Below, piece by piece: positions 1 to 62,349 of a stretch of DNA of 62,349 nucleotides. A program made the translations under genes and the position numbers. Every line of letters starts with the position of its first letter. Position 1 is the first letter of the stretch. The stretch comes from Holosporales bacterium (GTDB lineage Bacteria > Pseudomonadota > Alphaproteobacteria > JAJTHO01): the NCBI GenBank assembly GCA_046338525.1, contig JBKDWF010000052.1:1-62349 (forward strand). The letters are read 5' to 3'. A model generated the notes under the pieces. It saw only the letters and a program-made list of their open reading frames with translations. It did no database searches and had not been told where the DNA came from.

Positions 1-85
1 GGTTCAACGTGTCGGCTTGGGTGACTTCTTTATTCGACTGGCCCGTGGCGATATAGGGTAATAAAATACGGGGGTTAGAGAGCAT
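1..85 (-). CDS. Partial CDS (5' end only; continues past the window edge). N-terminus resembles DUF2793-type phage/GTA-associated proteins.
   Basis: The reverse complement of 83..85 is ATG. Translation is MLSNPRILLPYIATGQSNKEVTQADTLN..., paralogous to the ORF at 1029..1211. The motif (A/G)QxxKEVTH..L..LD is recalled from the DUF2793 family. Confidence 0.4.
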   Translation of the reverse strand, partial: MLSNPRILLPYIATGQSNKEVTQADTLN

Positions 86-86
86 G
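1..86. repeat. Direct repeat copy A (partner at 1127..1212)
   Basis: Aligned by eye to 1127..1212: same length, about 9 substitutions, no indel. Confidence 0.85.
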
Positions 87-159
87 TGGCTTTATTCATT
101 ATAGAAAAAATATTGAAAAATAAAAAAAATAAAGAATATTATTTATAATAATTTTAATT

Positions 160-1008
160 TTGACCAAGGTTTTTACTATTCATGAAAAGAAGATATTGCT
201 CATGAAAATAAAAGAAAATTCGCTTTTATCTCATCTTTACACTATACGCAGGGCAATGAGAAAAGGACAGACGCTAACAGATGCAGACTTGAGCATCATA
301 GAACAAAAAATCAGTAATGGTTATTATAAACTCGACGAAACTAATGAAACAGGAAATCAACCATTACATTGGGCAATACGCATCGGAGATCCAGCATTAG
401 TGGAAATGCTTGTTAAGTATGGGGCTGATGTCAATGCTCTTACAGGCGTTAAAAATACCCCAATGGTATGGACGGCTAAGGAAGATATTAGGGCAATAAC
501 AATTGCAAAAATTCTTATTGATAATGGTGCTGATGTAAATCCTAAAGAAGAGCCGTTAATGGGCAAAACGCCCCTCATTTTTGCAGCACAAAATGGAAAT
601 GTAGATTTGGTAAAATTTTTAATAGCAAATGGAGCACTCCTTGAAAAAAAATCTCAAGAAGGCAAAACAGCTTTATTATACGCACTTTATGGCAACGAAT
701 CAAAGCATGATCAAAGTGCAAGAATCTTACTAAACGCTGGTGCAAGATACTATACCAGCGATGAACCTGATGTAGGTGAGCGTATTTTAATGGCTGCTGC
801 AGAAGAAGGAAATACAGAACTAATTTGGACGCTTATACAACAAAGCTCTGAGAAAGGATGTACAAGGCTTTTAGATATAAACTACCTTTGCAACACTCAA
901 GGTGTAAATTATATAACACCTCTCGATCTAGCGAAAGAAAATGCTCACCAAGAAGTAATAGACCTTTTAACATTTTACGGAGCATATTCATCTGGGTACC
1001 TCTATTAA
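160..1008 (+). CDS. Ankyrin-repeat protein (about 6 ANK repeats), AT-rich
   Basis: Repeated ANK signatures: GNQPLHWAIRIGDPALVEMLVKYGADVNA, GKTPLIFAAQNGNVDLVKFLIANGALLE, GKTALLYAL, ITPLDLAKENAHQEVIDLLTFYGA. Position 160 is TTG; an ATG alternative lies at 202. Composition is visibly more AT-rich than neighbouring genes. Confidence 0.85.
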   Translation: MTKVFTIHEKKILLMKIKENSLLSHLYTIRRAMRKGQTLTDADLSIIEQKISNGYYKLDETNETGNQPLHWAIRIGDPALVEMLVKYGADVNALTGVKNTPMVWTAKEDIRAITIAKILIDNGADVNPKEEPLMGKTPLIFAAQNGNVDLVKFLIANGALLEKKSQEGKTALLYALYGNESKHDQSARILLNAGARYYTSDEPDVGERILMAAAEEGNTELIWTLIQQSSEKGCTRLLDINYLCNTQGVNYITPLDLAKENAHQEVIDLLTFYGAYSSGYLY

Positions 1009-1028
1009 CTCCCAGGAATCTCTTTATA

Positions 1029-1211
1029 TTAGCTCATTATAAGGTAGGCCGCGCCCTCAACGGGGCTGCCCGGCGGCGCGGTGAGGTCTTTGTCCTCAGC
1101 CGTGGCCTGCACCAACGCATCCAACCGGTTCAACGTGTCGGCGTGGGTGACTTCTTTTTGCGCCTGGCCCGTGGCGATATAGGGGAATAAAAGACGGGGG
1201 GTTGAGGGCAT
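1029..1211 (-). pseudogene. Truncated DUF2793-like gene (60 codons, N-terminal domain only)
   Basis: MPSTPRLLFPYIATGQAQKEVTHADTLNRLDALVQATAEDKDLTAPPGSPVEGAAYLI matches the remembered DUF2793 N-terminal pattern. The ORF stops exactly where the AT-rich ankyrin cassette begins. Confidence 0.45.
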
Positions 1212-1212
1212 G
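1127..1212. repeat. Direct repeat copy B (partner at 1..86)
   Basis: See copy A. It covers the first ~28 codons plus the start codon of the minus-strand ORF. Confidence 0.85.
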
Positions 1213-1261
1213 GTGGTTAATTCCTTCTATCTGATTATTAATGGACATATCTCATAGGGAT

Positions 1262-1309
1262 GACCGGACGATGCCAATCGCCCCAGAAATGAGGTTAATA
1301 GAGGTGCCC
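1262..1309. repeat. R2-family repeat, right-arm half copy
   Basis: ...atcgccccagaaatgaggttaatagaggtgccc is nearly identical to the right arm of the full element at 38704..38811. Confidence 0.7.
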
Positions 1310-1412
1310 GAAAAACACGTTGCTGTAACGATGCTCATCGGTATACATAAGGCAACCTCTGTTAAACTAAGAAAATGACCGCATTCGCGGTTGTTATTGC
1401 GAGTCCTCTCAC

Positions 1413-2177
1413 ATGTTCGACCTCAAAAATAAACGCGGCCTGATTCTTGGGATTGCCAATGATCAAAGTATTGCTGCCGGCTGTGCGGCAGCGTTGCACC
1501 AGGCCGGCGCGGAACTGGCCATTACCTATCTCAATGATAAGGCCAAGCCACATGTGACTAAAGTATCTGATTCATTAAATAGTTCTTGGCTGTTGCCCTG
1601 CGATGTGCGCGTACCTGGCCAGCTCGAGGCGGTGTTCGCGGCCATTAAGGAAAAATGGGGAAACCTTGATTTTCTACTCCACTCCATCGCCTATGCCCCG
1701 CGGGAAGATTTGCACGCCCGGGTGACGGATTGTTCCGAGGCCGGGTTTTTAGAGGCCATGGGGGTGAGTTGTCATTCGTTTATCCGCTGCGCTAAGCTTG
1801 CCGAACCGTTGATGTCTAAGGGTGGGACCATGCTGACCCTGACTTTTTTTGGCAGCCAGCGGGTCGTGCCCCATTACAACCTTATGGGGCCGGTGAAGGC
1901 TGCACTAGAAGCCAGCACTCGTGCAATGGCCTACGAGTTGGCCGACAAAGCCATTCGTGTCCATTCTGTCTCCCCCGGCCCCATCAAAACCCGGGCGGCC
2001 AGCGGGATAAGCCGCTTTGATGAGCTCCTCGATGAGGCCGCCGAACGTGTCCCAAGCCATCGCTTAGTGGATATTGCCGATGTTGGCGCATTAGTCGCTT
2101 TTTTGTGCAGCGACGGGGCAAAAGCCATTACCGGCGCAACGCATTATGTTGATCACGGGTTTCATAGTATTGCCTGA
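1413..2177 (+). CDS. fabI: Enoyl-[acyl-carrier-protein] reductase (NADH)
   Basis: 254 aa. The N-terminus KRGLILGIANDQSIAAGCA and the overall SDR pattern are typical of FabI. Confidence 0.9.
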   Translation: MFDLKNKRGLILGIANDQSIAAGCAAALHQAGAELAITYLNDKAKPHVTKVSDSLNSSWLLPCDVRVPGQLEAVFAAIKEKWGNLDFLLHSIAYAPREDLHARVTDCSEAGFLEAMGVSCHSFIRCAKLAEPLMSKGGTMLTLTFFGSQRVVPHYNLMGPVKAALEASTRAMAYELADKAIRVHSVSPGPIKTRAASGISRFDELLDEAAERVPSHRLVDIADVGALVAFLCSDGAKAITGATHYVDHGFHSIA

Positions 2178-2188
2178 TTTTTACAGGG

Positions 2189-2452
2189 GGGTGAAAAGCC
2201 ATTGGTTTTTCTTATTTTAAATACCCCCTTCCTCACCTTCCCCCGCTGCGCGGGAGAAGGAGGCAACGGGCGGCGGCGTTATACCCCGATAATGCTGGAA
2301 TAGAGCCAATTTCAGGGCTTGTGTGCATAGGGTAGGCCGAAAGGAGAGGTCGCCAAAGATGCCGCTTTGGCGGGTGAGGGCGTAGAAACTGGAACCCAAA
2401 CATTTTAGAAAAGAGATAATCACTATATATTACTCAATAGACTGTAAATTAG
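2189..2452 (-). repeat. R3-family MITE-like element, partial copy (one terminus only)
   Basis: The reverse complement aligns along its whole length with the left ~285 bp of the element at 41798..42249. It includes the terminus ctaatttacagtctattgagtaatatata and the block ccttctcccgcgcagcgggggaaggtgaggaaggggg. Confidence 0.75.
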
Positions 2453-2528
2453 CATGAGTTTTCGCTAATCCCCAAAATGGTTGAATTTTCTTGACCTTGG
2501 AGGGGTTTCCTAGGATTGTTCCCCTCTT

Positions 2529-4196
2529 ATGAGTAAACCCCGATATAATCCCGATGATTTAACCTTCCTACCGTTGGGGGGATGTAATGAAATCGGCATG
2601 AACATGACTTTGTACGGGTACAAGGGTAAATGGATCATGATCGATTGCGGGATAACCTTTGGTGATTCCAGCATGCCAGGCGTGGACATTCTTATGCCTG
2701 ATCCAGCTTTCATCAGTGCTAATATTGATAACCTGATAGCCATTGTCGTCACCCACGCCCATGAGGATCACATTGGCGCGTTGCCCTACCTATGGCCGGA
2801 ATTACCGGTTCCCATTTACGCAACACCCTTTACCGCCAGTGTGCTGCGCCGTAAATTTGCCGAATCCGATGATTGCGATGATGTGCCGCTGCATATCCTT
2901 CCTATGTCGGGCACTGTGGAGCTAGGGCCTTTCAAACTACAGCTAATAACGCTTACGCATTCAACTCTAGAGCCGAATGCCGTTGTCGTTCGTACCGATG
3001 CTGGTACGATTTTGCACACCGGGGACTGGAAACTAGACCCCGATCCGGTGGTTGGTGATGTGACGGATGAGGCCGCGCTGCGCGCCTTGGCAAATGAAAA
3101 TGTTTTAGCAATGGTATGTGATTCCACCAATGTGTTGGTGGAGGGAACAAGTGGTTCCGAGGCCGATGTTGCCAAAGAGCTTATTCCCCTTATTAAAAAA
3201 CAAAAAGGTGGTGTTGCGGTGGCATGTTTTGCCACGAACGTCGCACGACTTCGAACTATTGCCCAAGCCGCAAAGGAAGCAGGTCGTACCGTGGTCATGG
3301 CCGGGCGAAGCCTGCGGCGTATTTTTGAGGCGGCTCGAGAGAATGGCTATCTTAATGATATTGAATCATTTATTGATATTCGGGATGCGGAAGACTTGCC
3401 GGTGGATCATGCCTTATATGTGTGTACCGGAAGCCAGGGGGAGCCACGCTCTGCTCTGGCTCGGCTCGCAGCCGGGGATCATCCCCAACTAAAATTGCGT
3501 GCTGGTGATGCGGTAATTTTCTCCTCCAGACAGATTCCAGGCAACGAAAAGGCCATTGCCTTGGTACAAAACCGTCTCGCCGCCCAAGGCATAAAGGTCA
3601 TTACGGATCGTCATGCGGCTATTCACGTTTCTGGACATCCGGCACGGGAAGAGTTGCGGGAGATGTACCGCTGGGTACAGCCACGCACGGTCATCCCGGT
3701 ACACGGCGAACATCGCCACCTAGTGGCCCAGGCTGAGCTTGCCCTCTCCTGTCAGGTGCCCAATGCCCTAGTGGTACGCAATGGTGATATTGTTCGATTT
3801 GATAAAGGCGGCACGGCATCAATTGCTGGCCATGTACCGGCGGCGCGATTGGCGCTTCAGGGTGAACGTCTGGTGGACATTAAAGGCGTGCCCTTTAAAC
3901 AGGTGCAAAAAGTAGTTGAATTTGGGTACCTAGTGGTAAGTTTGGTGCTGGGTCGTGATGGTGGTCTTGCCATGCCAATGCGGTTATCTAGCGTGGGATT
4001 ATTCCATGATGATGAGCTAGCCGGTGCAACAGATGCAATAGAGGAATTGCTGGAACCGGAATTGATTAAGCTACGCAGTACCAGCAAGCGCGACGATGCC
4101 CTTATAACTACCCTGGTGCGTAAGATAGTCCGACAGGTGGTTAAAGCTGAAATCGGTAAGAAACCACAGATTGATGTTCATATTTTTCGTCTCTAA
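2529..4196 (+). CDS. rnj: Ribonuclease J (metallo-beta-lactamase/beta-CASP family)
   Basis: 555 aa. Contains the HxHxDH motif (THAHEDHIGALP), and length and architecture are typical of RNase J. Confidence 0.85.
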   Translation: MSKPRYNPDDLTFLPLGGCNEIGMNMTLYGYKGKWIMIDCGITFGDSSMPGVDILMPDPAFISANIDNLIAIVVTHAHEDHIGALPYLWPELPVPIYATPFTASVLRRKFAESDDCDDVPLHILPMSGTVELGPFKLQLITLTHSTLEPNAVVVRTDAGTILHTGDWKLDPDPVVGDVTDEAALRALANENVLAMVCDSTNVLVEGTSGSEADVAKELIPLIKKQKGGVAVACFATNVARLRTIAQAAKEAGRTVVMAGRSLRRIFEAARENGYLNDIESFIDIRDAEDLPVDHALYVCTGSQGEPRSALARLAAGDHPQLKLRAGDAVIFSSRQIPGNEKAIALVQNRLAAQGIKVITDRHAAIHVSGHPAREELREMYRWVQPRTVIPVHGEHRHLVAQAELALSCQVPNALVVRNGDIVRFDKGGTASIAGHVPAARLALQGERLVDIKGVPFKQVQKVVEFGYLVVSLVLGRDGGLAMPMRLSSVGLFHDDELAGATDAIEELLEPELIKLRSTSKRDDALITTLVRKIVRQVVKAEIGKKPQIDVHIFRL

Positions 4197-4214
4197 AAAT
4201 AGGGGGCATAGCAG

Positions 4215-5459
4215 ATGACCACCCCTTTACAAACGCCCCGAGGCACCCACGATATTTTCGGTATTGAGGCACGTCAACACGCCCATATTAATGCACTATT
4301 GGCACAAATATGCGGTCGCTATGGGGCGGAACCTATTTCTACCCCAATCTTTGAAAATTTAGCAGTTTTTGCGCGCACCTTAGGCGAGGGCAGTGACGTT
4401 GTAGCCAAGGAAATGTACACATTTGCCGATCGTGGCGGGGAAATGTTGGCCTTGCGCCCAGAGGGGACAGCAGGGGTGGCGCGTGCATTCATTAACGCCG
4501 GGCTGTACGACACCCTGCCAAGGGCATTTTATTATGCCGGCCCCATGTTTCGGTATGAGCGCCCCCAGAAAGGCCGCCAGCGGCAATTTCACCAAGCTGG
4601 GGTAGAATTCCTTGGCACTACCGGGGCACTGGCCGATGCTGAGGCGATTGCCTGCGCCTGGCGATTTTTACAGGAACTAAAAATCACGGCACCATTAACG
4701 TTGGAAATTAATACTCTTGGTACTGTTTCTGAACGCCATGCTTTTCGTGATGCCCTCGCACAGTATTTTAGGGGATATGAACAAACACTATCCGCAGATA
4801 GCTTGCGGCGGCTTGCCATTAACCCCCTGCGTATCTTGGACTCAAAAGATTCGGGTGACCGAGCGTTGTTTGTCGATGCGCCTGCGTTTGCCGATTATCT
4901 GTCGCCAGAAAGCCGGCAATGGTTTGATGATGTTCGCTATTATTTGGAAGCATTAGGTATTCCTTCGGTACATTCCCCACGCTTGGTGCGCGGTCTGGAT
5001 TATTATACCCACACTGCCTTTGAAGTGACCACCACCGCCTTGGGGGCACAGGCTACTGTTTTAGCTGGAGGAAGGTACGATGGCCTGCTGGCCTCTATGG
5101 GCGGTAAGGATGCACCGGGGATTGGATGGGCGGCGGGGGTTGAGCGGCTCGCCCTGCTCATGCCATCATCGGACAGCGTTAAAGTGTTGGCGTTGTGTGC
5201 TTTGGGTACGGTGCCTAGTGCCGCGGTATTGCACTTGGCAGAAGAAATACGCGCGGTTTGCCCCGTTGAAATTCTTAGAGGTAATACTATCGGTAAACTG
5301 CTCAACAAAGCCGATCGGCGCGGAGCCACCGCAGCACTTTTTTACGGTGAAGCCGAGGAACAAGCGGGTATTTTTCCCCTAAAGAATTTGCGAAGCAGCA
5401 CACAAGTAAACGTGCCGCGCGAACGCTTGTGCGAGGCAATATCAGAGATGTTTCAATAG
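4215..5459 (+). CDS. hisS: Histidine--tRNA ligase
   Basis: 414 aa. PRGTHD..., LRPEGTAGVARA and FRYERPQKGRQRQFHQ are class II HisRS motifs. Confidence 0.95.
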   Translation: MTTPLQTPRGTHDIFGIEARQHAHINALLAQICGRYGAEPISTPIFENLAVFARTLGEGSDVVAKEMYTFADRGGEMLALRPEGTAGVARAFINAGLYDTLPRAFYYAGPMFRYERPQKGRQRQFHQAGVEFLGTTGALADAEAIACAWRFLQELKITAPLTLEINTLGTVSERHAFRDALAQYFRGYEQTLSADSLRRLAINPLRILDSKDSGDRALFVDAPAFADYLSPESRQWFDDVRYYLEALGIPSVHSPRLVRGLDYYTHTAFEVTTTALGAQATVLAGGRYDGLLASMGGKDAPGIGWAAGVERLALLMPSSDSVKVLALCALGTVPSAAVLHLAEEIRAVCPVEILRGNTIGKLLNKADRRGATAALFYGEAEEQAGIFPLKNLRSSTQVNVPRERLCEAISEMFQ

Positions 5460-5465
5460 TTTATT

Positions 5466-6200
5466 CTATTGGTATAAGCCGCCGTTCACATGCAGTGTTT
5501 GCCCGGTAACATACCGTCCCCCAGGGCTGGCAAGGTACAGTGCGGCGGCGGCAATATCGGAAGGCTCTCCATAAACGCCCAAAGGAATACGGGTTAGCAT
5601 GGCGGCGGTTTGCTGCTCATTTAACGCATCGGTCATAGGGGTTTTGATAAAGCCTGGAGCAATAGCGTTGACAGTGATATTACGGCTGGCCACTTCTAGG
5701 GCTAGGGACTTTGTTAGGCCGATGAGGCCAGCTTTACTGGCTACATAATTTGCCTGACCGGCATTTCCCATAAACCCAACAACACTACTGATATTAATAA
5801 TGCGGCCACTTCGGGCTTTCATCATAGGTCTTAGGGCGGCGCGGCATAACCGGAAAGCCCCGGTGAGGTTAATATCCAGAACCGTTTGCCAATCTTCATC
5901 TTTCATTCTCATCATCAGGCCATCTTTCGTCACCCCCGCGTTGTTGACGATAATATCGAGACGGCCAAACGCTTTCAGGGATTCCTCTACTAAGCGTTCG
6001 GCTGTTTCCGGTTTCGCCATGTCGCCGGTAACAATGGTATGCTTGCCGGGAAGGGTGGCGGCAACATCGTTCAGCACTGCTTGGCGTGTTCCGGCCAGAA
6101 CAACGCTGGCACCGGCTTCGGAAAATGCCTGCGCTATGGCGCGGCCAATACCGCCGCTGGCACCAGTGACAAGGGCTGTCTGCCCATCAAGACGAAACAT
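5466..6200 (-). CDS. fabG: 3-oxoacyl-[ACP] reductase
   Basis: 244 aa SDR with TGASGGIGRAIA and the YxxxK region (NYVASKAG); the ending HVNGGLY is typical of FabG. Confidence 0.85.
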   Translation of the reverse strand: MFRLDGQTALVTGASGGIGRAIAQAFSEAGASVVLAGTRQAVLNDVAATLPGKHTIVTGDMAKPETAERLVEESLKAFGRLDIIVNNAGVTKDGLMMRMKDEDWQTVLDINLTGAFRLCRAALRPMMKARSGRIINISSVVGFMGNAGQANYVASKAGLIGLTKSLALEVASRNITVNAIAPGFIKTPMTDALNEQQTAAMLTRIPLGVYGEPSDIAAAALYLASPGGRYVTGQTLHVNGGLYQ

Positions 6201-6330
6201 CGAATCCTCCTACGCTTTTGTGTTCTACAAGGTCATCGGGCGTTCTTCAACCCGCGAGCCACCATAAAAAGCCCTTAGGGCGTCGCCCTAGGCCGCCTCT
6301 CTTATACCGCTTTGCGTTCAATATACATCT

Positions 6331-6352
6331 GGGCACCTCTATTAACCTCATT
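6331..6352. repeat. R2-family repeat, isolated terminal arm
   Basis: gggcacctctattaacctcatt equals the terminal inverted repeat of the R2 element. Confidence 0.6.
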
Positions 6353-6437
6353 GACGACTGCTCCTGCTTCTCATACCACCGTTACTAGAAATTAACTATC
6401 GATCTCTAAAAGACACCACCAGAAAAAGGATTTTCCC

Positions 6438-7073
6438 ATGCGTGACCCTGTTGATGTTTTCACCAACACCCTAGTACCGATGGTTATTGAGCAAACTGCC
6501 CGTGGGGAGCGGTCGTTTGATATTTATTCCCGTCTGCTTAAAGAGCGGATTATTTTTATGGTCGGTCCGGTGAACGATGCCATTTCGTCGTTGGTGTGCG
6601 CCCAGCTACTATTTTTAGAGTCGGAAAATCCAAAAAAAGATATTTATCTCTATATTAACTCCCCCGGTGGCGTGGTCACGTCTGGCCTCGCTATGTACGA
6701 CACGATGCAGTACATTTCTCCCGATGTTGTAACGCTCTGTATTGGTCAGGCGGCTAGTATGGGATCATTGCTGTTGGCTGGCGGGACACCCGGAAAGCGG
6801 TATAGTCTCACCAATAGCCGCATCATGATCCACCAACCATCAGGCGGCTTTCAAGGCCAAGCAGCAGACATTGAGATTCACGCACGGGAAATAATCGCCC
6901 TACGCGCTCGCCTTAATGAAATTTACGTCAAACATACCGGCCAAAAACTTAGTACTATTGAAAAAGCGATGGATCGCGATAACTTTATGACCGCTGATGA
7001 GGCGAAAAAATTTGGCCTCATTGATGAAGTACTGAACAAGCGTCCAGTTAAAGACGGTGACAAGAAAGACTAA
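6438..7073 (+). CDS. clpP: ATP-dependent Clp protease proteolytic subunit
   Basis: 211 aa. [25 protein letters not shown] (catalytic Ser) and IMIHQP (His) are present. Confidence 0.95.
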
Positions 7074-7079
7074 AAGGGT

Positions 7080-9743
7080 ATGGTTGATAACCGCGATCAA
7101 CGCCCTGATCCTGATGCCCTTTTATCACTGGTGCAGGAACAGGAAAAAGCGCGGTACGTTGGCCGACTGAAAATCTTTTTTGGAGCCTGCGCCGGGGTGG
7201 GCAAGACTTATGCCATGCTTCGCGCTGGCCATGAGCGTCGCGCTGAAGGCGTTGATGTGGTCATCGGGGTGGTGGAAACCCACGATCGTAGTGAAACAGT
7301 CAACGCCGTTGCTGATCTAGCTCATATTCCGCCTCGGCAGGTGAACCACAAGGGGGTTACCCTCAAGGAATTTGACCTTGATGCCGCGATCGCTCGGCGG
7401 CCGCAGGTTATACTTCTCGATGAACTTGCCCATACCAATGCCCCCGGAAGCCGTCACCCCAAACGATGGCAGGATGTAGAAGAACTCCTTGAAGAGGGTA
7501 TTGATGTCTATACCACCCTCAACGTTCAGCATATCGAAAGTCTAAACGACGTTGTGGCGCGTATTACTGGGATTTGGGTCAAGGAGACTGTTCCCGATGC
7601 TCTATTTGATCGTGCTGATGATATTGCTTTGATTGACATCCCCCCGGATGAACTGCTCAAGCGCCTGCGTGAGGGAAAAGTTTATCTAGGAGAGCAAGTA
7701 CAACAAAGGGCAGCAAACAATTTCTTCCGCAAAGGAAATCTTATTGCGCTGCGGGAAATGGCTTTGCGCCTTACGGCAGAACGGGTGGACGCGCAAATGG
7801 CGCGATACACCAATGAGACTGGCACCAAGGATGTTAGTGCCACTAATGAGCGTATTTTGGTGTGCATTGGCTCGGATGCCTTATCGCTGAAACTTGTGCG
7901 GGCGGCTAAGCGGATTGCCGGGCGCCTCAAGGTAGATTGGGTTGCCGTGTACGTGGAAAGTGACCGCCATTATCGGTTGTCGCAAAAAGGCCTTACGGCT
8001 GTTGAACGAACACTCCGCCTAGCTGAGGAAATGGGTGGGGAAACCAGAATCTTAAATGGTTCTTCAGTACCAGAGACTGTTATTGCCTTTGCGCGCAACA
8101 ATAATATTAGCCGTATTATTGTTGGCCAAGCAATGCGCCGGCGTTGGTATGATGTTTTTGGTAATACGAGTTTGGCTCAAGAGCTTATTCGCGCCGCCGG
8201 GGGCATTGATATTTATGTGATTGCCCCTGATGGGGTCAGCACGGCTGATCCCGAACTTCTGCGTTCGGAGAAGTTACGTCTGCAACTAACGCCATTGCTC
8301 CACAGCTTCGGGGGCGTGATGGTATCAACCCTCATTAGCCTTCCGTTTCAGGGGGTTATTGATCCAGGTATCATTTTGATGGTGTATGTATTGGCTTTGG
8401 TGCTGACGGCGGTGCGGGCATCGTTGCCAATTTTGGTCATTACTACCTTTGTGGCTATGCTGGTTCATAATTTGCTTTTTGTACCCCCTTATTATTTAAT
8501 TTCTGAAGATGATAGTGCGTTCATTTTGGGGTGGCTTGCTTTGTTGGCAACGACGTTCTTTATTAGTCGCCAATCGAGTCGATTGAAGCTCCAAGCTGAT
8601 TATAGCAGGGCAAGGGAACGCAACATGGCCTCGCTGTACGCTATGACGAGAGCGTTATCCTCGAATCGCGGTCTTGATGTTCTTGCCGCGATTGCCGCTA
8701 AGCATATTGGCGAAAGCATGGAAGCGGAGGTGCATATTTGGTTGCCGACGCCTGAGGGAAGCTTGCGTCCTTCCGGGGACACCCTTGTTGCTGATGAAAG
8801 TAAGGAATTAAGCGTTGCCCGATGGGCTTTTCAACATCGCCAAAACGCTGGGCTTGGAACTACTACCTTACCGACGGCACGTGGATTGTATATCCCCATG
8901 TCTACATCATCGGGGGTGTTAGGCGTTGCCGGTATTATTCCAAGGGATGGTATTATTTTCTCATCGGAAAAAGTTGGCATTATGGAAACATTTGTCAGTC
9001 AAGCCGCCTCCGCTTTGGAACGCGCTATGATCGCCGATATTGCCGAAAAAACCCGCATCGGGGCTGAAACCGAAAAGCTGCGTAACTTGTTGCTTTCCTC
9101 CGTGAGTCATGATTTGCGCGCACCCGTCGCCGCCATTGCCGGGGCAAGCAGTACTCTGATGATGGACCCGGGCAAGCTAAATGAACAGGGGCGGGATGAT
9201 CTCTTGCGGGTGATTCATAGTGAATCCTCTAGGTTGTCGAAAATTGTCACCAACCTGTTGGATGTCACCAGCCTAGAGACGGGTTCTATAAAACTTTCCC
9301 GTGAATATTTCTTTGTGGAAGAGCTGATTGGTTCCGCTTTGTTGCGGGTTAAGGAAACCTATGGCAATTGGGCTATTAATGTTCAGATTGCAGAATTTAT
9401 CCCTCTCGTCTTTGTTGATGGATTATTGATTGAGCAAGTTTTCGTAAGTCTTTTGGAACATGTTGCGGGTCATGGGGAACGCGGCGAGATGGTTCGTATT
9501 AAGGCCGATGTGGTTGGGGATATGCTGGAGATTACTATGAGTTACCGCCCTGATGCGGATCGTATAGGGGATGATGCCGTTGATAAATCGCGCAGCGCTG
9601 GCTTAGGCCTTGGCATTTGCCGAGGTATTATTACTGCCCACCGGGGGCAGATGCAAGTGAGCCGGGAAGAAAAAGAAAATAGCGTGAAAGTCACCCTGAT
9701 TCTACCCATGCGCGATCCTGATGAAGACAGTCTAGCGGGGTAG
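7080..9743 (+). CDS. kdpD: KdpD-type sensor histidine kinase (N-terminal KdpD/Usp domains, 4 TM helices, GAF-like domain, HisKA), with a degenerate ATP-binding domain
   Basis: RLKIFFGACAGVGKTYAMLRAG (KdpD P-loop region). H-box SVSHDLRAPV. The CA region reads LLEHVAGH ... SYRPDAD ... SAGLGLGIC, so the N-box Asn and the G1 DxGxG are not conserved. Confidence 0.85.
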   Translation: MVDNRDQRPDPDALLSLVQEQEKARYVGRLKIFFGACAGVGKTYAMLRAGHERRAEGVDVVIGVVETHDRSETVNAVADLAHIPPRQVNHKGVTLKEFDLDAAIARRPQVILLDELAHTNAPGSRHPKRWQDVEELLEEGIDVYTTLNVQHIESLNDVVARITGIWVKETVPDALFDRADDIALIDIPPDELLKRLREGKVYLGEQVQQRAANNFFRKGNLIALREMALRLTAERVDAQMARYTNETGTKDVSATNERILVCIGSDALSLKLVRAAKRIAGRLKVDWVAVYVESDRHYRLSQKGLTAVERTLRLAEEMGGETRILNGSSVPETVIAFARNNNISRIIVGQAMRRRWYDVFGNTSLAQELIRAAGGIDIYVIAPDGVSTADPELLRSEKLRLQLTPLLHSFGGVMVSTLISLPFQGVIDPGIILMVYVLALVLTAVRASLPILVITTFVAMLVHNLLFVPPYYLISEDDSAFILGWLALLATTFFISRQSSRLKLQADYSRARERNMASLYAMTRALSSNRGLDVLAAIAAKHIGESMEAEVHIWLPTPEGSLRPSGDTLVADESKELSVARWAFQHRQNAGLGTTTLPTARGLYIPMSTSSGVLGVAGIIPRDGIIFSSEKVGIMETFVSQAASALERAMIADIAEKTRIGAETEKLRNLLLSSVSHDLRAPVAAIAGASSTLMMDPGKLNEQGRDDLLRVIHSESSRLSKIVTNLLDVTSLETGSIKLSREYFFVEELIGSALLRVKETYGNWAINVQIAEFIPLVFVDGLLIEQVFVSLLEHVAGHGERGEMVRIKADVVGDMLEITMSYRPDADRIGDDAVDKSRSAGLGLGICRGIITAHRGQMQVSREEKENSVKVTLILPMRDPDEDSLAG

Positions 9744-9746
9744 AGG

Positions 9747-10943
9747 GTGGTTATTGAGGATGTTCTTCTGTTGGTTAGTGTCATTGCCAACTTAGTCGCG
9801 GTGTTTGTCTGGCAACGAAGCCGGATACTGCAAAAACGCTTACGCCAGAATGCCGAAGAGGCTCAGCGCCACAGTGCCTCTCAAACGACGCGGCTTGCAT
9901 CTCGTACGGCAGTACTGGAGTTGTTGCCCGATCCCCTTCTGACCCTAGATGGGCAAGTACGGATTATTCGTGCGAACCGAGCAGCACGACGACTGTTCGG
10001 GGAAGATATTTTGAACAAGCCCCTTTTCGCAGCGATACGAGCCGCGCCGTTGCTGGCCTCATTACAACAAGCCTTTCATCAAGGCACCCGGGCGGAAACA
10101 GAATACCTGCATCCCGGGGTGGTGGAGCGTTTCTTTCGGGTCATTCTTGAGGTTGTGCCTTTCCATGCAGAGCAGCAAACGCGCTTTATTTTGGTGTTCA
10201 GTGATGTCACTGCCTTGAAACAAGCAGCGCGCAGTAAGGCCGATTTTATTGCTAATGCCAGCCATGAATTACGGACACCCCTGACAACCTTGGTGGGGTT
10301 TATTGAGACACTACAAGGCGCAGCTAAGGATGATCCTGCGGCGCGGGAGATGTTCTTGGGCATTATGCATGAACAGACCCAGCGCATGGTTCGTTTGGTG
10401 CAGGATATGCTGCATTTGCAACGCATCGAGCGTCACTTGCATGAGGCCCCCACGGAACAACTGCCCCTTGTGCCTGTTATTGAAAAGGTGGTACGGGCGC
10501 TGCACCTCAAGGCCGAACAACGCCAAATGGCCATTGAGGTAGCCATTTTATATCCGGCGGTTGTTTTAGGCGATGAAGAGGAGATGATTCAGGTTGTCCA
10601 AAACCTGTTGGATAATGCCATCAAATATGGGCAGGTTGCCACTAAGGTGGAGGTGTCCTTAAAAACAGAAGAGAACAGCGCCTATCTCACTGTGCGGAAT
10701 ACGGGGGAGGGTATCAATGCCGAAGACATCCCTCGGCTGACGGAACGTTTTTATCGTACCAAGACGGCGCAGGAAAAGAGCGATGGTGGTACGGGGTTAG
10801 GGTTGGCTATTGTTAAAAAAGCCGTTTCCCGGCACGGCGGCAGATTGGAGGTGCACAGTACTCCGGGGCTGTTTACGGAATTTTCGGTGGTGTTGCCTGT
10901 GTTTGCCGGGCAAGAAAAAATAGGGCAAGAAAAAAACTATTGA
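9747..10943 (+). CDS. PAS-domain sensor histidine kinase, PhoR-like
   Basis: 398 aa, GTG start 4 nt after the kdpD stop. One N-terminal TM helix. H-box SHELRTPLTTL, N-box LLDNAIKY, G1/G2 boxes NTGEGI ... GTGLGLAIV are intact. Confidence 0.75.
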   Translation: MVIEDVLLLVSVIANLVAVFVWQRSRILQKRLRQNAEEAQRHSASQTTRLASRTAVLELLPDPLLTLDGQVRIIRANRAARRLFGEDILNKPLFAAIRAAPLLASLQQAFHQGTRAETEYLHPGVVERFFRVILEVVPFHAEQQTRFILVFSDVTALKQAARSKADFIANASHELRTPLTTLVGFIETLQGAAKDDPAAREMFLGIMHEQTQRMVRLVQDMLHLQRIERHLHEAPTEQLPLVPVIEKVVRALHLKAEQRQMAIEVAILYPAVVLGDEEEMIQVVQNLLDNAIKYGQVATKVEVSLKTEENSAYLTVRNTGEGINAEDIPRLTERFYRTKTAQEKSDGGTGLGLAIVKKAVSRHGGRLEVHSTPGLFTEFSVVLPVFAGQEKIGQEKNY

Positions 10944-11470
10944 CATGAATGCTAAAAAAGTGAAGCCCCAATCTTGATTTCTGTCAAAAATTTTGATAAG
11001 TCTATAATCAGTCCTCAAAGACCTGGCCAGGCACCGAGGCTTTACCGCTCTTCTGCTCTTCTTCCTTCCAACCAAGACAATAGGAAAGATGAAACAGGGA
11101 GCGGCGGACAAACTTCCAAAAAGACCTTCCAGGAAGGCATTTTTTGAAAGTACGACGCAAGATTCGGGAGAGAAAGCAGAAAATTCTCTCCCCCTTGTGA
11201 TTGCAGGCAGTAAAAAAGCTTCCAGACATTGGGAAAGCAAGTTCAACCCCACAACGGGAGTCCCGTTCCCCTGCGGATCGCGGGCGTGTATCCCCCCTTC
11301 CCCCCGCCTTTTGTGCGGAGGGGAAGGCTTGGCTTGATATATAAAATTTTAATAAAAAATAAATAACTATTGACAATAAGTGTTTTTCGTGATGATCATC
11401 ATAAAAAGCGATGCCACGGATTGTGGTGGCGCTTTAAAAGTACATTATCATCTCAGGAGCATCCCCCACC

Positions 11471-12250
11471 ATGCCATCCCGCTACTTACTCCGTCTTGGC
11501 GCGGTGATCACGGCGGTGGTGTTGTTGAGCTTTGCTTATGCTCTGTTCCCTTCGGCATCGGTACTGGATATGGATAAAGCACCACCCAAAGTGTTGCTGG
11601 AAGAAGCGGATAAAGCATTGGAAAAAGGCAAAAATGACGATGCTGAACGCCTAGCAGCAGCAGCCTTGGGCAAGTATATAGCCCAACGGGATCGTAATGG
11701 TGCGTTAGAGGTATTGAATCTTCAGGCCAGGATTGCCGCTGCTATGGGTAATTCTGAAAAGGCCGAGGCGATTTTGACCCGTGGTTATACCTTGGCTAAC
11801 AAAAGCGGGGACCCCGCGTTGCGATCGTTGGCGGGGGATATGTTATTGAAATTTTATTGCAGCCAGAAACGGCCTTTAAAAGCCCAGCCGTTGCTGCGTA
11901 GCATTGTGGAAGACTACAAAAAAAATAATAATTTACATGATGCCGGAGTTGTATTGTTAACGTACGCCGACGCGTTGCAACTATTGTCTAGCCTGACCCC
12001 GGCGCAACGGCGCGAGGTGGAGAATACCTACCTTGAGGCAACGCGGTTGTTTTACCATGCCCAATCCACGTTTCACCAGGCCGTCACCCACGAGCGGTTG
12101 GGGGATTTTGTCCGTGTGGAAAAACCCCTGCCGGCCATAGGCCAGTATTTGCAGGCAATGGATTTGTTTACCCAGTTGCGACGCAAGGATAAGGCCGCAG
12201 AAGTACAAGAAAAGATGGATAGCCTGCCGATTCAGATGGATCGCGATTGA
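11471..12250 (+). CDS. Hypothetical membrane-anchored helical-repeat (TPR-like) protein
   Basis: 259 aa. N-terminal hydrophobic anchor LRLGAVITAVVLLSFAYALF followed by Ala/Leu-rich helical repeats. No recognisable catalytic motif. Confidence 0.4.
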   Translation: MPSRYLLRLGAVITAVVLLSFAYALFPSASVLDMDKAPPKVLLEEADKALEKGKNDDAERLAAAALGKYIAQRDRNGALEVLNLQARIAAAMGNSEKAEAILTRGYTLANKSGDPALRSLAGDMLLKFYCSQKRPLKAQPLLRSIVEDYKKNNNLHDAGVVLLTYADALQLLSSLTPAQRREVENTYLEATRLFYHAQSTFHQAVTHERLGDFVRVEKPLPAIGQYLQAMDLFTQLRRKDKAAEVQEKMDSLPIQMDRD

Positions 12251-12253
12251 GAT

Positions 12254-13387
12254 TCAGGGTGCCGCAGTAGTGGGCTGAAAAAAACTGTTGATAGCCTTGA
12301 CCATGGCGCGGGTAATTTTGGCTCGGTGGCTGCGTTGGCGTAGGAGCCATTCCTCGTGTTTGTTGGACAAAAAGCCCAATTCTACTAATACTGCCGGGGT
12401 GTCTGGCGCTTTAAGTACAACAAAGCCGGCAAAACGGTGAGTATCTCTTTTAATATTAATTTCATTGCGTAACTTTTGTACCAGTAGTGTCGCAAACCGG
12501 GCAGAGTGGTTCATGGTTTCCCGTTGCACCAAATCAATCAAAATCGTGCTTACCTCATCCGGTGTGCCCGATAAATCGACACCGTGAATAATATCGGCGC
12601 GGTTTTCTTTGGCGGCGAGGGCTTCCGCCTCTTTATCCGAAGCCCGCTCAGAAAGGGTGTACACGGAACTGCCTGCTGCCAAGCGATCCGGGTGTGCATC
12701 GGCGTGTAGCGAGATAAACAAATCCGCATTGCGTTCCTGGGCAATGGCGGTACGCTTGCCTAAAGGGATAAAGCGATCATCGTTTCGTGTCAGATGCACG
12801 ATGTAGCCACCTGTTTTTTCTAAAGCCGTTTTTATTTCTTTGGCGATGGTCAGGGTCAGCTCTTTTTCATGTAAGCCTGTCGCGCCAATAGCACCGGGGT
12901 CTTCGCCGCCATGACCTGGATCAAGAACGATGATTTTTTTTGTTTTTGCCTTTGGCTGGGGCTTCTGTTTTTCTATGGTGATGGCAGTGACAGGGGCAAT
13001 GGCTTCCGTATTTTTTCTGCTCTCAATGCTGAGATCAAGAACAAGGCGTGCGCCAAAGTCTTCCTTGAGATAAAAATGACGCAATAGGGTTGTTTCGCTG
13101 GCTACTTTTAACAGTATCAAGGTATCGCCCGCTGTGGTTGAGGTGCTCAAACTTTGCAGGTTTGCAACAGGTTTGGGCGTGATAAAACCGGGGCCAACAT
13201 CCGTGTTTTGCAGGCGCAGGGTTATTTGGTTGCTGGATCGATGGATGTTATACCGCACGGCGTTATCTAGTCGAAGAACAAGGCGAATCTTGTCACGATG
13301 TTGGCCGATATTGGCAGATTGTAATACGGCCGCCTGCGCCGATGCTAGGCACGAAAAGAACATTAAAAGAAAAAAAATAAAACGCAT
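12254..13387 (-). CDS. amiC: N-acetylmuramoyl-L-alanine amidase (AMIN domain plus Amidase_3)
   Basis: Signal peptide MRFIFFLLMFFSCLASAQA. AMIN-like N-terminus. VLDPGHGGEDPGA and ISLHAD are Amidase_3 zinc-ligand motifs. Confidence 0.85.
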   Translation of the reverse strand: MRFIFFLLMFFSCLASAQAAVLQSANIGQHRDKIRLVLRLDNAVRYNIHRSSNQITLRLQNTDVGPGFITPKPVANLQSLSTSTTAGDTLILLKVASETTLLRHFYLKEDFGARLVLDLSIESRKNTEAIAPVTAITIEKQKPQPKAKTKKIIVLDPGHGGEDPGAIGATGLHEKELTLTIAKEIKTALEKTGGYIVHLTRNDDRFIPLGKRTAIAQERNADLFISLHADAHPDRLAAGSSVYTLSERASDKEAEALAAKENRADIIHGVDLSGTPDEVSTILIDLVQRETMNHSARFATLLVQKLRNEINIKRDTHRFAGFVVLKAPDTPAVLVELGFLSNKHEEWLLRQRSHRAKITRAMVKAINSFFQPTTAAP

Positions 13388-13397
13388 CGTGCAGTCT

Positions 13398-13498
13398 TAT
13401 ACTCAGTACACATCAAGATGTGCAATGTTTTCCCTCAATTGCCGCGCGGGCTGTACCGCTCACAAGATTGTTAGGGAAATCTTTATATGCGAGCGGTA
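13398..13498 (-). repeat. R1-family palindromic repeat (inverted orientation relative to 23335..23450)
   Basis: tatactcagtacacatcaagatgtgcaa...gccgcgcgggctgtaccgctc...atatgcgagcggta contains the same modules as the copies at 23335 and 26511. Confidence 0.75.
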
Positions 13499-13576
13499 AA
13501 GATTGGCGGGGAAATTTTTTATTACTGTAATCAAAAAAATGCAGCACTGCCGATAAAATTCCTCTAAAAGCGCGGC

Positions 13577-15103
13577 ATGACTGTCTCTATTGTTGATTTC
13601 CTGCGTTCACCCGCTGCGTACGGCTTGCCTGAAGATACTGCCATTGCAGTGATTGAAACCCACGGTGCGTGGGTCTTTCTAGCTGGGGAAATGGCCTATA
13701 AGCTTAAAAAGCCGGTGGCTTTTCCCTATATGAATTACAGCACGGTAGAACGGCGGGCGGCCATGTGTGCGCGTGAGGTGCTCTTAAATCGTCTTACCGC
13801 GCCAGAGATATATGAGGCCGCCGTTCCCGTGACTAGGGGCAATAAAGGCGATCTCGCTCTTAATGGCCAAGGGGCGATTGTTGATTGGCTCGTGGTGATG
13901 CATCGGTTTCGCAGTGAAGATATTTTGGATGCGGTGGCCGAACGCGGGGAACTTACCCCTGCCATGACAATGGCGGTGGCCGATGCGGTGCTGGCCTTTC
14001 ATGCTAAGGCACAGGTTCATTCCAGCATTAACTGGTTTCAGGTTGTGCTGGATACTATTGCCGGTAACGATGGGCAGTTTGAAAATTATACGGATATTTT
14101 GCCACGCAAGGACACGCTTGAGTTAACTGCCGCCTGCCGGGCAGAAGCGGAAAAACACGCGGATTTGCTGCGTCGCCGCGCGGCGATGGGGGCGGTGCGT
14201 CAATGTCATGGCGACATACATCTGCGCAATATTTGTTGGTGGAAGGGAAAGCCCCTTCTTTTTGATTGCATTGAGTTTAACGATGCCTTTGCACAAATTG
14301 ACGTGCTGTATGATACGGCGTTTTTACTCATGGATTTGCAGGCGCGGGGGTTGGGGGAGCATGCCGCCTTGGCTCAAGATCGGTATGTTGCTGAGCTTGA
14401 TGATGTTGCGGGGTTGGCGGTATTACCGCTTTACCTCACCTTGAGAGCCGCTATCCGCGCTCATGTCAGCGTTTCTATTGGTCGTGGTATTGGCGGCGAG
14501 GGAGGGGATGTTTTTTATGCCGAAGCTAGGCGTTATTTAGCGCTAGCCCAGCAGTATATGCAACCGGTTGCGCCGCGATTGGTGGCCATTGGCGGGTTAT
14601 CGGGCAGCGGTAAATCAACACTGGCCAAACACTTGGCAGGGAAAATAGCACCGTTGCCAGGAGCGGTGGTCTTACGTACAGACATTTTACGCAAGCAATT
14701 AGCGGGAAAACTGGAAACGGATAGGCTTGAGGCAGAATATTACAACCATGCGTTCACCCATAAAGTCTATACAGCCCTGCGGGAAAGGGCCGAAGCCATT
14801 TTGTTAAGCGGGCGCAGCGTGATTTTGGATTGCGTTGCGGCGGATGCAGCGGAACGGGCGGCGTTTGCTATTACGGCGCGCACGGCACACGCACAATTTA
14901 TCGGGCTATGGTGTGAGGTGGACGATGCTACCGCCCGGCAACGTTTACAGGAACGGACAGCCCACGGAAGAGATGCTTCCGATGCGGATGTCAGTGTGCG
15001 GGCGATGCAGGAAAAATTTGATTGTGGGGATATTGCGTGGGCACGGGTCAACACTGGCGAAGAAAGTGCTGTGCACGCTGCGATCATGACGGCTTTAATG
15101 TAG
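13577..15103 (+). CDS. Bifunctional aminoglycoside-phosphotransferase-like / P-loop ATP-binding protein
   Basis: 508 aa. The N-terminal half has a kinase-like HGDIHLRNI motif, and the C-terminal half has Walker A GGLSGSGKSTLA. This architecture is common in alphaproteobacteria. Confidence 0.7.
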   Translation: MTVSIVDFLRSPAAYGLPEDTAIAVIETHGAWVFLAGEMAYKLKKPVAFPYMNYSTVERRAAMCAREVLLNRLTAPEIYEAAVPVTRGNKGDLALNGQGAIVDWLVVMHRFRSEDILDAVAERGELTPAMTMAVADAVLAFHAKAQVHSSINWFQVVLDTIAGNDGQFENYTDILPRKDTLELTAACRAEAEKHADLLRRRAAMGAVRQCHGDIHLRNICWWKGKPLLFDCIEFNDAFAQIDVLYDTAFLLMDLQARGLGEHAALAQDRYVAELDDVAGLAVLPLYLTLRAAIRAHVSVSIGRGIGGEGGDVFYAEARRYLALAQQYMQPVAPRLVAIGGLSGSGKSTLAKHLAGKIAPLPGAVVLRTDILRKQLAGKLETDRLEAEYYNHAFTHKVYTALRERAEAILLSGRSVILDCVAADAAERAAFAITARTAHAQFIGLWCEVDDATARQRLQERTAHGRDASDADVSVRAMQEKFDCGDIAWARVNTGEESAVHAAIMTALM

Positions 15104-16087
15104 TTTCGTCTTATCCTGCGGCGCGGTTAGCTCATGAGCAAAGGAATTGAAAAGCTGTTGTTTATGTAAGGCGACGGTTTCAGGGCTTTGCTCTATGGGT
15201 TGCCCCTTGCGGATAACAACGACACTGAGCTTTTGAGCGGTTTCAATTTCAGTTTGGGTCAGGCCATCGCACTCGGTAATCTCTGCAAGCTTCCAGACCG
15301 TGCCGCGTAGGCTTGTATCTTTAAAAATGCAGTGTTGTGCTTTTGTACCGATAAAGCTAGCACGATCGAGTGTTGCAGCAGTGAAGTCGATGTGGCGTAA
15401 TGCTGCCCCGTTAAAGTTTGCACCGATAAGGATTGTTTTTTTGAAATCAATATTATTAAGAGTCAGGGCGCTAAAGTCCATTTGACTGAAGTCAAGCGCA
15501 ATGGATTCAGGATGGATTTTTCTCAAGTCAATAATTTCATGTAAGATAAGATTTATTTCATCGCCAGCGGTACCACGAATCCCCGCATCGCTTAACAAGG
15601 CGCGTAGGTAAGCGGTTAGAATAAGGATCAACCGTTGATGCACGGCAAGACTGCCATCAGCAAGGCTGGATAAACCCTGAATAGCATTAAGCCGTTCGAG
15701 TGAAGACGTATGGCAAAGATTTTTAATAAGATCGGAAAGATTGTTGCCTTGACTTAGGCGGGAAATTTTGTTATAATGTTTTATTGATTTGTGTTGTTGA
15801 TAAACGCAGGCTGCTAGAGCGAAACAGAATAAAAATAATCCCCCAACTATAGGAATTTCGGCTTTGGCCCAGAAAAGCTCCAGACGGGTTGGCATAACGA
15901 CCGAAACGCTGGCGGTGAAGTTTGGCTTTTCAATTAAAACAGTTTTGGGTAGTTCCGCCGCGTAGCTTGGCGTTGCTTGGGCGGTGAGGGGCATCGCTAC
16001 TAAAAATACCGCGCTGAATATAATGGTTAAAAAAAACGGCATGGACGCACCTTCGTTATACAAAAAAATATATAATTTTTTATACAA
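15095..16087 (-). CDS. Pentapeptide-repeat protein with an N-terminal signal/TM region, AT-rich
   Basis: The C-terminal half has A(D/N)LxX-type repeats: FSALTLNNIDFKKTILIGANFNGAALRHIDFTAATLDRASFIGTKAQHCIFKDTSLRGT. There are two N-terminal hydrophobic segments. Confidence 0.75.
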   Translation of the reverse strand: MYKKLYIFLYNEGASMPFFLTIIFSAVFLVAMPLTAQATPSYAAELPKTVLIEKPNFTASVSVVMPTRLELFWAKAEIPIVGGLFLFCFALAACVYQQHKSIKHYNKISRLSQGNNLSDLIKNLCHTSSLERLNAIQGLSSLADGSLAVHQRLILILTAYLRALLSDAGIRGTAGDEINLILHEIIDLRKIHPESIALDFSQMDFSALTLNNIDFKKTILIGANFNGAALRHIDFTAATLDRASFIGTKAQHCIFKDTSLRGTVWKLAEITECDGLTQTEIETAQKLSVVVIRKGQPIEQSPETVALHKQQLFNSFAHELTAPQDKTKLH

Positions 16088-16113
16088 AAGAAAAAATAAA
16101 AAAGCAATGTAAT

Positions 16114-17934
16114 TTATTCGACTGTTACCGACTTGGCGAGATTGCGGGGTTGATCAACATCAGTCCCCTTACGCACAGCCACAGAATACGCAAGCAATTG
16201 CAATGGTATGGATATTATAATCGGCGCGGCCAAGTTCCCTGCGTGGGGAATAACAAGCGTTTTCCATATATGAGCAGGAGAGGCCGCCGCACCGGCGGCA
16301 TCCGTGATCAGGACAACGCGCCCTCCTCGTGCCACAACCTCTTGTAAATTGGAGATAGTTTTCTCAAACAACCTATCATGAGGTGCAAGCACAATAACCG
16401 GCACGCTCTCATCAATCAGGGCAATCGAACCATGTTTTAGCTCCCCCGCCGCAAGGCCTTCTGCATGAATATACGAGATTTCTTTGAGTTTTAGCGCGCC
16501 TTCTAAGGCGAGCGCGGCGTAAGCGCCCCGGCCGATAAACAATACCGTATGGGCTTCGGCAATGTCCGCTGCCAAGGCTTCAATCTCTGTAACCAGAGAT
16601 AAGGCCTGATTGACTTTATCGGGAATGCTCAGAAGCTCTTGCAGCAAACCTGTTGATTCTTGGATTTTTTTTGCTTCCCCTAAGGCCACCGCAAAGGCCG
16701 CAAGCACAATCAACTGCGCGGTAAAGGCCTTTGTCGAGGCCACGCCGATTTCAGGGCCAGCATGGGTGTTAAGGGTGACATGGGCTTCGCGCGCCATCGT
16801 GCTGGTGGGGACATTGATAATGGCAACGGTAGGGCATCCGCCAGTTTTGGCAAAGCGCAAGGCCGCTAGGGTATCGGCGGTTTCACCGGACTGCGAAATA
16901 AAGAGTGCTAACGTCTGGGGGTCATCAACAAAAGGTCGGTATCTATATTCAGAAGCAATATCAACGCCAACCCGAATGCCCGTTAACATTTCAAGCCAGC
17001 CTCGTGCCACCAACCCGGCATGGTAAGACGTTCCGCAGGCAACAATGCGTATCTCGCGCACCTTGTGTATATCAACATTAGGTAAAGCCGGAAGGCGAAT
17101 CGCTTTGGCGATGGGATCAAGAAGGGCCTGCAAACTGTCGCCCAATACGGTAGGTTGTTCGGCAATTTCCTTGGCCATGAAATGCTTGTATTGCCCCTTG
17201 CCAATCATGGCGCCGGACAGGCCACTGAGCACCTGAGGCCGGGTAGTGATGGTATTGCTTGCATCGTAAATTGTTGTTTTTTTAGGGGTGCAGACAACCC
17301 AATCCTCTTCTTCTAGGTAGCTTACCTTCTGGGTTAACGAAGCTAAAGCCAAGGCATCAGAGCCTAAGTACGTTGCCCCATTGCCGTAACCCACCACCAA
17401 AGGACTACCCCGGCGTGCACCAATAAGAATATCAGAATGAGCGGTAAAAAGTATGGCCAGAGCAAAGGCACCGCGCAGTTGCGGCAAGGTCTGGCGAACG
17501 GCCTCTTCGGGGTATGCACCGGCTTCGATGTATTGGCTTAATAGGTGCGCCACAACCTCGGTATCGGTTTGCGAGGTAAAGACACAGCCACGCGCCTGCA
17601 ACATGCTGCGTAGTTCAAGAAAATTCTCAATAATACCGTTGTGTACCACCGCAACATGCGCGGTTGCATGCGGGTGGGCGTTGGCCTCATTGGGTGCGCC
17701 GTGGGTAGCCCACCGGGTATGGCCAATGCCCACACGTCCAAGGAGGGGGGCAGCTTCCAGAAGCCGCTCAAGATTGCGTAATTTGCCTTCTGCACGCTGG
17801 CGGTGCAAGCCTCCGGGTGTCAGTGTAGCAATGCCGGCAGAATCGTAGCCGCGATACTCTAAACGGCGCAACCCATCCAGAATATCCAAGGCTACATCGC
17901 TATCCTGACTGATAATTCCAACAATACCGCACAT
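16114..17934 (-). CDS. glmS: Glutamine--fructose-6-phosphate aminotransferase (isomerising)
   Basis: The start is set at the internal MCGIVGI, because the catalytic Cys must follow the initiator Met. This gives 606 aa, ending in the canonical ...AKSVTVE. Confidence 0.95.
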   Translation of the reverse strand: MCGIVGIISQDSDVALDILDGLRRLEYRGYDSAGIATLTPGGLHRQRAEGKLRNLERLLEAAPLLGRVGIGHTRWATHGAPNEANAHPHATAHVAVVHNGIIENFLELRSMLQARGCVFTSQTDTEVVAHLLSQYIEAGAYPEEAVRQTLPQLRGAFALAILFTAHSDILIGARRGSPLVVGYGNGATYLGSDALALASLTQKVSYLEEEDWVVCTPKKTTIYDASNTITTRPQVLSGLSGAMIGKGQYKHFMAKEIAEQPTVLGDSLQALLDPIAKAIRLPALPNVDIHKVREIRIVACGTSYHAGLVARGWLEMLTGIRVGVDIASEYRYRPFVDDPQTLALFISQSGETADTLAALRFAKTGGCPTVAIINVPTSTMAREAHVTLNTHAGPEIGVASTKAFTAQLIVLAAFAVALGEAKKIQESTGLLQELLSIPDKVNQALSLVTEIEALAADIAEAHTVLFIGRGAYAALALEGALKLKEISYIHAEGLAAGELKHGSIALIDESVPVIVLAPHDRLFEKTISNLQEVVARGGRVVLITDAAGAAASPAHIWKTLVIPHAGNLAAPIIISIPLQLLAYSVAVRKGTDVDQPRNLAKSVTVE

Positions 17935-18016
17935 AAAAATGCTATCTCCTAGGGCAGTAGCAGCGGTAAAAAGATACAAAGTCAAGCAGTGTAGAATTTT
18001 TAGCGGTATATAAACC

Positions 18017-18226
18017 ATGAAAAAACTTTTTAGTGCTCTATTTTATTTGTACAAAACTGCGATTTCCCCGTGGCTTGGGACAAATTGCCGATTTTTGCCG
18101 ACGTGCTCTGAGTATGCCCATGAGGCTGTGCAAAAATATGGCTTGCTGCGTGGCGGCTGGCTCGCTATCCGGCGAATTGGACGGTGTCACCCTTGGGGAG
18201 GCAGTGGGATCGACAACGTGCCGTAA
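18017..18226 (+). CDS. yidD: Membrane protein insertion efficiency factor YidD
   Basis: 69 aa. [27 protein letters not shown]...RCHPW is the YidD signature. Confidence 0.9.
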
Positions 18227-18327
18227 TTTATTCGTATTTTTGCCTACGAATATACTCATTTTTTACATCCTTTTAATAACTTGTTGAGACAATCGCGTCT
18301 CAAGGAAGTTCTTAAAAGCGTGGTGTA

Positions 18328-21300
18328 GTGTTGAAGAAATGGGTTTTATCAGCGCAGGAAGAAAAAAAAGGACGCGGCCTAGTGCGGCCGATGTTGGCGG
18401 CGGTGTGCGTGTTTGCCATGGAGATGCAGGCGTTTGCACTGCCCCAGGGCGGGCAAGTAGCGGCGGGGGATGTGACGATTGGGGCGGCGGCGGCGGGGTA
18501 TCAAGAGATTACCCAAACAACCGACAAGGGCATTATCAACTGGCAATCCTTTGATATTGGACAAGGTGAGCATGTGCGGTTTGTGCAGCCCTCAACCACC
18601 AGCAACACCCTCAACCGGGTGACGGGATCAACAAACCCGTCCCAAATTTTAGGGAGGCTCTCGGCCAATGGCCAAATAACCATCATTAACCCGAATGGGG
18701 TTTTCTTTAGCAAGGACAGCGTGGTGGACGTGGCCGGCCTGACGGCATCCACGGCGAACATCAAGGACACGGATTTTCTAAGCAACAAAATGGAGTTCAG
18801 CCAACCGGGCAGCTCCAACGCGGAAATTGTTAACGAGGGCACCATTACTGTGGAGCAAGCCGGCATCGCCACCCTCGTCGCCCCCAGCGTCCGCAACGAC
18901 GGGATCATCACGGCAAAACTTGGTAGAATCAACCTCGGCGGGGCGGAGAAATTCACCGTTGATCTTTACGGCAACGGCCTGATGTCCCTTGTCGTTGATG
19001 ATGCCGCCTTACAGACCGCCGTTCGCAACGGCGGCATCCTGAGCGCCGAAGGCGGCACCATCACCATGTCGGCCAAAACGGCGGGGGAGCTGGTGGCGAG
19101 CCTGACCGAGAATAGCGGCACGGTATCGGTAGCCTCAACAACCGGCAAAGGCGGCACGGTAGAGATGACCGCAACCCATGTCGCCTTGATGCCTGGCTCT
19201 ACCATTGATGCCAGAGGTAAAACAGGGGGCGGCGTGGTGCTGGTAGGCGGTGACAAGCAAGGCAAGGGCACACTGGCCAACGCGAAAAGAACCTTTATGG
19301 CGGAAACCGCTGTTATTAATGCCGACGCGACGGACAACGGCGATGGCGGGAAAGTCATTCTCTGGGCGGATGAGCATACCGATTTTTATGGTGATATTTC
19401 GGCGAAAGCGGGGGTGAATGGCGGCGATGGCGGGTTTATTGAAACATCGGGCAAACAAACTCTTATGGCTTTTGGGAACGCCAATGCGTCGGCCCCCAAA
19501 GGTAAGGCGGGGGAATGGCTCCTCGATCCGTATGATATTACTATCAACTCTGCTGGGCCCACGGCAAACGGCACCGCCCTGCCAAATTTTACCAGCAACA
19601 ACACCGGTTCTGTTGTTAGGGCTAGTGATATTCAGGCACGGTTGAATGCGGGCACCAGCGTGACGATTACCACGGGTACGGGTCCTGGCAATGGCGATAT
19701 AACGTGGGCGGCGGGGGCATCGATTAATAAAACCGCGGGCGGCAATACTGTTCTTACCCTGAATGCATCACGTAATATTGTGCTGAATAGTGCTATCTCT
19801 GCTACGGTTGGGCAACTCGGCATGGCCTTTAACGCTGGGGGCTCGGGCACCATCACCCTGTCCGCCAATTTAACCTCTAACGGCGGGAATATCACCTTTA
19901 ACCGCCCGGTTTTGCTAGGGGCGGCATCAACCATCAACGCCGGGATCGGAACGTTTACCACTACCACCGGCGCAACCATCAACGCCGGGGCGAACAATCT
20001 TACTATTATTACGAATAACATTGCGCTGGGCGGTACTATTTCAGGCACAGGTTTACTGAACTTGCGACCGTTCACGGCAACAAATCCGATATACCTTAAT
20101 AATGCCACGGCGGGGTTCAATCTCACCGCAGCCGAACTTGGGTTTCTTCAGCCAGGGTTCGCTGGTGTAACAATAGGTTGTGCTACCTGCACCGGGGGGA
20201 TGAACGTGGGGCCAATGACATGGAATGCTTTTCCGCTGACGTTGCAAAACACCACAGGCGGCATTGCGTTCCTAGGTGACCAGACTCTTGGCGGTAACAC
20301 GACGATTAATAATGCAGGCGGTGGAACTATATATTTTACCGGGAGAGTCAATGGCAATGTCAGTGGCAATCAAAACCTGACCGTCATTGGGGAAAATATA
20401 TGGATGTCTTCTGGCCATTCTTGGGGCTGGATAACGCCCCTAGGAAATGTAAGCCTGACCGCCACCAATTCCTTAAACATACACTCCGGCATTACGGCCA
20501 GCAGTATTTTTGCCCAAACTACCGGGGCAGCGGCGGATATAGTTCTTATAAATACGTTAAGTGCCAGTAGCGCGGGTGATGCCATCACATTGGTCAGTGG
20601 TCGTCATTTTCTTACCTACGGTTCCCTCATCACCCCCTCCGGCCGCTGGCTCATCTACAGCACCGCGCCGGGGAGTAACACGCTGAACGGGCTGACGGCG
20701 GGGTTTAGTCAATATAGTTGCAGTTACCCCAGCTGTGTGGTGACGGGCGGTGCGACGCAGAACGGGTTTTTGTATTCCAGCGCGGCACCTTCCAATATAC
20801 TGACCATCACCCCCAGCGTTGTGTCGGTGATTTACGGGGATGCCGCGCCGGCGAATCTTACCAACGGCACGGGGTACGGGTACACGGTGAGCGGCTTTTT
20901 AGGCGGCGATGCCGGGGTGGCGACATTCGGTGCCAACACGTTGGTTGCTAACACTAATTATAGTGCTGGCTCTACTGTTGGAGGCACCTATTTCATTAAT
21001 TACAGCAGCGGCAGTTTGGTCTTGAACTGCGGCGGGTGCAGCAACAGCTACACCCTGTCTTACGCGAATAATGCGAGTGGGGTAACGGTGGGGCAGCGCA
21101 CGGTGACGGCCTCCCTGACCGGGACGGTGAGCAAGACGTATGATGGCACAAATACGGCAACGCTGGCAGCGGGGAATTATAGTTTTAGCAATTTGTACGC
21201 CCCGGATGCTGGGTTATTGAGCATCAGCAATACTATTGCGACGTATGACACCAAAAACGTCGGCACGCTCAAGACCGTGACCATGAGCGCCGCCCCCGTT

Positions 21301-23322
21301 TTATCCGGAACCAAAGCCGCCAACTACACCATTGCGGCCACGCCGTTATCGGGAAACATCGGGACAATCACCCCCGCCAGCATTAGCTCCATCACGGGGA
21401 TCACGGCGAGCAATAAGGTCTATGATGCGGCGACGACGGCGACGCTGAACACCGGGGCGGCTGGGTTTACTGGCCGGCTGGGCAGCGATATTCTGACCGT
21501 GGCCAGCAGCACGGGCAACTTCATTGATAAAAACGTCGGCAATGCGAAAACCGTGAACATCACCGGCCTGACCCTCGGCGGGGCGGATGCGGGGAACTAT
21601 ACCCTAAGCAGCAGCACGGCTGCCGCCACGGCCAACATCACCCCCGCCAGTATTGCTCTGACCGGCCTAACCGTCACCAAAACCTACGATGCCAACAATA
21701 CTATCAACGGCGCGCTGTTTGGCAGCATCTCTACCGGAGTGAGCGGGGAAACCCTCACCTTCACCGGCAGCACGACCACCAGCAGTCCCAACGTCGGCAG
21801 TTATTCCACGGCAACGGGCAGCCTAGTCTTAGCCAACGGCACCGGGCTGGCCAGCAACTATAATCTTATCAACGTTAGCGGTACGGCCAATATCACCCCT
21901 AAATTCATCACTCTTACTGGTGCGAAGCAGAATGACGGCAACACGACAATCCTGCCTGTACATTTGTATACCAACGGGGTGATTGCTACCGGGATTGGCT
22001 TGGAGGCGTTGACCTTGACTGGCAGTGGCAGCGTAGGCGACGCCTTCTTATTGAACACGCCGCAATCCCTTGATGTGAATGGTTTATCGTTGCAAAATGG
22101 TAGCAATGGAGGTCTGGCCGCTAACTATGTTTTTGCTGGGTCTGGTCATACCGCAATGGTGACCTCAGGGCCGCCGATTACGCTTAACATTACCCCAAGC
22201 CCTGTTACGGTCATATACGGTGACAGTGCGAGTACGTCGTTAAATAATTATAGCTATACTTATGATTCTAATCTCATTCTTGCGGGCGATACCCTAGTTT
22301 TTAGTGCCAACACCCTGATGGGTAGTTCGACTTATGCGCCCGGTGTGAACGCGGGCACGACGCATGCCATTAATTACGACAGTGGCGACCTGATGATGAC
22401 CTGTAGCAGTTGTGTGGGCAATTATGTGTTGCAATATCAAAGTGCGGCTAACATCCTGACAGTTATTCCGCGCAGTCTTACCCCCACCCTTATCGGTACG
22501 GTCAGCAAGACTTATGATGCTACTAGTACGGCCAGTTTGGCCATCAATAATATTAGTCTTAGCCCCACTTGGAATGGTGAAGACATCCGGGTTTCTTCCA
22601 TCGGCAGTGCCTTCTTTGATACTCCCAGCGTCGGTAATAATAAGCTTATCACATTGACTACTAAACCAACGTTGCAAGGTTTTGGCGGGGCTAATGCCAG
22701 CAATTATGTCCTCGACTCTATCCCAGCCCCAGCCTCCATCGGGACGATTGACCAAAAACCCGTTACTGTTGCCTATGATGCTAGTCGCATTACTCAAACA
22801 AGTATGTACACCAGCACCACTCCCGTCATCACCGATCTTATCACTAGTGATGCTGTGAGCATCGATCTTACGGGTGCTTTTGCTTTGATGGACAGCCTGG
22901 GCACCAATGCACCAGCCGGAACATACGCCAGCGCTGTTGGCTTTGGCGGTAGCGCCAGTCTCACCGGTGCCAGCAGCGGCAATTACTTCCTCATCCAGCT
23001 CAGTGGTACCCTCACTGTTCTCGCTCCGCCACCACCGCCCACACCCCCTATCCCCAATGATACCATCACCATCAACCTCGAACGCCAAGGTATCCCCGGT
23101 ACATCTATGTTTTCACCGCAATGGCCTGTCCTTGAGCAAATTTCTCCGGCCACCCTTGCCGATGCTGCTTTCCGCCCTATTTTTGATAGCTATAAAGCCG
23201 ATCCCTTTAACGCTCTTTTTGTTGCTGACCTTGAACGTATTATTAACCGTAAAATCGCTAAAAATACCCCAAAACAAACAATTATACCCACCGTCTTCCC
23301 GGGTATTTATGGGAAGTTTTGA
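18328..23322 (+). CDS. Large TpsA-type exoprotein (filamentous-haemagglutinin N-terminal TPS domain, beta-helical region, multiple MBG/YDG-type repeats, Pro-rich linker, unknown C-terminal domain)
   Basis: 1664 aa. TPS motifs: INWQSFDIG, LNRVTG, ILGRLSANGQITIINPNGVFF. Repeated modules have the form ITPAS(I/L)...K(V/T)YD(G/A)T..A...GNYTL. PPPPPTPPIP lies near the C-terminus. GTG start; Met22 is an alternative. Confidence 0.85.
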   Translation: MLKKWVLSAQEEKKGRGLVRPMLAAVCVFAMEMQAFALPQGGQVAAGDVTIGAAAAGYQEITQTTDKGIINWQSFDIGQGEHVRFVQPSTTSNTLNRVTGSTNPSQILGRLSANGQITIINPNGVFFSKDSVVDVAGLTASTANIKDTDFLSNKMEFSQPGSSNAEIVNEGTITVEQAGIATLVAPSVRNDGIITAKLGRINLGGAEKFTVDLYGNGLMSLVVDDAALQTAVRNGGILSAEGGTITMSAKTAGELVASLTENSGTVSVASTTGKGGTVEMTATHVALMPGSTIDARGKTGGGVVLVGGDKQGKGTLANAKRTFMAETAVINADATDNGDGGKVILWADEHTDFYGDISAKAGVNGGDGGFIETSGKQTLMAFGNANASAPKGKAGEWLLDPYDITINSAGPTANGTALPNFTSNNTGSVVRASDIQARLNAGTSVTITTGTGPGNGDITWAAGASINKTAGGNTVLTLNASRNIVLNSAISATVGQLGMAFNAGGSGTITLSANLTSNGGNITFNRPVLLGAASTINAGIGTFTTTTGATINAGANNLTIITNNIALGGTISGTGLLNLRPFTATNPIYLNNATAGFNLTAAELGFLQPGFAGVTIGCATCTGGMNVGPMTWNAFPLTLQNTTGGIAFLGDQTLGGNTTINNAGGGTIYFTGRVNGNVSGNQNLTVIGENIWMSSGHSWGWITPLGNVSLTATNSLNIHSGITASSIFAQTTGAAADIVLINTLSASSAGDAITLVSGRHFLTYGSLITPSGRWLIYSTAPGSNTLNGLTAGFSQYSCSYPSCVVTGGATQNGFLYSSAAPSNILTITPSVVSVIYGDAAPANLTNGTGYGYTVSGFLGGDAGVATFGANTLVANTNYSAGSTVGGTYFINYSSGSLVLNCGGCSNSYTLSYANNASGVTVGQRTVTASLTGTVSKTYDGTNTATLAAGNYSFSNLYAPDAGLLSISNTIATYDTKNVGTLKTVTMSAAPVLSGTKAANYTIAATPLSGNIGTITPASISSITGITASNKVYDAATTATLNTGAAGFTGRLGSDILTVASSTGNFIDKNVGNAKTVNITGLTLGGADAGNYTLSSSTAAATANITPASIALTGLTVTKTYDANNTINGALFGSISTGVSGETLTFTGSTTTSSPNVGSYSTATGSLVLANGTGLASNYNLINVSGTANITPKFITLTGAKQNDGNTTILPVHLYTNGVIATGIGLEALTLTGSGSVGDAFLLNTPQSLDVNGLSLQNGSNGGLAANYVFAGSGHTAMVTSGPPITLNITPSPVTVIYGDSASTSLNNYSYTYDSNLILAGDTLVFSANTLMGSSTYAPGVNAGTTHAINYDSGDLMMTCSSCVGNYVLQYQSAANILTVIPRSLTPTLIGTVSKTYDATSTASLAINNISLSPTWNGEDIRVSSIGSAFFDTPSVGNNKLITLTTKPTLQGFGGANASNYVLDSIPAPASIGTIDQKPVTVAYDASRITQTSMYTSTTPVITDLITSDAVSIDLTGAFALMDSLGTNAPAGTYASAVGFGGSASLTGASSGNYFLIQLSGTLTVLAPPPPPTPPIPNDTITINLERQGIPGTSMFSPQWPVLEQISPATLADAAFRPIFDSYKADPFNALFVADLERIINRKIAKNTPKQTIIPTVFPGIYGKF

Positions 23323-23334
23323 GGCGAACCTATT

Positions 23335-23450
23335 TATACCGCTCGCACATCAAAACTTCCCCTCTCCATCTTGCGAGCGGTACAGCCCGCGCGGGGCTTG
23401 AGCGAAGCCCTTGCACATTCTTCATGTGCAAGGAGTATATAAGGATGCGG
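23335..23450 (+). repeat. R1-family palindromic repeat (full copy with three hairpin modules)
   Basis: taccgctcgca...tgcgagcggta (11-bp stem), gggctt-gagcg-aagccc and ttgcacat-tcttc-atgtgcaa. The imperfect terminal inverted repeats are tataccgctcgcacat and atgtgcaaggagtata. Confidence 0.8.
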
Positions 23451-23460
23451 TATTAATATG

Positions 23461-23536
23461 TGGCGTCCCCACGGGGATTCGAACCCCGGTTACCTCCGTG
23501 AAAGGGAGGTGTCCTAGGCCTCTAGACGATGGGGAC
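23461..23536 (-). tRNA. tRNA-Glu (anticodon UUC)
   Basis: The reverse complement folds as a cloverleaf: acceptor gtcccca/tggggac, anticodon arm cctcc-cTTTCac-ggagg, T arm cgggg-ttcgaat-ccccg, 3' gCCA encoded. Confidence 0.9.
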
Positions 23537-23728
23537 GCAGAAAAAGCCGTGGGGCTAGGCTATAATCCAGCGTCACTTTAAACGCAATCTTTTTTATAAC
23601 CTTTCAAGAGAACGGTTGTTCCACAGAGGAAAATTTTAGCCCGTTCTCCATTATTCGCCAAAACGGATTGGTAGTGCGAGAAAAGACCTGATGACACCAA
23701 TTGCCCCACAAATGAAGTGCCCTTTGGT

Positions 23729-24448
23729 TTAACCTGAACCTTGGCCGCCTGTTTCGATGCTTCCTACAATTCGGGCAAGTTGCTGTATTTTATTTATTTC
23801 CAGTACGGATACTTTTTCTGGTTTTAATTGGCGCACGCGAATAGTATTTTCGTGGCGTTCTAAGAATTGGGCGATGAGCACTCGATCATCTGCGAGAATG
23901 ATGCATACATAGCAACCTAGTGTCAGTGGCCTTGAGGGGTCTGCGTAAAGAATGTCCCCTAGTGTATAGCGCGGTTCCATGCGATGATCAAAACAGTACA
24001 AAGCAAATGCGTGTCGAACGCCATGCAGAACCGCAGGACGAGGTATCATGCTGGAAACCTCATGAAAATTACATAGGGTTCCGCTTGCAGGATCGATCAT
24101 CCCATGCACAGGTAAAAAGTATCTAGTTTCATCAAAGTTTGGCATTAAAAGAGGGTGCGAGACGCTCCCCCCTGCGGTATGAGAAATTTTTTGTTTCGTT
24201 CGCAACCGTGCCGTGGAAGTTTCTTTTGATAAAAAATCAGCGGGATCAATGCCCAAGGCTTTTGAAATGCGTATAAGCCATTCGACGGTTAAGCGACGCT
24301 CTCCTTTTTCTAGTTTGTCAATTTGCGATTTTGTGGTGCCAGCATGTGTTGCAACATATTGAAGGCTCAAGCCTTTCTGAATGCGCAAATCACGTAAAAG
24401 GCCAGCGTGTAACATGGGTTCTTTATAACCAAGAATTGCATTTTGCAC
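23729..24448 (-). CDS. XRE-family HTH regulator fused to a degenerate S24 (LexA/CI-like) domain
   Basis: HTH: LSLQYVATHAGTTKSQIDKLEKGERRLTVEWLIRISKALGI. The C-terminal S24-like fold reads FALYCFDHRMEPRYTLGDILYADPS...VLIAQFLE, with Arg at the position of the catalytic Ser and Gln at the position of the catalytic Lys. Confidence 0.75.
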   Translation of the reverse strand: MQNAILGYKEPMLHAGLLRDLRIQKGLSLQYVATHAGTTKSQIDKLEKGERRLTVEWLIRISKALGIDPADFLSKETSTARLRTKQKISHTAGGSVSHPLLMPNFDETRYFLPVHGMIDPASGTLCNFHEVSSMIPRPAVLHGVRHAFALYCFDHRMEPRYTLGDILYADPSRPLTLGCYVCIILADDRVLIAQFLERHENTIRVRQLKPEKVSVLEINKIQQLARIVGSIETGGQGSG

Positions 24449-24542
24449 AGCTTTTTTCTGGACTTTTTTGGAGCCATATGGCGGTGTCTAACTCGAAGTG
24501 CAACACCCTCTGAGAGCGACAGAAAAATGGGATTTCGGGTTT

Positions 24543-25991
24543 TTAAACTTGTGTCCCACCGACAGTTAGCCCCTCAAGAAGCAACGTCGGCTGACCAACC
24601 CCTACCGGCACAGATTGACCATCTTTACCGCAGGTGCCGATGCCAGGATCGAGTTTTAGGTCGTTGCCAATGCGTTTAACTTTTGTCAGGCAATCTGGTC
24701 CGTTACCAATGAGCGTAGCCCCTTTAATAGGGCTTGTAATTTTACCATTTTCAATACGGTAAGCTTCAGAAGCAGAGAAAACAAACTTACCCGAGGTAAT
24801 ATCCACTTGCCCGCCGCCAAAATTGACGGCGTAGATGCCGTTAGAGACGCTGGCAATAATGTCCGCCGGGTCATCTTGCCCGGCAAGCATGTAGGTGTTG
24901 GTCATACGGGGCAAGGGGGCAGCATCATAACTTTCCCGGCGACCATTACCCGTCAAGGCCGCGCCCATGAGTCGGGCATTAAGACGATCCTGCAAGTACC
25001 CAACCAGAATGCCGTCTTCAATGAGAACAGTCTTTCCTGTGGGAGTGCCTTCGTCGTCTACGGAAAGGGAGCCACGTCGTTCGGGCAGCGTGCCGTCATC
25101 GATAACGGTAACACCGGGGGCGGCCACTCGTTGACCCATCAAGCCGGCAAAAGCCGAGGTCTCTTTACGATTGAAATCGCCCTCTAGGCCATGCCCCACG
25201 GCTTCGTGCAGTAATACCCCCGGCCAACCTGGGCCGAGCACCACGGGCATCTCTCCGGCGGGTGCTGGTTTGGCTTCTAAATTAATTAATGCTTGGCGCA
25301 GGGCTTCATCCACTTGAGCTTTCCAAGCAGCGGGCTTAAATAATAAATCGTAATGATACCGCCCACCTTGACCATCGGAGCCGGTTTCCCGGCGATCACC
25401 CTGTTGCACAACAATGGAGACATTCATGCGTACCAAGGGTCTAATATCGGCCATTTCTCGGCCATCAGCCCCGATAAGGTAAACGATCTGGGTTTCACCT
25501 GATAGGCTCGCAGAGACCTGTACCACCCGGGGGTCTTTACGCCGGGCATAAGTGTCAATAGCCTGAAGAACGGCAATTTTATCATTAAGTTTTTGGCGTT
25601 CTAACGGGTTTTCCGGGCGGTAGAGGATTGCTTCTGAAGCAGGTAGGCTTAAAGCCGCCGTGCCGCCGCCGTGGTGGCGGCGCAGGGCTTGGACGGTGCT
25701 GGCTGCTTCTTTAAGGGAGGACGGATCAAGGCGGCTCGAGTGAGCAAAAGCAATCCCTTCATCCAGCACGCCGCGCAGACCAAAACCACCAGAAACATCA
25801 TAAGTTACCGACCGAATTCGGCCATCATCCAGCACAATGCCTTCGGACTGACTGTGCTCTAAAAAAAGCTCTCCATCTTCAAAATCGTTCAGGGCGGGTA
25901 GAGCGATGTTGCGCGCTACGTCCAAAGGTAAGCCCAGAGCATCAAAAAGACTCCGGGCTTTTTCGCCTTGTAATGATGCGGAGGTAGGCAC
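24543..25991 (-). CDS. tldD: Metalloprotease TldD
   Basis: 482 aa. HEAVGHGLEGD zinc motif, with length and context typical of TldD. Confidence 0.9.
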   Translation of the reverse strand: MPTSASLQGEKARSLFDALGLPLDVARNIALPALNDFEDGELFLEHSQSEGIVLDDGRIRSVTYDVSGGFGLRGVLDEGIAFAHSSRLDPSSLKEAASTVQALRRHHGGGTAALSLPASEAILYRPENPLERQKLNDKIAVLQAIDTYARRKDPRVVQVSASLSGETQIVYLIGADGREMADIRPLVRMNVSIVVQQGDRRETGSDGQGGRYHYDLLFKPAAWKAQVDEALRQALINLEAKPAPAGEMPVVLGPGWPGVLLHEAVGHGLEGDFNRKETSAFAGLMGQRVAAPGVTVIDDGTLPERRGSLSVDDEGTPTGKTVLIEDGILVGYLQDRLNARLMGAALTGNGRRESYDAAPLPRMTNTYMLAGQDDPADIIASVSNGIYAVNFGGGQVDITSGKFVFSASEAYRIENGKITSPIKGATLIGNGPDCLTKVKRIGNDLKLDPGIGTCGKDGQSVPVGVGQPTLLLEGLTVGGTQV

Positions 25992-25999
25992 GATGGAGA

Positions 26000-26452
26000 T
26001 TACTCTTCGTCGCGGTGGGTGCGCTCATAGCGTTCATGACGCTCCTGCGCTTCAAGGGATAGGGTGGCCACGGGACGCGCTTCCAAGCGCTTGATTCCAA
26101 TTGGCTCTCCAGTTTCCTCGCAATAACCGTACTCGCCCTCCTCAATGCGACGCAGACCCGCGTCAATTTTAGTGATCAGCTTGCGCATCCGATCCCGGGT
26201 GCGCAGTTCGATTGCCTGATCGGTCTCTAGGCTTGCCCTGTCGGTAATGTCCGGCTGTTGCAGGCTTTCTTCTTGCAGGTGGTGGAGGGTTTCCGATGTC
26301 TCCGATACTAATTCTTCTTTCCATGCCAATAGCTTGCCCCGGAAGTATTCCAGCATCACGGGGTTCATGTACTCTTCTTTATCCGAAGGCTTATAGCCTG
26401 CGGGCAGGGTTGCCTTGGGGGTGAGGCCCGGCTGAAGTTTCGACTTAGGCAT
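26000..26452 (-). CDS. dksA: RNA polymerase-binding transcription factor DksA (1-Cys type)
   Basis: 150 aa. Coiled-coil region with the DxxDxA-like tip (ITDRASLETD). The C-terminus YGYCEETGEPIGIKRLEARPVATLSLEAQ aligns with the E. coli CxxC...CxxC region but keeps only one Cys. Confidence 0.85.
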   Translation of the reverse strand: MPKSKLQPGLTPKATLPAGYKPSDKEEYMNPVMLEYFRGKLLAWKEELVSETSETLHHLQEESLQQPDITDRASLETDQAIELRTRDRMRKLITKIDAGLRRIEEGEYGYCEETGEPIGIKRLEARPVATLSLEAQERHERYERTHRDEE

Positions 26453-26510
26453 GGGAGGATTCTCCTTGAATGCGTGGCATTGTAGCGAGGAAAGTGCGGG
26501 TGACGCAAGC

Positions 26511-26602
26511 TATACCGCTCGCACATGAAGATTTCCCTAAAAATCTTGCTAGGGGTACAGCCCGCGCGGCGCTTGAGCGAATCCCTTGCACATTCTTCAT
26601 GT
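26511..26602 (+). repeat. R1-family palindromic repeat
   Basis: tataccgctcgcacatgaag...gtacagcccgcgcgg.gcttgagcgaatcccttgcacattcttcatgt is collinear with 23335..23450. Confidence 0.8.
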
Positions 26603-26681
26603 TCGGCGCGACAGCCTTCTCCTAACATGTTCGTCCGGCTCGCTAACTGGTTTGCCGAGCCGAAGCATGTAGTGCGAAGGC

Positions 26682-26756
26682 TGGTGGGCGGTGAGGGGAT
26701 CGAACCCCCGGCCCTCTCGGTGTAAACGAGACGCTCTACCGCTGAGCTAACCGCCC
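26682..26756 (-). tRNA. tRNA-Val (anticodon UAC)
   Basis: The reverse complement is gggcggttagctcagcggtagagcg-tctcg-ttTACac-cgaga-...ttcgatc...accgccca-cca. It forms a cloverleaf with encoded CCA. Confidence 0.9.
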
Positions 26757-26763
26757 TTAAAGT

Positions 26764-27492
26764 TTATTGTCGGTACTGACCACCATTGATGTTAAAGGTG
26801 GCGCCAGTGATAAACCCGGCATCTTCCCGGGTCAAGTAGGTAACTAGTCCAGCGATTTCGCTAGCCTCACCGAGGCGACCCACGGGAATTTTATCTATGA
26901 TGGTTTTAATAATCTCTGGGCGAATGGCGGCGACCATTTCGGTGTTGACGTATCCCGGCGCAACGGCGTTGACGGTAATGTTTTTACTGGCTCCCTCAAG
27001 AGCCAAAGCTTTTGTAAAACCAATCATTCCGGCCTTAGCAGCGGCGTAGTTAGTCTGGCCAAATTGCCCGGAAAGACCATTAATGGATGAGATGTTGACA
27101 ATTCGACCAAACCCCGCCGCCCGCATACCGTCGATGACGGCCTTGCACATAGTGAAACAAGAGCGCAAATTGACACTAATAACCGTATCCCAATCGGTTT
27201 CGGAAAGTTTATGGAATGCAGCATCCCGGGTCACCCCGGCATTGTTGATCAAGATGCCTACTGGCGCGCCTAAATCGCGTTCAATCTGGCGAACACCAGA
27301 GGCGCAGTCATCAAGCTTGCTCACGTCCCAAGCATAGACATGAATGCCATGTTCTTTGGCGAAAGCATTGGCGGCATCGGCATTGCTGGCGTAATTAGCA
27401 ACGACCCGATGCCCAGCAGCCTTAAGAGCAAGCGATATAGCCGCCCCAATGCCTCGGGTTCCGCCAGTGACAAGAGCAACACGTTGGGTCAT
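26764..27492 (-). CDS. phbB: Acetoacetyl-CoA reductase
   Basis: 242 aa SDR. RVALVTGGTRGIGAAI and NYAAAKAG are present. It lies immediately downstream of a thiolase gene, the classical phbA-phbB pair. Confidence 0.85.
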   Translation of the reverse strand: MTQRVALVTGGTRGIGAAISLALKAAGHRVVANYASNADAANAFAKEHGIHVYAWDVSKLDDCASGVRQIERDLGAPVGILINNAGVTRDAAFHKLSETDWDTVISVNLRSCFTMCKAVIDGMRAAGFGRIVNISSINGLSGQFGQTNYAAAKAGMIGFTKALALEGASKNITVNAVAPGYVNTEMVAAIRPEIIKTIIDKIPVGRLGEASEIAGLVTYLTREDAGFITGATFNINGGQYRQ

Positions 27493-27522
27493 AAGAATAG
27501 GATTTCCTTAAAAATAAGACTT

Positions 27523-28701
27523 CTATAATGCTTCCACACACAGCGCAACCCCCATGCCGCCGCCGATGCACAGGGTGGCGAGGCCGCGCTTACCATTTCG
27601 GCGTTTTAATTCATGGAGCAACGTGACGAGCACCCGGCAGCCCGAAGCCCCGATGGGGTGGCCAAGAGCGATGGCTCCGCCGTTAACATTGACCTTACTA
27701 AGGTCAAAGCCCAAGGTATTATTTACGGCACAGGCTTGGGCGGCAAAGGCTTCATTGGCCTCAATCAAATCGAGATCGGCAACTTTCCACCCGGAGCGCT
27801 CTAAGGCTTTCTGGCTGGCCGGAATTGGGCCGGTGCCCATGATGGTGGGGGCAACCCCGGCGGTGGCAAAGCTGGCGATCCGGGCGATGGGTTTCAGGTT
27901 ACGCTTGGCGGCCTCGGCAGCGGTGGTGACGAGGACAATGGCCGCCCCATCGTTAATACCGGAGGCATTCCCAGCGGTTACGGTGCCGGCTTTATCAAAG
28001 GCTGGCTTCAGTTTGGCGAGGGCTTCGGCGGTGGTGCCGTGGCGGGGGTGCTCATCAGTATCGATGGTCACGTCGCCTTTTTTGCCTTTGATGACAACAG
28101 GCACGATTTCATCTTTAAAGCGTCCAGCTTTCTGAGCTGCTTCAGCTTTTTCTTGACTGGCCAAGGCCATGGCATCTTGGGCTTCTCTGGTTATCTTGTA
28201 TTCTTTAGCCACGTTTTCGGCGGTGATACCCATATGGTAGTTATTAAAGATATCCCACAGGCCATCTTGAATCATTGTATCAACTAAAGACCCATTTCCC
28301 ATGCGCACACCGCTTCGCAGCATGACGCAATGGGGCGCATTGCTCATGCTTTCTTGACCCCCGGCAAGAACGATGCTCGCCTCGCCACTACGGATACTAT
28401 TAGCGGCCAAAGCAATGGCGCGAAGACCAGAACCACAGACTTGGTTGATGGTCATAGCGGTACGCTCCACCGGGATACCGGCGGCTACCGCAGCTTGGCG
28501 CGCCGGGTTTTGCCCTGCACCAGCGGCCAGGACTTGACCTAAAATTACTTCGTCTACCACCCCGGCTTCAAGACCTGCACGGCGCAATGCTTCAGTGAGG
28601 GCTATTTTCCCAAGATCGGCCGCAGACAAACTGGAAAGACCACCCATAAATCCGCCAACAGCAGTACGAACGGGGGCAACAAGGACGATATCTTGAGTCA
28701 T
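27523..28701 (-). CDS. phbA: Acetyl-CoA acetyltransferase (thiolase II)
   Basis: 392 aa. [11 protein letters not shown] (active Cys), NEAFAAQ and the C-terminal CIGGGMGVA thiolase signatures. Confidence 0.9.
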
Positions 28702-28787
28702 GCAATGCTCCTACAAAATTAATGGGGACAACGCTAGCAGGAGATAGCTGACAAGACAATTGCTCTTGTTCACTCGCTCTCGCTCGC

Positions 28788-28830
28788 TTGACAAATATCC
28801 ATTTTTTGGATACAAAAAACAAAATGGATA
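28788..28830 (+). promoter_or_regulatory. Candidate sigma70-like promoter overlapped by palindromic operator half-sites
   Basis: TTGACA (28788..28793), a 17-nt spacer, then TACAAA. The spacer contains the palindrome TATCCA-ttttt-TGGATA (28796..28812). A third arm, aaaatggata (28821..28830), is the inverted repeat of tatccatttt. Confidence 0.4.
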
Positions 28831-28898
28831 CGATTCTTTTCGTCCAGCGTCTAGAGGGATAATCCACACAGTACGATAAAATAATAAGGAGAGACACG

Positions 28899-29171
28899 AT
28901 GAATACCCATGATCCCATGATGGCGGAGGCAATCCCTTCGCACATCACACAGCCTGTTGTTTTAATGGCTTATAGGGTGCTGCAAGAACGGTTGCGCGTT
29001 TTTGCTGAGGACACTTTTGAACTGGATGGGGTGCAGGCGTCCGTTCGCGATATTGTCTTAGCGGCCAATCGCTTGCTTGAAGGAACAAGTATTCCTTTGC
29101 TCAATTATCCAGGCGTGCATAGCTGCTTTGATCGCGATGCTATTACTATGCGTTTAAAATCAATTAAATAA
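28899..29171 (+). CDS. Hypothetical protein (90 aa)
   Basis: ORF with a good RBS (aaggagag 7 nt upstream of the ATG). No motif recognised. Confidence 0.45.
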   Translation: MNTHDPMMAEAIPSHITQPVVLMAYRVLQERLRVFAEDTFELDGVQASVRDIVLAANRLLEGTSIPLLNYPGVHSCFDRDAITMRLKSIK

Positions 29172-29193
29172 ATGATTTTTAGGGAGTAAATTT

Positions 29194-29634
29194 ATGTCGC
29201 CTGCAAACCCCCTGCAGTTGTGGACGCACGAACGCGTGCGTGAACATCTAAGTGAAGCGGCGGATACCCTCCGCCGTTTGCCAAGTAATTTTGGCGCAAA
29301 ACGCCTCACGTTTTGGCCAGATGTGGTACATACTAGTTATGAAATCTGGTTGGCTGAAGCGCATGCGCGCAATAAAGTAACACCGCCGCACCCGGCAGCC
29401 ATATCCAGAATGGATACAGCGCTAACATGGTTATTACCCCTTAATACAGAGCAGCGACGCATTCTTTGGGCCCGTAGTTGCGGGGTGTCATGGCGACGGC
29501 TTGAACAAACGGACGGACGAAGCCACACCACGTTACGCAAGATTTACGCTGCTGGGCTGGATCATGTCGTCCGTCAGGCCAATGGCCTCGCCCCGGCGAT
29601 GGTGCAGGCTCTTATGGAGCAGAAGCAGAAATAA
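29194..29634 (+). CDS. Hypothetical protein resembling a prophage-associated alphaproteobacterial family (DUF6362-like) with a C-terminal HTH-like segment
   Basis: W..ERV...L.EAADTLRRLP ... WP.V ... ISRMD..L.WL..L....RRILWARSCGVSWRRL ... SHTTLRKIY. This pattern is recalled from small prophage-borne proteins; the assignment is from memory and was not searched. Confidence 0.4.
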   Translation: MSPANPLQLWTHERVREHLSEAADTLRRLPSNFGAKRLTFWPDVVHTSYEIWLAEAHARNKVTPPHPAAISRMDTALTWLLPLNTEQRRILWARSCGVSWRRLEQTDGRSHTTLRKIYAAGLDHVVRQANGLAPAMVQALMEQKQK

Positions 29635-30493
29635 AAACATCCATTTGCTGACCCACTGAAATATTAGCCGGGGAATTATTAAGGCGATAGATAACCTCGA
29701 GAACACGTGTGTCGGCACGTTCCCCGGGATCGCCAGAAAGGGATCGTTTTGGGATAATAAGCGGTTCTTTGCGGACAAAACTTAGACTGATAGGTTTATT
29801 GGGGGTGCCACGAACGCTGCCGCTGGCTGGTGCGTCAGGGTTAATACGACTGGCTTGGGTTTCGTCAATCTGTACCCGGACATGCAAAGGATCGACGTTG
29901 CCCAGCACCATGAGGGGGTCTCGCAATACCCCGGTTGAGGCAAATTCGCCGACACGAATATTGCTTCGTAAGACTTTTCCATCAATGGGAGCGGTAAGAG
30001 TATATTGGGCAAGTTGCGCCTCAAGTTCAGCCAGCCGAGCAGCTTCCCTTTGGGCTGCAAAGCGACGGATAAACAGCTCTTCTTTGCGTTGGGCACTGGT
30101 GCCCTTAAGGTTTTCATAAATTTGGCGGCGAAATTCGGCATCGGCCAGAGCAATTTTGGCCGCTTCTACAGACGCCACCAAAGGACGATTATCCAAAGTC
30201 AACAGGGGCTGCCCCTTCTTGACGGTATCACCAACATTAACGTGCACCTGTAACACCACCCCGCCGACAGGCACACCAATAGCAATATTTTCAGAAGATG
30301 GTTCGATAATACCCTGTCCCGCAAGGGTTTGAGCAAAGGTGCTCGTTGGGGGTTTTTGCACAGGCTCGCGCATGGGTTTTGTCGGCACAGTGAGAACTGC
30401 ATACAAGGCATATGCTAAAAATAATCCAGCAATAACCGGAACGTAACGTATTGCTGAACTGCGGCTGCTCAAGCGCTGACTAAGGTTTTTCAT
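29612..30493 (-). CDS. HlyD-family periplasmic adaptor (DevB/MacA-like)
   Basis: 293 aa. N-terminal TM helix, a lipoyl-like VKKGQPLLTLD motif, a coiled-coil region, and a position downstream of ABC genes. Confidence 0.8.
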   Translation of the reverse strand: MKNLSQRLSSRSSAIRYVPVIAGLFLAYALYAVLTVPTKPMREPVQKPPTSTFAQTLAGQGIIEPSSENIAIGVPVGGVVLQVHVNVGDTVKKGQPLLTLDNRPLVASVEAAKIALADAEFRRQIYENLKGTSAQRKEELFIRRFAAQREAARLAELEAQLAQYTLTAPIDGKVLRSNIRVGEFASTGVLRDPLMVLGNVDPLHVRVQIDETQASRINPDAPASGSVRGTPNKPISLSFVRKEPLIIPKRSLSGDPGERADTRVLEVIYRLNNSPANISVGQQMDVFISASAP

Positions 30494-31191
30494 AAGGATA
30501 CCTCTGAGGTTCTTTCATGCAAAATGGCCCCGTCGCTCATGGTAAAGAGGCGATTGGCGTAGTTAAAAATCCGGTTGTCATGAGTGACAACAAGAACGGC
30601 TCGGCTAGGATTTTGGGAAGCTTTTGCCAAAATATCCATCACCTTATGCCCAGTCTCGTTATCCAGCGCGGCGGTAGGTTCATCACACACAATAAGTTTA
30701 GGATTATGCACCAAAGCTCTTGCGATACAGACGCGTTGTTGCTGACCGCCGGAAAGTTGGGCGGGAGTTTTTTGTAAGTGATCCCCCATTCCGATGCTGT
30801 CCAGCACGGCGGCGGCTTGTTCTAAAGCTTTTACTCGGTCAATGTTATCGGCAATCAGAGGGACAGCCGCATTTTCCACTGCTGTTAGGGCTGGAATAAG
30901 GTTATATTGTTGGAAGATAAAGCCAATGTCCCGGCGCCGCACTAAAACTTTAGCGTAACTTTTTAGAGCGGTAATTTCTTTATCCCAAATGTAGGCCTTG
31001 CCGCTACTCGGGGTCAAAATTCCCGTTAGGATAGATAGGAGTGTCGTTTTACCGCAGCCACTTGGCCCTACCAGCATTGCCAGTTCACCGCCTGGTACCG
31101 CCAAGGAAACACCATGAAGTACTCGCACGCTTTCCCCTTCCCCGGTTGGGAAGTCCATAATGATATTTTCAGCGCGTAAGGCAAAGCTCAT
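30490..31191 (-). CDS. ABC transporter ATP-binding protein (DevA/MacB-NBD/LolD-like)
   Basis: Walker A GPSGCGKTT, signature LSGGQQQR, Walker B LIVCDEPT. Confidence 0.9.
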   Translation of the reverse strand: MSFALRAENIIMDFPTGEGESVRVLHGVSLAVPGGELAMLVGPSGCGKTTLLSILTGILTPSSGKAYIWDKEITALKSYAKVLVRRRDIGFIFQQYNLIPALTAVENAAVPLIADNIDRVKALEQAAAVLDSIGMGDHLQKTPAQLSGGQQQRVCIARALVHNPKLIVCDEPTAALDNETGHKVMDILAKASQNPSRAVLVVTHDNRIFNYANRLFTMSDGAILHERTSEVSL

Positions 31192-32327
31192 CCGCGAAAT
31201 ACTACTGCAGGATCAACGACTAAAACCCGGCGCAAGCTAAAAAGGCACGTGGACACTATAATAATCGCCACCGCCACACCGGTGCCCAGCATGACTTCCC
31301 ATAAAAAATAAAACCCCTTGAAGGCCGGATTATCAGCCATACTGTTAAAAAATACTGCTGTAAAGCCGACGCCAAGGCTGTATCCTACAAAACCGACGAT
31401 GGCGGCTTGGGATAATACCATGCGGATAATTTGACCATTAGAAACGCCAATGGCCTTAAGGGCTGCGTATTGGCGAAGCTTATCAAGAACAAAAATATAG
31501 AATGTCTGGCCAGTGATGGCCGCACCAACAATAAAGCCCAAAGCGACAGTGATCCCAAAATTAATGGGTATGCCGGTTCGTGTCAGAATATGGTTGATGG
31601 TGCGGCGTTTAAATTCTTGATTAGTCAAAGCTTGAAGGCCTGTTTGTTCGGTAATACGTTTTTGTACCATGCTAATATTTTCTCCAGGCTGTTCTCGCAC
31701 CAGAATGAACGATAGGCTGTTACGCTTTTGCGGGGCAAGCTTAAGTGCTTCTGAATAGCGGGTAAAAACAATTGGAAATGTCATGAATGGAGCTGAAACT
31801 TCACACACTCCGACAATAAGTACCCGGCGATCGTTGATTTCAATTTCCCGGGGCACTTTGATCGGCTCCCCTGGAAAAAGGAATTGCCAACCGTTTTTAT
31901 CCATAACCATGGATTCCGGCTGCATGAGATCAGTCCATTTGCCGACGATCATGTTGTTGGGGTAAGGAATCAATGAAACGTCGTCCACCCCCATAAGAAA
32001 TACCTGTTGAGACTGGCTTATAAACGTGTTGACCACCGCAAAACCTTTATAATATGGGGTAGCCCAGAGAACACCAGGAACACTGCGGACTTTTGACAGC
32101 TCAATGTCCCGCATGGGTTCAAACTCTTCCATATACTGCACCCTTGGATCCATAACCCATAAGCTGGCTTCTCGTACATCGCCAATCTGGGCGGCTGTTC
32201 TGGACAATAATCCAAAGAAAATAGATACTTGTTGACTCATCAATAAAGTTGCAAACACAATGCCAGCCACTAGGCCAATGTATTTGCCTTTGTCAGCATA
32301 AAGGATTTGCAGAGCGATACGAAGCAT
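31188..32327 (-). CDS. ABC transporter permease, FtsX/MacB-type (DevC-like)
   Basis: 379 aa. An N-terminal TM helix, a large periplasmic domain and three C-terminal TM helices. Translationally coupled to the ATPase (4-nt overlap). Confidence 0.8.
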   Translation of the reverse strand: MLRIALQILYADKGKYIGLVAGIVFATLLMSQQVSIFFGLLSRTAAQIGDVREASLWVMDPRVQYMEEFEPMRDIELSKVRSVPGVLWATPYYKGFAVVNTFISQSQQVFLMGVDDVSLIPYPNNMIVGKWTDLMQPESMVMDKNGWQFLFPGEPIKVPREIEINDRRVLIVGVCEVSAPFMTFPIVFTRYSEALKLAPQKRNSLSFILVREQPGENISMVQKRITEQTGLQALTNQEFKRRTINHILTRTGIPINFGITVALGFIVGAAITGQTFYIFVLDKLRQYAALKAIGVSNGQIIRMVLSQAAIVGFVGYSLGVGFTAVFFNSMADNPAFKGFYFLWEVMLGTGVAVAIIIVSTCLFSLRRVLVVDPAVVFRG

Positions 32328-32351
32328 GGTCGTACAACTATAGACTAAGTA

Positions 32352-33095
32352 TTACTCAAGGGTAAAGTCGTGTAACGCTTTGGCAAAGGCTTCGGGTAAA
32401 GGTGCCTCAACAATAACAGGGGGCTTTTTATCATGTAGCGGTACGGTAATGGTGGAGGCATGGAGGAAAAAACCATCGCCGCCGTTGGGATGATAGGCTT
32501 TATCCCCCCACAGCGGACAGCCAATATGGGCGGCATGCACGCGAATTTGATGGGTACGACCTGTTTTAGGAAAAAAGCGAATTAAGCTCATGTCCGCATG
32601 GCTGTTGAGCACTTCATAGTCAGTTCGGGAAAACTGGCCATCCTTGTGTACTTCCATCCACCATTTGTCCTTGCGGGTGGATTGTTTGCGCAGTGGCGCG
32701 TCAATGCGGCCCTTGGCCTTTGCGGGAACACCCTGGCACAGGGCGAGGTAGGTTTTTTCAATTTTACCTTCCGCAAATAGGCGACCAAGCCTAGCCAGTG
32801 CCTGGCGGTGGCGCCCCAAGATGAGGCACCCGCTAGTGTCTCTATCCAAGCGGTGTGCTAAGTTGGGTCGTTGCGGTAAGCCAAAACGCAGAGCTTCAAA
32901 GTGATCCTCTAGTGAGGCACTTTTATTAGAGCCGGGATGCACCGGAATGCCGGAAGGCTTATTAATAACAAGCATCAAGGCATCGCGGTAAAGGAGGATG
33001 GGGTCAGGAGTCAAGGCCAGTATTATTGACGCTATCTTGTGCGAAGTGCAACATTGCTTTGAGAATTGCTTTGAGAAGCTCTTAGAAAATCCCAA
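32352..33095 (-). CDS. RluA-family pseudouridine synthase
   Basis: HRLDRDTSGCLILG catalytic-Asp motif and VINKPSGIPVHPG. The exact start is uncertain. Confidence 0.8.
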   Translation of the reverse strand: MGFSKSFSKQFSKQCCTSHKIASIILALTPDPILLYRDALMLVINKPSGIPVHPGSNKSASLEDHFEALRFGLPQRPNLAHRLDRDTSGCLILGRHRQALARLGRLFAEGKIEKTYLALCQGVPAKAKGRIDAPLRKQSTRKDKWWMEVHKDGQFSRTDYEVLNSHADMSLIRFFPKTGRTHQIRVHAAHIGCPLWGDKAYHPNGGDGFFLHASTITVPLHDKKPPVIVEAPLPEAFAKALHDFTLE

Positions 33096-33159
33096 TCCAG
33101 TAATTGACGCGCCCCCCCTCTCCTTCTACCATCCTCGCCTTGATTGCTAAGGATTCGCC

Positions 33160-34311
33160 ATGACTGTTCCTGCTCTTCGCCCAAAAAACCCTTATTTTTC
33201 TTCGGGTCCTTGTTCAAAGCGCCCAGGGTATAATTTGTCTTCCCTGAAAACGAACCTGTTGGGGCGCTCGCACCGTTCCAAACCGGGCAAGGATCGATTG
33301 CAATTGGTGATTGAAAAAACCCGCACTATTCTTGGGGTTCCAGCCGATTATCGCATTGGTATTGTTGCTGCATCCGATACCGGGGCGGTGGAAATGGCTT
33401 TATGGTCGCTGTTGGGGGCGCGCCCGGTGGATGTGCTGGCGTGGGAGGCGTTCAGCAACGATTGGCTTATTGATATTACTAAGGAACTAAAACTTAAAGA
33501 TACTCGAAATTTTACGGCCTCTTACGGAAAATTGCCTGATTTAACCCAAGTGAACCCCGGACATGATATTGTTTTTGCATGGAATGGAACCACCTCTGGT
33601 GCACGGGTGTCTGATGGGGATTGGATTGCGGCGAATCGGGAAGGCCTGACCATTTGCGATGCCACCTCGGCGGCCTTTGCCATGGCCTTGCCTTGGGATA
33701 AATTAGACGTGACCACGTTTAGCTGGCAGAAAGTCTTGGGCGGTGAGGCTCAGCACGGAATTGTGATTCTTAGTCCTCGCGCGGTTGCTCGATTGGAATC
33801 GTATACACCCACATGGCCAATGCCGAAAATTTTTCGGATGACCAAAGGGGGCAAGCTTATTGAGGGTATTTTTCAAGGGGAGACTATCAACACCCCATCG
33901 ATGCTGTGTGTGGAAGATGTCCTTGACGCGCTCATCTGGGCGGAGAGTGTGGGCGGCCTATCCGGTCTTATCCAACGTTCAGAGGCCAATCTTGCCGCCG
34001 TTACTGCGTGGGTTGAAGCGTCGTCGTGGGCGGATTTTTTAACGGAAGATAAAGCCAGTCGTTCTTGTACTTCTATCTGCCTCAAAATCATTGATCCTTG
34101 GTTTTTGGGTAAAAGTGGCGAGGATCAAGCTGTTATTGCCAAAAAAGTGGCTAGCCTTCTCGAGAAAGAAGGTGTGGCCTTTGACATTGGGGCTTACCGC
34201 GATGCGCCTCCAGGCCTACGGGTTTGGGGCGGTGCCACCGTGGAAACTGCTGATATCAAGGCATTGTTGCCTTGGCTCGATTACGCATACACATCTGTTA
34301 AGCAAGGATAA
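33160..34311 (+). CDS. serC: Phosphoserine aminotransferase (alphaproteobacterial long type)
   Basis: 383 aa. FSSGPC N-terminus and SWQKVLGGE (PLP-Lys region). Directly upstream of serA. Confidence 0.85.
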
Positions 34312-34316
34312 TTATA

Positions 34317-35894
34317 ATGCCAAAAGTTCTCATCTCCGACAAATTGAGCGATCAGGCTATTGCCGTCTTCAAGCAAAAAGGCATTGAGGTCGATGTCCGC
34401 ACCGATCTTACCCCGGCACAATTGCTGGACGTTATCGGCGATTACGACGCTTTAGCCATTCGTTCGGCAACGAAAGTCACTGCTGATGTTCTTGGCAAGG
34501 CTTTACGCCTTAAAGTTGTGGGCCGCGCCGGTATCGGGGTAGATAACGTCGATATTCCTGCCGCTACGGCTAAGGGAATCATTGTGATGAATACCCCGTT
34601 TGGTAATTCTATTACCACGGCGGAACACGCTATTGCCCTTATGTTATCGCTGGCAAGGGACGTTCCTACGGCTAATGCTTCTACTCATGCGGGTAAGTGG
34701 GAAAAAAACCGTTTCATGGGCGTGGAGATTACTGGCAAAACTCTTGGTATTATTGGCTGTGGTAATATTGGTTCCATCGTTGCGGAGCGTGCCCGTGGTC
34801 TCAAGATGCAGGTCATCGCCTTTGATCCGTTTTTGACGGAGGATCGCGCCCGTTCTCTTGAAGTTGAGCGGGTGGATTTGGATATGTTGCTGGCGAGGGC
34901 GGACTTTATCACCCTGCATACCCCCCTCAACGATAAGACCCGAAATATCCTCAACGCTGCTGCATTCAAAAAGGCCAAAAAGGGTGTTCGGATTATAAAT
35001 TGTGCCCGGGGTGGGTTAATCGTAGAAGACGACCTCAAAGCTGCCCTTGATAGCGGCCACGTTGCCGGAGCGGCCTTAGACGTATTTGAAATAGAACCCG
35101 CCAAGCAACACGCCCTTTTTGGCAATGAGAAAGTTATTGCCACGCCACATCTGGGTGCTTCTACTGCCGAAGCACAGGAGAATGTTGCCGTGCAAGTAGC
35201 CGAGCAGATTGCCGATTATCTATTAACTGGAGCCATTACCAACGCCGTGAATATGCCATCGGTCAGTGGCGAGGAAGCAGTACGCCTTAAGCCTTATCTT
35301 ACCCTGGCAAATGTGTTGGGCGGGTTTGTTGGTCAAGTTACCCAAAGCAGTATTAAATCCGTGTCCATTGAATACGGTGGTGAGGCTTCTCGGCTCAACA
35401 CCCGTATATTGACCTCTACTATGTTGGCGGCGTTGCTGGCTCCCTCCGCTAATGAGGTTAATGTGGTTAATGCCGGCAGCGTGGCAAAAGAGCGAGGGAT
35501 CGCTGTTTCGGAAATCAAGACCGACCGCGCCGGGGATTACCCAACCTCCGTGCGCCTGACGGTGCACGGCGAAAAAACCGATCGCAGTCTGCGTGGCACC
35601 GTTTTTGGCGGCACCACCCCGCGGTTGGTTGAAGTCGAGGGCGTTCCCATTGATGCCAGCCTTGGCCACAATGTCCTTTTCGTCCGCAACCTTGATAAAC
35701 CAGGATTTATTGGCCGGGTAGGCACGGCGCTGTCCGATGCCGGTATCAATATCGCTAGTTTTCACCTAGGCCGTATTGCTGCTAATGATAGTGCTATTTG
35801 TTTGATTGAAGTGGATCAGCCGTTAACCCCGGCACTGTTGGCAAAAGTTAAGGCACTGCCTAATGTGGTGGAGGCCTACGCCCTGAGGTTTTAG
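34317..35894 (+). CDS. serA: D-3-phosphoglycerate dehydrogenase (with ASB and ACT domains)
   Basis: 525 aa. NAD motif GIIGCGNIGS and the catalytic region PHLGAST. The C-terminal extension is typical of type I SerA. Confidence 0.9.
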   Translation: MPKVLISDKLSDQAIAVFKQKGIEVDVRTDLTPAQLLDVIGDYDALAIRSATKVTADVLGKALRLKVVGRAGIGVDNVDIPAATAKGIIVMNTPFGNSITTAEHAIALMLSLARDVPTANASTHAGKWEKNRFMGVEITGKTLGIIGCGNIGSIVAERARGLKMQVIAFDPFLTEDRARSLEVERVDLDMLLARADFITLHTPLNDKTRNILNAAAFKKAKKGVRIINCARGGLIVEDDLKAALDSGHVAGAALDVFEIEPAKQHALFGNEKVIATPHLGASTAEAQENVAVQVAEQIADYLLTGAITNAVNMPSVSGEEAVRLKPYLTLANVLGGFVGQVTQSSIKSVSIEYGGEASRLNTRILTSTMLAALLAPSANEVNVVNAGSVAKERGIAVSEIKTDRAGDYPTSVRLTVHGEKTDRSLRGTVFGGTTPRLVEVEGVPIDASLGHNVLFVRNLDKPGFIGRVGTALSDAGINIASFHLGRIAANDSAICLIEVDQPLTPALLAKVKALPNVVEAYALRF

Positions 35895-35899
35895 CGCGA

Positions 35900-35929
35900 G
35901 CCGTTGATATATCTTTATGATTCAACGGC
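35900..35929. terminator. Hairpin between convergent serA and clpA (overlaps the clpA stop)
   Basis: gccgttga (35900..35907) pairs with tcaacggc (35922..35929), leaving a 14-nt AT-rich loop. There is no clear U-tract. Confidence 0.3.
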
Positions 35930-38203
35930 CTCCGCGCTGTTTTTTCGCGTTGATGCCTCTTCAAACGTGAATGTCAGGCGATCTTCCCGAAGGCCGACTT
36001 TTACAGCGCCGCCGTGGGATAGTTTGCCGAATAACACCTCATTAGCGAGGGGTTTCTTGACGTAATCCTGAATCACCCTGGTAAGGGGGCGGGCACCAAG
36101 AACGGGATCGTAGCCCTTTTCCGCCAGCCACGCCCGTGCCGCAGCGGTCAGGGAAATCATCACCTGGCGATCGGCCAGTTGCGCCTCAAGCTGTAGGATA
36201 AATTTATCCACAACCCGCACAATATGTTCAGGTTTTAAGGGTGCAAAGGAAATAATGGCATCCAAACGGTTGCGGAATTCTGGTGAAAAGGTGCGGTTAA
36301 CAGCCTCAGTGTCGCCTTCGCTGCGATTTTTTTGCAAGAATCCGAGTCCCGGCTTTGCCATATCCGAGGCACCTGCGTTACTGGTCATGACCAGAATCAC
36401 GTTGCGGAAATCAATTGATTTTCCTGAATGATCTGTGAGTTTACCATGATCCATGACCTGAAGCATGATATTAAATAAATCCGGGTGTGCCTTTTCAATT
36501 TCATCCAGCAACAACACTGTATGAGGATGTTGATCAATAGCATCGGTAAGCAGTCCGCCCTGTTCAAACCCCACATAACCGGGGGGAGCACCAATAAGTC
36601 GGCTCACCGAATGGCGTTCCATATATTCGGACATATCAAACCGGGTTAGCTCAACCCCAAGCAAGGTCGCCAACTGCCGCGCAACCTCGGTTTTGCCAAC
36701 CCCCGTGGGGCCAGTAAACAGGTAGCAGCCAATGGGTTTTTCATGATCCCGAAGACCAGCTCGCGCCATTTTTACGGCATCCGCCAAAGCCTCAATGGCT
36801 ACATCCTGACCAAATACCAAGGTTTTGAGATCCCGCGCCAAGGTGGAGAGAACCGCCTTGTCATCCCGGCTAACACTTTTTTCTGGAATGCGGGCAATTT
36901 TGGCCACCATGCTTTCCACTTCCTTAGCGGTAATGGTGCGCTTGCGCTTAGCCGGGGGCAATAGGTATTGCGCCGCACCAGCTTCATCAATTACATCAAT
37001 GGCCTTATCGGGAAGCTTGCGGTTGGTAATATAGCGGTTGGACATTTCTACCGCTGTGCGGATGGCTTCTGGGGCGTATTTTACGTTGTGATGTTGCTCA
37101 TAGTACGATTTGACACCGTTAATAATTTTAATGGCATCCTCTACCGAAGGCTCTTCGACATCAATTTTTTGAAAACGTCTTACCAAAGCCCGATCTTTTT
37201 CAATATGATTGCGGTATTCTTTATAAGTAGTTGAGCCGATACAACGGAGATTCCCCCGAGCCAAGGCGGGTTTGAGCAAATTCGAGGCATCCATAGCCCC
37301 GCCGGACGTTGCCCCGGCACCTACAATAGTATGAAGCTCATCAATAAATAACACCGCCTGGGGCATCGCTTCCATCTCGGTAATGACCATTTTGAGGCGC
37401 TCTTCAAAATCACCCCGGTAACGAGTGCCAGCAAGCAATGCGCCCATATCAAGGGAGTAAATTGTTGCATCTTGGAGGATTTCCGGTACATCCCCTTCCA
37501 CAACACGGCGGGCGAGACCTTCGGCAATGGCCGTTTTCCCAACACCGGGATCGCCTACATAAAGGGGGTTATTTTTGGTGCGGCGGCATAACACCTGAAT
37601 AGTGCGTTCAATTTCTTTATCCCGACCAATAAGAGGGTCAATCTTTCCTTGCAGGGCTTTTTCATTGAGGTTGGAACAGTAAGCTTCAAAGGAGTCTTTA
37701 CCGCGTTTATTGCTGCGTTCTTGCTCTTCTTCATTGCCGCTGGCGCGCCGAGGTTCTGGTTTGGCGGCGGCACCTTTTGTGATCCCGTGGGCAATAAAGC
37801 TGACGGCATCAAAACGGGACATGTCTTGTTCTTGAAGGAAAAATACTGCGTGGGATTCTCGTTCCGAGAACAAAGCCACCAGGATATTTGCCCCATTAAC
37901 ATCGGTACGTCCCGATGATTGCACATGAAAAACAGCGCGTTGCACAACGCGCTCAAACGCCGTTGTCGGCTTAGCAGCTCCAACTTCAGCAACAGTAATA
38001 TTGTGAAGCTCCGTCGCCAGATAGCCCTCAATACTTTTACGCAGCCGATCCAGATTAACCCCGCAGGCTTTAAACACTGGAATCGCATCAGCATCTTCGG
38101 TCAAGGACAGCAATAGATGTTCCAGCGTGGCAAATTCATGACGCCGCTCAATTGCCAAATCCAAAGCCCGGCGCAGGGTATCTTCAAGTTCCCGTGTTAT
38201 CAT
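35915..38203 (-). CDS. clpA: ATP-dependent Clp protease ATP-binding subunit ClpA
   Basis: 762 aa. Two AAA+ modules (GDPGVGKTAIAEG; GPTGVGKTEVARQ). Preceded by clpS. Confidence 0.95.
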   Translation of the reverse strand: MITRELEDTLRRALDLAIERRHEFATLEHLLLSLTEDADAIPVFKACGVNLDRLRKSIEGYLATELHNITVAEVGAAKPTTAFERVVQRAVFHVQSSGRTDVNGANILVALFSERESHAVFFLQEQDMSRFDAVSFIAHGITKGAAAKPEPRRASGNEEEQERSNKRGKDSFEAYCSNLNEKALQGKIDPLIGRDKEIERTIQVLCRRTKNNPLYVGDPGVGKTAIAEGLARRVVEGDVPEILQDATIYSLDMGALLAGTRYRGDFEERLKMVITEMEAMPQAVLFIDELHTIVGAGATSGGAMDASNLLKPALARGNLRCIGSTTYKEYRNHIEKDRALVRRFQKIDVEEPSVEDAIKIINGVKSYYEQHHNVKYAPEAIRTAVEMSNRYITNRKLPDKAIDVIDEAGAAQYLLPPAKRKRTITAKEVESMVAKIARIPEKSVSRDDKAVLSTLARDLKTLVFGQDVAIEALADAVKMARAGLRDHEKPIGCYLFTGPTGVGKTEVARQLATLLGVELTRFDMSEYMERHSVSRLIGAPPGYVGFEQGGLLTDAIDQHPHTVLLLDEIEKAHPDLFNIMLQVMDHGKLTDHSGKSIDFRNVILVMTSNAGASDMAKPGLGFLQKNRSEGDTEAVNRTFSPEFRNRLDAIISFAPLKPEHIVRVVDKFILQLEAQLADRQVMISLTAAARAWLAEKGYDPVLGARPLTRVIQDYVKKPLANEVLFGKLSHGGAVKVGLREDRLTFTFEEASTRKNSAEAVES

Positions 38204-38206
38204 CGA

Positions 38207-38560
38207 CTACTCCCTTTCCATGGTGCATTGAAGTGGATGCTGGTGTTGGCGTGCTAACTGCATCACTTCCATGACCTTAGTTTCAGCAATTTCAAAGGTA
38301 TAAACGCCACAAACCCCAACCCCGGTATTATGAACGGAAAGCATAATCGCCACCGCCTCTTCCTGGGTTTTGGTGAAGCATTGCCGTAACACCGTCACAA
38401 CAAAATCCATCGGCGTGAAATCATCATTGACCAGCAAAACCCGGAACAACGACGGACGTTTTCCCTTGGTTTTACTTCTTGTGGCAATGGCAACGCCGCC
38501 GTCTGGCTCAGCCTGTGATGGTCTGCCCGCTGTTCCCCCTGTTAGTAGTATTTTTAGCAT
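38207..38560 (-). CDS. clpS: ATP-dependent Clp protease adaptor ClpS
   Basis: 117 aa. [17 protein letters not shown] and the following core are typical of ClpS. Confidence 0.9.
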
Positions 38561-38703
38561 CGAAGTATGAACGAAGGGTTCTCTATGTAGGTAAGATCAC
38601 TTTAGCGTTTTTACAAGATGTCCGCAATGGGTGTCTTGGTGTTGTCTTGGTGTTGTGTTTTGGTGCTGCTAGAGCACCGCAGAAGCTTGGGTTTTTGGAG
38701 GGG

Positions 38704-38811
38704 GGCACCTCTATTAATACCATTTATGGGGATGGGTGGCTAGAAAGGGATTTGCGAGCAACGACCTGACGACGCTAATCGCCCCAGAAATGAGGTTAAT
38801 AGAGGTGCCCA
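38704..38811. repeat. R2-family MITE-like element, complete copy with ~28-bp terminal inverted repeats
   Basis: The left arm is ggcacctctattaataccatttatgggg. The right arm is ccccagaaatgaggttaatagaggtgcc. The internal segment gg(a/g)tg(g/a)gtggctagaaag.g.t.tgcgagcaac recurs at 41745 and 60361. Confidence 0.8.
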
Positions 38812-39227
38812 GGGGGTATTTCCCGATAAAGAGGGCGTAATACAACCACATAGGCTCCAGCTCCGCCGAGGCGGCGTGGAGCCTCGCTCACGGTACTGAC
38901 AAATTTTTTGGCTTCCGCTGTTTCTAGCCAGCTAGGCAATGCCGACCGCAGGGTTTCGCCTTTTGCAGCAGAAAGGTTGCCCTTGCCCGTAATAATTAAT
39001 ACCCTGCGGTGACCAAGAGCCTGGTGCGTTTTTAAAAAAGCTAGGCACTGCTGATGCGCCTTCGCCAAGCTAAGTCCATGCAGGTCAATTTTAGCCTCTA
39101 TGGTGTTTTTTTTGTTGGATAATCGATGGTTGGAGGGCAGGAGTGAGTCCGTAGTGACCACGAGGGCGCGGAGCACTGTCTCTTGCCAGAGGGCATGTTC
39201 TTCTTCGCTAAGACGGCGTTTGCTCAT
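38796..39227 (-). CDS. Smr-domain protein
   Basis: 143 aa. IDLHGLSLAKAH ... VLIITGKG ... LRSALPSWL is the Smr pattern. The last ~5 codons and the stop lie inside the R2 repeat. Confidence 0.75.
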   Translation of the reverse strand: MSKRRLSEEEHALWQETVLRALVVTTDSLLPSNHRLSNKKNTIEAKIDLHGLSLAKAHQQCLAFLKTHQALGHRRVLIITGKGNLSAAKGETLRSALPSWLETAEAKKFVSTVSEAPRRLGGAGAYVVVLRPLYREIPPGHLY

Positions 39228-39240
39228 GAATATATTAATT

Positions 39241-39275
39241 TATACTCATTGCACATCTTGATGTGCAATGAGTAT
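39241..39275. repeat. Perfect 15-bp-stem palindrome (short R1-type hairpin) in the smr/pnp divergent intergenic region
   Basis: tatactcattgcacat-cttg-atgtgcaatgagtat. It shares the ttgcacat...atgtgcaa core and the tatac terminus with the R1 copies. Confidence 0.8.
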
Positions 39276-39379
39276 GGTTTGATAACCTTCATTGATGAGT
39301 CCCCTTTATTTTGCTGGCTTTTTGTGGAGAAAACTTTAGAGTATTTTCTGTTCAAAAAGTTTATTATGAGGAAAAACTG

Positions 39380-41500
39380 ATGTTTACTATTTATCGCAAA
39401 GAACTAGAGTGGGCTGGTCGCCGTTTGACTATTGAGAGCGGCAAAATTGCTCGCCAAGCCGATGGCTCTGTGACCGTCCGTTATGGCGATACTGTTGTCT
39501 TGGCCACCGCTGTTGCTCAGAAAACACCCCGTGCAGGCGTAGATTTCTTGCCGCTAAGCGTGCATTATCAAGAGCGTTTTTACTCTGCAGGACGCATTCC
39601 TGGGGGATTTTTCAAGCGTGAAGGCCGTCCGTCGGAAAAGGAAGTGTTGGTTTCCCGTCTCATCGATCGTCCTATTCGTCCACTGTTCCCGGCTGGTTTC
39701 ACCTATGAAACCCAGGTGCTCGTACAAACGCTCAGCTTTGATCCTGAAACTGATGCTGATGTCGCGGCTATCATTGCGGCATCTGCTGCTCTGACCCTTT
39801 CTGGTGTGCCATTCTTTGGCCCCGTGGGCGCGGCAAAAGTGGGCTATGCCAACGGCAAGTACATCCTCAACCCCACCAAGTCGCAGATCAAGGATGAGTC
39901 TGTTCTGGAACTCGTCGTTGCCGGTACGGCCGAAGGCGTGCTGATGGTGGAATCTGAAGCCAAGGAGTTGTCCGAAGACATTATGTTGGGTGCGGTCAGC
40001 TTTGGTCATGAGGCTTACCAGCCCGTGATTCAGGCGATTGTGCAGCTTGCTGAAAACTGCGCTAAAGACGCTTGGGATTTTGACCCGTCAAAAAGCGGCC
40101 TTTCTGCCGAACAAAAGGCAAAAGTGGAAAGCTTGGCTAAAGCCGATCTTGATGCTGCCTACCGCATTACTGAGAAAAGCGCCCGGGTAGAGGCTCTCAG
40201 TGCGGTCAAGAAAAAAGTTGCTGAAGCGTTCGTGGTAGAGCCTGAGAGCGTCCAAGGTTTTGCCAAAAGTGCTCTTAAAGACCTTGAAAAGGACATTGTG
40301 CGCGGCGCAATTTTGGCAACCAGCAAGCGCATTGACAACCGTGGCCTTTCTGACATCCGTCCTATCGTAGCCGAGGCCGGAATTTTGCCCCGGGTGCATG
40401 GTTCTGCTTGCTTTACCCGTGGAGAAACGCAAGCCATTGTTGTTGCTACCTTAGGGAGTGGCGATGATGAGCAAATGATTGATGCTATTGAAGGCATTTA
40501 TCATGAGCATTTTTTACTGCACTACAACTTCCCGCCGTTCTCGGTTGGGGAAGTGGGCCGCGTCGGCGCGCCCGGTCGCCGCGAAGTGGGTCATGGCAAA
40601 TTGGCTTGGCGGGCGATTCGTCCGCTGCTGCCGTCTAAGGAAAAATTCCCCTACACCCTGCGCATCGTCTCGGAAATCACGGAGTCTAACGGTTCTTCTT
40701 CTATGGCCACCGTGTGCGGCACCTCGCTGGCGTTGATGGACGCTGGTGTGCCATTACCAAGGCCTGTTGCTGGTATTGCTATGGGTCTTATCAAAGAAGA
40801 TAAGGGCGTAGCGGTGTTGTCTGATATTCTTGGGGATGAAGATCATCTTGGAGATATGGACTTCAAAGTAGCCGGAACCAAAGACGGTATTACCGCTTTG
40901 CAGATGGATATTAAAATCACCAGTATTACCCCAGCCATTATGCAGCAAGCTTTGGAACAAGCCAAAGCTGGACGTCTGCATATTCTGGGAGAAATGGCCA
41001 AGGCTCTTACCGCTGCCCGCAGTGATGTTAGTGCCTATGCACCCAAAATGACTGTCATCAAAATCAACAAGGATAAAATCCGCGAAGTGATTGGCAGTGG
41101 CGGCAAAGTTATCCGTGAAATCTGCGCGGTCAGCGGCGCGAAAATTGATATTGAAGATGACGGTACTATTCGTATTGCCGCTATCAACGATGCATCAGCC
41201 CGCGAAGCCATACGCCAAATTCAGGCTATTGCTTCGGAACCAGAAATTGGTGCTATTTATGAGGGCAAAGTGGTGAAAACCATGGAATATGGCGCGTTTG
41301 TCAATTTCTTTGGCAGCCGCGACGGTTTCGTTCACATTTCCGAAATGGCCGATACTCGTATTGCCAAAGTCACGGACGTGGTGAACATGGGCGATACGGT
41401 AAAGGTAAAAGTTGTTGGCTTTGATGATCGCGGTAAGATTCGTTTATCCATTAAAGCCGTGACGAGTGGAGGGGTGACACCTGTTGATCAAGTTGCTTAA
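39380..41500 (+). CDS. pnp: Polyribonucleotide nucleotidyltransferase (PNPase)
   Basis: The start is moved to the ATG at 39380 ([29 protein letters not shown]), which has a gaggaaaaa RBS. The protein has two RNase PH domains plus KH and S1 domains; 706 aa. Confidence 0.95.
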
Positions 41501-41632
41501 GTATACTGAATGCAGATGAAGGCTTCCGGTTCGGCGAGCGAACCGAGCGGCGCGCAGCGTACTAAACGTACGTGAGCACCGCGAGGTGTGGCGCAGCCAA
41601 CGAGAAGTTTTCAGGTGCGTTCAGTATATACT
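41501..41632. repeat. Palindromic structured element immediately after the pnp stop (single copy in this window)
   Basis: The termini gtatactgaatgca and tgcgttcagtatatac are inverted. Internal hairpins are ggttcg-gcgag-cgaacc and cgtac-taaa-gtacg. Confidence 0.55.
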
Positions 41633-41663
41633 CCTTGCACATGAAGAATGTGCGAGCGGTATA
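41625..41663. repeat. R1-family short copy (both termini joined)
   Basis: tatatactccttgcacatgaagaatgtgcgagcggtata joins the right-end and left-end motifs of R1 in one hairpin. Confidence 0.7.
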
Positions 41664-41674
41664 GCATTATAGTT

Positions 41675-41711
41675 AAAAAACGGCGGGTGCCTCTTGGTCT
41701 CGCCGTTTTTT
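41675..41711. terminator. Bidirectional Rho-independent terminator downstream of pnp
   Basis: aaaaaa-cggcgggtgcc-tcttg-gtctcgccg-tttttt: a GC-rich stem flanked by an A-run and a T-run. Confidence 0.7.
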
Positions 41712-41744
41712 ATCGTGCGTTATATAGGTCGTGTCGCTATATAG

Positions 41745-41787
41745 GAATGAGTGGCTAGAAAGGGATGCGTGAGCAACCGCAAGCGTA
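41745..41787. repeat. R2-family internal fragment
   Basis: ggaatgagtggctagaaagggatgcgtgagcaaccg matches the internal segment of 38704..38811 and 60361..60420. Confidence 0.6.
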
Positions 41788-41797
41788 AAACCTAATA

Positions 41798-42249
41798 CTA
41801 ATTTACAGTCTATTGAGTAATATATAATGATTATCTCTTTCCTAAAATGGGTGGGTTTCAGTTTTCACGCCCTCACCCTCCAAAGCTGCCACTTTGGCGG
41901 CCTCTCCTTTCGGCCTGCCCTATGCACACAAGTCCTGAAATTGGCTCTATTCCAGCATTAGCGCAGTGCAACGCCGTTGCTTTGAAGACGATAACGACTG
42001 CCTGTTACCTCCTTCTCCCGCGCAGCGGGGGAAGGTGAGGAAGGGGGTGTTTAAAATAAGAAAAACCAATGGCTTTTTACCCTCTCCCCGTAAGGCCGAT
42101 GGCCTTACGCCTCCCCCGCTGCGCGGGAGAGGGAGCCGCCGTAAGGCGGCGGGTGAGAGCGTTATAAGTTCGAGAATAATAGCAAGAAAAACACACTATA
42201 TTTACTGCGGAGATTAGGTTTTTAAATTACTCAATAGACTGTAAATTAG
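41798..42249 (+). repeat. R3-family MITE-like element, complete (~450 bp) with ~22-bp terminal inverted repeats
   Basis: The left terminus is ctaatttacagtctattgagtaa and the right terminus is ttactcaatagactgtaaattag. The left ~285 bp is collinear with the partial copy at 2189..2452. The only ORFs are short and implausible. Confidence 0.8.
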
Positions 42250-42337
42250 TATAAGAGAGGCGTTCCAAAGCCACTGTTCTAAAGCAGGTGAAGATGGTAC
42301 TGCTATGGCGTGAACACAAGATACTGCTGTCGGGTAG

Positions 42338-42844
42338 TTATTGAAGTGGTTTGCGCCCAGGTGTTCCCGCAGATAAATGTTTAATAATATCAAATATTTT
42401 ATTGCGTAAGGATGGGTCGGGAATTCGCCAATATGCAGTTACTAGTTCCAGTGTTTCTTTGCGGGACAAGGGATGCTCATCATTATATAGAGAATCTTTA
42501 TCTTCTTGATTTTCGTGCAAAACGAGACCGTTATCGAGAGTATCACTAGTGGAGTAGTCTGGCGCTTCGGCCTCGGTGCCATATCCGGCAAAGAAAGCAC
42601 TGATGGAGACTTTTAAAGATTGTGCAATTTCATAGAGTTTACTGGCACTAATACGGTTGGCACCGCGTTCGTACTTTTGAATTTGTTGGAAAGTCAGGCC
42701 TATATCTGAAGCTAAGCGCTCTTGACTTATACCGGACATGCTGCGCAAAAGCCGCAATCTCTGGCCAACGTGATGATCAATAGGGTGCATAATAAAATAT
42801 TTTCCGCGACTTAGATTAAAGCCTGATGCATTAGATTGCATCAA
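42338..42844 (-). CDS. XRE-family transcriptional regulator, PraR/PhrR-like
   Basis: PIDHHVGQRLRLLRSMSGISQERLASDIGLTFQQIQKYERGANRISASKLYEIAQSLKVSISAFF and the C-terminal ...ISDPSLRNKIFDIIKHL pattern match the remembered alphaproteobacterial PraR/PhrR family. Confidence 0.75.
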   Translation of the reverse strand: MMQSNASGFNLSRGKYFIMHPIDHHVGQRLRLLRSMSGISQERLASDIGLTFQQIQKYERGANRISASKLYEIAQSLKVSISAFFAGYGTEAEAPDYSTSDTLDNGLVLHENQEDKDSLYNDEHPLSRKETLELVTAYWRIPDPSLRNKIFDIIKHLSAGTPGRKPLQ

Positions 42845-42906
42845 GGGCTAAACATACTAATGAGTGTATAACACACAAATATACTCGTCAAGCGCAAATA
42901 ACAGGC

Positions 42907-44440
42907 TGTGTCGTCGTTCAGGCAAATGTCCCAGTAAATAGCCAAGGGAATGTCCCGTAGAGTGTCCAATTTTGGGTGAGCCAAGATGGGACTGAAACGC
43001 AAGACACGAGAGGACATCAGGATGTTGCGATTTGAGGACGTGCATGACCGGTATGCGGCTGGGAAGATTAGCTGTGAGGGGGCAGCAGAGCTGCTTGCAA
43101 TCAACCGGCGGACATTTTTGCGGTGGCGGCATCGGTATGAGGAGCACGGGGGGGCGGACTGGCCGGATTTGCGGCTGGGGCAGGCACCGGCAAACAAGGC
43201 GGCCGACCGAGAGGTAGAGCGGATCACAAAGTTGTACCGGGAAAAATACCACGGTTTTAGCGTCAAGCATTTCCATCAGTATTTATGCTGGGAAGAAGGA
43301 TTTGCGCGCAGCTACAGCTGGGTCAAGCGGGCGTTGGTCAAAAGCGGGGTTGTCACCGTCAGCACGCGCGGCGGCAAGCACCGGTTGCGGCGTCCGCGTC
43401 GGCCACAAGCAGGGATGATGATGCATCAGGACGGCAGCACGCATGTGTGGTTTGGCGACAGCCCGTGCGACTTGATAATCACCATGGACGATGCCACCAG
43501 CTTAGTGACCAGCGGCTTTTTCTGCGAACAGGAGGGGACACTTTCAAGCCTGCGCGGCCTAGCCGAGACGATTGCGGCTTACGGCTTATTTTGCAGCCTC
43601 TACACCGACCGGGGAAGCCATTATTGGTACACGCCAGAAGCCGGGGAAAAGGTGGACAAAAGCCGCCTGACAGAAGTCGGGCGGGCGTGTCAACAATTGG
43701 GCATCCGGCACATACCGGCCTACAGTCCGCAGGCACGTGGGCGTTCGGAACGGCTGTTTGGCACGCTGCAACAACGCCTGACGGCAGAGCTTGCTCTCCA
43801 CGGAATTAGCCATATCGAGGATGCCAACCGCTATCTGCGCGAAATCTACCTGCCGCGGCACAACCAGAAGTTTACCGTCCTTGCCGCCGATCCCGAAAGT
43901 GCCTTTATTCCTTATGTTGGGCGGCCATTAGAGCAGATTTTGTGCGTCCAAGAAGACCGCACGGTCGGTGCCGACAATACCGTGCGCTACCAGGGAATGA
44001 TCCTGCAAATCCCAGCAAACAAGGACCGTCCTCATTATGTGCGCTGTGACGTCACGATTTGTCGGCATATCGACGGGACGCTGTCTATCCTCCATGGGCA
44101 TCGTTGTATCGGTCGTTACACCAGCAACGGCGCGCCACTACAGAAAAAAACACTCCCATGTAGCCCCGTTGTTCCCAAGAAAATATCCGCCGCATGAACA
44201 ATAAAAATAGGCTGTGGATGACAGGCAGTATGGGGATAAGTGCGCCACACAGCACCATCCTCACACCAAACCCCGCCGACGCACTTACCCGCCATACATG
44301 CCCGTGCATCCACAGTCTGCCACAACCGCCTCCGCTTAAAAAAAGGATATTGAAAAAGGTGGTGGGGACGGTCTATACCTCCACAACTTTGGGGACATTC
44401 CCCGGCTTATATATTGGGACATTTCCCCTGAGCGTTGACA
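42907..44440 (+). mobile_element. Insertion sequence (~1.53 kb) with a single rve/DDE transposase, imperfect terminal inverted repeats and a 15-bp target-site duplication. ISNCY (IS1202-group) or IS481-like.
   Basis: IRL is tgtgtcgtcgttcaggcaaatgtcccagtaaatagccaagggaatgtccc. The reverse complement of IRR is tgtcaacgctcaggggaaatgtcccaatatataagccggggaatgtcccc. The direct repeat gcgcaaataacaggc lies at 42892..42906 and 44441..44455. Confidence 0.85.
42986..44197 (+). CDS. DDE (rve integrase-core) transposase
   Basis: 403 aa. N-terminal HTH (ISCEGAAELLAINRRTFLRWRHRYEEHG). DDE candidates are HQDGSTH, LYTDRGSHY and SPQARGRSERLFGTLQ. Confidence 0.85.
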   Translation: MGLKRKTREDIRMLRFEDVHDRYAAGKISCEGAAELLAINRRTFLRWRHRYEEHGGADWPDLRLGQAPANKAADREVERITKLYREKYHGFSVKHFHQYLCWEEGFARSYSWVKRALVKSGVVTVSTRGGKHRLRRPRRPQAGMMMHQDGSTHVWFGDSPCDLIITMDDATSLVTSGFFCEQEGTLSSLRGLAETIAAYGLFCSLYTDRGSHYWYTPEAGEKVDKSRLTEVGRACQQLGIRHIPAYSPQARGRSERLFGTLQQRLTAELALHGISHIEDANRYLREIYLPRHNQKFTVLAADPESAFIPYVGRPLEQILCVQEDRTVGADNTVRYQGMILQIPANKDRPHYVRCDVTICRHIDGTLSILHGHRCIGRYTSNGAPLQKKTLPCSPVVPKKISAA

Positions 44441-44535
44441 GCGCAAATAACAGGCAAATAACAGCGCAAACATCAACGCCTTGACATTCCCCTGACGTTA
44501 ACTGTTTCATAACACTCTCTTTCTAGGCAAATCAC

Positions 44536-45510
44536 ATGCGCCTAAAAACATTCACCGCCGTCAATATGCCTGATGCCATGCGGCAGGTGCGTGCCGCCTT
44601 GGGCGATGAAGCTATTATTTTATCCACTGAGCATGATAAAATAAGAAAACAGCTTCTGGTGACAGCAGGGGTGGAAGAAAAGCCCTCTTCCAAAGCAGTA
44701 AAGTCAACATTGAAGCCTAAAATTAAAGTTGAGGCGGGCGTACTGGACAGCCTCACGGACGTGCTGGATCGCCACCATCTTCCCCGCCGGTTGGCTAACA
44801 GACTGCTCCGCCAAGCCGAAGAGGTGCAAGGCAACGTCCTCCACGTTTTAGAAGAAGTTTTAGCCAGCAGCATTGCTTTTACCGAAGATATGCCCACCGC
44901 ACCGTTGGTGCTTATTGGCCAGCCTGGAGCCGGGAAAACGGTGACAGCAGCGCGCCTTGCGGCGCGGGCGCGTCTGGCCGGGCAAGAAGTTATTTTGTTC
45001 AGCACCGACACGGTAAAGGCCGGTGGCATCGAACAACTTGGCAATTTGGCGCGAGCGATGAAGGTACCTTTGCATACTGCCGAAGACCCAAAGGCTCTTA
45101 CCCACGCCATGCGGCAGATTCCCGCCGGAACCCGTGTTTTTATCGATACGGCAGGGCTTGACCCCCGCACCGATGCGGCCCATTTGACCGCCCTGACCAA
45201 AATTCCCAGTGTCGCCTTTGCGTGGGTATTACCGGTTAGCGGCGATGCTGAAGATATGCGTGAGGAGGCCGAGGCGCTGGCAACGGCTGTTCCTTTATCG
45301 GTTTTATTGCCCACCCGCCTGGATTTAGCGCGTCGGTTGGGAGGGGTTATCAATGCCGCGATGAACCTTGGCTTGCCCATTGGCCCCACGGGGATGAGCG
45401 TGAGTATTGCCAAGGGCCTGCGGCCACTCTCGGCACCGCTGCTGGCGGCCTTGATGCTTGCCGATGTTAAGGTGCCGAAGGGGCGTTTTCTAGGGGATGC
45501 AAAATCATGA
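44536..45510 (+). CDS. flhF: FlhF-like SRP-type GTPase
   Basis: 324 aa. The N-terminus MRLKTFTAVNMPDAMRQVRAALGDEAIILS is typical of the FlhF B-domain. The NG domain has G1 GQPGAGKT, G2-region STDTVKAGGIEQL, G3 DTAGLD and G4 TRLD. Confidence 0.8.
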   Translation: MRLKTFTAVNMPDAMRQVRAALGDEAIILSTEHDKIRKQLLVTAGVEEKPSSKAVKSTLKPKIKVEAGVLDSLTDVLDRHHLPRRLANRLLRQAEEVQGNVLHVLEEVLASSIAFTEDMPTAPLVLIGQPGAGKTVTAARLAARARLAGQEVILFSTDTVKAGGIEQLGNLARAMKVPLHTAEDPKALTHAMRQIPAGTRVFIDTAGLDPRTDAAHLTALTKIPSVAFAWVLPVSGDAEDMREEAEALATAVPLSVLLPTRLDLARRLGGVINAAMNLGLPIGPTGMSVSIAKGLRPLSAPLLAALMLADVKVPKGRFLGDAKS

Positions 45511-46250
45511 CACAGCCGCGCAACCGTAAAATTGTGGCCATTGCTTCGGGCAAGGGCGGGGTGGGCAAGACTTGGTGCGCCATCACACTGGCCAAAACAT
45601 TGACCGATATGAATAAGCGCGTCTTACTGATTGATGGGGATTTGGGTCTGGCGAACATTGATATTCAATTGGGGCTTGGAAATTGCTTGGATTACCGTGA
45701 TTTTCTAAGGGATAGCAAAAAAAACCTCGCCGATTGCGTGCAACAGCACGATGGCATAAACCTTATTGCCGGATCGTCCGGTTCTGGTGCATTGGGGACA
45801 CTCTCCTCGGCAAGTCTCGATAGGCTTGGTCAGGGCATTGTTTCTCTAACCCCTTATTATGATATTATTATTCTCGATCTCGGGGCCGGGGTTGATACCG
45901 CCGTGCGGCGGCTCAGCGCGTTGGCAGGTCAGATAGTAGTGGTCACGACCCCAGAACCCACGGCACTAACAGATGCCTATGCCTACATTAAAGTGACTAT
46001 GCCCCCTAAAGTCGCACTTCTTGTGAACATGGCCGATGATGCCGTTGATGGAGAGCGAGCGTATAATACATTATCGAAAGCATGCGATAACTTCTTGAAA
46101 ATAAAACCTGAATTACTGGGAATTATTCATCGGGATAAGGCCGTACCCGCCGCTATCAGGCGGCAAAAAACCATTGTTGCGGCGGCACCCCGATCGGGAA
46201 TTGTTAAGGAGATGCGGGCTGTTGCAGTATTATTAGTAAAAATTTTATAA
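45507..46250 (+). CDS. flhG: MinD/ParA-family ATPase FlhG (YlxH/FleN-like)
   Basis: 247 aa. Deviant Walker A IASGKGGVGKT. Coupled to flhF by a 4-nt overlap. The C-terminus (EMRAVAVLLVKIL) is amphipathic. Confidence 0.8.
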   Translation: MTQPRNRKIVAIASGKGGVGKTWCAITLAKTLTDMNKRVLLIDGDLGLANIDIQLGLGNCLDYRDFLRDSKKNLADCVQQHDGINLIAGSSGSGALGTLSSASLDRLGQGIVSLTPYYDIIILDLGAGVDTAVRRLSALAGQIVVVTTPEPTALTDAYAYIKVTMPPKVALLVNMADDAVDGERAYNTLSKACDNFLKIKPELLGIIHRDKAVPAAIRRQKTIVAAAPRSGIVKEMRAVAVLLVKIL

Positions 46251-46290
46251 AAAATTCTTTACAAGGGTATTTATCTCCTTTATATCTTAA

Positions 46291-46310
46291 TTTGTGATTA
46301 AAGTCACAAA
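46291..46310. promoter_or_regulatory. Perfect CRP/Crp-Fnr-type palindrome upstream of the first virB2 paralogue
   Basis: tTTGTGA-ttaaag-TCACAAa has the TGTGA-N6-TCACA core. It sits 45 nt upstream of the ATG at 46355. An extra half-site, ttgtgac, lies at 46314..46320. Confidence 0.5.
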
Positions 46311-46354
46311 TAGTTGTGACGCAAAACCACAGGAAGAGGAAAAAGGAGAATCCT

Positions 46355-46744
46355 ATGAAACACTTTATTTTTCGAGTAACGCGCTGGCTAGCTTGCTTTG
46401 CCGTTGCTGCTTTATTTATCGGAGGGATGACGGGGGCAGCATCCGCCCAGACGAGTAGTGGTCAACCCCGTGATGTTGGCAAAACTGTTGGAATAGGGAA
46501 AGGCATTAAAGATTCAACTTTTTTTGCAGACTCTAACGAACTCGTTATCGATAGCTACAGATCGGGCAGTGGGGTGGTGCTGGGTGTCGGCGGCCTTGGG
46601 GCGATTGCCCTCGGCGCGCTGGCCATGTTTGGACGGTTCCAATGGCAATGGCTGATGGCTCTCATTGGCGGTCTAGTTACTATCGCCGGTGTGGGCACTG
46701 CGATTCAATACCTCACGGGTGCGACAACGCTGAAGAACACTTGA
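46355..46744 (+). CDS. virB2: VirB2/TrbC-family type IV secretion pilin, paralogue 1
   Basis: ATG with an aaggag RBS. Signal peptide ...GGMTGAASA/QTSSG. The C-terminus GVVLGVGGLGAIALGALAMFGRFQWQWLMALIGGLVTIAGVGTAIQYLTG parallels Agrobacterium VirB2 ...LAVLGIVAIGISWMFGRASLGLVAGVVGGIVIMFGASFLGKTLTG. Confidence 0.8.
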   Translation: MKHFIFRVTRWLACFAVAALFIGGMTGAASAQTSSGQPRDVGKTVGIGKGIKDSTFFADSNELVIDSYRSGSGVVLGVGGLGAIALGALAMFGRFQWQWLMALIGGLVTIAGVGTAIQYLTGATTLKNT

Positions 46745-46760
46745 TTGTTAATTGTTACGC

Positions 46761-46787
46761 AGAGGAAGGGCTCTCCCCCCTTCCTCT
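46761..46787 (+). other. Intercistronic 10-bp-stem hairpin between virB2 paralogues 1 and 2
   Basis: agaggaaggg-ctctccc-cccttcctct. There is no U-tract, so it is more likely a processing, stability or partial-attenuation element than a full terminator. Confidence 0.5.
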
Positions 46788-46822
46788 TCCTTTCCGGAAC
46801 GAGACAAGAAAGGAGTGTCATC

Positions 46823-47137
46823 ATGAAAAAGAAAAATGTATTTTTATCGCTATTAGGAATAACAGTTTTTGTCGGTGCTATTCTGGTCGGCGCAGATACG
46901 GCCTTGGCGGCGAATCGCTCCCCCCTTGCCAAGCTAAGCCCTTTAGCTTTTGATAGTTATTTGAGTTTCAAAGGGCTATGTTACGGCGTGGCCGGAATTT
47001 CTACTCTTGGTGCCGGTGCTGTGGCCATGGGCAGTGGCCGCATGCCGACAAAATGGCTGGTGGCTTTGGTGTTATCATTAACAATGGCCTCGGGCAGTGG
47101 TGAGTTTGTTAATTATATAACGGGGGCGGATTTATGA
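46823..47137 (+). CDS. virB2: VirB2/TrbC-family pilin, paralogue 2
   Basis: ATG with an aaggag RBS. Signal peptide MKKKNVFLSLLGITVFVGAILVGADTALA. The C-terminus GVAGISTLGAGAVAMGSGRMPTKWLVALVLSLTMASGSGEFVNYITG has the same two-helix layout. Confidence 0.7.
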   Translation: MKKKNVFLSLLGITVFVGAILVGADTALAANRSPLAKLSPLAFDSYLSFKGLCYGVAGISTLGAGAVAMGSGRMPTKWLVALVLSLTMASGSGEFVNYITGADL

Positions 47138-47901
47138 AAAAGAACAATCATAGATATATACTGTTGTTTTTAATCTTGTTTTCCGGAGTTTGTTTTTCCG
47201 AGAAAGCCAGTGCCGATCTGTACGGTTCAACCACTGGCGGGGATATGTACGGAGGAGGAGGTGGCAGCGGCAAGGGTCTATACAAGAAAAACAGCGAAGA
47301 CAAAGAAGAAGATGGCAGAAGTGAGGGGCTATACAAGAAAAACAGCAGCGAAGACGAAGGCACCAGGACGATTACTCCTTCTTCAACCTCTCGCAACACC
47401 TCTACAGGCGAAACATCCGCTTTTTCTTCAGAAAACAGCGATGAAATCTTCAAAGAAGCCATTGATGTAGGCAAAGAACTGATTAAGCCAGGCCAAGATA
47501 TTCTCCAAGGCCTCAGCGTTCTCGCCATCATGGGCGTGGGCGGCATGGCCGCATTCGGGAGTTTTCCTAAAGGCTGGGCCATTGGGATTATCGGCGGGTT
47601 GTCGGTGATGCTGCTGTCCGAAGAGTTTGCCAATTGGATTGTGGATATTGCCAAAACTAACAAACCAGAAACTTTTGATGATATTAGTGAGACTGTTGTA
47701 ACAACCACAGAGATTCTTAGCGCCGATGTTAGTAATCTGATGTACATTACCTCCGGCATAGGTGTGATAGGTCTATCCACCATGGGCTTTTTCGGGGCAA
47801 TGCCATGGAAATGGGTGGGTTCCCTCATTGCGGGTCTGATGGTTATTGCTGGATCGTCGGATATTGTCGGCTATATTGTCAGCGGTCTAGCAAACGGGTA
47901 A
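47134..47901 (+). CDS. Secreted protein with a disordered Gly/acidic repeat region followed by two tandem VirB2-like pilin modules
   Basis: Signal peptide MKKNNHRYILLFLILFSGVCFSEKASA. Repeat GLYKKNSEDKEEDGRSE / GLYKKNSSEDEG. Module A is LSVLAIMGVGGMAAFGSFPKGWAIGIIGGLSVMLLSEEFANWIV. Module B is IGVIGLSTMGFFGAMPWKWVGSLIAGLMVIAGSSDIVGYIVSG. ATGA overlap with the previous gene. Confidence 0.7.
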   Translation: MKKNNHRYILLFLILFSGVCFSEKASADLYGSTTGGDMYGGGGGSGKGLYKKNSEDKEEDGRSEGLYKKNSSEDEGTRTITPSSTSRNTSTGETSAFSSENSDEIFKEAIDVGKELIKPGQDILQGLSVLAIMGVGGMAAFGSFPKGWAIGIIGGLSVMLLSEEFANWIVDIAKTNKPETFDDISETVVTTTEILSADVSNLMYITSGIGVIGLSTMGFFGAMPWKWVGSLIAGLMVIAGSSDIVGYIVSGLANG

Positions 47902-47907
47902 TGTGCC

Positions 47908-48198
47908 ATGCCAGAAAAAATCCTTCGCGCTGTTGCTAACCCGGCCACCCTGTTCTGGGCACCGCAATTGCCAGCGGGCATTAACATGGCCGTGCATGCT
48001 TTCTTTATTATCTACGGCTGGGGAATTTTCCGCATGTCCCCCCTTATCTTCATTGCCAGTTTTTTTATCTGCCACATGGTGATTGCCAGCCAAGGTGTGC
48101 GGGAACCGCACCTTAGCACCATGATCCGCGCCTGGCTTTTTGGTCGCCGCCGCACCCGCAACCTAAACCCCGGTAGAACAAAGAAATTTGTCAGTTAA
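47908..48198 (+). CDS. virB3: VirB3/TrbD-family type IV secretion protein
   Basis: 96 aa. [24 protein letters not shown]..(TM)..(TM)..[16 protein letters not shown] parallels Agrobacterium VirB3 LAATRPALFLGVPLTLAGLFMM...ERDYNAASVVLLFLRT. Confidence 0.7.
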
Positions 48199-50963
48199 AC
48201 TGGGGCACCAGTGGATGATTCAAACGCCCGTTCTTGGGCTTGCAATTCAAAGCACTCAATCTGGTCGTTCTCACGAATATCTTGGTAGTTCTCAAAGGCC
48301 ATGCCGCATTCAAAGCCGGATTTGACTTCCCGGACTTCGTCTTTGAGGCGTTTGAGGGTTTTGAGGCTGCCTTCATGAATAACAATATTATCACGCAGCA
48401 AGCGCACCTTGCAGCCGCGCTTGATAATCCCTTCCGTGACCATACACCCGGCGATCTTGCCCACCTTAGTAATATCGAACACCCTGCGAATCTGGGCATA
48501 GCCAAGGAAAATTTCCCGCAACGTCGGTGCCAACATCCCGCCAAGGAGTTTCTTCACGTCATCCAGAACGTCATAAATAATCGAGTAATATCGAATTTCC
48601 ACCCCATCACGCTTGGCCGCATCCCGGGCTTGCGGGTTGGCACGGACATTAAAGCCGATAACCGCCGCACCGGAAGCTTTGGCCAAGGATATATCCGATT
48701 CAGTAATACTCCCCACCCCGGAGTGCAGCACCTGCACCGCGAGTTCATCATTACGAAGTTTTTGCAAGCTACTGCGAATGGCCTCGAGGGAGCCTTGCAC
48801 GTCGGTTTTGACAATAACGGGGAGTTCTTTGCGTTTGGAATCACGGATTTTAGCAAACAGGCTTTCCATCCCGCCACGCGCCGTGGCTAGGTTTTGCTTT
48901 TGACGACGCTCACTTTGACGGAATTCGCTGACTTCTCTTGCTTTTTCATCATTTTCCACCACAACAAAATCGTCCCCGGCATCAGGAACGCCGCCAAGAC
49001 CTAAAACCTCTACCGGGGTCGAAGGGCCCGCTTCTTTCACCCGTTTGCCATGCTCATCCACCAAAGCGCGCACCTTGCCCCATTCACCGCCACTGACAAA
49101 CATATCGCCAACACGCAACGTGCCACGCTGAACCAAGATTGTTGCCACCGGGCCACGGCCAATATCAAGTTTGGCTTCAATCACGCGGCCTTGGGCGCTG
49201 CGATCCGGGTTGGCGCGCAGGTCAAGAATTTCCGCTTGCAGCAAGATAGCCTCTTCAAGCTTTTCAAGGCCAAGTTTCTTTTTTGCTGAAACTTCAATAG
49301 ATTGTACATCACCGCCGAGCTGTTCCACTTGAACCTCATGGCTGAGCAGGTCGGTACGCACGCGGGTTACGTCCGCGCCCGGTTTGTCAACTTTATTAAT
49401 GGCGACAATGAGTGGCACTTTTGCCGCTTTCGCATGGCTAATCGCCTCAATGGTCTGGGGCATGATGCCGTCATCTGCTGCTACTACCAACACCACGATA
49501 TCCGTGACGTTAGCTCCACGGGCACGCATCTCCGTAAAGGCCTCATGACCGGGGGTATCGAGGAAGGTAATCGCCTTGCCGCTGGGCAGGGTGACTTTGT
49601 ACGCACCAATATGTTGAGTAATGCCGCCGGCCTCACCGCCTGCAACATCGGTGGAACGCAACGCATCCAGCAAGGACGTTTTACCGTGATCAACGTGGCC
49701 CATAATGGTGACCACCGGCGCACGGGGCAGACGAGCGATATCGGTGTCTTCTTCCCCGCCAAGGCCAATTTCAACATCCGCAGCAGAAACCCGGCGCGGT
49801 GTGTGGCCAAGCTCTGTTGTCACCAATTCAGCCGTATCGGCATCAATGGTTTGCGTGGCCATCGCCATAACACCCATACGCATGAGGCATTTCACCACAT
49901 CGGCGGTCCGTTCTGCCATCCGGTTGGCAAGCTCTTGCACAGTAATTACTTCAGGAATAACAACGTCACGAACAATTTTTTGGCGATCATCCAAATCATC
50001 CTTGCGGTGCATTTTCTCCCGTTGTCGGCGAACGGCGGCAAGACTACGGGTACGAAGGTCGTCCGCATCCTCTAAATCCAAGGTGAGAACTACTTTGCCG
50101 GAGCGTCTACGGATATCGGTTTTTTTGGTGGCTTCTGCTTTTTTAGTTTCAGTCTTTTTTGTGTCTGCAAGCTTTAATTTACCGCCTTTGCCACGTGCAG
50201 GAGTTGCAGCAGGAACGGGAAGAGAAGCCTCAACTCGGGCATTAGAACGAACTCCGGCTGGTTTTGCCACAAGGGGTGATTCATTGGGACGGCGGACAAC
50301 GCGCTTGAGCGGTTCATCCCCGCGTACCGGGGCACCGATAGAGGTTGTCGTGGTTGTCGTCCGCGCACCAGCCCGAGCCGGGGCAAGGCTCGTCATTCCA
50401 GGGCGAATAGGCGTTGAAAGAACAGGCTTTTGCCGCTGCTGGTTGTTGCTGGCATTAGAACGATTGCCGGCACCAGAACCGGAACCACCCGTCCCAGAAC
50501 GGCGCAGGCCTTCTACCGGGCGCAACTGGTTCAAGGGTTTTGCCCCCGCAATAGGAGGTTTGGAAACACTTGTTGTAGGAGCCACAGGTGCCGGGGCAGG
50601 AGGCGGCGCAACGGGTTTTTTAACAGGCTCAACAAAGGCAGGAGCCTTGGTGATTTTGCGCAAGCCATCGGAAACTGCTGTCGTTGCGGGGGCTTGAGCC
50701 GCCTGCTGTTGCGCCCGCAAAAGAGACAAGCGATGATCCACACCACCAACAGCGAGAGACGACCCGCCAGGGCGACCATCCCCGGTGCTAGGCGTACTCG
50801 GCACAGGCGCACCAATACGCTTACGCTTAACCTCCACGGTCACCGTTCGGCCACTAGGGACTCCGGGGCGCTTGCCCCCAGAGAGATCAATCTTTTTTTT
50901 CAGTTCCAATCGGCCGCCACCTTGGGGCTGATTGGAACCGGGGGTATCGGTGGTATCGTTCAT
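48195..50963 (-). CDS. infB: Translation initiation factor IF-2
   Basis: 922 aa. GTPase motifs [20 protein letters not shown] and NKVDK. Long Pro/Ala/basic N-terminal region. Downstream of nusA. Confidence 0.95.
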
Positions 50964-51001
50964 CGCGGCTTCCTAGCACAGTTTTTCTGGAAACAGCAAG
51001 G

Positions 51002-52516
51002 CTATCCAGCATTTTTGCCGCCGGCATCATCGGAAAACCAATGCGCCCGCGCCGCCATGATAACATCTTGCGCTTCTTCAGCGGTTAATTTTTCTGGAAC
51101 AATCATCTCTTGCAACTCATCCGCCGCAAGATCAGCAAGATCATCCAGCGTCCGAATACCCTTGTCCGCAAGGATCGAGACAATCCGAAGCGGCAGGCCC
51201 GTCGCGGTCACAAGCTGTTCATCAAGACCAAGGCGGTCACTTTTTTCCTGAAAGTCGCTGGCCTCTTTATCTCGGAACATGCCTGCACGTTGGATAAGTT
51301 CTGAGGCAACCCCTTCGTCAAAGCCTTCAATAGAGGCCAGCTCTGCGGGATCGGCCTCGGCAATGTCCTCAATAGCACCATAGCCTTCACCCACCAACAA
51401 GTGAGCAATAACATCATCAACATCAAGAGCGCGAACAAACAGATCGGTGCGCGCTTTCATTTCCTCAGCCCGACGTGCGGATTCCGTTGATTCTGTTATA
51501 ATATCAATATCCATACCCAGAAGCATCGCCGCAAGACGAACATTCTGACCACGGCGGCCAATGGCAAAGCTCAATTGCTCATCGGGAACCACGGCAGTGA
51601 CGTGGTTACGCTCTTCGTCGAGGACAACCTTGCTCACTTCTGCTGGTGCAAGAGCACGCACAACCAAAGTCGCCATATCATCAGACCAAGGAATAATATC
51701 TATTTTTTCACCTTGAAGCTCACCAACCACTGCTTGCACCCGACTGCCGCGCATTCCAACACAGGCTCCAACGGGGTCAATACTGGCATCAGAAGTATAG
51801 ACAACAATCTTCGCCCGGCTGCCGGGATCACGGGCGACGGCTCGAATCTCAATGATACCGTCGAAAATTTCTGGAACCTCTTGGGCGAAGAGCCGCGCCA
51901 AAAATTGCGGGTGCGTGCGCGAACACAAAATCATCGGACCACGAGCATCCTTGCGAACATCATAAATGTAAGCCCGGATACGATCGCCTTGGCGAAAATT
52001 TTCCCGCGGGATTAATTCATCTCGACGAACGTAGGCTTCAGCACGACCCAAATCAATGGTTAGATTGCCGAATTCCACACGCTTGACACTGGCACTGACA
52101 ATATCGCCCACACGATCTTTGAACTCTTCAAACTGTCCGTGGCGTTCGGCTTCACGGACTTTTTGCACAATAACCTGTTTAGCCGCCAAGGCAGCAACAC
52201 GGCCAAAATCAATCGGCGGCAGAACATCCACCAATATATCGCCAATTTTTGCATCCTTTTTAAGGCGCAAGGCATCTTCTACGGTTAGCTGGGTTACTTG
52301 ATTTTCAACTTCTTCCACCACGGTGCGAACCCGCTCTAGCCGGGCAATCCCAGTACGGCGATCAATGACGGCACGGATGTCGTGCTCCCCGCCGTATTTG
52401 GTGCGCCCGGCGCGGCTCATGGCCGCCTCCATCGCTTCGAGCACCTGCTCCCGTTCGATAGCTTTTTCCCGCGCCACTACATCGGCAATATAAAGAAATT
52501 CTGCCGCAGCTGTCAT
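51002..52516 (-). CDS. nusA: Transcription termination/antitermination factor NusA
   Basis: 504 aa. S1 and KH domains (ACVGMRGSRVQAV) and C-terminal acidic repeats. Confidence 0.95.
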   Translation of the reverse strand: MTAAAEFLYIADVVAREKAIEREQVLEAMEAAMSRAGRTKYGGEHDIRAVIDRRTGIARLERVRTVVEEVENQVTQLTVEDALRLKKDAKIGDILVDVLPPIDFGRVAALAAKQVIVQKVREAERHGQFEEFKDRVGDIVSASVKRVEFGNLTIDLGRAEAYVRRDELIPRENFRQGDRIRAYIYDVRKDARGPMILCSRTHPQFLARLFAQEVPEIFDGIIEIRAVARDPGSRAKIVVYTSDASIDPVGACVGMRGSRVQAVVGELQGEKIDIIPWSDDMATLVVRALAPAEVSKVVLDEERNHVTAVVPDEQLSFAIGRRGQNVRLAAMLLGMDIDIITESTESARRAEEMKARTDLFVRALDVDDVIAHLLVGEGYGAIEDIAEADPAELASIEGFDEGVASELIQRAGMFRDKEASDFQEKSDRLGLDEQLVTATGLPLRIVSILADKGIRTLDDLADLAADELQEMIVPEKLTAEEAQDVIMAARAHWFSDDAGGKNAG

Positions 52517-53031
52517 AAAACATCCTCTTGTTGTTGAAAAGGTTTAAGGCGTTCCTGTTCAAAAGCCAGCAACGCATCGGTTAACACTAGTTTTGCCGTT
52601 CGAATTTTTTCAAGTGGCAGCACCCGCAACGATCCGGAAACCGTTAAAAGAACGGCATTATTTTCAATACCTTCAATATTACCCCGAAAGCGTTTTTGCC
52701 CTTCCAACGGTTCCCGCAATTCCACAGAAGCCACATGACCTTGGTAACGCAGATAATCCTCAACGGAAATTAACGGTCGGTCAATACCAGGAGAACTGAC
52801 TTCCAAGGTGTACGCACCAGCCACCGGTTCATGGGCATCAAGCCAAGGGCTGACCATTCGGCTTAAGCTTTCGCAATCTTCAATGCGCATGGAAGCTCCC
52901 GATAAAGGCTCGGCCATTATCTGTAGTGTACCGCCACGCCGTCCCTGAAGCATCTGCAAGCGGACAAGACGATAGCCAAGACTTTCAACAAAGCCTTGAA
53001 TTTCATCATTAAATTTTGCCGCATCGGCCAT
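52513..53031 (-). CDS. rimP: Ribosome maturation factor RimP
   Basis: The ATG at 53031 (MADAAKFNDEIQGFVESLGYRLV...) is preferred over the TTG at 43. 4-nt overlap with nusA. LEVSSPGIDRPL motif. Confidence 0.85.
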   Translation of the reverse strand: MADAAKFNDEIQGFVESLGYRLVRLQMLQGRRGGTLQIMAEPLSGASMRIEDCESLSRMVSPWLDAHEPVAGAYTLEVSSPGIDRPLISVEDYLRYQGHVASVELREPLEGQKRFRGNIEGIENNAVLLTVSGSLRVLPLEKIRTAKLVLTDALLAFEQERLKPFQQQEDVL

Positions 53032-53044
53032 GCGTTTTCCCAAT

Positions 53045-53067
53045 AAAAAAGTGGGCTACTTGCCCAC
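53045..53067 (-). terminator. Terminator-like hairpin plus U-tract in the rimP leader (candidate attenuator)
   Basis: The minus strand reads gtgggc-aagta-gcccac followed by tttttt, ending 13 nt before the rimP ATG. Confidence 0.35.
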
Positions 53068-53193
53068 CTACGAGGCACTGTAGAAGCACACTGCTAAAAA
53101 AGCAAGAAAATTGACCGTTAAAAAAGGAAAGATTTTTTTGTGAAACATCTATAGAATATACCCTCAACCCCTGTATGATTTTTGTATCCTGTC

Positions 53194-54984
53194 ATGACCG
53201 CCAATTCACCACTGCCTTTTTCCCATAAAAACCAGATGTCTGGTGCAGAGATTGTATTAACAGCCCTTGTTGAGCATGGGGTTGAGACAATTTTTGGCTA
53301 TCCCGGCGGGGCTGTATTACCGATTTATGATGCGCTGTTTCAGCAGGACATCCTCCGCCACGTGCTGGTTCGTCACGAACAAGGTGCCGCCCATGCCGCT
53401 GAAGGGTATGCCCGTTCCACGGGAAAACTTGGGGTTGTCTTGGTTACGTCGGGACCAGGGGCAACCAACGCGGTGACAGGGCTGACCGATGCCTTGATGG
53501 ATTCTATCCCGGTATTGTGCCTTACCGGGCAAGTTCCCACACATCTTATTGGTAACGATGCCTTTCAAGAAGCGGATACCACGGGCATTACCCGTCCCTG
53601 TACAAAGCACAATTATTTGGTGAAAAACGTCGATGATCTCGCCCAAGTAGTGCATGAGGCCATTTATGTTGCCACACAGGGGCGTCCGGGGCCGGTAGTC
53701 ATTGATTTACCCAAAGACGTTCTTTTTGCGCCGGGCCGCTATATCAGCAAAGCAGAATGGACCCCTCGCCGTTATCACCCCCAAACAAAACCCCAAAACG
53801 GGGCTGTTGCTCAAATGGCTCAGATGATCGCTGGTGCTAAACGTCCTATCCTCTACGGGGGCGGCGGCCTTATCAATGCAGGGGAGAAAGCATCCCGTCT
53901 GATAACCGAATTTACGACATTGACGGGTATTCCGGTCACACTCACCCTCATGGGGCTTGGGGCTGTGCCTGCATCACACCCGAATTTCCTTGGTATGCTT
54001 GGCATGCATGGCACATATGAGGCAAATTTGGCAATGCACGGTTGCGATGTGATGATTAACATCGGTGCTCGATTTGACGATCGGGTTACAGGCCGGGTCA
54101 CTGCATTCTCGCCAAATTCAAAAAAAATTCATGTAGATATCGATCCAAGCTCTATCAACAAGATTATCCATGTTGATCTCCCCGTTGTGGGGGATGCCGC
54201 TACAGTGTTGGAAGAATTACTGCACTATTGGAAAGACTACAAACTCCATACCGATAAGGAAGCTTTAGAAACGTGGTGGGCACAGATTGGGCAATGGCGT
54301 GGACGCAACTGCCTAGCCTTTCGCCAAGATAACAAGGCCGCCATCAAACCTCAGTACGCCATTCGGCGACTGTTCGAGCTGACCCGGGATCAAGATGCTA
54401 TTATCACCACCGAGGTTGGCCAACATCAAATGTGGGCCGCTCAATATTACGGCTTTGATAAACCCAACCGCTGGCTAACTTCCGGTGGGTTGGGCACGAT
54501 GGGGTATGGCTTGCCCGCTGCTATTGGTGCCCAAGTTGCACACCCTGATAAATTGGTAGTGGACATCGCCGGTGAAGCCTCTATCTTGATGAATATTCAA
54601 GAAATGGCAACGGCAGTGCAATACCGGTTGCCAGTAAAAATATTTGTTATCAACAATCGTTGGATGGGCATGGTGCGCCAGTGGCAGGAATTACTGCACG
54701 GTGGCCGCTATTCCGAAAGCTATTCTGAGGCCTTGCCTGATTTTGTTAAACTTGCGGAAGCTTTTGGTGCCGTCGGTCTGCGCGCCAGCGCCGTGTCCGA
54801 GGTGGACGATACCATCCGGGAAATGATGAGCATTAAACGCCCCGTTATTGTAGATATGTGCGTGGATGAAAAAGAGAATTGCTTTCCGATGATTCCTTCC
54901 GGAGCCGCGCATAATGAGATGCTTCTCAGCCCTGAGGATGAGGCCGAAAAACCCATCAGTGAAGAAGGCAAGATGCTTGTATAG
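53194..54984 (+). CDS. ilvB: Acetolactate synthase (acetohydroxyacid synthase) large subunit
   Basis: TPP-enzyme motifs: GAEIVLTALVEHGVETIFGYPGGAVLPIYDAL, GLGTMGYGLPAAIGA. The start is ambiguous (TTG 53182, ATG 53194 or ATG 53236). Confidence 0.9.
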   Translation: MTANSPLPFSHKNQMSGAEIVLTALVEHGVETIFGYPGGAVLPIYDALFQQDILRHVLVRHEQGAAHAAEGYARSTGKLGVVLVTSGPGATNAVTGLTDALMDSIPVLCLTGQVPTHLIGNDAFQEADTTGITRPCTKHNYLVKNVDDLAQVVHEAIYVATQGRPGPVVIDLPKDVLFAPGRYISKAEWTPRRYHPQTKPQNGAVAQMAQMIAGAKRPILYGGGGLINAGEKASRLITEFTTLTGIPVTLTLMGLGAVPASHPNFLGMLGMHGTYEANLAMHGCDVMINIGARFDDRVTGRVTAFSPNSKKIHVDIDPSSINKIIHVDLPVVGDAATVLEELLHYWKDYKLHTDKEALETWWAQIGQWRGRNCLAFRQDNKAAIKPQYAIRRLFELTRDQDAIITTEVGQHQMWAAQYYGFDKPNRWLTSGGLGTMGYGLPAAIGAQVAHPDKLVVDIAGEASILMNIQEMATAVQYRLPVKIFVINNRWMGMVRQWQELLHGGRYSESYSEALPDFVKLAEAFGAVGLRASAVSEVDDTIREMMSIKRPVIVDMCVDEKENCFPMIPSGAAHNEMLLSPEDEAEKPISEEGKMLV

Positions 54985-54990
54985 GCTCTC

Positions 54991-55827
54991 TTGATACGCT
55001 CTTATACGCTTGCTGTATTAGGCTGGCCCGTTGGGCATTCGCGCTCTCCGCGACTGCATCGTTATTGGCTAGAAAAAACAGGGCTTTCTGGTAGTTACGA
55101 TGCCATACCTGTTAAGCCCCAAAGCTTAGGGATAGCGTTGCGGGAGATTGCCTTTGGTTTTGACGGCTTCAATGTCACCATTCCTCACAAGGAAACGATA
55201 CTCCCTTTTTTGGATGATATGACCGCAGAAGTTGCGCAAGTTGGTGCTTGCAATACTGTTATTATTAAAGAAAGAAAGCTATTTGGCCATAACACCGATG
55301 TTTTAGGGTACTGGCGTGGGCTAAGCGAGCAATTCCCTGAAATCGGCGACCGAAAAGGGCGCCTTGTGGCGATTATTGGGGCAGGTGGTGCCGCTAAGGC
55401 CGTAGTGACAGCGCTGAAAAAGCATAGTTTTGAAAACTTCTGTTTTTTTGTTCGCAATGTTGACGCCGCCCGAGAAATGACAGAAAATCTTGGCCTTGTT
55501 GGTGCTCGTATCTTAAACTTGACTGGTGGGGTTACATCCGTAAGCGACGAGGTTGGCCTAGTGATCAACACAACGCCACTAGGTATGACGGGTATGCCCC
55601 GGCTGGATTTTCCCTTGGAACGCCTACACGGCAGCCCTATTGTTAGCGATTGTGTCTATACGCCTGTAAAAACAGAACTTTTAAGCCATGCTAGAAACCT
55701 TGGCCTTGGTGTAGTGGACGGAGTAGGCATGTTTTTGCACCAAGCGGCGGCGGCATTTACCTTATGGACAGGGATTGCCCCGCCGCTGGATGCACAGGCG
55801 CGCCAGTTGGCACTGGGAGAAGCGTAG
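54991..55827 (+). CDS. aroE: Shikimate dehydrogenase
   Basis: 278 aa, TTG start. VLGWPVGHSRSPRLH, NVTIPHK, NTD and GAGGAAKAV motifs. Confidence 0.85.
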   Translation: MIRSYTLAVLGWPVGHSRSPRLHRYWLEKTGLSGSYDAIPVKPQSLGIALREIAFGFDGFNVTIPHKETILPFLDDMTAEVAQVGACNTVIIKERKLFGHNTDVLGYWRGLSEQFPEIGDRKGRLVAIIGAGGAAKAVVTALKKHSFENFCFFVRNVDAAREMTENLGLVGARILNLTGGVTSVSDEVGLVINTTPLGMTGMPRLDFPLERLHGSPIVSDCVYTPVKTELLSHARNLGLGVVDGVGMFLHQAAAAFTLWTGIAPPLDAQARQLALGEA

Positions 55828-56414
55828 TGTTTGTTCTGGGCATTACTGGTAGTGTCGGGGCTGGGAAATCAACCTTGATGCGGCTGTTGCGGCGGGGAGG
55901 CTATGTTACTCTTAGTGCTGATAAAATATTCCACTATTTGTTAGCCCGCGATCCTCATGTGCATAATATGTTAAAACGCCTTGGTGTAGCACCCACACGC
56001 CCGGCGTTATGGGCATGGCTTGAACAGGATGCACAGCATTGGCCATTGTGGCAAGCATTCACAGGCGCACTCATCGCGCGGGAACTGCACCGACGGTTAC
56101 TAACCTTGCAGCGGTTGCATATTGCTGCTGTTGCTATAGAGATTCCTCTGCTCTTTGAACTTGGCCTTGGTGTTTTAGTGCATCAGGTTATTGGTGCGGA
56201 AAGTTCGCAGACACAACAAAAGCTAAGACTGAAGCGTCGAGGGTTATCCCCTAAGCGAAGAGCCGCCATCACAGTAAGAGGATTACCTGCTTTTATTGCA
56301 ACAAAACTTGCAGACGATCGCGTATTAACAAAAGGCCTACGGGGAAAAACCGGGCAATTTTTAGCTCAAGCAGCGTGCAAGCGCACAGCGGTATCAACCT
56401 CAAACAAACGATAG
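55827..56414 (+). CDS. coaE: Dephospho-CoA kinase
   Basis: A GTG start overlaps the aroE stop (taGTG). The P-loop GITGSVGAGKST is at the N-terminus. About 195 aa. The aroE-coaE order is common in alphaproteobacteria. Confidence 0.75.
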   Translation: MFVLGITGSVGAGKSTLMRLLRRGGYVTLSADKIFHYLLARDPHVHNMLKRLGVAPTRPALWAWLEQDAQHWPLWQAFTGALIARELHRRLLTLQRLHIAAVAIEIPLLFELGLGVLVHQVIGAESSQTQQKLRLKRRGLSPKRRAAITVRGLPAFIATKLADDRVLTKGLRGKTGQFLAQAACKRTAVSTSNKR

Positions 56415-57301
56415 CTGACAGGGGCGGTATCCCCTGAACCAAGAATCGCATAATTTTCACTGTCCGAGAGCAATGCTTCGACAAGGCGGTAGTGCATGTA
56501 GTGCCCAGCTTTAACGCCCGTGTAGCGAGCCAGCAACGGGTATCCCGCCAAAGCCAAATCCCCCACAGCATCAAGAAGCTTATGACGCACGCATTCTTCA
56601 TGCATTCTAAAACCTTCGGGGTTCAAGACGCGAGCGCCGTCCACCACCACGGCATTGTCTAAACTACCCCCCAAAGCGAGACCCGCCGCCCGCATCTGGG
56701 TAATATCCTTGGCGCAGGTAAATGTCCTAGCCGCAGCCAATTCCGCCTTAAACGCATAAGGAGAAAGCATTAATGTTGCCTGTTGTTCGCCAATGGCTAT
56801 ATCTTGGAAAGAAATGCGGGCATCGAGATAAAATGCATCGGCTGGCTCTAACCGGGCTACCTTATCGCCGTCGCGGTATTCTACCGGACGCAGCACCTTC
56901 AAATAACGGCGTGAGGCACTTTGGGCACGAAGACCAGCAGACTCAATAAGAAAAACAAATGGTTCTGAACTTCCGTCCAAAATCGGAACTTCAACGGCGT
57001 CAAGATCGCATAAGACATTATCAACCCCTAGCGCACTAAGCGCCGCCAAAACATGCTCCACAGTCATGACCGCCGCGTCGGTTTCACTGTCATGCAACAT
57101 GGTGCACAATGGTGACGGCGACACATTATCGGCACTGACTGCAATCGTTGGCCTACCCGGTAAATCAACACGACGAAAAACAATCCCGGTATTTGGCCGA
57201 GCAGGACGCAACGTCAAAGATACTTCTTTCCCAGAGTGTAACCCAACGCCTGAGCAAAAAATCGGGCGGCGCAGGGTATGTTGGGAAGAACGAAGGGGCA
57301 C
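56366..57301 (-). CDS. lpxC: UDP-3-O-acyl-N-acetylglucosamine deacetylase
   Basis: 311 aa. QHTLRRPIFCSGVGLHSGK, TVEHVLAAL and HKLLDAVGDL motifs. Confidence 0.9.
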   Translation of the reverse strand: MPLRSSQHTLRRPIFCSGVGLHSGKEVSLTLRPARPNTGIVFRRVDLPGRPTIAVSADNVSPSPLCTMLHDSETDAAVMTVEHVLAALSALGVDNVLCDLDAVEVPILDGSSEPFVFLIESAGLRAQSASRRYLKVLRPVEYRDGDKVARLEPADAFYLDARISFQDIAIGEQQATLMLSPYAFKAELAAARTFTCAKDITQMRAAGLALGGSLDNAVVVDGARVLNPEGFRMHEECVRHKLLDAVGDLALAGYPLLARYTGVKAGHYMHYRLVEALLSDSENYAILGSGDTAPVSYRLFEVDTAVRLHAA

Positions 57302-57414
57302 GGGAATAGTCTCTCCAATTATTTTCTAGAACCAATTTTGCCGCATAGCAGCATGGAAAGCAAAAGACGTTTTGTTACGGATTGTAACGGCTACTGTTCA
57401 ATAATTATGGAGGA

Positions 57415-57957
57415 TTACTGGGAGCGAATGAGCCGAGCAAGGTCTGCCGCTGCTCCCGGCGTTAGTTCCCCCACTTGCCGCCACAACAAACGCCCATCCC
57501 TATCAACACCAAAAGTCTCCGGAACCCCTCGTACGCCCCACGCCACCCCAGCAGTGCCCTCATCATCAAAGCCAATGCGAGTAAAAGGATTTCCATATGT
57601 TGCCAGCAATTTAGCGAGCGCATCAGGACTATCTTGAAACGCAATACCAATGACAGGAATACCAGCGTTTTTTAAAGCATGAAGCTGAGGAAACTCAGCA
57701 ATACAAGGAGCACACCATGAGGCAAAAAAGTTTATCACAACGGGTTGTCGCGCTTGGCGCAAACTCGTGTCACTTATCAAAGGAGCACCCCCTGGAAACC
57801 CCTTTACTGCAAAGACCGGCATTTGCGCCAACGCCTGGGTTGAGGTTATGGTTCCACGCCATAAAGCAAGACCTAATGCCAAACAAAATACACTGGCAAA
57901 AGCAAGCTTATAAAAAAGCTTACTTCGTTTTTGACCACCAACCACGTCGTCCTCCAT
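57415..57957 (-). CDS. ccmG: Thiol:disulfide oxidoreductase CcmG/DsbE (cytochrome c maturation)
   Basis: 180 aa. N-terminal TM anchor, the WCAPC active site and the GVRGVPETF motif. Confidence 0.8.
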   Translation of the reverse strand: MEDDVVGGQKRSKLFYKLAFASVFCLALGLALWRGTITSTQALAQMPVFAVKGFPGGAPLISDTSLRQARQPVVINFFASWCAPCIAEFPQLHALKNAGIPVIGIAFQDSPDALAKLLATYGNPFTRIGFDDEGTAGVAWGVRGVPETFGVDRDGRLLWRQVGELTPGAAADLARLIRSQ

Positions 57958-60223
57958 TCACAGGGGCATCCGTCACTGTTTTGACCTCACCTACGCTAGG
58001 ACCCAAAGGAATAGGGTCCCTAGGAACAGGAGCCACCTCCGGTAAAGGGGTTAAAATCTGAATGGCTGGTTCTTGAACAACGGCAACCACAGGCCGTTCT
58101 ACAGATTCCGAGCGACGACGATCGTTTTTTTCACTTCTATCGCGTCGGAACAAACCGCGACGACGAGGGCGTTCTGTTTCATGAACATCAGGTTTTTTTA
58201 TCTGATTTTCAGCATTCTGATGCGGTTCGGCCAAGGATTCATCTGCCTCAACCCCATCATCATTATGATTATCTTTTATTGTTGGAAATGGTTGTGTTCC
58301 GGCATTTGCTTCCTCAGAACGGCGGCCACGGCGACCACCAAGGCGCCGGCGACGCGGTTTTTGTCCATCGCCTGTAGGTGTCGGGACATCTTCACCCGGC
58401 TCGGCACTCTCTTGTGCATCTATATTCTCATCAACTTCATGAGCATTGTCAGCATCATCTTCGTTCAATTCTATTACCCTAGAACGATGCAGCGGCTTGG
58501 CCGTGTTTTCTTCTTTGTCATCAATCTCAACACGATCAGCTTCCCGCGTGACCACAAAGCCAGGAGGCGGTAAATCTTCTTTATTTTCAAATATTACCTT
58601 AATGTTTGCCTGCTGTTCAACAGCCGATAAAATACTGCGTTTATTATTAATAATGTACAGCGCAACCAACATTGGCAGCCGCACTTTATATACGCCAGTC
58701 TTTTTGGCTCCTTCATCATGCAAAACCCGCAAGACGTGCAGCGCAATCGATTCCGGCGAACGAACGCGACCCGATCCATGGCAACTTGGGCAGACAAGGG
58801 TACTGGCTTCGGTCAGGCTAGGGCGTAACCGTTGCCGCGACATTTCCAGCAACCCGAAAGAACTAATACGCCCAATTTGCAGTCTTGCCCTGTCAAATCG
58901 CACAGCATCCTTAAAGCGTTTTTCCACCGTAACATTATTGCGTCGATCAGACATATCAATAAAATCAACAACAATAAGCCCGGCTAAATCCCGCAGGCGT
59001 ACTTGACGGGCAATTTCATCGGCGGCTTCGAGGTTGGTTTTAAAGGCCGTCTCTTCAATATTTCGCTCACGAATGGCTCGACCTGAGTTAACGTCAATAG
59101 CAACCAAAGCTTCCGTTTGATTGATAACAATATACCCACCAGACGGCAGCGTAACATTAGAGCGCAAAATTGCGTCAATCTCACTCTCAATGCCAGCCGC
59201 TTGAAATAAGGGAATCGAGTCCTCATGCAACTGGATACGTTTCACATGGCTTGGCATGAGCATTTTCATCAAATCGCGTGCTTCACGAAATCCCGCCTCA
59301 CCGTCCACCACAATATGGTCAATATCGCGTTGGTAATTATCCCGAAGGGCGCGCTTAATGAGATTGCCTTCCTCATAAATCAAGGTTGGCGCGGTAGCCT
59401 CCAACGTGCGCCCCCGAATATCATCCCACAGGCGTAAAAGATACTCATAATCGCGCTTAATCTCTGGCCTTGTACGCCCTAGCCCGGCGGTACGAACGAT
59501 AACCGAAACCCCTGCCGGCACCTCTAGATCATCGATAATCTCCCGAATACGCCGACGATCCGCTGCGTTATCAATTTTACGGCTAATACCGCCGCCATTT
59601 GGGTTGTTGGGCATTAAGATACAATAGCGCCCCGCTAGCGATAAATATGTTGTAAGGGCTGCGCCCTTATTGCCTCGTTCTTCTTTGGTAACTTGCACCA
59701 AAAGAATTTGCCGCTTCTTAATAACTTCTTGAATTTTATATCGTCTTTTGCCTATCCGACGCGGGCGGTGGAAATCTTCTTCTTCTGTTTCGCGTGTTGG
59801 ACGGGGGACATTTTCTTCTGTAGGGGCATCGGCATCAACACTGCCTTCTTCTGGTGCCAAGATATCAGTGGATTCCATTGGCGCGACAACAGCCGATGCT
59901 TCCATTTCCTCATCTTCTTGGGTTTCAACTTCAGCCTCAACAGCTTCCTCGGCGAGCAATGCTTCGCGATCCGCAATAGGAATGCGAAAATAATCAGGGT
60001 GTATCTCACCAAAAGGTAAAAAACCATGTCGATTACCGCCATAATCTACAAAAGCAGCCTGCAGGGAAGGTTCTACGCGCATGACCTTTGCAAGGTAAAT
60101 ATTCCCCTTGACCTGCCGCTGTGCGATACTGTCGAAGTCTAGATCGAGAAGTTTTTTCCCCTCTACCACGGCCACTCTTGTTTCTTCAGGGTGGCTTGTA
60201 TCAATAAGCATACGCTTTGTCAT
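57920..60223 (-). CDS. rne: Ribonuclease E/G family endoribonuclease (RNase E)
   Basis: The start is set at MTKRMLIDTSHPEETRVAVVEG. S1 domain (GNIYLAKVMRVEPSLQAAFVDYG), DNase I-like and Zn-link (CPSCHGSG) regions, and a basic/acidic C-terminal tail. Confidence 0.9.
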   Translation of the reverse strand: MTKRMLIDTSHPEETRVAVVEGKKLLDLDFDSIAQRQVKGNIYLAKVMRVEPSLQAAFVDYGGNRHGFLPFGEIHPDYFRIPIADREALLAEEAVEAEVETQEDEEMEASAVVAPMESTDILAPEEGSVDADAPTEENVPRPTRETEEEDFHRPRRIGKRRYKIQEVIKKRQILLVQVTKEERGNKGAALTTYLSLAGRYCILMPNNPNGGGISRKIDNAADRRRIREIIDDLEVPAGVSVIVRTAGLGRTRPEIKRDYEYLLRLWDDIRGRTLEATAPTLIYEEGNLIKRALRDNYQRDIDHIVVDGEAGFREARDLMKMLMPSHVKRIQLHEDSIPLFQAAGIESEIDAILRSNVTLPSGGYIVINQTEALVAIDVNSGRAIRERNIEETAFKTNLEAADEIARQVRLRDLAGLIVVDFIDMSDRRNNVTVEKRFKDAVRFDRARLQIGRISSFGLLEMSRQRLRPSLTEASTLVCPSCHGSGRVRSPESIALHVLRVLHDEGAKKTGVYKVRLPMLVALYIINNKRSILSAVEQQANIKVIFENKEDLPPPGFVVTREADRVEIDDKEENTAKPLHRSRVIELNEDDADNAHEVDENIDAQESAEPGEDVPTPTGDGQKPRRRRLGGRRGRRSEEANAGTQPFPTIKDNHNDDGVEADESLAEPHQNAENQIKKPDVHETERPRRRGLFRRDRSEKNDRRRSESVERPVVAVVQEPAIQILTPLPEVAPVPRDPIPLGPSVGEVKTVTDAPVNGGRRGWWSKTK

Positions 60224-60360
60224 ATAGACCATCTCCGCAAAGCCGCACGCGACGCAAAGAACATCAAAAATTTTGGATATCCTGCATCGCCAACACGGCA
60301 AGTTTAAATAAAGACATATGTCTCTACGCCAATATTTTTAAGCAAGCAATCTTTTTTAAC

Positions 60361-60420
60361 GGCACCTTTATTAACCCATTTATGGGGATGAGTGGCTAGA
60401 AAGAGCTTTGCGAGCAACCG
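60361..60420. repeat. R2-family repeat (left arm plus internal segment)
   Basis: ggcacctttattaacccatttatggggatgagtggctagaaagagctttgcgagcaaccg is collinear with 38704..38765. Confidence 0.7.
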
Positions 60421-60493
60421 TTAAAGGCAAAATCCCCCTTGATCATCCGTGGACTCTCTTTAACAAGGTGCTATCTAATTCAGCGGAGCAATC

Positions 60494-61201
60494 ATGGAAC
60501 CCTTACATCAATCTGGCCTTGCGGCTGTCGGTGCCTCTTTATCGATAGCCGATTTGTTTTTGATGGCCGATATTGTGGTGAAAACGGTCATGATTGCTTT
60601 GCTGGTTGTATCCGTCTGGACGTGGACTGTTATTATTACGAAAACGCTTTTAATGCGGCGGCTTGAAGCGGAATCATCTGTATTTTCAGAGGCATTTTGG
60701 AATAGCTCTTCTCTTGAAATTTTGTACCAAAAGCTGGCAGACAGACCTAAAGAACCTATGGCAGCAATTTTCTGCGCGGCTGTTCGGGAATGGCAAATGG
60801 GCGTCAACAACCCCGGCACCACTAACCGAGCCACCTGGCCAGAACGGGTACAGCGCACGATTCGAGTGACCTTAGAACGAGAAGTAACAGCATTAAACAA
60901 ATCACTCACCTTCTTAGCCATAACAGGGTCCGCCGCACCCTTTGTTGGGCTTTTTGGTACAGTATGGGGGGTAATGAACAGCTTTACAGCTATTGCCGCA
61001 TCTAAAAACACCTCCTTAGCTGTTGTGGCACCGGGTATTGCCGAAGCCTTATTTGCCACGGCAATTGGCTTGTTTGCTGCTATTCCGGCCAGCATTGCAT
61101 ATAACTTTTTTGCTTCAAAGATTGAGCGATATGCGGGTAGGCTGGATGCTTTTGGGGATGAAATCACAACCTTATTATTGCGCCAAGGAGGCACCGCCTA
61201 A
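60494..61201 (+). CDS. tolQ: Tol-Pal system protein TolQ
   Basis: 235 aa MotA/TolQ/ExbB fold. GLFGTVWGVMNSF and VVAPGIAEALFATAIGL motifs. Followed by tolR and tolA. Confidence 0.9.
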   Translation: MEPLHQSGLAAVGASLSIADLFLMADIVVKTVMIALLVVSVWTWTVIITKTLLMRRLEAESSVFSEAFWNSSSLEILYQKLADRPKEPMAAIFCAAVREWQMGVNNPGTTNRATWPERVQRTIRVTLEREVTALNKSLTFLAITGSAAPFVGLFGTVWGVMNSFTAIAASKNTSLAVVAPGIAEALFATAIGLFAAIPASIAYNFFASKIERYAGRLDAFGDEITTLLLRQGGTA

Positions 61202-61641
61202 TGGGCATGGATGTATCCTCCTCAACAGGTGGACGGCGACGGCGCAATCTTGCTCTAAAACCGGATATCAACATTACGCCTTTTGTGGACGTTATGTTGG
61301 TATTGCTTATTATATTCATGCTCTCAGCCCCTCTGCTTACAGTGGGAGTTTCGGTGGATTTACCACAAAGTGCAGCGGCTCCCATGAAAAAACAAGAAGA
61401 ACCTATCGTGGTCACTCTAGCTGCTAAAGGGCAGATTTTCTTAGGTGAAACCAAGTTGGATGAACCAGGGCTTTTGGCAAAATTAAGTGCGATAGCGGCA
61501 AATAAAGACGACTCTGTCATTTACGTTCGCGCGGATAAGAACCTGAGTTATGGCCAGGTCATGCGTATCATGGGCCTGATCAGCGGTGCCGGTTATGCAA
61601 AGGTAGCCTTGGTGACGGAGCCGTTGGAAAGTGGACGCTAA
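61201..61641 (+). CDS. tolR: Tol-Pal system protein TolR
   Basis: 146 aa. DINITPFVDVMLVLLIIFM (ExbD/TolR TM helix with Asp). ATG overlaps the tolQ stop. Confidence 0.9.
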   Translation: MGMDVSSSTGGRRRRNLALKPDINITPFVDVMLVLLIIFMLSAPLLTVGVSVDLPQSAAAPMKKQEEPIVVTLAAKGQIFLGETKLDEPGLLAKLSAIAANKDDSVIYVRADKNLSYGQVMRIMGLISGAGYAKVALVTEPLESGR

Positions 61642-62349
61642 TGCGGATCGATGCCATTAGCGCAGACCGACAGCAGTCCTATGCCCTGCTTGCTTCCGTT
61701 GCCTCACATGCGGTGATGTTACTGGCGTTGATTTTTGGCTTGCCGCATACGGCACGAAAGTTTCCCGATGAACAATTGGTTGTTGCCGTGGTAAACGCCA
61801 ATGTCCTAAGCCAGCGCAGCACCGCCCCGGAACGCGCCCCCACACAGTCAACACCCCCTACCCCAAAACCTGCTGAAACGCCGACTCCCAAGCCCGAACC
61901 TAAACCAGAGCCTAAGCCAGAGCCAAAGCCTGAACCGCCGAAACCAACCCCGCCCCAAGAAGTTCAACCCCTCCCAAAGCCTGAACCGCCGAAGCCTGCT
62001 ATAAAACCACAACCTGAGGCAAAAACCCCGCCCCCAAAAAAACCTGAGGCTAAAAAACCTACACCAGAAAAACCGGTAGAAAAGAAAGCCAAAGAACCGC
62101 TGGAAAGCACTGATGATTTTGCCAGCAGTATTCTCAAGAATATCGAGAAAGCAAAGCCTGCACCCTCTGCACAACCAACAGCAACGCCGGGCAAAACGCC
62201 TCCTGGTGGCGGCGGTTCCTTCAGCGCACCCGCAGACGATCTGGCCAGTCAGCTTTCAGGCAGCGAACTAGACGCTGTACGGCAACAGATCGGTCGTTGC
62301 TGGAACTTTCCCGCAGGGGCAAAGAACCCAGAAGAGCTGATCGTTACCC
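61641..62349 (+). CDS. tolA: TolA-like protein (partial; 3' end beyond the window)
   Basis: Not in the ORF track because the frame stays open to the window end. The ATG overlaps the tolR stop (taATG). It has an N-terminal TM helix, a long PKPEPKPEP/KKP linker, and the start of the TolA/TonB-C-like domain (LDAVRQQIGRCWNFP). Confidence 0.8.
   Translation, partial: MRIDAISADRQQSYALLASVASHAVMLLALIFGLPHTARKFPDEQLVVAVVNANVLSQRSTAPERAPTQSTPPTPKPAETPTPKPEPKPEPKPEPKPEPPKPTPPQEVQPLPKPEPPKPAIKPQPEAKTPPPKKPEAKKPTPEKPVEKKAKEPLESTDDFASSILKNIEKAKPAPSAQPTATPGKTPPGGGGSFSAPADDLASQLSGSELDAVRQQIGRCWNFPAGAKNPEELIVT

Follow-up and report, generated by a model that had tools for sequence, protein, structure and literature searches.

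Organization of the locus

The window, a contig of 62,349 nucleotides from a Holosporales bacterium, contains six co-oriented open reading frames on its + strand at positions 44536–48198 (Table 1). The reading frames of flhF and flhG share a 4-nt ATGA overlap, and pilin 1 starts 104 nt downstream of flhG behind an AGGAG ribosome-binding site. Pilins 2 and 3 overlap by 4 nt, a gap of 6 nt separates pilin 3 from virB3, and the stop codon of virB3 overlaps that of the convergent infB (48195–50963) by 4 nt. Upstream, the block is bounded by an IS element, the transposase frame of which (42986–44197) matches NF033594 at 5.9e-99, with inverted repeats at 42921–42956 and 44392–44427, and by a divergent XRE gene (42338–42844). 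An earlier note on this DNA had described the block and its boundaries; both were confirmed, and the six-gene layout recurs in more than ten independent assemblies. The occurrence of the same gene order in JGI, Logan, ENA, and NCBI assemblies rules out an assembly artefact as its origin. The arrangement is real and unusual. The note's statement that the 62 kb hold no other flagellar or T4SS gene also stands: none was found by Pfam among ~31 further large ORFs, or by tblastn of the 62 kb with FlhA, FliF, FliG, FliN, MotA, FlgE/G/A/H, and VirB4/6/8/9.

Table 1 Features of the flhFG–pilin–virB3 locus (window coordinates).
Feature	Position	Strand	Description	Evidence
IS element	42921..44427	+	ISNCY-family transposase + 36-nt terminal inverted repeats	NF033594
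flhF	44536..45510	+	324 aa; SRP-type GTPase, flagellar FlhF family	PF00448, TIGR03499, motifs, context in relatives
flhG	45507..46250	+	247 aa; MinD/ParA-type ATPase, FlhF partner	CbiA/ParA/MinD models, KGGVGKT
candidate sigma-70-type promoter	46258..46286	+	TTTACA, 17 nt, TATATC	read from sequence
perfect palindrome TGTGA-N6-TCACA	46293..46308	.	candidate operator, CRP/FNR type	only exact copy in the 62 kb
pilin 1	46355..46744	+	129 aa; VirB2/TrbC-type	PF04956 (weak), family members
pilin 2	46823..47137	+	104 aa; VirB2/TrbC-type	PF04956 (weak), tblastn paralogy
pilin 3	47134..47901	+	255 aa; tandem double VirB2/TrbC domain	PF04956 above cut-off
virB3	47908..48198	+	96 aa; divergent VirB3, no virB4 behind	PF05101 (weak), family members

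FlhF and FlhG

FlhF and FlhG form a GTPase/ATPase pair that sets the position and number of flagella. Judged by their sequences, the products of the first two genes are members of these flagellar families. FlhF matches PF00448 (6.6e-20) and, with a score of 130 bits that falls short of the cut-off (174), the FlhF model TIGR03499 (1.2e-37); in the alignment, it retains intact G1 (GQPGAGKT), DTAG, and TRLD motifs. FlhG matches CbiA/ParA/MinD models (1e-12 to 1e-23) and has the deviant Walker A motif KGGVGKT. The motifs of both proteins and the N-terminal region of FlhF are the same as in relatives encoded within flagellar clusters. Among the compared loci (L numbers), the FlhF family occurs in canonical flagellar clusters in L058 and in L147, where a 39% identical relative is part of an flhA-flhF-flhG cluster; flhG is always positioned behind flhF in the relatives L007, L011, L058, and L147.

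The window pair shares with the systems of Vibrio, Pseudomonas, Bacillus, and L147 the adjacent, overlapping genes for an SRP-type GTPase and a MinD-type ATPase, intact nucleotide-binding motifs, and orthologues inside flagellar clusters. It differs from them in having no flagellar neighbour, in the short form of FlhF, which remains below the TIGR03499 cut-off, and in FlhG being without the long N-terminal activator region. In Vibrio, the N-terminal DQAxxLR region of FlhG activates FlhF (bioRxiv 10.1101/2022.03.19.484964); since only ~8 residues precede the Walker A motif of the window FlhG, it does not have this FlhF-activating region. A detached pair is found in three Holosporales-like lineages, namely L007, L011, and that of the window.

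Pilins and VirB3

The four small genes encode three VirB2/TrbC pilins and a divergent VirB3. Pilin 3 matches PF04956 (TrbC/VirB2) above the cut-off, at 1.1e-12 and in two stretches, whereas the individual matches of the other proteins are weak: pilin 1 at only 3e-3, pilin 2 at only 5e-3 with the full profile covered, and the VirB3-like protein at only 0.059 to PF05101 and 5e-4 to the NCBIfam IcmT/TraK model. Comparison with relatives makes up for these weak matches: PF04956 is matched by all 18 members of the pilin family (best 2.6e-10) and PF05101 by 18 of the 30 VirB3-family members (best 1.2e-5), and relatives of VirB3 precede virB4. All six identities proposed in the earlier note were upheld.

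In addition to a signal peptide, pilin 1 has two hydrophobic, Gly/Ala-rich helices that flank an FGRFQWQW hinge; its core is nearly identical in L013, whereas its N-terminal exposed part and C-terminal tail differ between strains. Pilin 2 is a paralogue of pilins 1 and 3, as detected by tblastn. The double domain of pilin 3 is preceded by a signal peptide and by a low-complexity segment that varies, and the protein is 194 residues long in L010 and L019, 236 in L030, and 314 in L013. Between strains with 99–100% identical flanks, pilin 1 occurs as mosaic alleles and pilin 3 contains indels; surface exposure of the two proteins may account for this variability. All six genes of the block are under purifying selection, with dN/dS values of 0.10 for flhF, 0.06 for flhG, 0.21, 0.18, and 0.19 for pilins 1, 2, and 3, and 0.03 for virB3, the most constrained gene.

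Separation of virB3 from virB4

To our knowledge, VirB4 is the only known partner of VirB3. A virB4 gene is located directly behind the VirB3-like gene in 42 of 43 GTDB species genomes. The window arrangement is atypical, in agreement with the note. All 71 metagenome loci are canonical, with virB3 before virB4 wherever the upstream stretch is included, and VirB4 of related loci matches PF03135 above the cut-off. The virB3 gene immediately precedes virB4 in all ~115 related loci outside the Holosporales group of the window that show both genes; the link is lost only in this group. Since L029, with a 61% identical VirB3, retains an intact pilin-virB3-virB4 order, the split is placed on the branch leading to both the window and L013 lineages. 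The VirB3 proteins of these lineages are 65% identical, whereas their FlhF proteins are 47% identical.

The same families in the same pilin(s)-virB3 order are found in the P-type (VirB/Trb) T4SS of Microvirga sp. VF16 plasmid pMVF16-3, annotated as TrbC/VirB2, VirB3, VirB4 homologue, VirB8, VirB9, VirB10, and ATPase, and in virB clusters on the chromosomes of uncultured Alphaproteobacteria from gut and freshwater (L031–L145). The only plasmid match to the window VirB3 is a RefSeq 'VirB3 family' gene. Unlike the canonical P-type operon, that of the window ends after virB3, with virB4 and the downstream genes missing from the locus, and has flagellar regulators as upstream neighbours. Several pilin paralogues precede virB3 also in L045, L047, L048, and the Dongiaceae MAG L050, in which the order is virB6-like, three pilins, virB3, virB4, then virB8 and virB9; the three pilins therefore represent the ancestral front end.

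Spacer between flhG and pilin 1

The pilin module appears to have its own promoter. The candidate TTTACA-17 nt-TATATC is conserved in L010, L019, and L030, and the L013 spacer, which is positioned behind flgH, contains TTGACA, 17 nt, and TAAAAC at the equivalent place. The assignment is a consensus-like reading; a consensus scanner made no call, since the −10 element ends in C. The candidate is sigma-70-like and unlike sigma-28 or sigma-54 flagellar promoters. The palindrome begins 6 nt after the putative −10 element and is the sole exact copy in the 62 kb. Its half-sites are kept in L030 despite a different N6 spacer, and the equally spaced counterpart in L013 reads TGTGA-N6-GCACT. The promoter-like region and the palindrome are thus conserved although the gene ahead of them differs (flhG or flgH). 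A scan of the spacer sequence found no terminator-like site between flhG and pilin 1; therefore, the module can also receive read-through transcripts.

Conservation of the adjacency

The adjacency of flhFG and the pilins is limited to a shallow clade with FlhF at least 85% identical, across which the six-gene order is kept at a dS of ~0.9 (all genes 0.8–1.1). The upstream neighbours differ: the IS element and XRE gene in the window are replaced by accA in L010 and L030, the IS is missing from both of these relatives, and similarity to the IS-free relatives restarts at 44493. In L030, a repeat element is inserted behind virB3. The upstream IS, the changed upstream genes of L030, and its repeat element are footprints of rearrangement. 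The one-off accident considered in the earlier note is too weak a description of an order conserved at this divergence despite different neighbours.

In the next relative, MAG GCA_046336535.1 (FlhF 47% identical), the adjacency is absent: flhFG has only msrB and a glycosyltransferase gene as neighbours (L007), and the same four-gene module is positioned behind flgF-flgG-flgA-flgH (L013), the two loci being joined only via this one binned MAG. Genes for the flagellar rod and ring are thus present in this sister lineage. The synteny considered in the note therefore holds within the clade and ends there. In both detached lineages, however, a flagellar operon immediately precedes the module, is co-oriented with it, and is separated from it by spacers of 104–178 nt. 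By a rough estimate, such a position would arise by chance in far fewer than 1% of independent placements, so the recurrence exceeds the expectation for two independent random placements; the link is suggestive but unproven. Two unrelated alphaproteobacterial MAGs have an flgE-like gene directly before virB2 (L051) and a fliF...flhF-flhG cluster 5 kb before virB3 (L058). No flagellar neighbour was seen in ~110 other family loci with a limited flagellar query set.

Origin and possible function of the block

Probably, two separate units lie side by side here in the rearranged genome of an uncultured symbiont, one of them the front end of a P-type T4SS that has become detached. The translationally coupled flhF-flhG would have split off from a fragmented flagellar gene set. 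The second unit would consist of the three pilin paralogues and VirB3 of a VirB/Trb-like operon. In an ancestor shared by the window lineage and its sister, it would have been severed from virB4 and the genes that follow virB4, while keeping its own putative promoter and, where transcription probably starts, the operator-like palindrome. The products would be Sec-exported pilins and a small inner-membrane VirB3. They may assemble, perhaps into a pilus, with a machine that contains VirB4 and whose genes are located at another chromosomal site or on a plasmid. The remaining T4SS and flagellar genes are presumably located elsewhere in the genome. Searches for virB4, B6, and B8–B11 of the window lineage found none in a metagenome scan apparently without the window's samples, and the readable contigs of the window and L013 lineages contain no other T4SS gene, with ~60–80 kb visible per genome.

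This lack of T4SS genes, the convergent infB abutting virB3 with nothing behind, and two reviews of typical Holosporales apparatus that name T2SS, T6SS, and flagella but not T4SS (PMC11909080, PMC11724238) would also suit a module that lost virB4 and the remaining T4SS, with its products working independently, for example as envelope or surface proteins. Such an orphan is improbable, because the constraint on VirB3 and its identity between lineages are hard to explain without VirB4, only a small part of each genome is visible, T4SS genes are scattered in other reduced Alphaproteobacteria, and VirB4 homologues occur on Holosporales plasmids. In the reading that the earlier note called more interesting, FlhF and FlhG would act as a polar landmark for a T4SS or pilus and control its number, in addition to or in place of their flagellar role. 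The tight, strongly constrained block far from flagellar genes within the 62 kb is in line with this, as are the missing activator region of FlhG, known from Vibrio, and the diverse cargos positioned by ParA/MinD ATPases (PMC11407121). Conservation does not bear the idea out: the sister lineage has flhFG and the module at separate loci and carries flagellar rod and ring genes, the FlhF and FlhG motifs and the FlhF N-terminal region match those of flagellar-cluster relatives, the module has its own promoter-like region, and no precedent was found in the literature searched, which makes such co-option highly improbable.

Somewhat unlikely, but compatible with the recurrent position of the module and the terminator-free spacer, is selection for read-through from flagellar promoters. 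The flagellar genes near virB front ends in L051 and L058 agree with this, as does the conditional expression of flagella during host transfer proposed for Holosporales (PMC11909080). Expression of the module would then coincide with that of motility genes, for example when the symbiont is extracellular or being transmitted, and its own promoter and operator would form a second control layer. However, the two lineages may share one ancestral linkage, since an old flg...flhFG...module supercluster broken differently would need one chance event; the ~110 other family loci show no flagellar neighbour with the limited query set, and the promoter-like region does not resemble flagellar promoters.

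Comparison with other T4SSs of host-associated Alphaproteobacteria

The rvh T4SS of Rickettsiales is encoded in scattered islands, and its components are multiplied, as in the VirB2 paralogue families of Anaplasmataceae. The detached front end in the window resembles it in belonging to a chromosomal T4SS in separate islands of a reduced host-associated alphaproteobacterium, if the rest of the window's system exists as we infer, and in the several pilin paralogues with variable exposed parts. The window belongs to another order (Holosporales-like). Moreover, rvhB3 is not known to be separated from rvhB4, whereas virB3 of the window is separated from virB4, and we know of no association of rvh with flagellar genes. 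Within Holosporales, T4SSs occur on plasmids CP008937, CP008938, and CP008940 of Candidatus Paracaedimonas (Caedibacter) acanthamoebae. Two small ORFs precede the VirB4 homologue and have no detectable similarity to the window VirB3 at E up to 0.01. The VirB4 homologue is 31% identical to VirB4 of L050, and the system is plasmid-borne, with a MOBQ relaxase, probably conjugative, and intact, whereas the module of the window is split.

Organization of the locus

The six co-oriented ORFs at positions 44536–48198 are packed as the earlier note described, with a spacer of 104 nt separating flhG from the first of three pilin genes, which together with virB3 form the module considered here. Assemblies from JGI, Logan, ENA, and NCBI all show the six genes in this order; therefore, the block is not a chimera. 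No further flagellar or T4SS genes were found in the window by tblastn with 11 flagellar and seven T4SS queries, which matched only the six genes. Pfam searches of the remaining large ORFs, which encode housekeeping functions, an ankyrin protein, and a TPS exoprotein, likewise upheld the claim that the 62 kb contain no other genes of either system. The window is an entire contig from a metagenome, and its closest named protein relatives are annotated as "MAG: Holosporales bacterium". The block was also considered as a mobile island acquired by horizontal transfer; this was rejected because the dip in its GC content is mild (0.48 vs. 0.53) and relatives carry the same six genes without the IS.

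Features of the flhFG-pilin-virB3 locus and its borders, with dN/dS values relative to the close relative L030 (FlhF identity 85%, dS 0.8–1.1)
Feature	Position	Strand	Description	dN/dS
XRE gene	42338–42844		Divergent, upstream of the block	
ISNCY-type IS	42921–42956 and 44392–44427 (inverted repeats)		Upstream of the block; transposase match 6e-99	
flhF-like	44536–45510	+	ORF, co-oriented with the five others	0.10
flhG-like	45507–46250	+	ORF; ATGA overlap with flhF (4 nt)	0.06
Candidate promoter of the module	TTTACA (46258), 17 nt, TATATC (46281)	+	Read from sequence	
CRP-type perfect palindrome	46293–46308		TGTGA-N6-TCACA, TGTGATTAAAGTCACA; six nt past the -10-like hexamer	
Pilin 1	46355–46744	+	ORF	0.21
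Strain-hypervariable patch	46401–46794		Exposed N-terminal and C-terminal parts of pilin 1; relative to GCA_046313015.1	
Pilin 2	46823–47137	+	ORF	0.18
Pilin 3	47134–47901	+	ORF; shares 4 nt with pilin 2	0.19
Strain-hypervariable patch	47195–47480		In pilin 3; relative to GCA_046313015.1	
virB3-like	47908–48198	+	ORF, 96 aa; stop overlaps the stop of convergent infB	0.03

Several further elements were observed in the window. An ankyrin-repeat protein, of a kind typical of intracellular symbionts, is encoded at 160–1008. The helix-turn-helix of the XRE regulator matches the Wolbachia Wmk family model weakly (1.7e-14, far under the cut-off). The region 18328–23322 encodes a 1664-aa exoprotein with a two-partner-secretion domain and YDG repeats, with no obvious TpsB transporter gene adjoining it. 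A dispersed repeat of approximately 170 bp is located at 41901–42070 and, inverted, at 2201–2349; it has an internal 24-nt near-perfect hairpin pair (42009–42032 and 42112–42135), and in L030 a copy (10381–10551) is inserted between virB3 and infB.

FlhF and FlhG belong to the flagellar family

FlhF contains an SRP54 GTPase domain (PF00448, 6.6e-20). Its G1, G3, and G4 motifs (GQPGAGKT, DTAG, and TRLD) are intact and align with those of relatives, as does its conserved N-terminus MRLKTFTA. The match to TIGR03499 (E = 1.2e-37, 130 bits) is under the curated cut-off of 174, and the best-aligned stretch is confined to the C-terminal half of the profile. The top NCBIfam model for the protein is FlhF, as is the next-best, with FtsY and Ffh far behind. 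FlhG has the deviant Walker A motif SGKGGVGKTW (KGGVGKT) and is recognized by MinD and CbiA models (1e-14 to 1e-23). The DQAxxLR motif, which in the N-terminus of FlhG activates the FlhF GTPase (bioRxiv 10.1101/2022.03.19.484964), is absent from the window protein, in which only eight residues (MTQPRNRK) precede the first strand. An alignment revealed that it is also absent from the longer FlhG N-termini of the related locus L011 and the rumen MAG L058.

The two genes of the window overlap and stand in 62 kb without any flagellar neighbour. Their relatives in L147 and L058 are parts of flagellar clusters. The locus L147, with 39% FlhF identity, has the order flgE-fliF-fliG-x-fliN-motA-flbD-flhA-flhF-flhG, and L058 has the order fliF-fliG-fliN-motA-flhF-flhG. 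The position of these relatives within flagellar clusters indicates that the family is that of flagellar FlhF and FlhG. Family models, intact motifs, and the flagellar setting of the relatives thus bear out the identification proposed in the earlier note.

Four small genes matching the start of a P-type T4SS operon

In the translations and alignment, the pilins have a cleavable leader with A-x-A at its end, then a GG.G..G.....A.FG+..W.W hinge, and a second helix. Pilin 3 matches PF04956 with 48 bits (cut-off 27.9) in two domains, and is therefore a tandem double pilin. Sub-threshold scores of 17–18 bits were obtained for pilins 1 and 2; their family, however, is recognized by PF04956 in 18 of 18 aligned members (best 2.6e-10), all of which have a signal peptide, two hydrophobic helices, and the FG+xxWxW hinge. 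The assignment of the three proteins as VirB2/TrbC pilins is thereby sustained. A PDB profile search with the pilins returned only spurious matches to membrane proteins.

The 96-aa protein is a divergent VirB3. Its own match to PF05101 is sub-threshold (E = 0.059, 14 bits, cut-off 23.9); the VirB3 call of the earlier note is supported by the family, by its adjacency to virB4, and by an annotated plasmid gene. PF05101 is matched by 18 of 30 family members (best 1.2e-5). Searching one genome per species with the alignment of VirB3-like relatives recovered 43 loci, in all but one of which the gene directly precedes an ORF of approximately 810 aa that passes PF03135 (CagE/TrbE/VirB4). A metagenome scan with an alignment of the VirB4 N-terminus added 71 loci, all canonical, and those reaching upstream of virB4 carry the same small VirB3-like gene there; the scan returned zero loci from the samples of the window and did not recover the close relative L029, and the collection probably does not include those samples, so that the outcome does not count against a virB4 in this lineage. 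The sole plasmid match of the window protein (Microvirga sp. VF16 pMVF16-3) is a gene annotated by RefSeq as "VirB3 family" in an operon encoding TrbC/VirB2, VirB3, VirB4, VirB8, VirB9, VirB10, and an ATPase. The alternative assignment to the type IVB proteins IcmT/TraK (NCBIfam, 5e-4) was rejected, because members of the family are encoded between the VirB2 and VirB4 genes of P-type operons that also encode VirB8 and VirB9. A PDB profile search with the protein gave no matches, and an AlphaFold model based on a six-sequence alignment contains helices at residues 23–40 and 45–61 with a mean pLDDT of only 54.

Homologous pilins stand before virB3-virB4 in dozens of loci; in the window they stand before virB3 only. 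Intact operons, too, can have at least three pilin paralogues ahead of virB3, and a Dongiaceae MAG (L050) has the order virB6-like, three pilins, virB3, virB4, and then virB8 and virB9. The four genes of the window therefore correspond to the first part of a P-type T4SS operon, which stops where virB4 should start. There is no virB4 behind virB3 in the window, in its close relatives L010, L019, and L030, or in the module locus L013 of a sister lineage; instead, virB3 faces a convergent infB or CMD-family gene. These comparisons covered the 62-kb contig and stretches of up to 20 kb from MAGs of relatives.

Constraint and strain variation

All six genes have dN/dS values well below one relative to L030, and virB3 has the lowest. 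Dependence between VirB3 and VirB4 is known; the extreme constraint on VirB3 therefore argues that a VirB4 partner probably exists in this organism. The strain GCA_046313015.1 is near-identical to the window, with 99–100% identity in the flanks. By contrast, its pilin 1 is 61–73% identical in the N-terminal part of the mature protein and in the C-terminal tail, and the low-complexity part of pilin 3 differs by an indel of approximately 180 nt. The variable parts of pilin 1 in GCA_046313015.1 are the allele of the more distant L030, which suggests allelic exchange. Conserved cores combined with mosaic exposed parts would fit an expressed, surface-exposed pilus subunit.

The junction is confined to one clade

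The adjacency is not the one-off, absent from all relatives, that had been considered as an outcome: the six-gene order is kept in L010 and L030 (FlhF 85%), in which the IS is missing and accA is located upstream instead. In the sister-lineage MAG GCA_046336535.1 (FlhF 47%, VirB3 65%), however, flhFG and the module are at separate loci, joined by binning. The flhFG pair stands alone between msrB and a glycosyltransferase gene, and the module is directly behind flgF-flgG-flgA-flgH and followed by convergent CMD and AhpC genes. The FlgH encoded there is 55–63% identical to homologues across Alphaproteobacteria among at least 120 matches listed. As judged from these comparisons, the flhFG-pilin junction is confined to one shallow clade. 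In the slightly more distant L029 (VirB3 61%), virB4 is still next to virB3, and by parsimony virB3 and virB4 were separated once, in the common ancestor of the window lineage and that of L013.

Transcription signals

No terminator-like structure was found after flhG, and read-through into the module is therefore possible. The spacer in front of pilin 1 contains a candidate promoter followed by a CRP-type palindrome, which occurs just once in exact form in the 62 kb (approximately 0.06 expected by a rough estimate); its half-sites are conserved in L030, with a differing N6 spacer. In L013, the spacer behind flgH contains TTGACA, 17 nt, and TAAAAC, with a half-conserved palindrome, TGTGA-N6-GCACT, equally far from the -10-like hexamer. 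The conservation of these signals in the window and L013 indicates that the module travels with its own promoter/operator-like region, whatever is upstream. No gene for a CRP/FNR protein was observed in the window. A sigma-28 or sigma-54 flagellar promoter was sought before pilin 1, and nothing similar is visible in the spacer.

Upstream of flhF, homology to the IS-free relatives begins at 44493, 43 nt before the ATG, and the native upstream region has therefore been replaced. A TTGACA hexamer (44478–44483) is inside the non-homologous stretch, and flhFG expression in the window strain may rely on sequence brought in by the rearrangement. Between the IS end and flhF (44428–44535) there is a strain-variable tandem repeat of 11–12 nt (44438–44470, 2.8 copies).

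Relation of the module to flagellar operons

The locus is real and is probably part of a split or scattered P-type T4SS. The best-supported reading is that the block comprises two adjacent units, namely a flagellar regulator pair and a T4SS front end, both detached, the latter probably transcribed from its own putative promoter, in a genome that would have been shaped by rearrangement. The proposal of the earlier note that FlhF and FlhG place the T4SS is not supported, because the pairing with the module is not conserved in the sister lineage and the window proteins look like ordinary flagellar FlhF and FlhG. Direct co-option of the pair is very improbable.

The detached module is, however, immediately downstream of a flagellar operon in both lineages, a different operon in each. 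This placement is not explained by simple chance, which for each independent placement is well below 1% by a rough estimate (a handful of flagellar operon ends among approximately 1,500–2,000 intergenic sites). Most of the surprise would vanish if the module had been linked once, in an ancestor, to a larger flagellar cluster that later broke up differently. Selected co-expression of the module with flagella is a live, though rather unlikely, rival explanation. The 406-aa FlgE-like gene directly before virB2-virB3-virB4 in L051 (3402–7099), and the fliF-to-flhG cluster located 5 kb before virB3-virB4 in L058 (1–12731), where virB3-virB4 stand alone and are followed by lgt, come from distant unrelated alphaproteobacterial MAGs and hint at an old flagellar-virB linkage. 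With a limited set of flagellar queries, flagellar genes beside a virB front end were found in none of the approximately 110 other loci. A rather improbable extension is that the pilus-forming T4SS front end of this Holosporales lineage came apart from the operon of its ATPase and was brought under the control of the flagellar system. Its retention right behind flagellar operons would then allow the pilus and the flagellum to be made together in a transmission stage, maybe at the same pole with FlhF/FlhG as the shared landmark. A tie of the module to flagellar operons is an intriguing possibility.

Comparison with known systems

The rvh T4SS of Rickettsiales also has scattered islands and pilin paralogues, a possible parallel to the window. 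VirB4 homologues are present on plasmids of Candidatus Paracaedimonas acanthamoebae. Holosporales often have flagellar genes, T2SS, and T6SS, with T4SS not listed (PMC11909080, PMC11724238); reviews of their host-interaction machinery name T6SS, T2SS, and flagella and list no chromosomal VirB-type system. The locus indicates that at least one uncultured Holosporales lineage keeps VirB2 pilins and VirB3 under strong constraint and with strain-variable exposed parts. Its separation of virB3 from virB4, genes that are linked almost universally, is rare, and the locus therefore lends itself as a natural experiment on whether VirB3 has to be translated together with VirB4. If the flagellar link is true, two envelope machines of an intracellular symbiont would be regulated together or placed together at a pole; if it is false, the locus would be a case of IS-driven rearrangement scattering operons in reduced genomes.

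Among the loci recovered, virB2-virB3-virB4 of many gut alphaproteobacterial MAGs (L031–L067, e.g., L040 1–9232) divergently adjoin a cluster of a secretin, a GspE-like ATPase, and a GspF-like protein, which resembles a type IVb or thin-pilus system. Some loci (L062, L068, L069, L114, L115, and L121) contain a second, shorter VirB4-like ORF (about 390–410 aa, 20–30% identity), and several loci also have another virB3 immediately before the main virB3-virB4 pair.

Follow-up and report, generated by a model that had tools for sequence, protein, structure and literature searches.

We conclude with high confidence that the gene at positions 47134 to 47901 encodes a genuine, conserved member of the TrbC/VirB2 family in which two pilin units are joined head to tail, and that it closes an array of three genes and four modules (pilin A, pilin B, module 1-module 2) directly upstream of a virB3-like gene on the chromosome of an uncultured Holosporales bacterium. 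The best overall explanation, and probably the right one, is that of a conserved two-unit pilin acting as an uncleaved covalent dimer. Within the stretch of DNA that was analysed (the window, 62,349 nucleotides) the relevant features are:

44536 to 46250, forward strand: FlhF-like SRP-type GTPase (44536-45510) and FlhG/MinD-like ATPase (45507-46250); NCBIfam FlhF E = 1.2e-37, below cut-off; MinD E = 3e-23.
46355 to 46744, forward strand: single-module pilin paralogue A, 129 aa from ATG, canonical type (FGRFQWQW ... IQYLTG); Pfam TrbC E = 0.003, one module.
46823 to 47137, forward strand: single-module pilin paralogue B, 104 aa; Pfam TrbC E = 0.0018 over profile positions 14-98, one module.
47134 to 47901, forward strand: two-module VirB2-family protein gene; ORF with Pfam TrbC E = 1.1e-12 in two stretches; orthologues of 180-264 aa in Holosporales MAGs.
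47134 to 47214, forward strand: Sec signal peptide, aa 1-27; hydrophobic core aa 8-27, helix 5-25 in the model, putative cleavage after ASA, by eye.
47215 to 47427, forward strand: low-complexity, disordered and strain-variable tail of the mature protein, aa 28-98, recognised from composition and pLDDT below 50; in close alleles it is missing or gives way to other repeats.
47253 to 47354, forward strand: 51-nt in-frame tandem duplication, two copies, encoding GLYKKNSEDKEEDGRSE / GLYKKNSSEDEG, found by repeat search; not in relatives' alleles.
47428 to 47661, forward strand: pilin module 1, aa 99-176; Pfam TrbC E = 5.7e-6 (aa 116-182), module HMM E = 3e-19 (aa 111-171), helices 99-141 and 146-176.
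47662 to 47898, forward strand: pilin module 2, aa 177-255; Pfam TrbC E = 4.4e-6 (aa 183-255), module HMM E = 6e-23 (aa 190-250), helices 181-219 and 225-253.
47908 to 48198, forward strand: VirB3-like membrane protein, 96 aa; weak Pfam VirB3 match (E = 0.059), 60% identical to the 96-aa gene of locus L009.

The ORF starts with an ATG that overlaps the stop codon of the upstream pilin gene (ATGA), and its product comprises a signal peptide, a disordered Gly/Ser/Thr/acidic segment and two helical-hairpin modules. The preliminary description had proposed this four-part layout in one polypeptide, and it is borne out: the reading frame, the length of 255 aa and both of the peptide stretches quoted there are present in the sequence. 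Hydropathy segments fall at aa 8-27, 122-145, 148-166, 202-223 and 227-253. The order that defines a TrbC/VirB2 protein, a signal peptide and then two hydrophobic helices that a short basic loop connects, is thus found here with the hairpin pattern occurring twice, and with 255 aa and two hairpins the product departs from the single-hairpin precursor of about 100-130 aa of that family.

Against the whole protein, the Pfam TrbC/VirB2 profile (PF04956) scores 48.4 bits (cut-off 27.9), and against each half separately it scores 26.9 and 27.3 bits, just below the curated cut-off, with both halves aligning to the same region of the profile (positions 48/52-98). The second module therefore matches TrbC/VirB2 in its own right and is not generic hydrophobic sequence, the outcome against which the preliminary description had set its claim. 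Module 1 runs from an amphipathic helix through a hydrophobic helix and an FGSFPKGW loop into a second hydrophobic helix with an NWIVDI end; module 2 has the same order with an FGAMPWKW loop and a GYIVSGLANG end. Comparison of the profiles built from the two orthologue sets (hhalign) relates the modules to each other with 99.2% probability (E = 6e-20), and against PDB sequences Agrobacterium tumefaciens VirB2 is the best match of the module-1 profile (E = 0.011) and the second-best of the module-2 profile (E = 0.076), both alignments being in register across helix, loop and helix. An AF2 model of aa 97-255 (pLDDT 70.7) contains four helices forming two hairpins, the full-length model having a pLDDT of 52.8. 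Foldseek returned no significant match for the full-length or core models, T-pilus VirB2 (8exh_A) appearing at E = 3.1 and 7.0 with an rmsd of 2.9 Å over 48 columns and 27% identity, since helical hairpins are too simple for such scores to reach significance; phmmer of the whole protein against PDB sequences gave only noise.

Each of the two loops contains one Lys. Arg91 of VirB2 is essential (10.1101/2022.09.25.509369), and at the position aligned with it, directly after the conserved Gly, orthologues carry G[KR] and pilins A and B keep GR, whereas both modules of this lineage read GS or GA and so lack the basic residue; Lys146 and Lys226 sit 3-5 residues further on. Module 1 has a conserved signature of its own (GKMPWGWAF, ...DWIV), which differs from the canonical xQYxTG motif at the C-terminal end of pilin A and third modules.

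The signal peptide reads MKKNNHRYILLFLILFSGVCFSEKASA and is followed by D, the cleavage site between ASA and D being read from the sequence rather than from a dedicated predictor; the Sec signal claimed earlier is supported by its hydrophobic core and this ending. In orthologues free of an insert, the mature N-terminus lies 1-4 residues ahead of the conserved [IV]F of module 1. Here the two are separated by a segment rich in G/S/T/E/K/D for which disorder is predicted (pLDDT below 50 over aa 25-99). It carries the two copies of the 51-nt duplication (47253-47303 and 47304-47354, 75% identical), the core of which is the 18-nt repeat ctatacaagaaaaacagc, starting at exactly 47278 and 47329 where it had been placed approximately before. 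The earlier account of a low-complexity, repeat-bearing N-terminal region is correct as to its presence and disorder, but not as a fixed part of the protein: the segment is missing from many alleles, among them those of 194 aa, one of which adjoins a VirB3 that is 100% identical, and tail length across alleles ranges from 0 to about 80 aa. Allele comparison marks it as a strain-variable cassette.

The fusion recurs. JGI, Logan, ENA and NCBI assemblies made independently of one another contain the same in-frame two-module protein, distant orthologues are fused as well, and every relative found has the modules joined, among them Holosporales MAG proteins that NCBI names 'TrbC/VirB2 family protein'. 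Purifying selection acts on each module (dN/dS about 0.09-0.27). That a sequencing or assembly error joined two adjacent pilin genes, a possibility raised in the preliminary description, therefore has a negligible probability and is ruled out by the recurrence of the fused gene in independent assemblies. The two modules are mutually 25% identical, whereas module 1 shares 47% identity with its counterpart in a distant relative, and modules 1 and 2 are positionally orthologous across proteins that are only 25-37% identical to the 255-aa protein. Since the modules are so diverged and each has its own orthologues, the fusion is old; a recent internal duplication is ruled out, each module being closer to orthologues elsewhere than to its neighbour.

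Among the 121 proteins recovered in our searches, 29 carry two, three or four modules, with a median period of 80 aa. This is close to the 74 aa of mature T-pilin, so each repeat corresponds to a whole pilin and not to a fragment. The architecture is thus unusual, as the preliminary description held, but not unique, a family with two to four modules existing in T4SS operons. In loci L008, L009, L011 and L020 the m1-m2(-m3) orthologue gene lies immediately upstream of virB3-virB4, and related multi-module loci continue into virB4-virB8-virB9, L009 also having virB8, virB9/CagX and TrbI/VirB10. Some loci have two multi-module genes, and the number of modules ranges from one, in Telmatospirillum siberiense, up to seven per locus; in L019 the pilin genes lie apart from virB3-virB4. 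The multi-module VirB2 proteins of these uncultured alphaproteobacterial T4SS loci (L007, L008, L009, L011, L016, L020; P0005-P0030) are direct orthologues of the 255-aa protein and share with it the m1-m2 order, the adjacency to virB3 and the period of about 80 aa; they differ in that many have a third, canonical module or four modules, and most are without the low-complexity tail. Their annotations go no further than 'VirB2 component (pilin)' or 'hypothetical protein', and no description of a fused, tandem or multi-domain VirB2 was found in the literature searched. The 255-aa protein belongs to this undescribed family with two to four pilin units per chain. A tblastn search of the core against 72,556 plasmids gave one match, a single-module TrbC/VirB2 of a Microvirga plasmid, and did not detect the tandem architecture; metagenome scans gave no confirmed locus with the VirB4 alignment and only two loci with the VirB3 alignment.

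Around the fused gene, the module of pilin A is 62-65% identical to the single pilins at the head of the T4SS operons of L008 and L009, and pilin B is kept as a 104-aa gene in L001-L006. The VirB3-like gene begins 6 nt after the tandem pilin gene ends, occupies the same position in L008, L011, L015, L016, L018 and L020, and has in L009 a 96-aa counterpart that overlaps the start of virB4; in the window no virB4 follows it, and the array is bounded by a convergent infB. No virB4, virB6, virB8-virB11 or virD4 was found in the 62-kb window, and a search for this lineage's virB4 among VirB4 homologues and their contigs returned none tied to the lineage. As virB4, virB6 and virB8-virB11/virD4 were not located for the lineage, a working T4SS partner is assumed here. 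The FlhF/FlhG-like pair lies upstream of the array in L001, L003 and L006 and not in L008, L009 or L015-L020, so that this arrangement is conserved in this lineage only. The FlhF model scores 130.4 bits against a cut-off of 174, the MinD-type matches are likewise below their cut-offs, and the window shows no flagellar genes, so the pair does not qualify as a flagellar FlhF/FlhG pair; it is no more than a possible part of the pilin system. Rfam finds only two tRNAs over the whole window, and a promoter and terminator scan of 44.2-48.4 kb is uninformative, because it gave fewer sites than shuffled sequences.

With A. tumefaciens VirB2 (T-pilin) and RP4 TrbC (PF04956) the 255-aa protein shares the Sec signal peptide, the helical hairpin, the short basic loop, the profile match and a gene position immediately upstream of virB3, here a virB3-like gene. 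It differs in having two full hairpins, a core of about 160 aa against the 74-aa mature T-pilin, in its added variable, disordered N-terminal tail and in the lack of an adjacent virB4. The MPF_G (Tfc9/Tfc10) and MPF_I (TraQ/TraR) systems have two VirB2-like pilins each (PMC4027160). Anaplasma and Ehrlichia VirB2-1..n arrays are reported to place several diverged VirB2-type pilins side by side for one T4SS, and the window too has two single-module paralogues upstream. The Bartonella Trw system has multiple TrwL copies. In all these arrays the pilins are separate genes of about 100-130 aa, whereas the 255-aa protein and its counterparts in the related loci join two to four modules in one chain. 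Tandem fusion of lattice protomers, as proposed below, is known from the BMC-T shell proteins of bacterial microcompartments, in which a single chain occupies more than one lattice position and its copies are free to diverge; with fold and assembly unrelated, the likeness is one of analogy, not of homology.

The mechanism we propose comprises export, membrane insertion, no cleavage and incorporation as a covalent pilin dimer with an outer tail; for topology, non-cleavage and filament incorporation, which we infer, we put its chances slightly short of even. Known pilus lattices consist of five-fold layers, a geometry that may tell against tiling by a covalent dimer. Sec would export the protein, with removal of the signal peptide after ASA27, and the chain would enter the inner membrane and form two helical hairpins there, N-terminus, inter-module junction and C-terminus being periplasmic and the two short Lys-containing loops cytoplasmic. 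Uncut between the modules, it would be pulled by the T4SS from the membrane into a pilus or a periplasmic pilin stalk, where the covalent dimer would fill two neighbouring protomer positions and would fix a 1:1 ratio of the two diverged pilin types. In the solved T-pilus both VirB2 termini point outwards and the loop lines the lumen (10.1101/2022.09.25.509369), so a C-to-N junction and an N-terminal tail fit the outer surface: the junction would run along the outer face, and the strain-variable Gly/Ser/acidic tail would project from the outer surface of the filament.

Cleavage is where another course could branch off. A precursor inserted into the membrane and then cut between the modules, perhaps also after the tail, would release two ordinary pilins in equal amounts, in keeping with a repeat the length of one mature pilin and with the opening of module 2, an F-containing amphipathic helix like the mature N-terminus of module 1. 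VirB2/TrbC pilins are in any case processed further once the signal peptide is gone: C-terminal trimming and cyclisation were reportedly described by Eisenbrandt in 1999 for RP4 TrbC and VirB2. We nevertheless consider such a precursor quite unlikely: in a 13-sequence alignment (A3) we saw no conserved small-x-small, signal-peptidase-like or other motif at the junction, which is in itself no proof against cleavage, and the junctions vary in sequence and length (WIVDIAKTNKPETF, WIVEIGGQPTGEGF, WVTELAQDSEANSY); moreover, neither the array of the window nor those of the relatives include a dedicated peptidase gene, and the literature searched holds no report of such processing.

The two-unit protein might also stay outside the filament, as a base or nucleating unit, a part of a periplasmic stalk or a regulator of pilin A polymerisation. 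The role of a minor pilin or adhesin put forward in the preliminary description would be a further possible function. The separate signature of module 1, unlike the xQYxTG of pilin A, speaks for such a role, as do the fact that the gene adjoining virB3 is always the fused one and the VirB2 paralogue arrays that are also reported from obligate intracellular Anaplasmataceae; yet both modules keep all the features of a pilin hairpin, and loci with two multi-module genes and up to seven modules look like sources of bulk structural subunits rather than of a nucleator, so we hold this role to be unlikely. Highly improbable, in our view, is that the rest of the T4SS has been lost and the pilin array with virB3 is decaying or has been co-opted, perhaps together with the FlhF/FlhG-like pair, even though no other T4SS genes lie within 62 kb, the array ends at the convergent infB and the flhF/flhG genes are constant neighbours in this lineage. 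A recent Holosporales review, too, sees type VI rather than type IV secretion as the leading candidate for interaction with the host, 'T4SS' being absent from its main text and 'type IV secretion' occurring only twice, both times in the reference list. Against such loss stand the strong purifying selection on both modules and the intactness of all four genes in every relative examined, with VirB3 96-100% identical between strains. Furthermore, the related locus L019 also splits its pilin genes from virB3-virB4, and dispersed T4SS genes are nothing unusual in other host-associated alphaproteobacteria such as the Rickettsiales.

To our knowledge, every conjugative pilus or T-pilus structure solved so far, like the current model of assembly, assumes a one-hairpin pilin in 1:1 ratio with phospholipid, and in that model pilins are levered singly out of the inner membrane. 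Chains of two, three or four hairpins are not accounted for by current models of pilus assembly; this multi-hairpin family puts to the test the joint extraction of several hairpins, the tolerance of the lattice for covalent links on its outer face and the ordering of diverged modules within a filament. It is also a record of how pilin genes multiplied, diverged and fused inside one T4SS clade. We tentatively suggest that a clade of alphaproteobacterial T4SSs may build its pilus or stalk from covalently concatenated pilins, each chain having two to four hairpins, in combination with single pilins, giving a stitched heteropolymer with fixed subunit ratios, to which the Holosporales lineage may add a fast-evolving surface tail of variable repeat length and so diversify the surface presented to the host cell. 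Holosporales live with eukaryotic hosts, mostly protists, and in the lineage studied here the strain-variable tail is probably a surface-exposed, rapidly changing part of a host-interaction machine.

The gene is an open reading frame at 47134..47901 on the forward strand that starts with ATG and encodes 255 amino acids, and the peptide stretches quoted in the preliminary description were all recovered at their places in its product. A DNA search of the window likewise found the 18-nt repeat at its reported place, where it is exactly the core of an in-frame tandem duplication of 51 nt (47253-47303 and 47304-47354, 75% identical). The protein has four parts:

aa 1-27: signal peptide with two N-terminal Lys, a hydrophobic core (aa 8-27) and an ASA/D site
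aa 28-98: low-complexity segment rich in G, S, T, E, K and D
aa 99-176: module 1
aa 177-255: module 2

Hydropathy gives four hydrophobic segments in the two-module part, and the structure model has four long helices (99-141, 146-176, 181-219 and 225-253) forming two hairpins, with a core pLDDT of 70.7 and a disordered stretch at aa 25-99 (pLDDT <50).

This fused pilin is very probably a two-module member of the VirB2 family. The whole protein scores 48.4 bits (E=1.1e-12) against the Pfam TrbC/VirB2 profile (PF04956), in two stretches; taken alone, aa 116-182 and aa 183-255 score 26.9 bits (E=5.7e-6) and 27.3 bits (E=4.4e-6), just below the curated cut-off of 27.9 bits, both aligning to profile positions 48/52-98, the helix-loop-helix core. 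Profile-profile comparison of the module-1 and module-2 orthologue alignments gives 99.2% probability (E=6e-20). Against all PDB sequences, A. tumefaciens VirB2 is the top match of the module-1 profile (8cue, 8exh; E=0.011) and ranks second for the module-2 profile (E=0.076), and both alignments are in register across the loop. Structure comparison with T-pilus VirB2 gave no significant support (rmsd 2.9 Å over 48 columns, E=3.1). By sequence profile, then, both halves are VirB2-like, and the earlier claim to that effect is borne out for each half separately. The two loops (aa 142-146 and 221-226) read GS.. and GA.., where G[KR] stands in the orthologues and in the upstream single-module paralogues, pilins A and B. 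In the alignment this position corresponds to Arg91, which is essential in VirB2; the basic residue is absent from both loops in the present lineage, with Lys146 and Lys226 lying 3-5 residues later.

Protein search returned three close relatives of 194-240 aa, one of them in a cluster of 20 members that includes NCBI Holosporales MAG proteins labelled 'TrbC/VirB2 family protein' or 'hypothetical protein', and a genome scan located the same fused gene in a MAG titled Holosporales bacterium. All close relatives keep both modules in one frame with an almost invariant core, and in a codon-level analysis covering four loci, with overall dS reaching 0.68, dN/dS is 0.11-0.21 for the whole gene and 0.09-0.27 per module, which indicates that the fusion is real and that selection maintains both halves. 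An assembly error joining two genes, a possibility raised in the preliminary description, is thereby ruled out for all practical purposes. Judged by divergence, the fusion is ancient: modules 1 and 2 are only 25% identical to each other, whereas module 1 shares 47% identity with its counterpart in a distant three-module relative and pilin A is 62-65% identical to single pilins of distant operons.

Alleles in one 90%-identity cluster (180, 194, 209, 240, 252 and 264 aa) differ almost solely in the N-terminal tail: many have no insert at all (ASA/E-TTSSTSAISSENSDEIF), others carry one to three copies of NGSNGGDGTWGN, and the window allele shows a GLYKKNS... duplication of its own. One metagenome contig, with a VirB3 100% identical to that of the window, carries the 194-aa allele, the DNA of which equals the window DNA through the signal peptide bar one base and diverges exactly at the cleavage site. 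This spread of lengths, together with the 194-aa allele beside an identical VirB3, shows the tail to be a rapidly changing and dispensable cassette at the N-terminus of the mature protein.

With aa 91-255 as query, an exhaustive search yielded 119 representative proteins, about 25 of which align across both modules at 30-38% identity. A purpose-built module HMM, run on 121 collected proteins, found a single module in 92, two in 13, three in 15 and four in 1, successive modules being spaced by a median of 80 aa (range 71-111). Since mature T-pilin is 74 aa long, this period is about one mature pilin, and the repeats are complete pilins linked head to tail with scant linker. Modules 1 and 2 are positionally orthologous across 13 aligned multi-module proteins, the former marked by an [IV]F..A...G start, a GKMPWGWAF loop and a DWIV end, the latter by a conserved Asp ahead of the first hydrophobic helix; third modules, where present, resemble a canonical single pilin and end in xQYxTG. 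Database labels of multi-module pilins are generic only, and no two-module relative was detected among 72,556 plasmids. Many single-module relatives (among P0031-P0119 of the representatives; 180-410 aa) have the pilin module C-terminal behind a long N-terminal extension, and long extensions of this kind may be widespread among VirB2-like pilins from metagenomes.

The gene neighbourhood in the window is as follows:

44536-45510: FlhF-like SRP-type GTPase, upstream of the pilin array
45507-46250: FlhG/MinD-like ATPase, upstream of the pilin array
46355-46744: pilin A
46823-47137: pilin B
47134-47901: fused pilin, its start overlapping the pilin B stop in ATGA
47908-48198: 96-aa VirB3-like gene, six bases downstream of the fused pilin
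infB: convergent, overlapping the VirB3-like gene by 4 nt

The block accA(-)/flhF/flhG/131/104/fused/96/infB(-) is found again in L001-L006, the loci of close relatives, and the VirB3-like protein is 60% identical to its counterpart in the distant locus L009. In the 62-kb window, virB4, virB6, virB8-11 and other flagellar genes are all absent and the rest is housekeeping, and this lineage's virB4 was not located among VirB4 homologues and their contigs. The FlhF-like/FlhG-like pair, which might position a polar machine, occupies the same place, directly ahead of the pilin array, in all relatives of this lineage (L001, L003 and L006) and is absent there in distant T4SS loci.

The virB3/infB overlap (48195-48198) recurs in L013, another relative's locus (976-983); the two genes are spaced by about 369 bp in L001 and L006 (11008-11377 in L006) and by about 157 bp in L003. 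In L006 (11098-11268) and L001 this spacer is taken up by a dispersed intergenic repeat about 170 nt long, which in the window lies elsewhere, at 41901-42070 (+) and 2201-2349 (-), with 84% and 73% identity; the repeat matches no Rfam family and could be a small mobile element or one of the REP type. Just upstream of flhF lies an IS-type transposase (42986-44197; HTH and a faint integrase-core match), GC reaches 58.5% over 43001-44000, and synteny breaks at about 44493, where relatives have accA, a gene absent from the window. The window further encodes an ankyrin-repeat protein (160-1008) in a low-GC stretch (36% versus about 51% for the window), a typical class of host-interaction effector in intracellular bacteria, and a 1664-aa two-partner-secretion exoprotein of haemagglutinin or adhesin type (18328-23322) that has one TPS and four YDG domains.

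In more distant relatives the orthologue belongs to ordinary T4SS operons. Those of L008 and L009 run from a single pilin through two three-module genes to a 96-aa gene and a virB4 that overlaps it, followed in L009 by virB8, virB9/CagX and a TrbI/VirB10 protein; L011 has a single pilin, a four-module gene, the two-module gene P0010 (an m1-m2 orthologue), virB3 and virB4, and L020 has two two-module genes, virB3 and virB4.

Modules per gene upstream of virB3
Window, L001, L006: 1, 1, 2
L007: 1, 3
L008, L009: 1, 3, 3
L011: 1, 4, 2
L020: 2, 2
L016: 1, 1, 3, 1, 1
L018: 1, 1
L015, Telmatospirillum siberiense (VirB4 50% identical): 1

The related locus L019 (7703-10442) reads virB3-virB4-...-virB8-virB9 and has no pilin gene upstream of virB3, so the array is separable from the core in this clade, and in this organism it must lie elsewhere or be missing. 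In related T4SS loci, among them that of Telmatospirillum siberiense, virB8-virB9 is directly followed by genes for a secretin (L015, 15772-18472, with TcpQ and PilO-like genes; L016/L017, 16743-18436), so that components of type IV pili unusually stand next to those of type IV secretion.

In the T-pilus, VirB2 is a U-shaped hairpin with both termini on the filament's outer face and the loop in the lumen, at 1:1 stoichiometry with phospholipid in a five-start assembly of 13.4 Å rise (10.1101/2022.09.25.509369). By analogy, the fused chain would, after Sec export and cleavage, form two hairpins in the inner membrane with tail, junction and C-terminus toward the periplasm, a topology that is self-consistent because each hairpin brings the chain back to the periplasmic side. 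In the filament, junction and tail would both sit on the outer surface, and one chain could fill two neighbouring protomer positions and hold two divergent types of pilin at a 1:1 ratio. We give this mechanism of membrane hairpins and covalently linked filament positions a little under an even chance: the partner machine was found neither in the 62-kb window nor through the lineage's virB4, and both loops are without the Arg91-aligned basic residue, though Lys146 and Lys226 are near.

A role at the machine other than in the filament is unlikely, and cleavage of the chain into monomers seems slightly less probable again. That the gene is an orphan remnant is quite improbable; both halves are, by their dN/dS, maintained by selection.

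Single VirB2/TrbC pilins are well documented, and so are arrays of separate virB2 paralogue genes, as in Anaplasmataceae and in Bartonella (TrwL); separate paralogues in arrays are also known from MPF_G and MPF_I systems (PMC4027160). In full-text literature searches we found no description of a VirB2 chain built of more than one pilin module. A 2025 review of the Holosporales, the group of the present uncultured organism, considers the type VI secretion system the most credible host-interaction candidate; its main text is without 'T4SS', and 'type IV secretion' occurs twice, both times in the reference list. A multi-module VirB2 would surprise a T4SS specialist, and the function that we infer for the fused pilin is directly testable.
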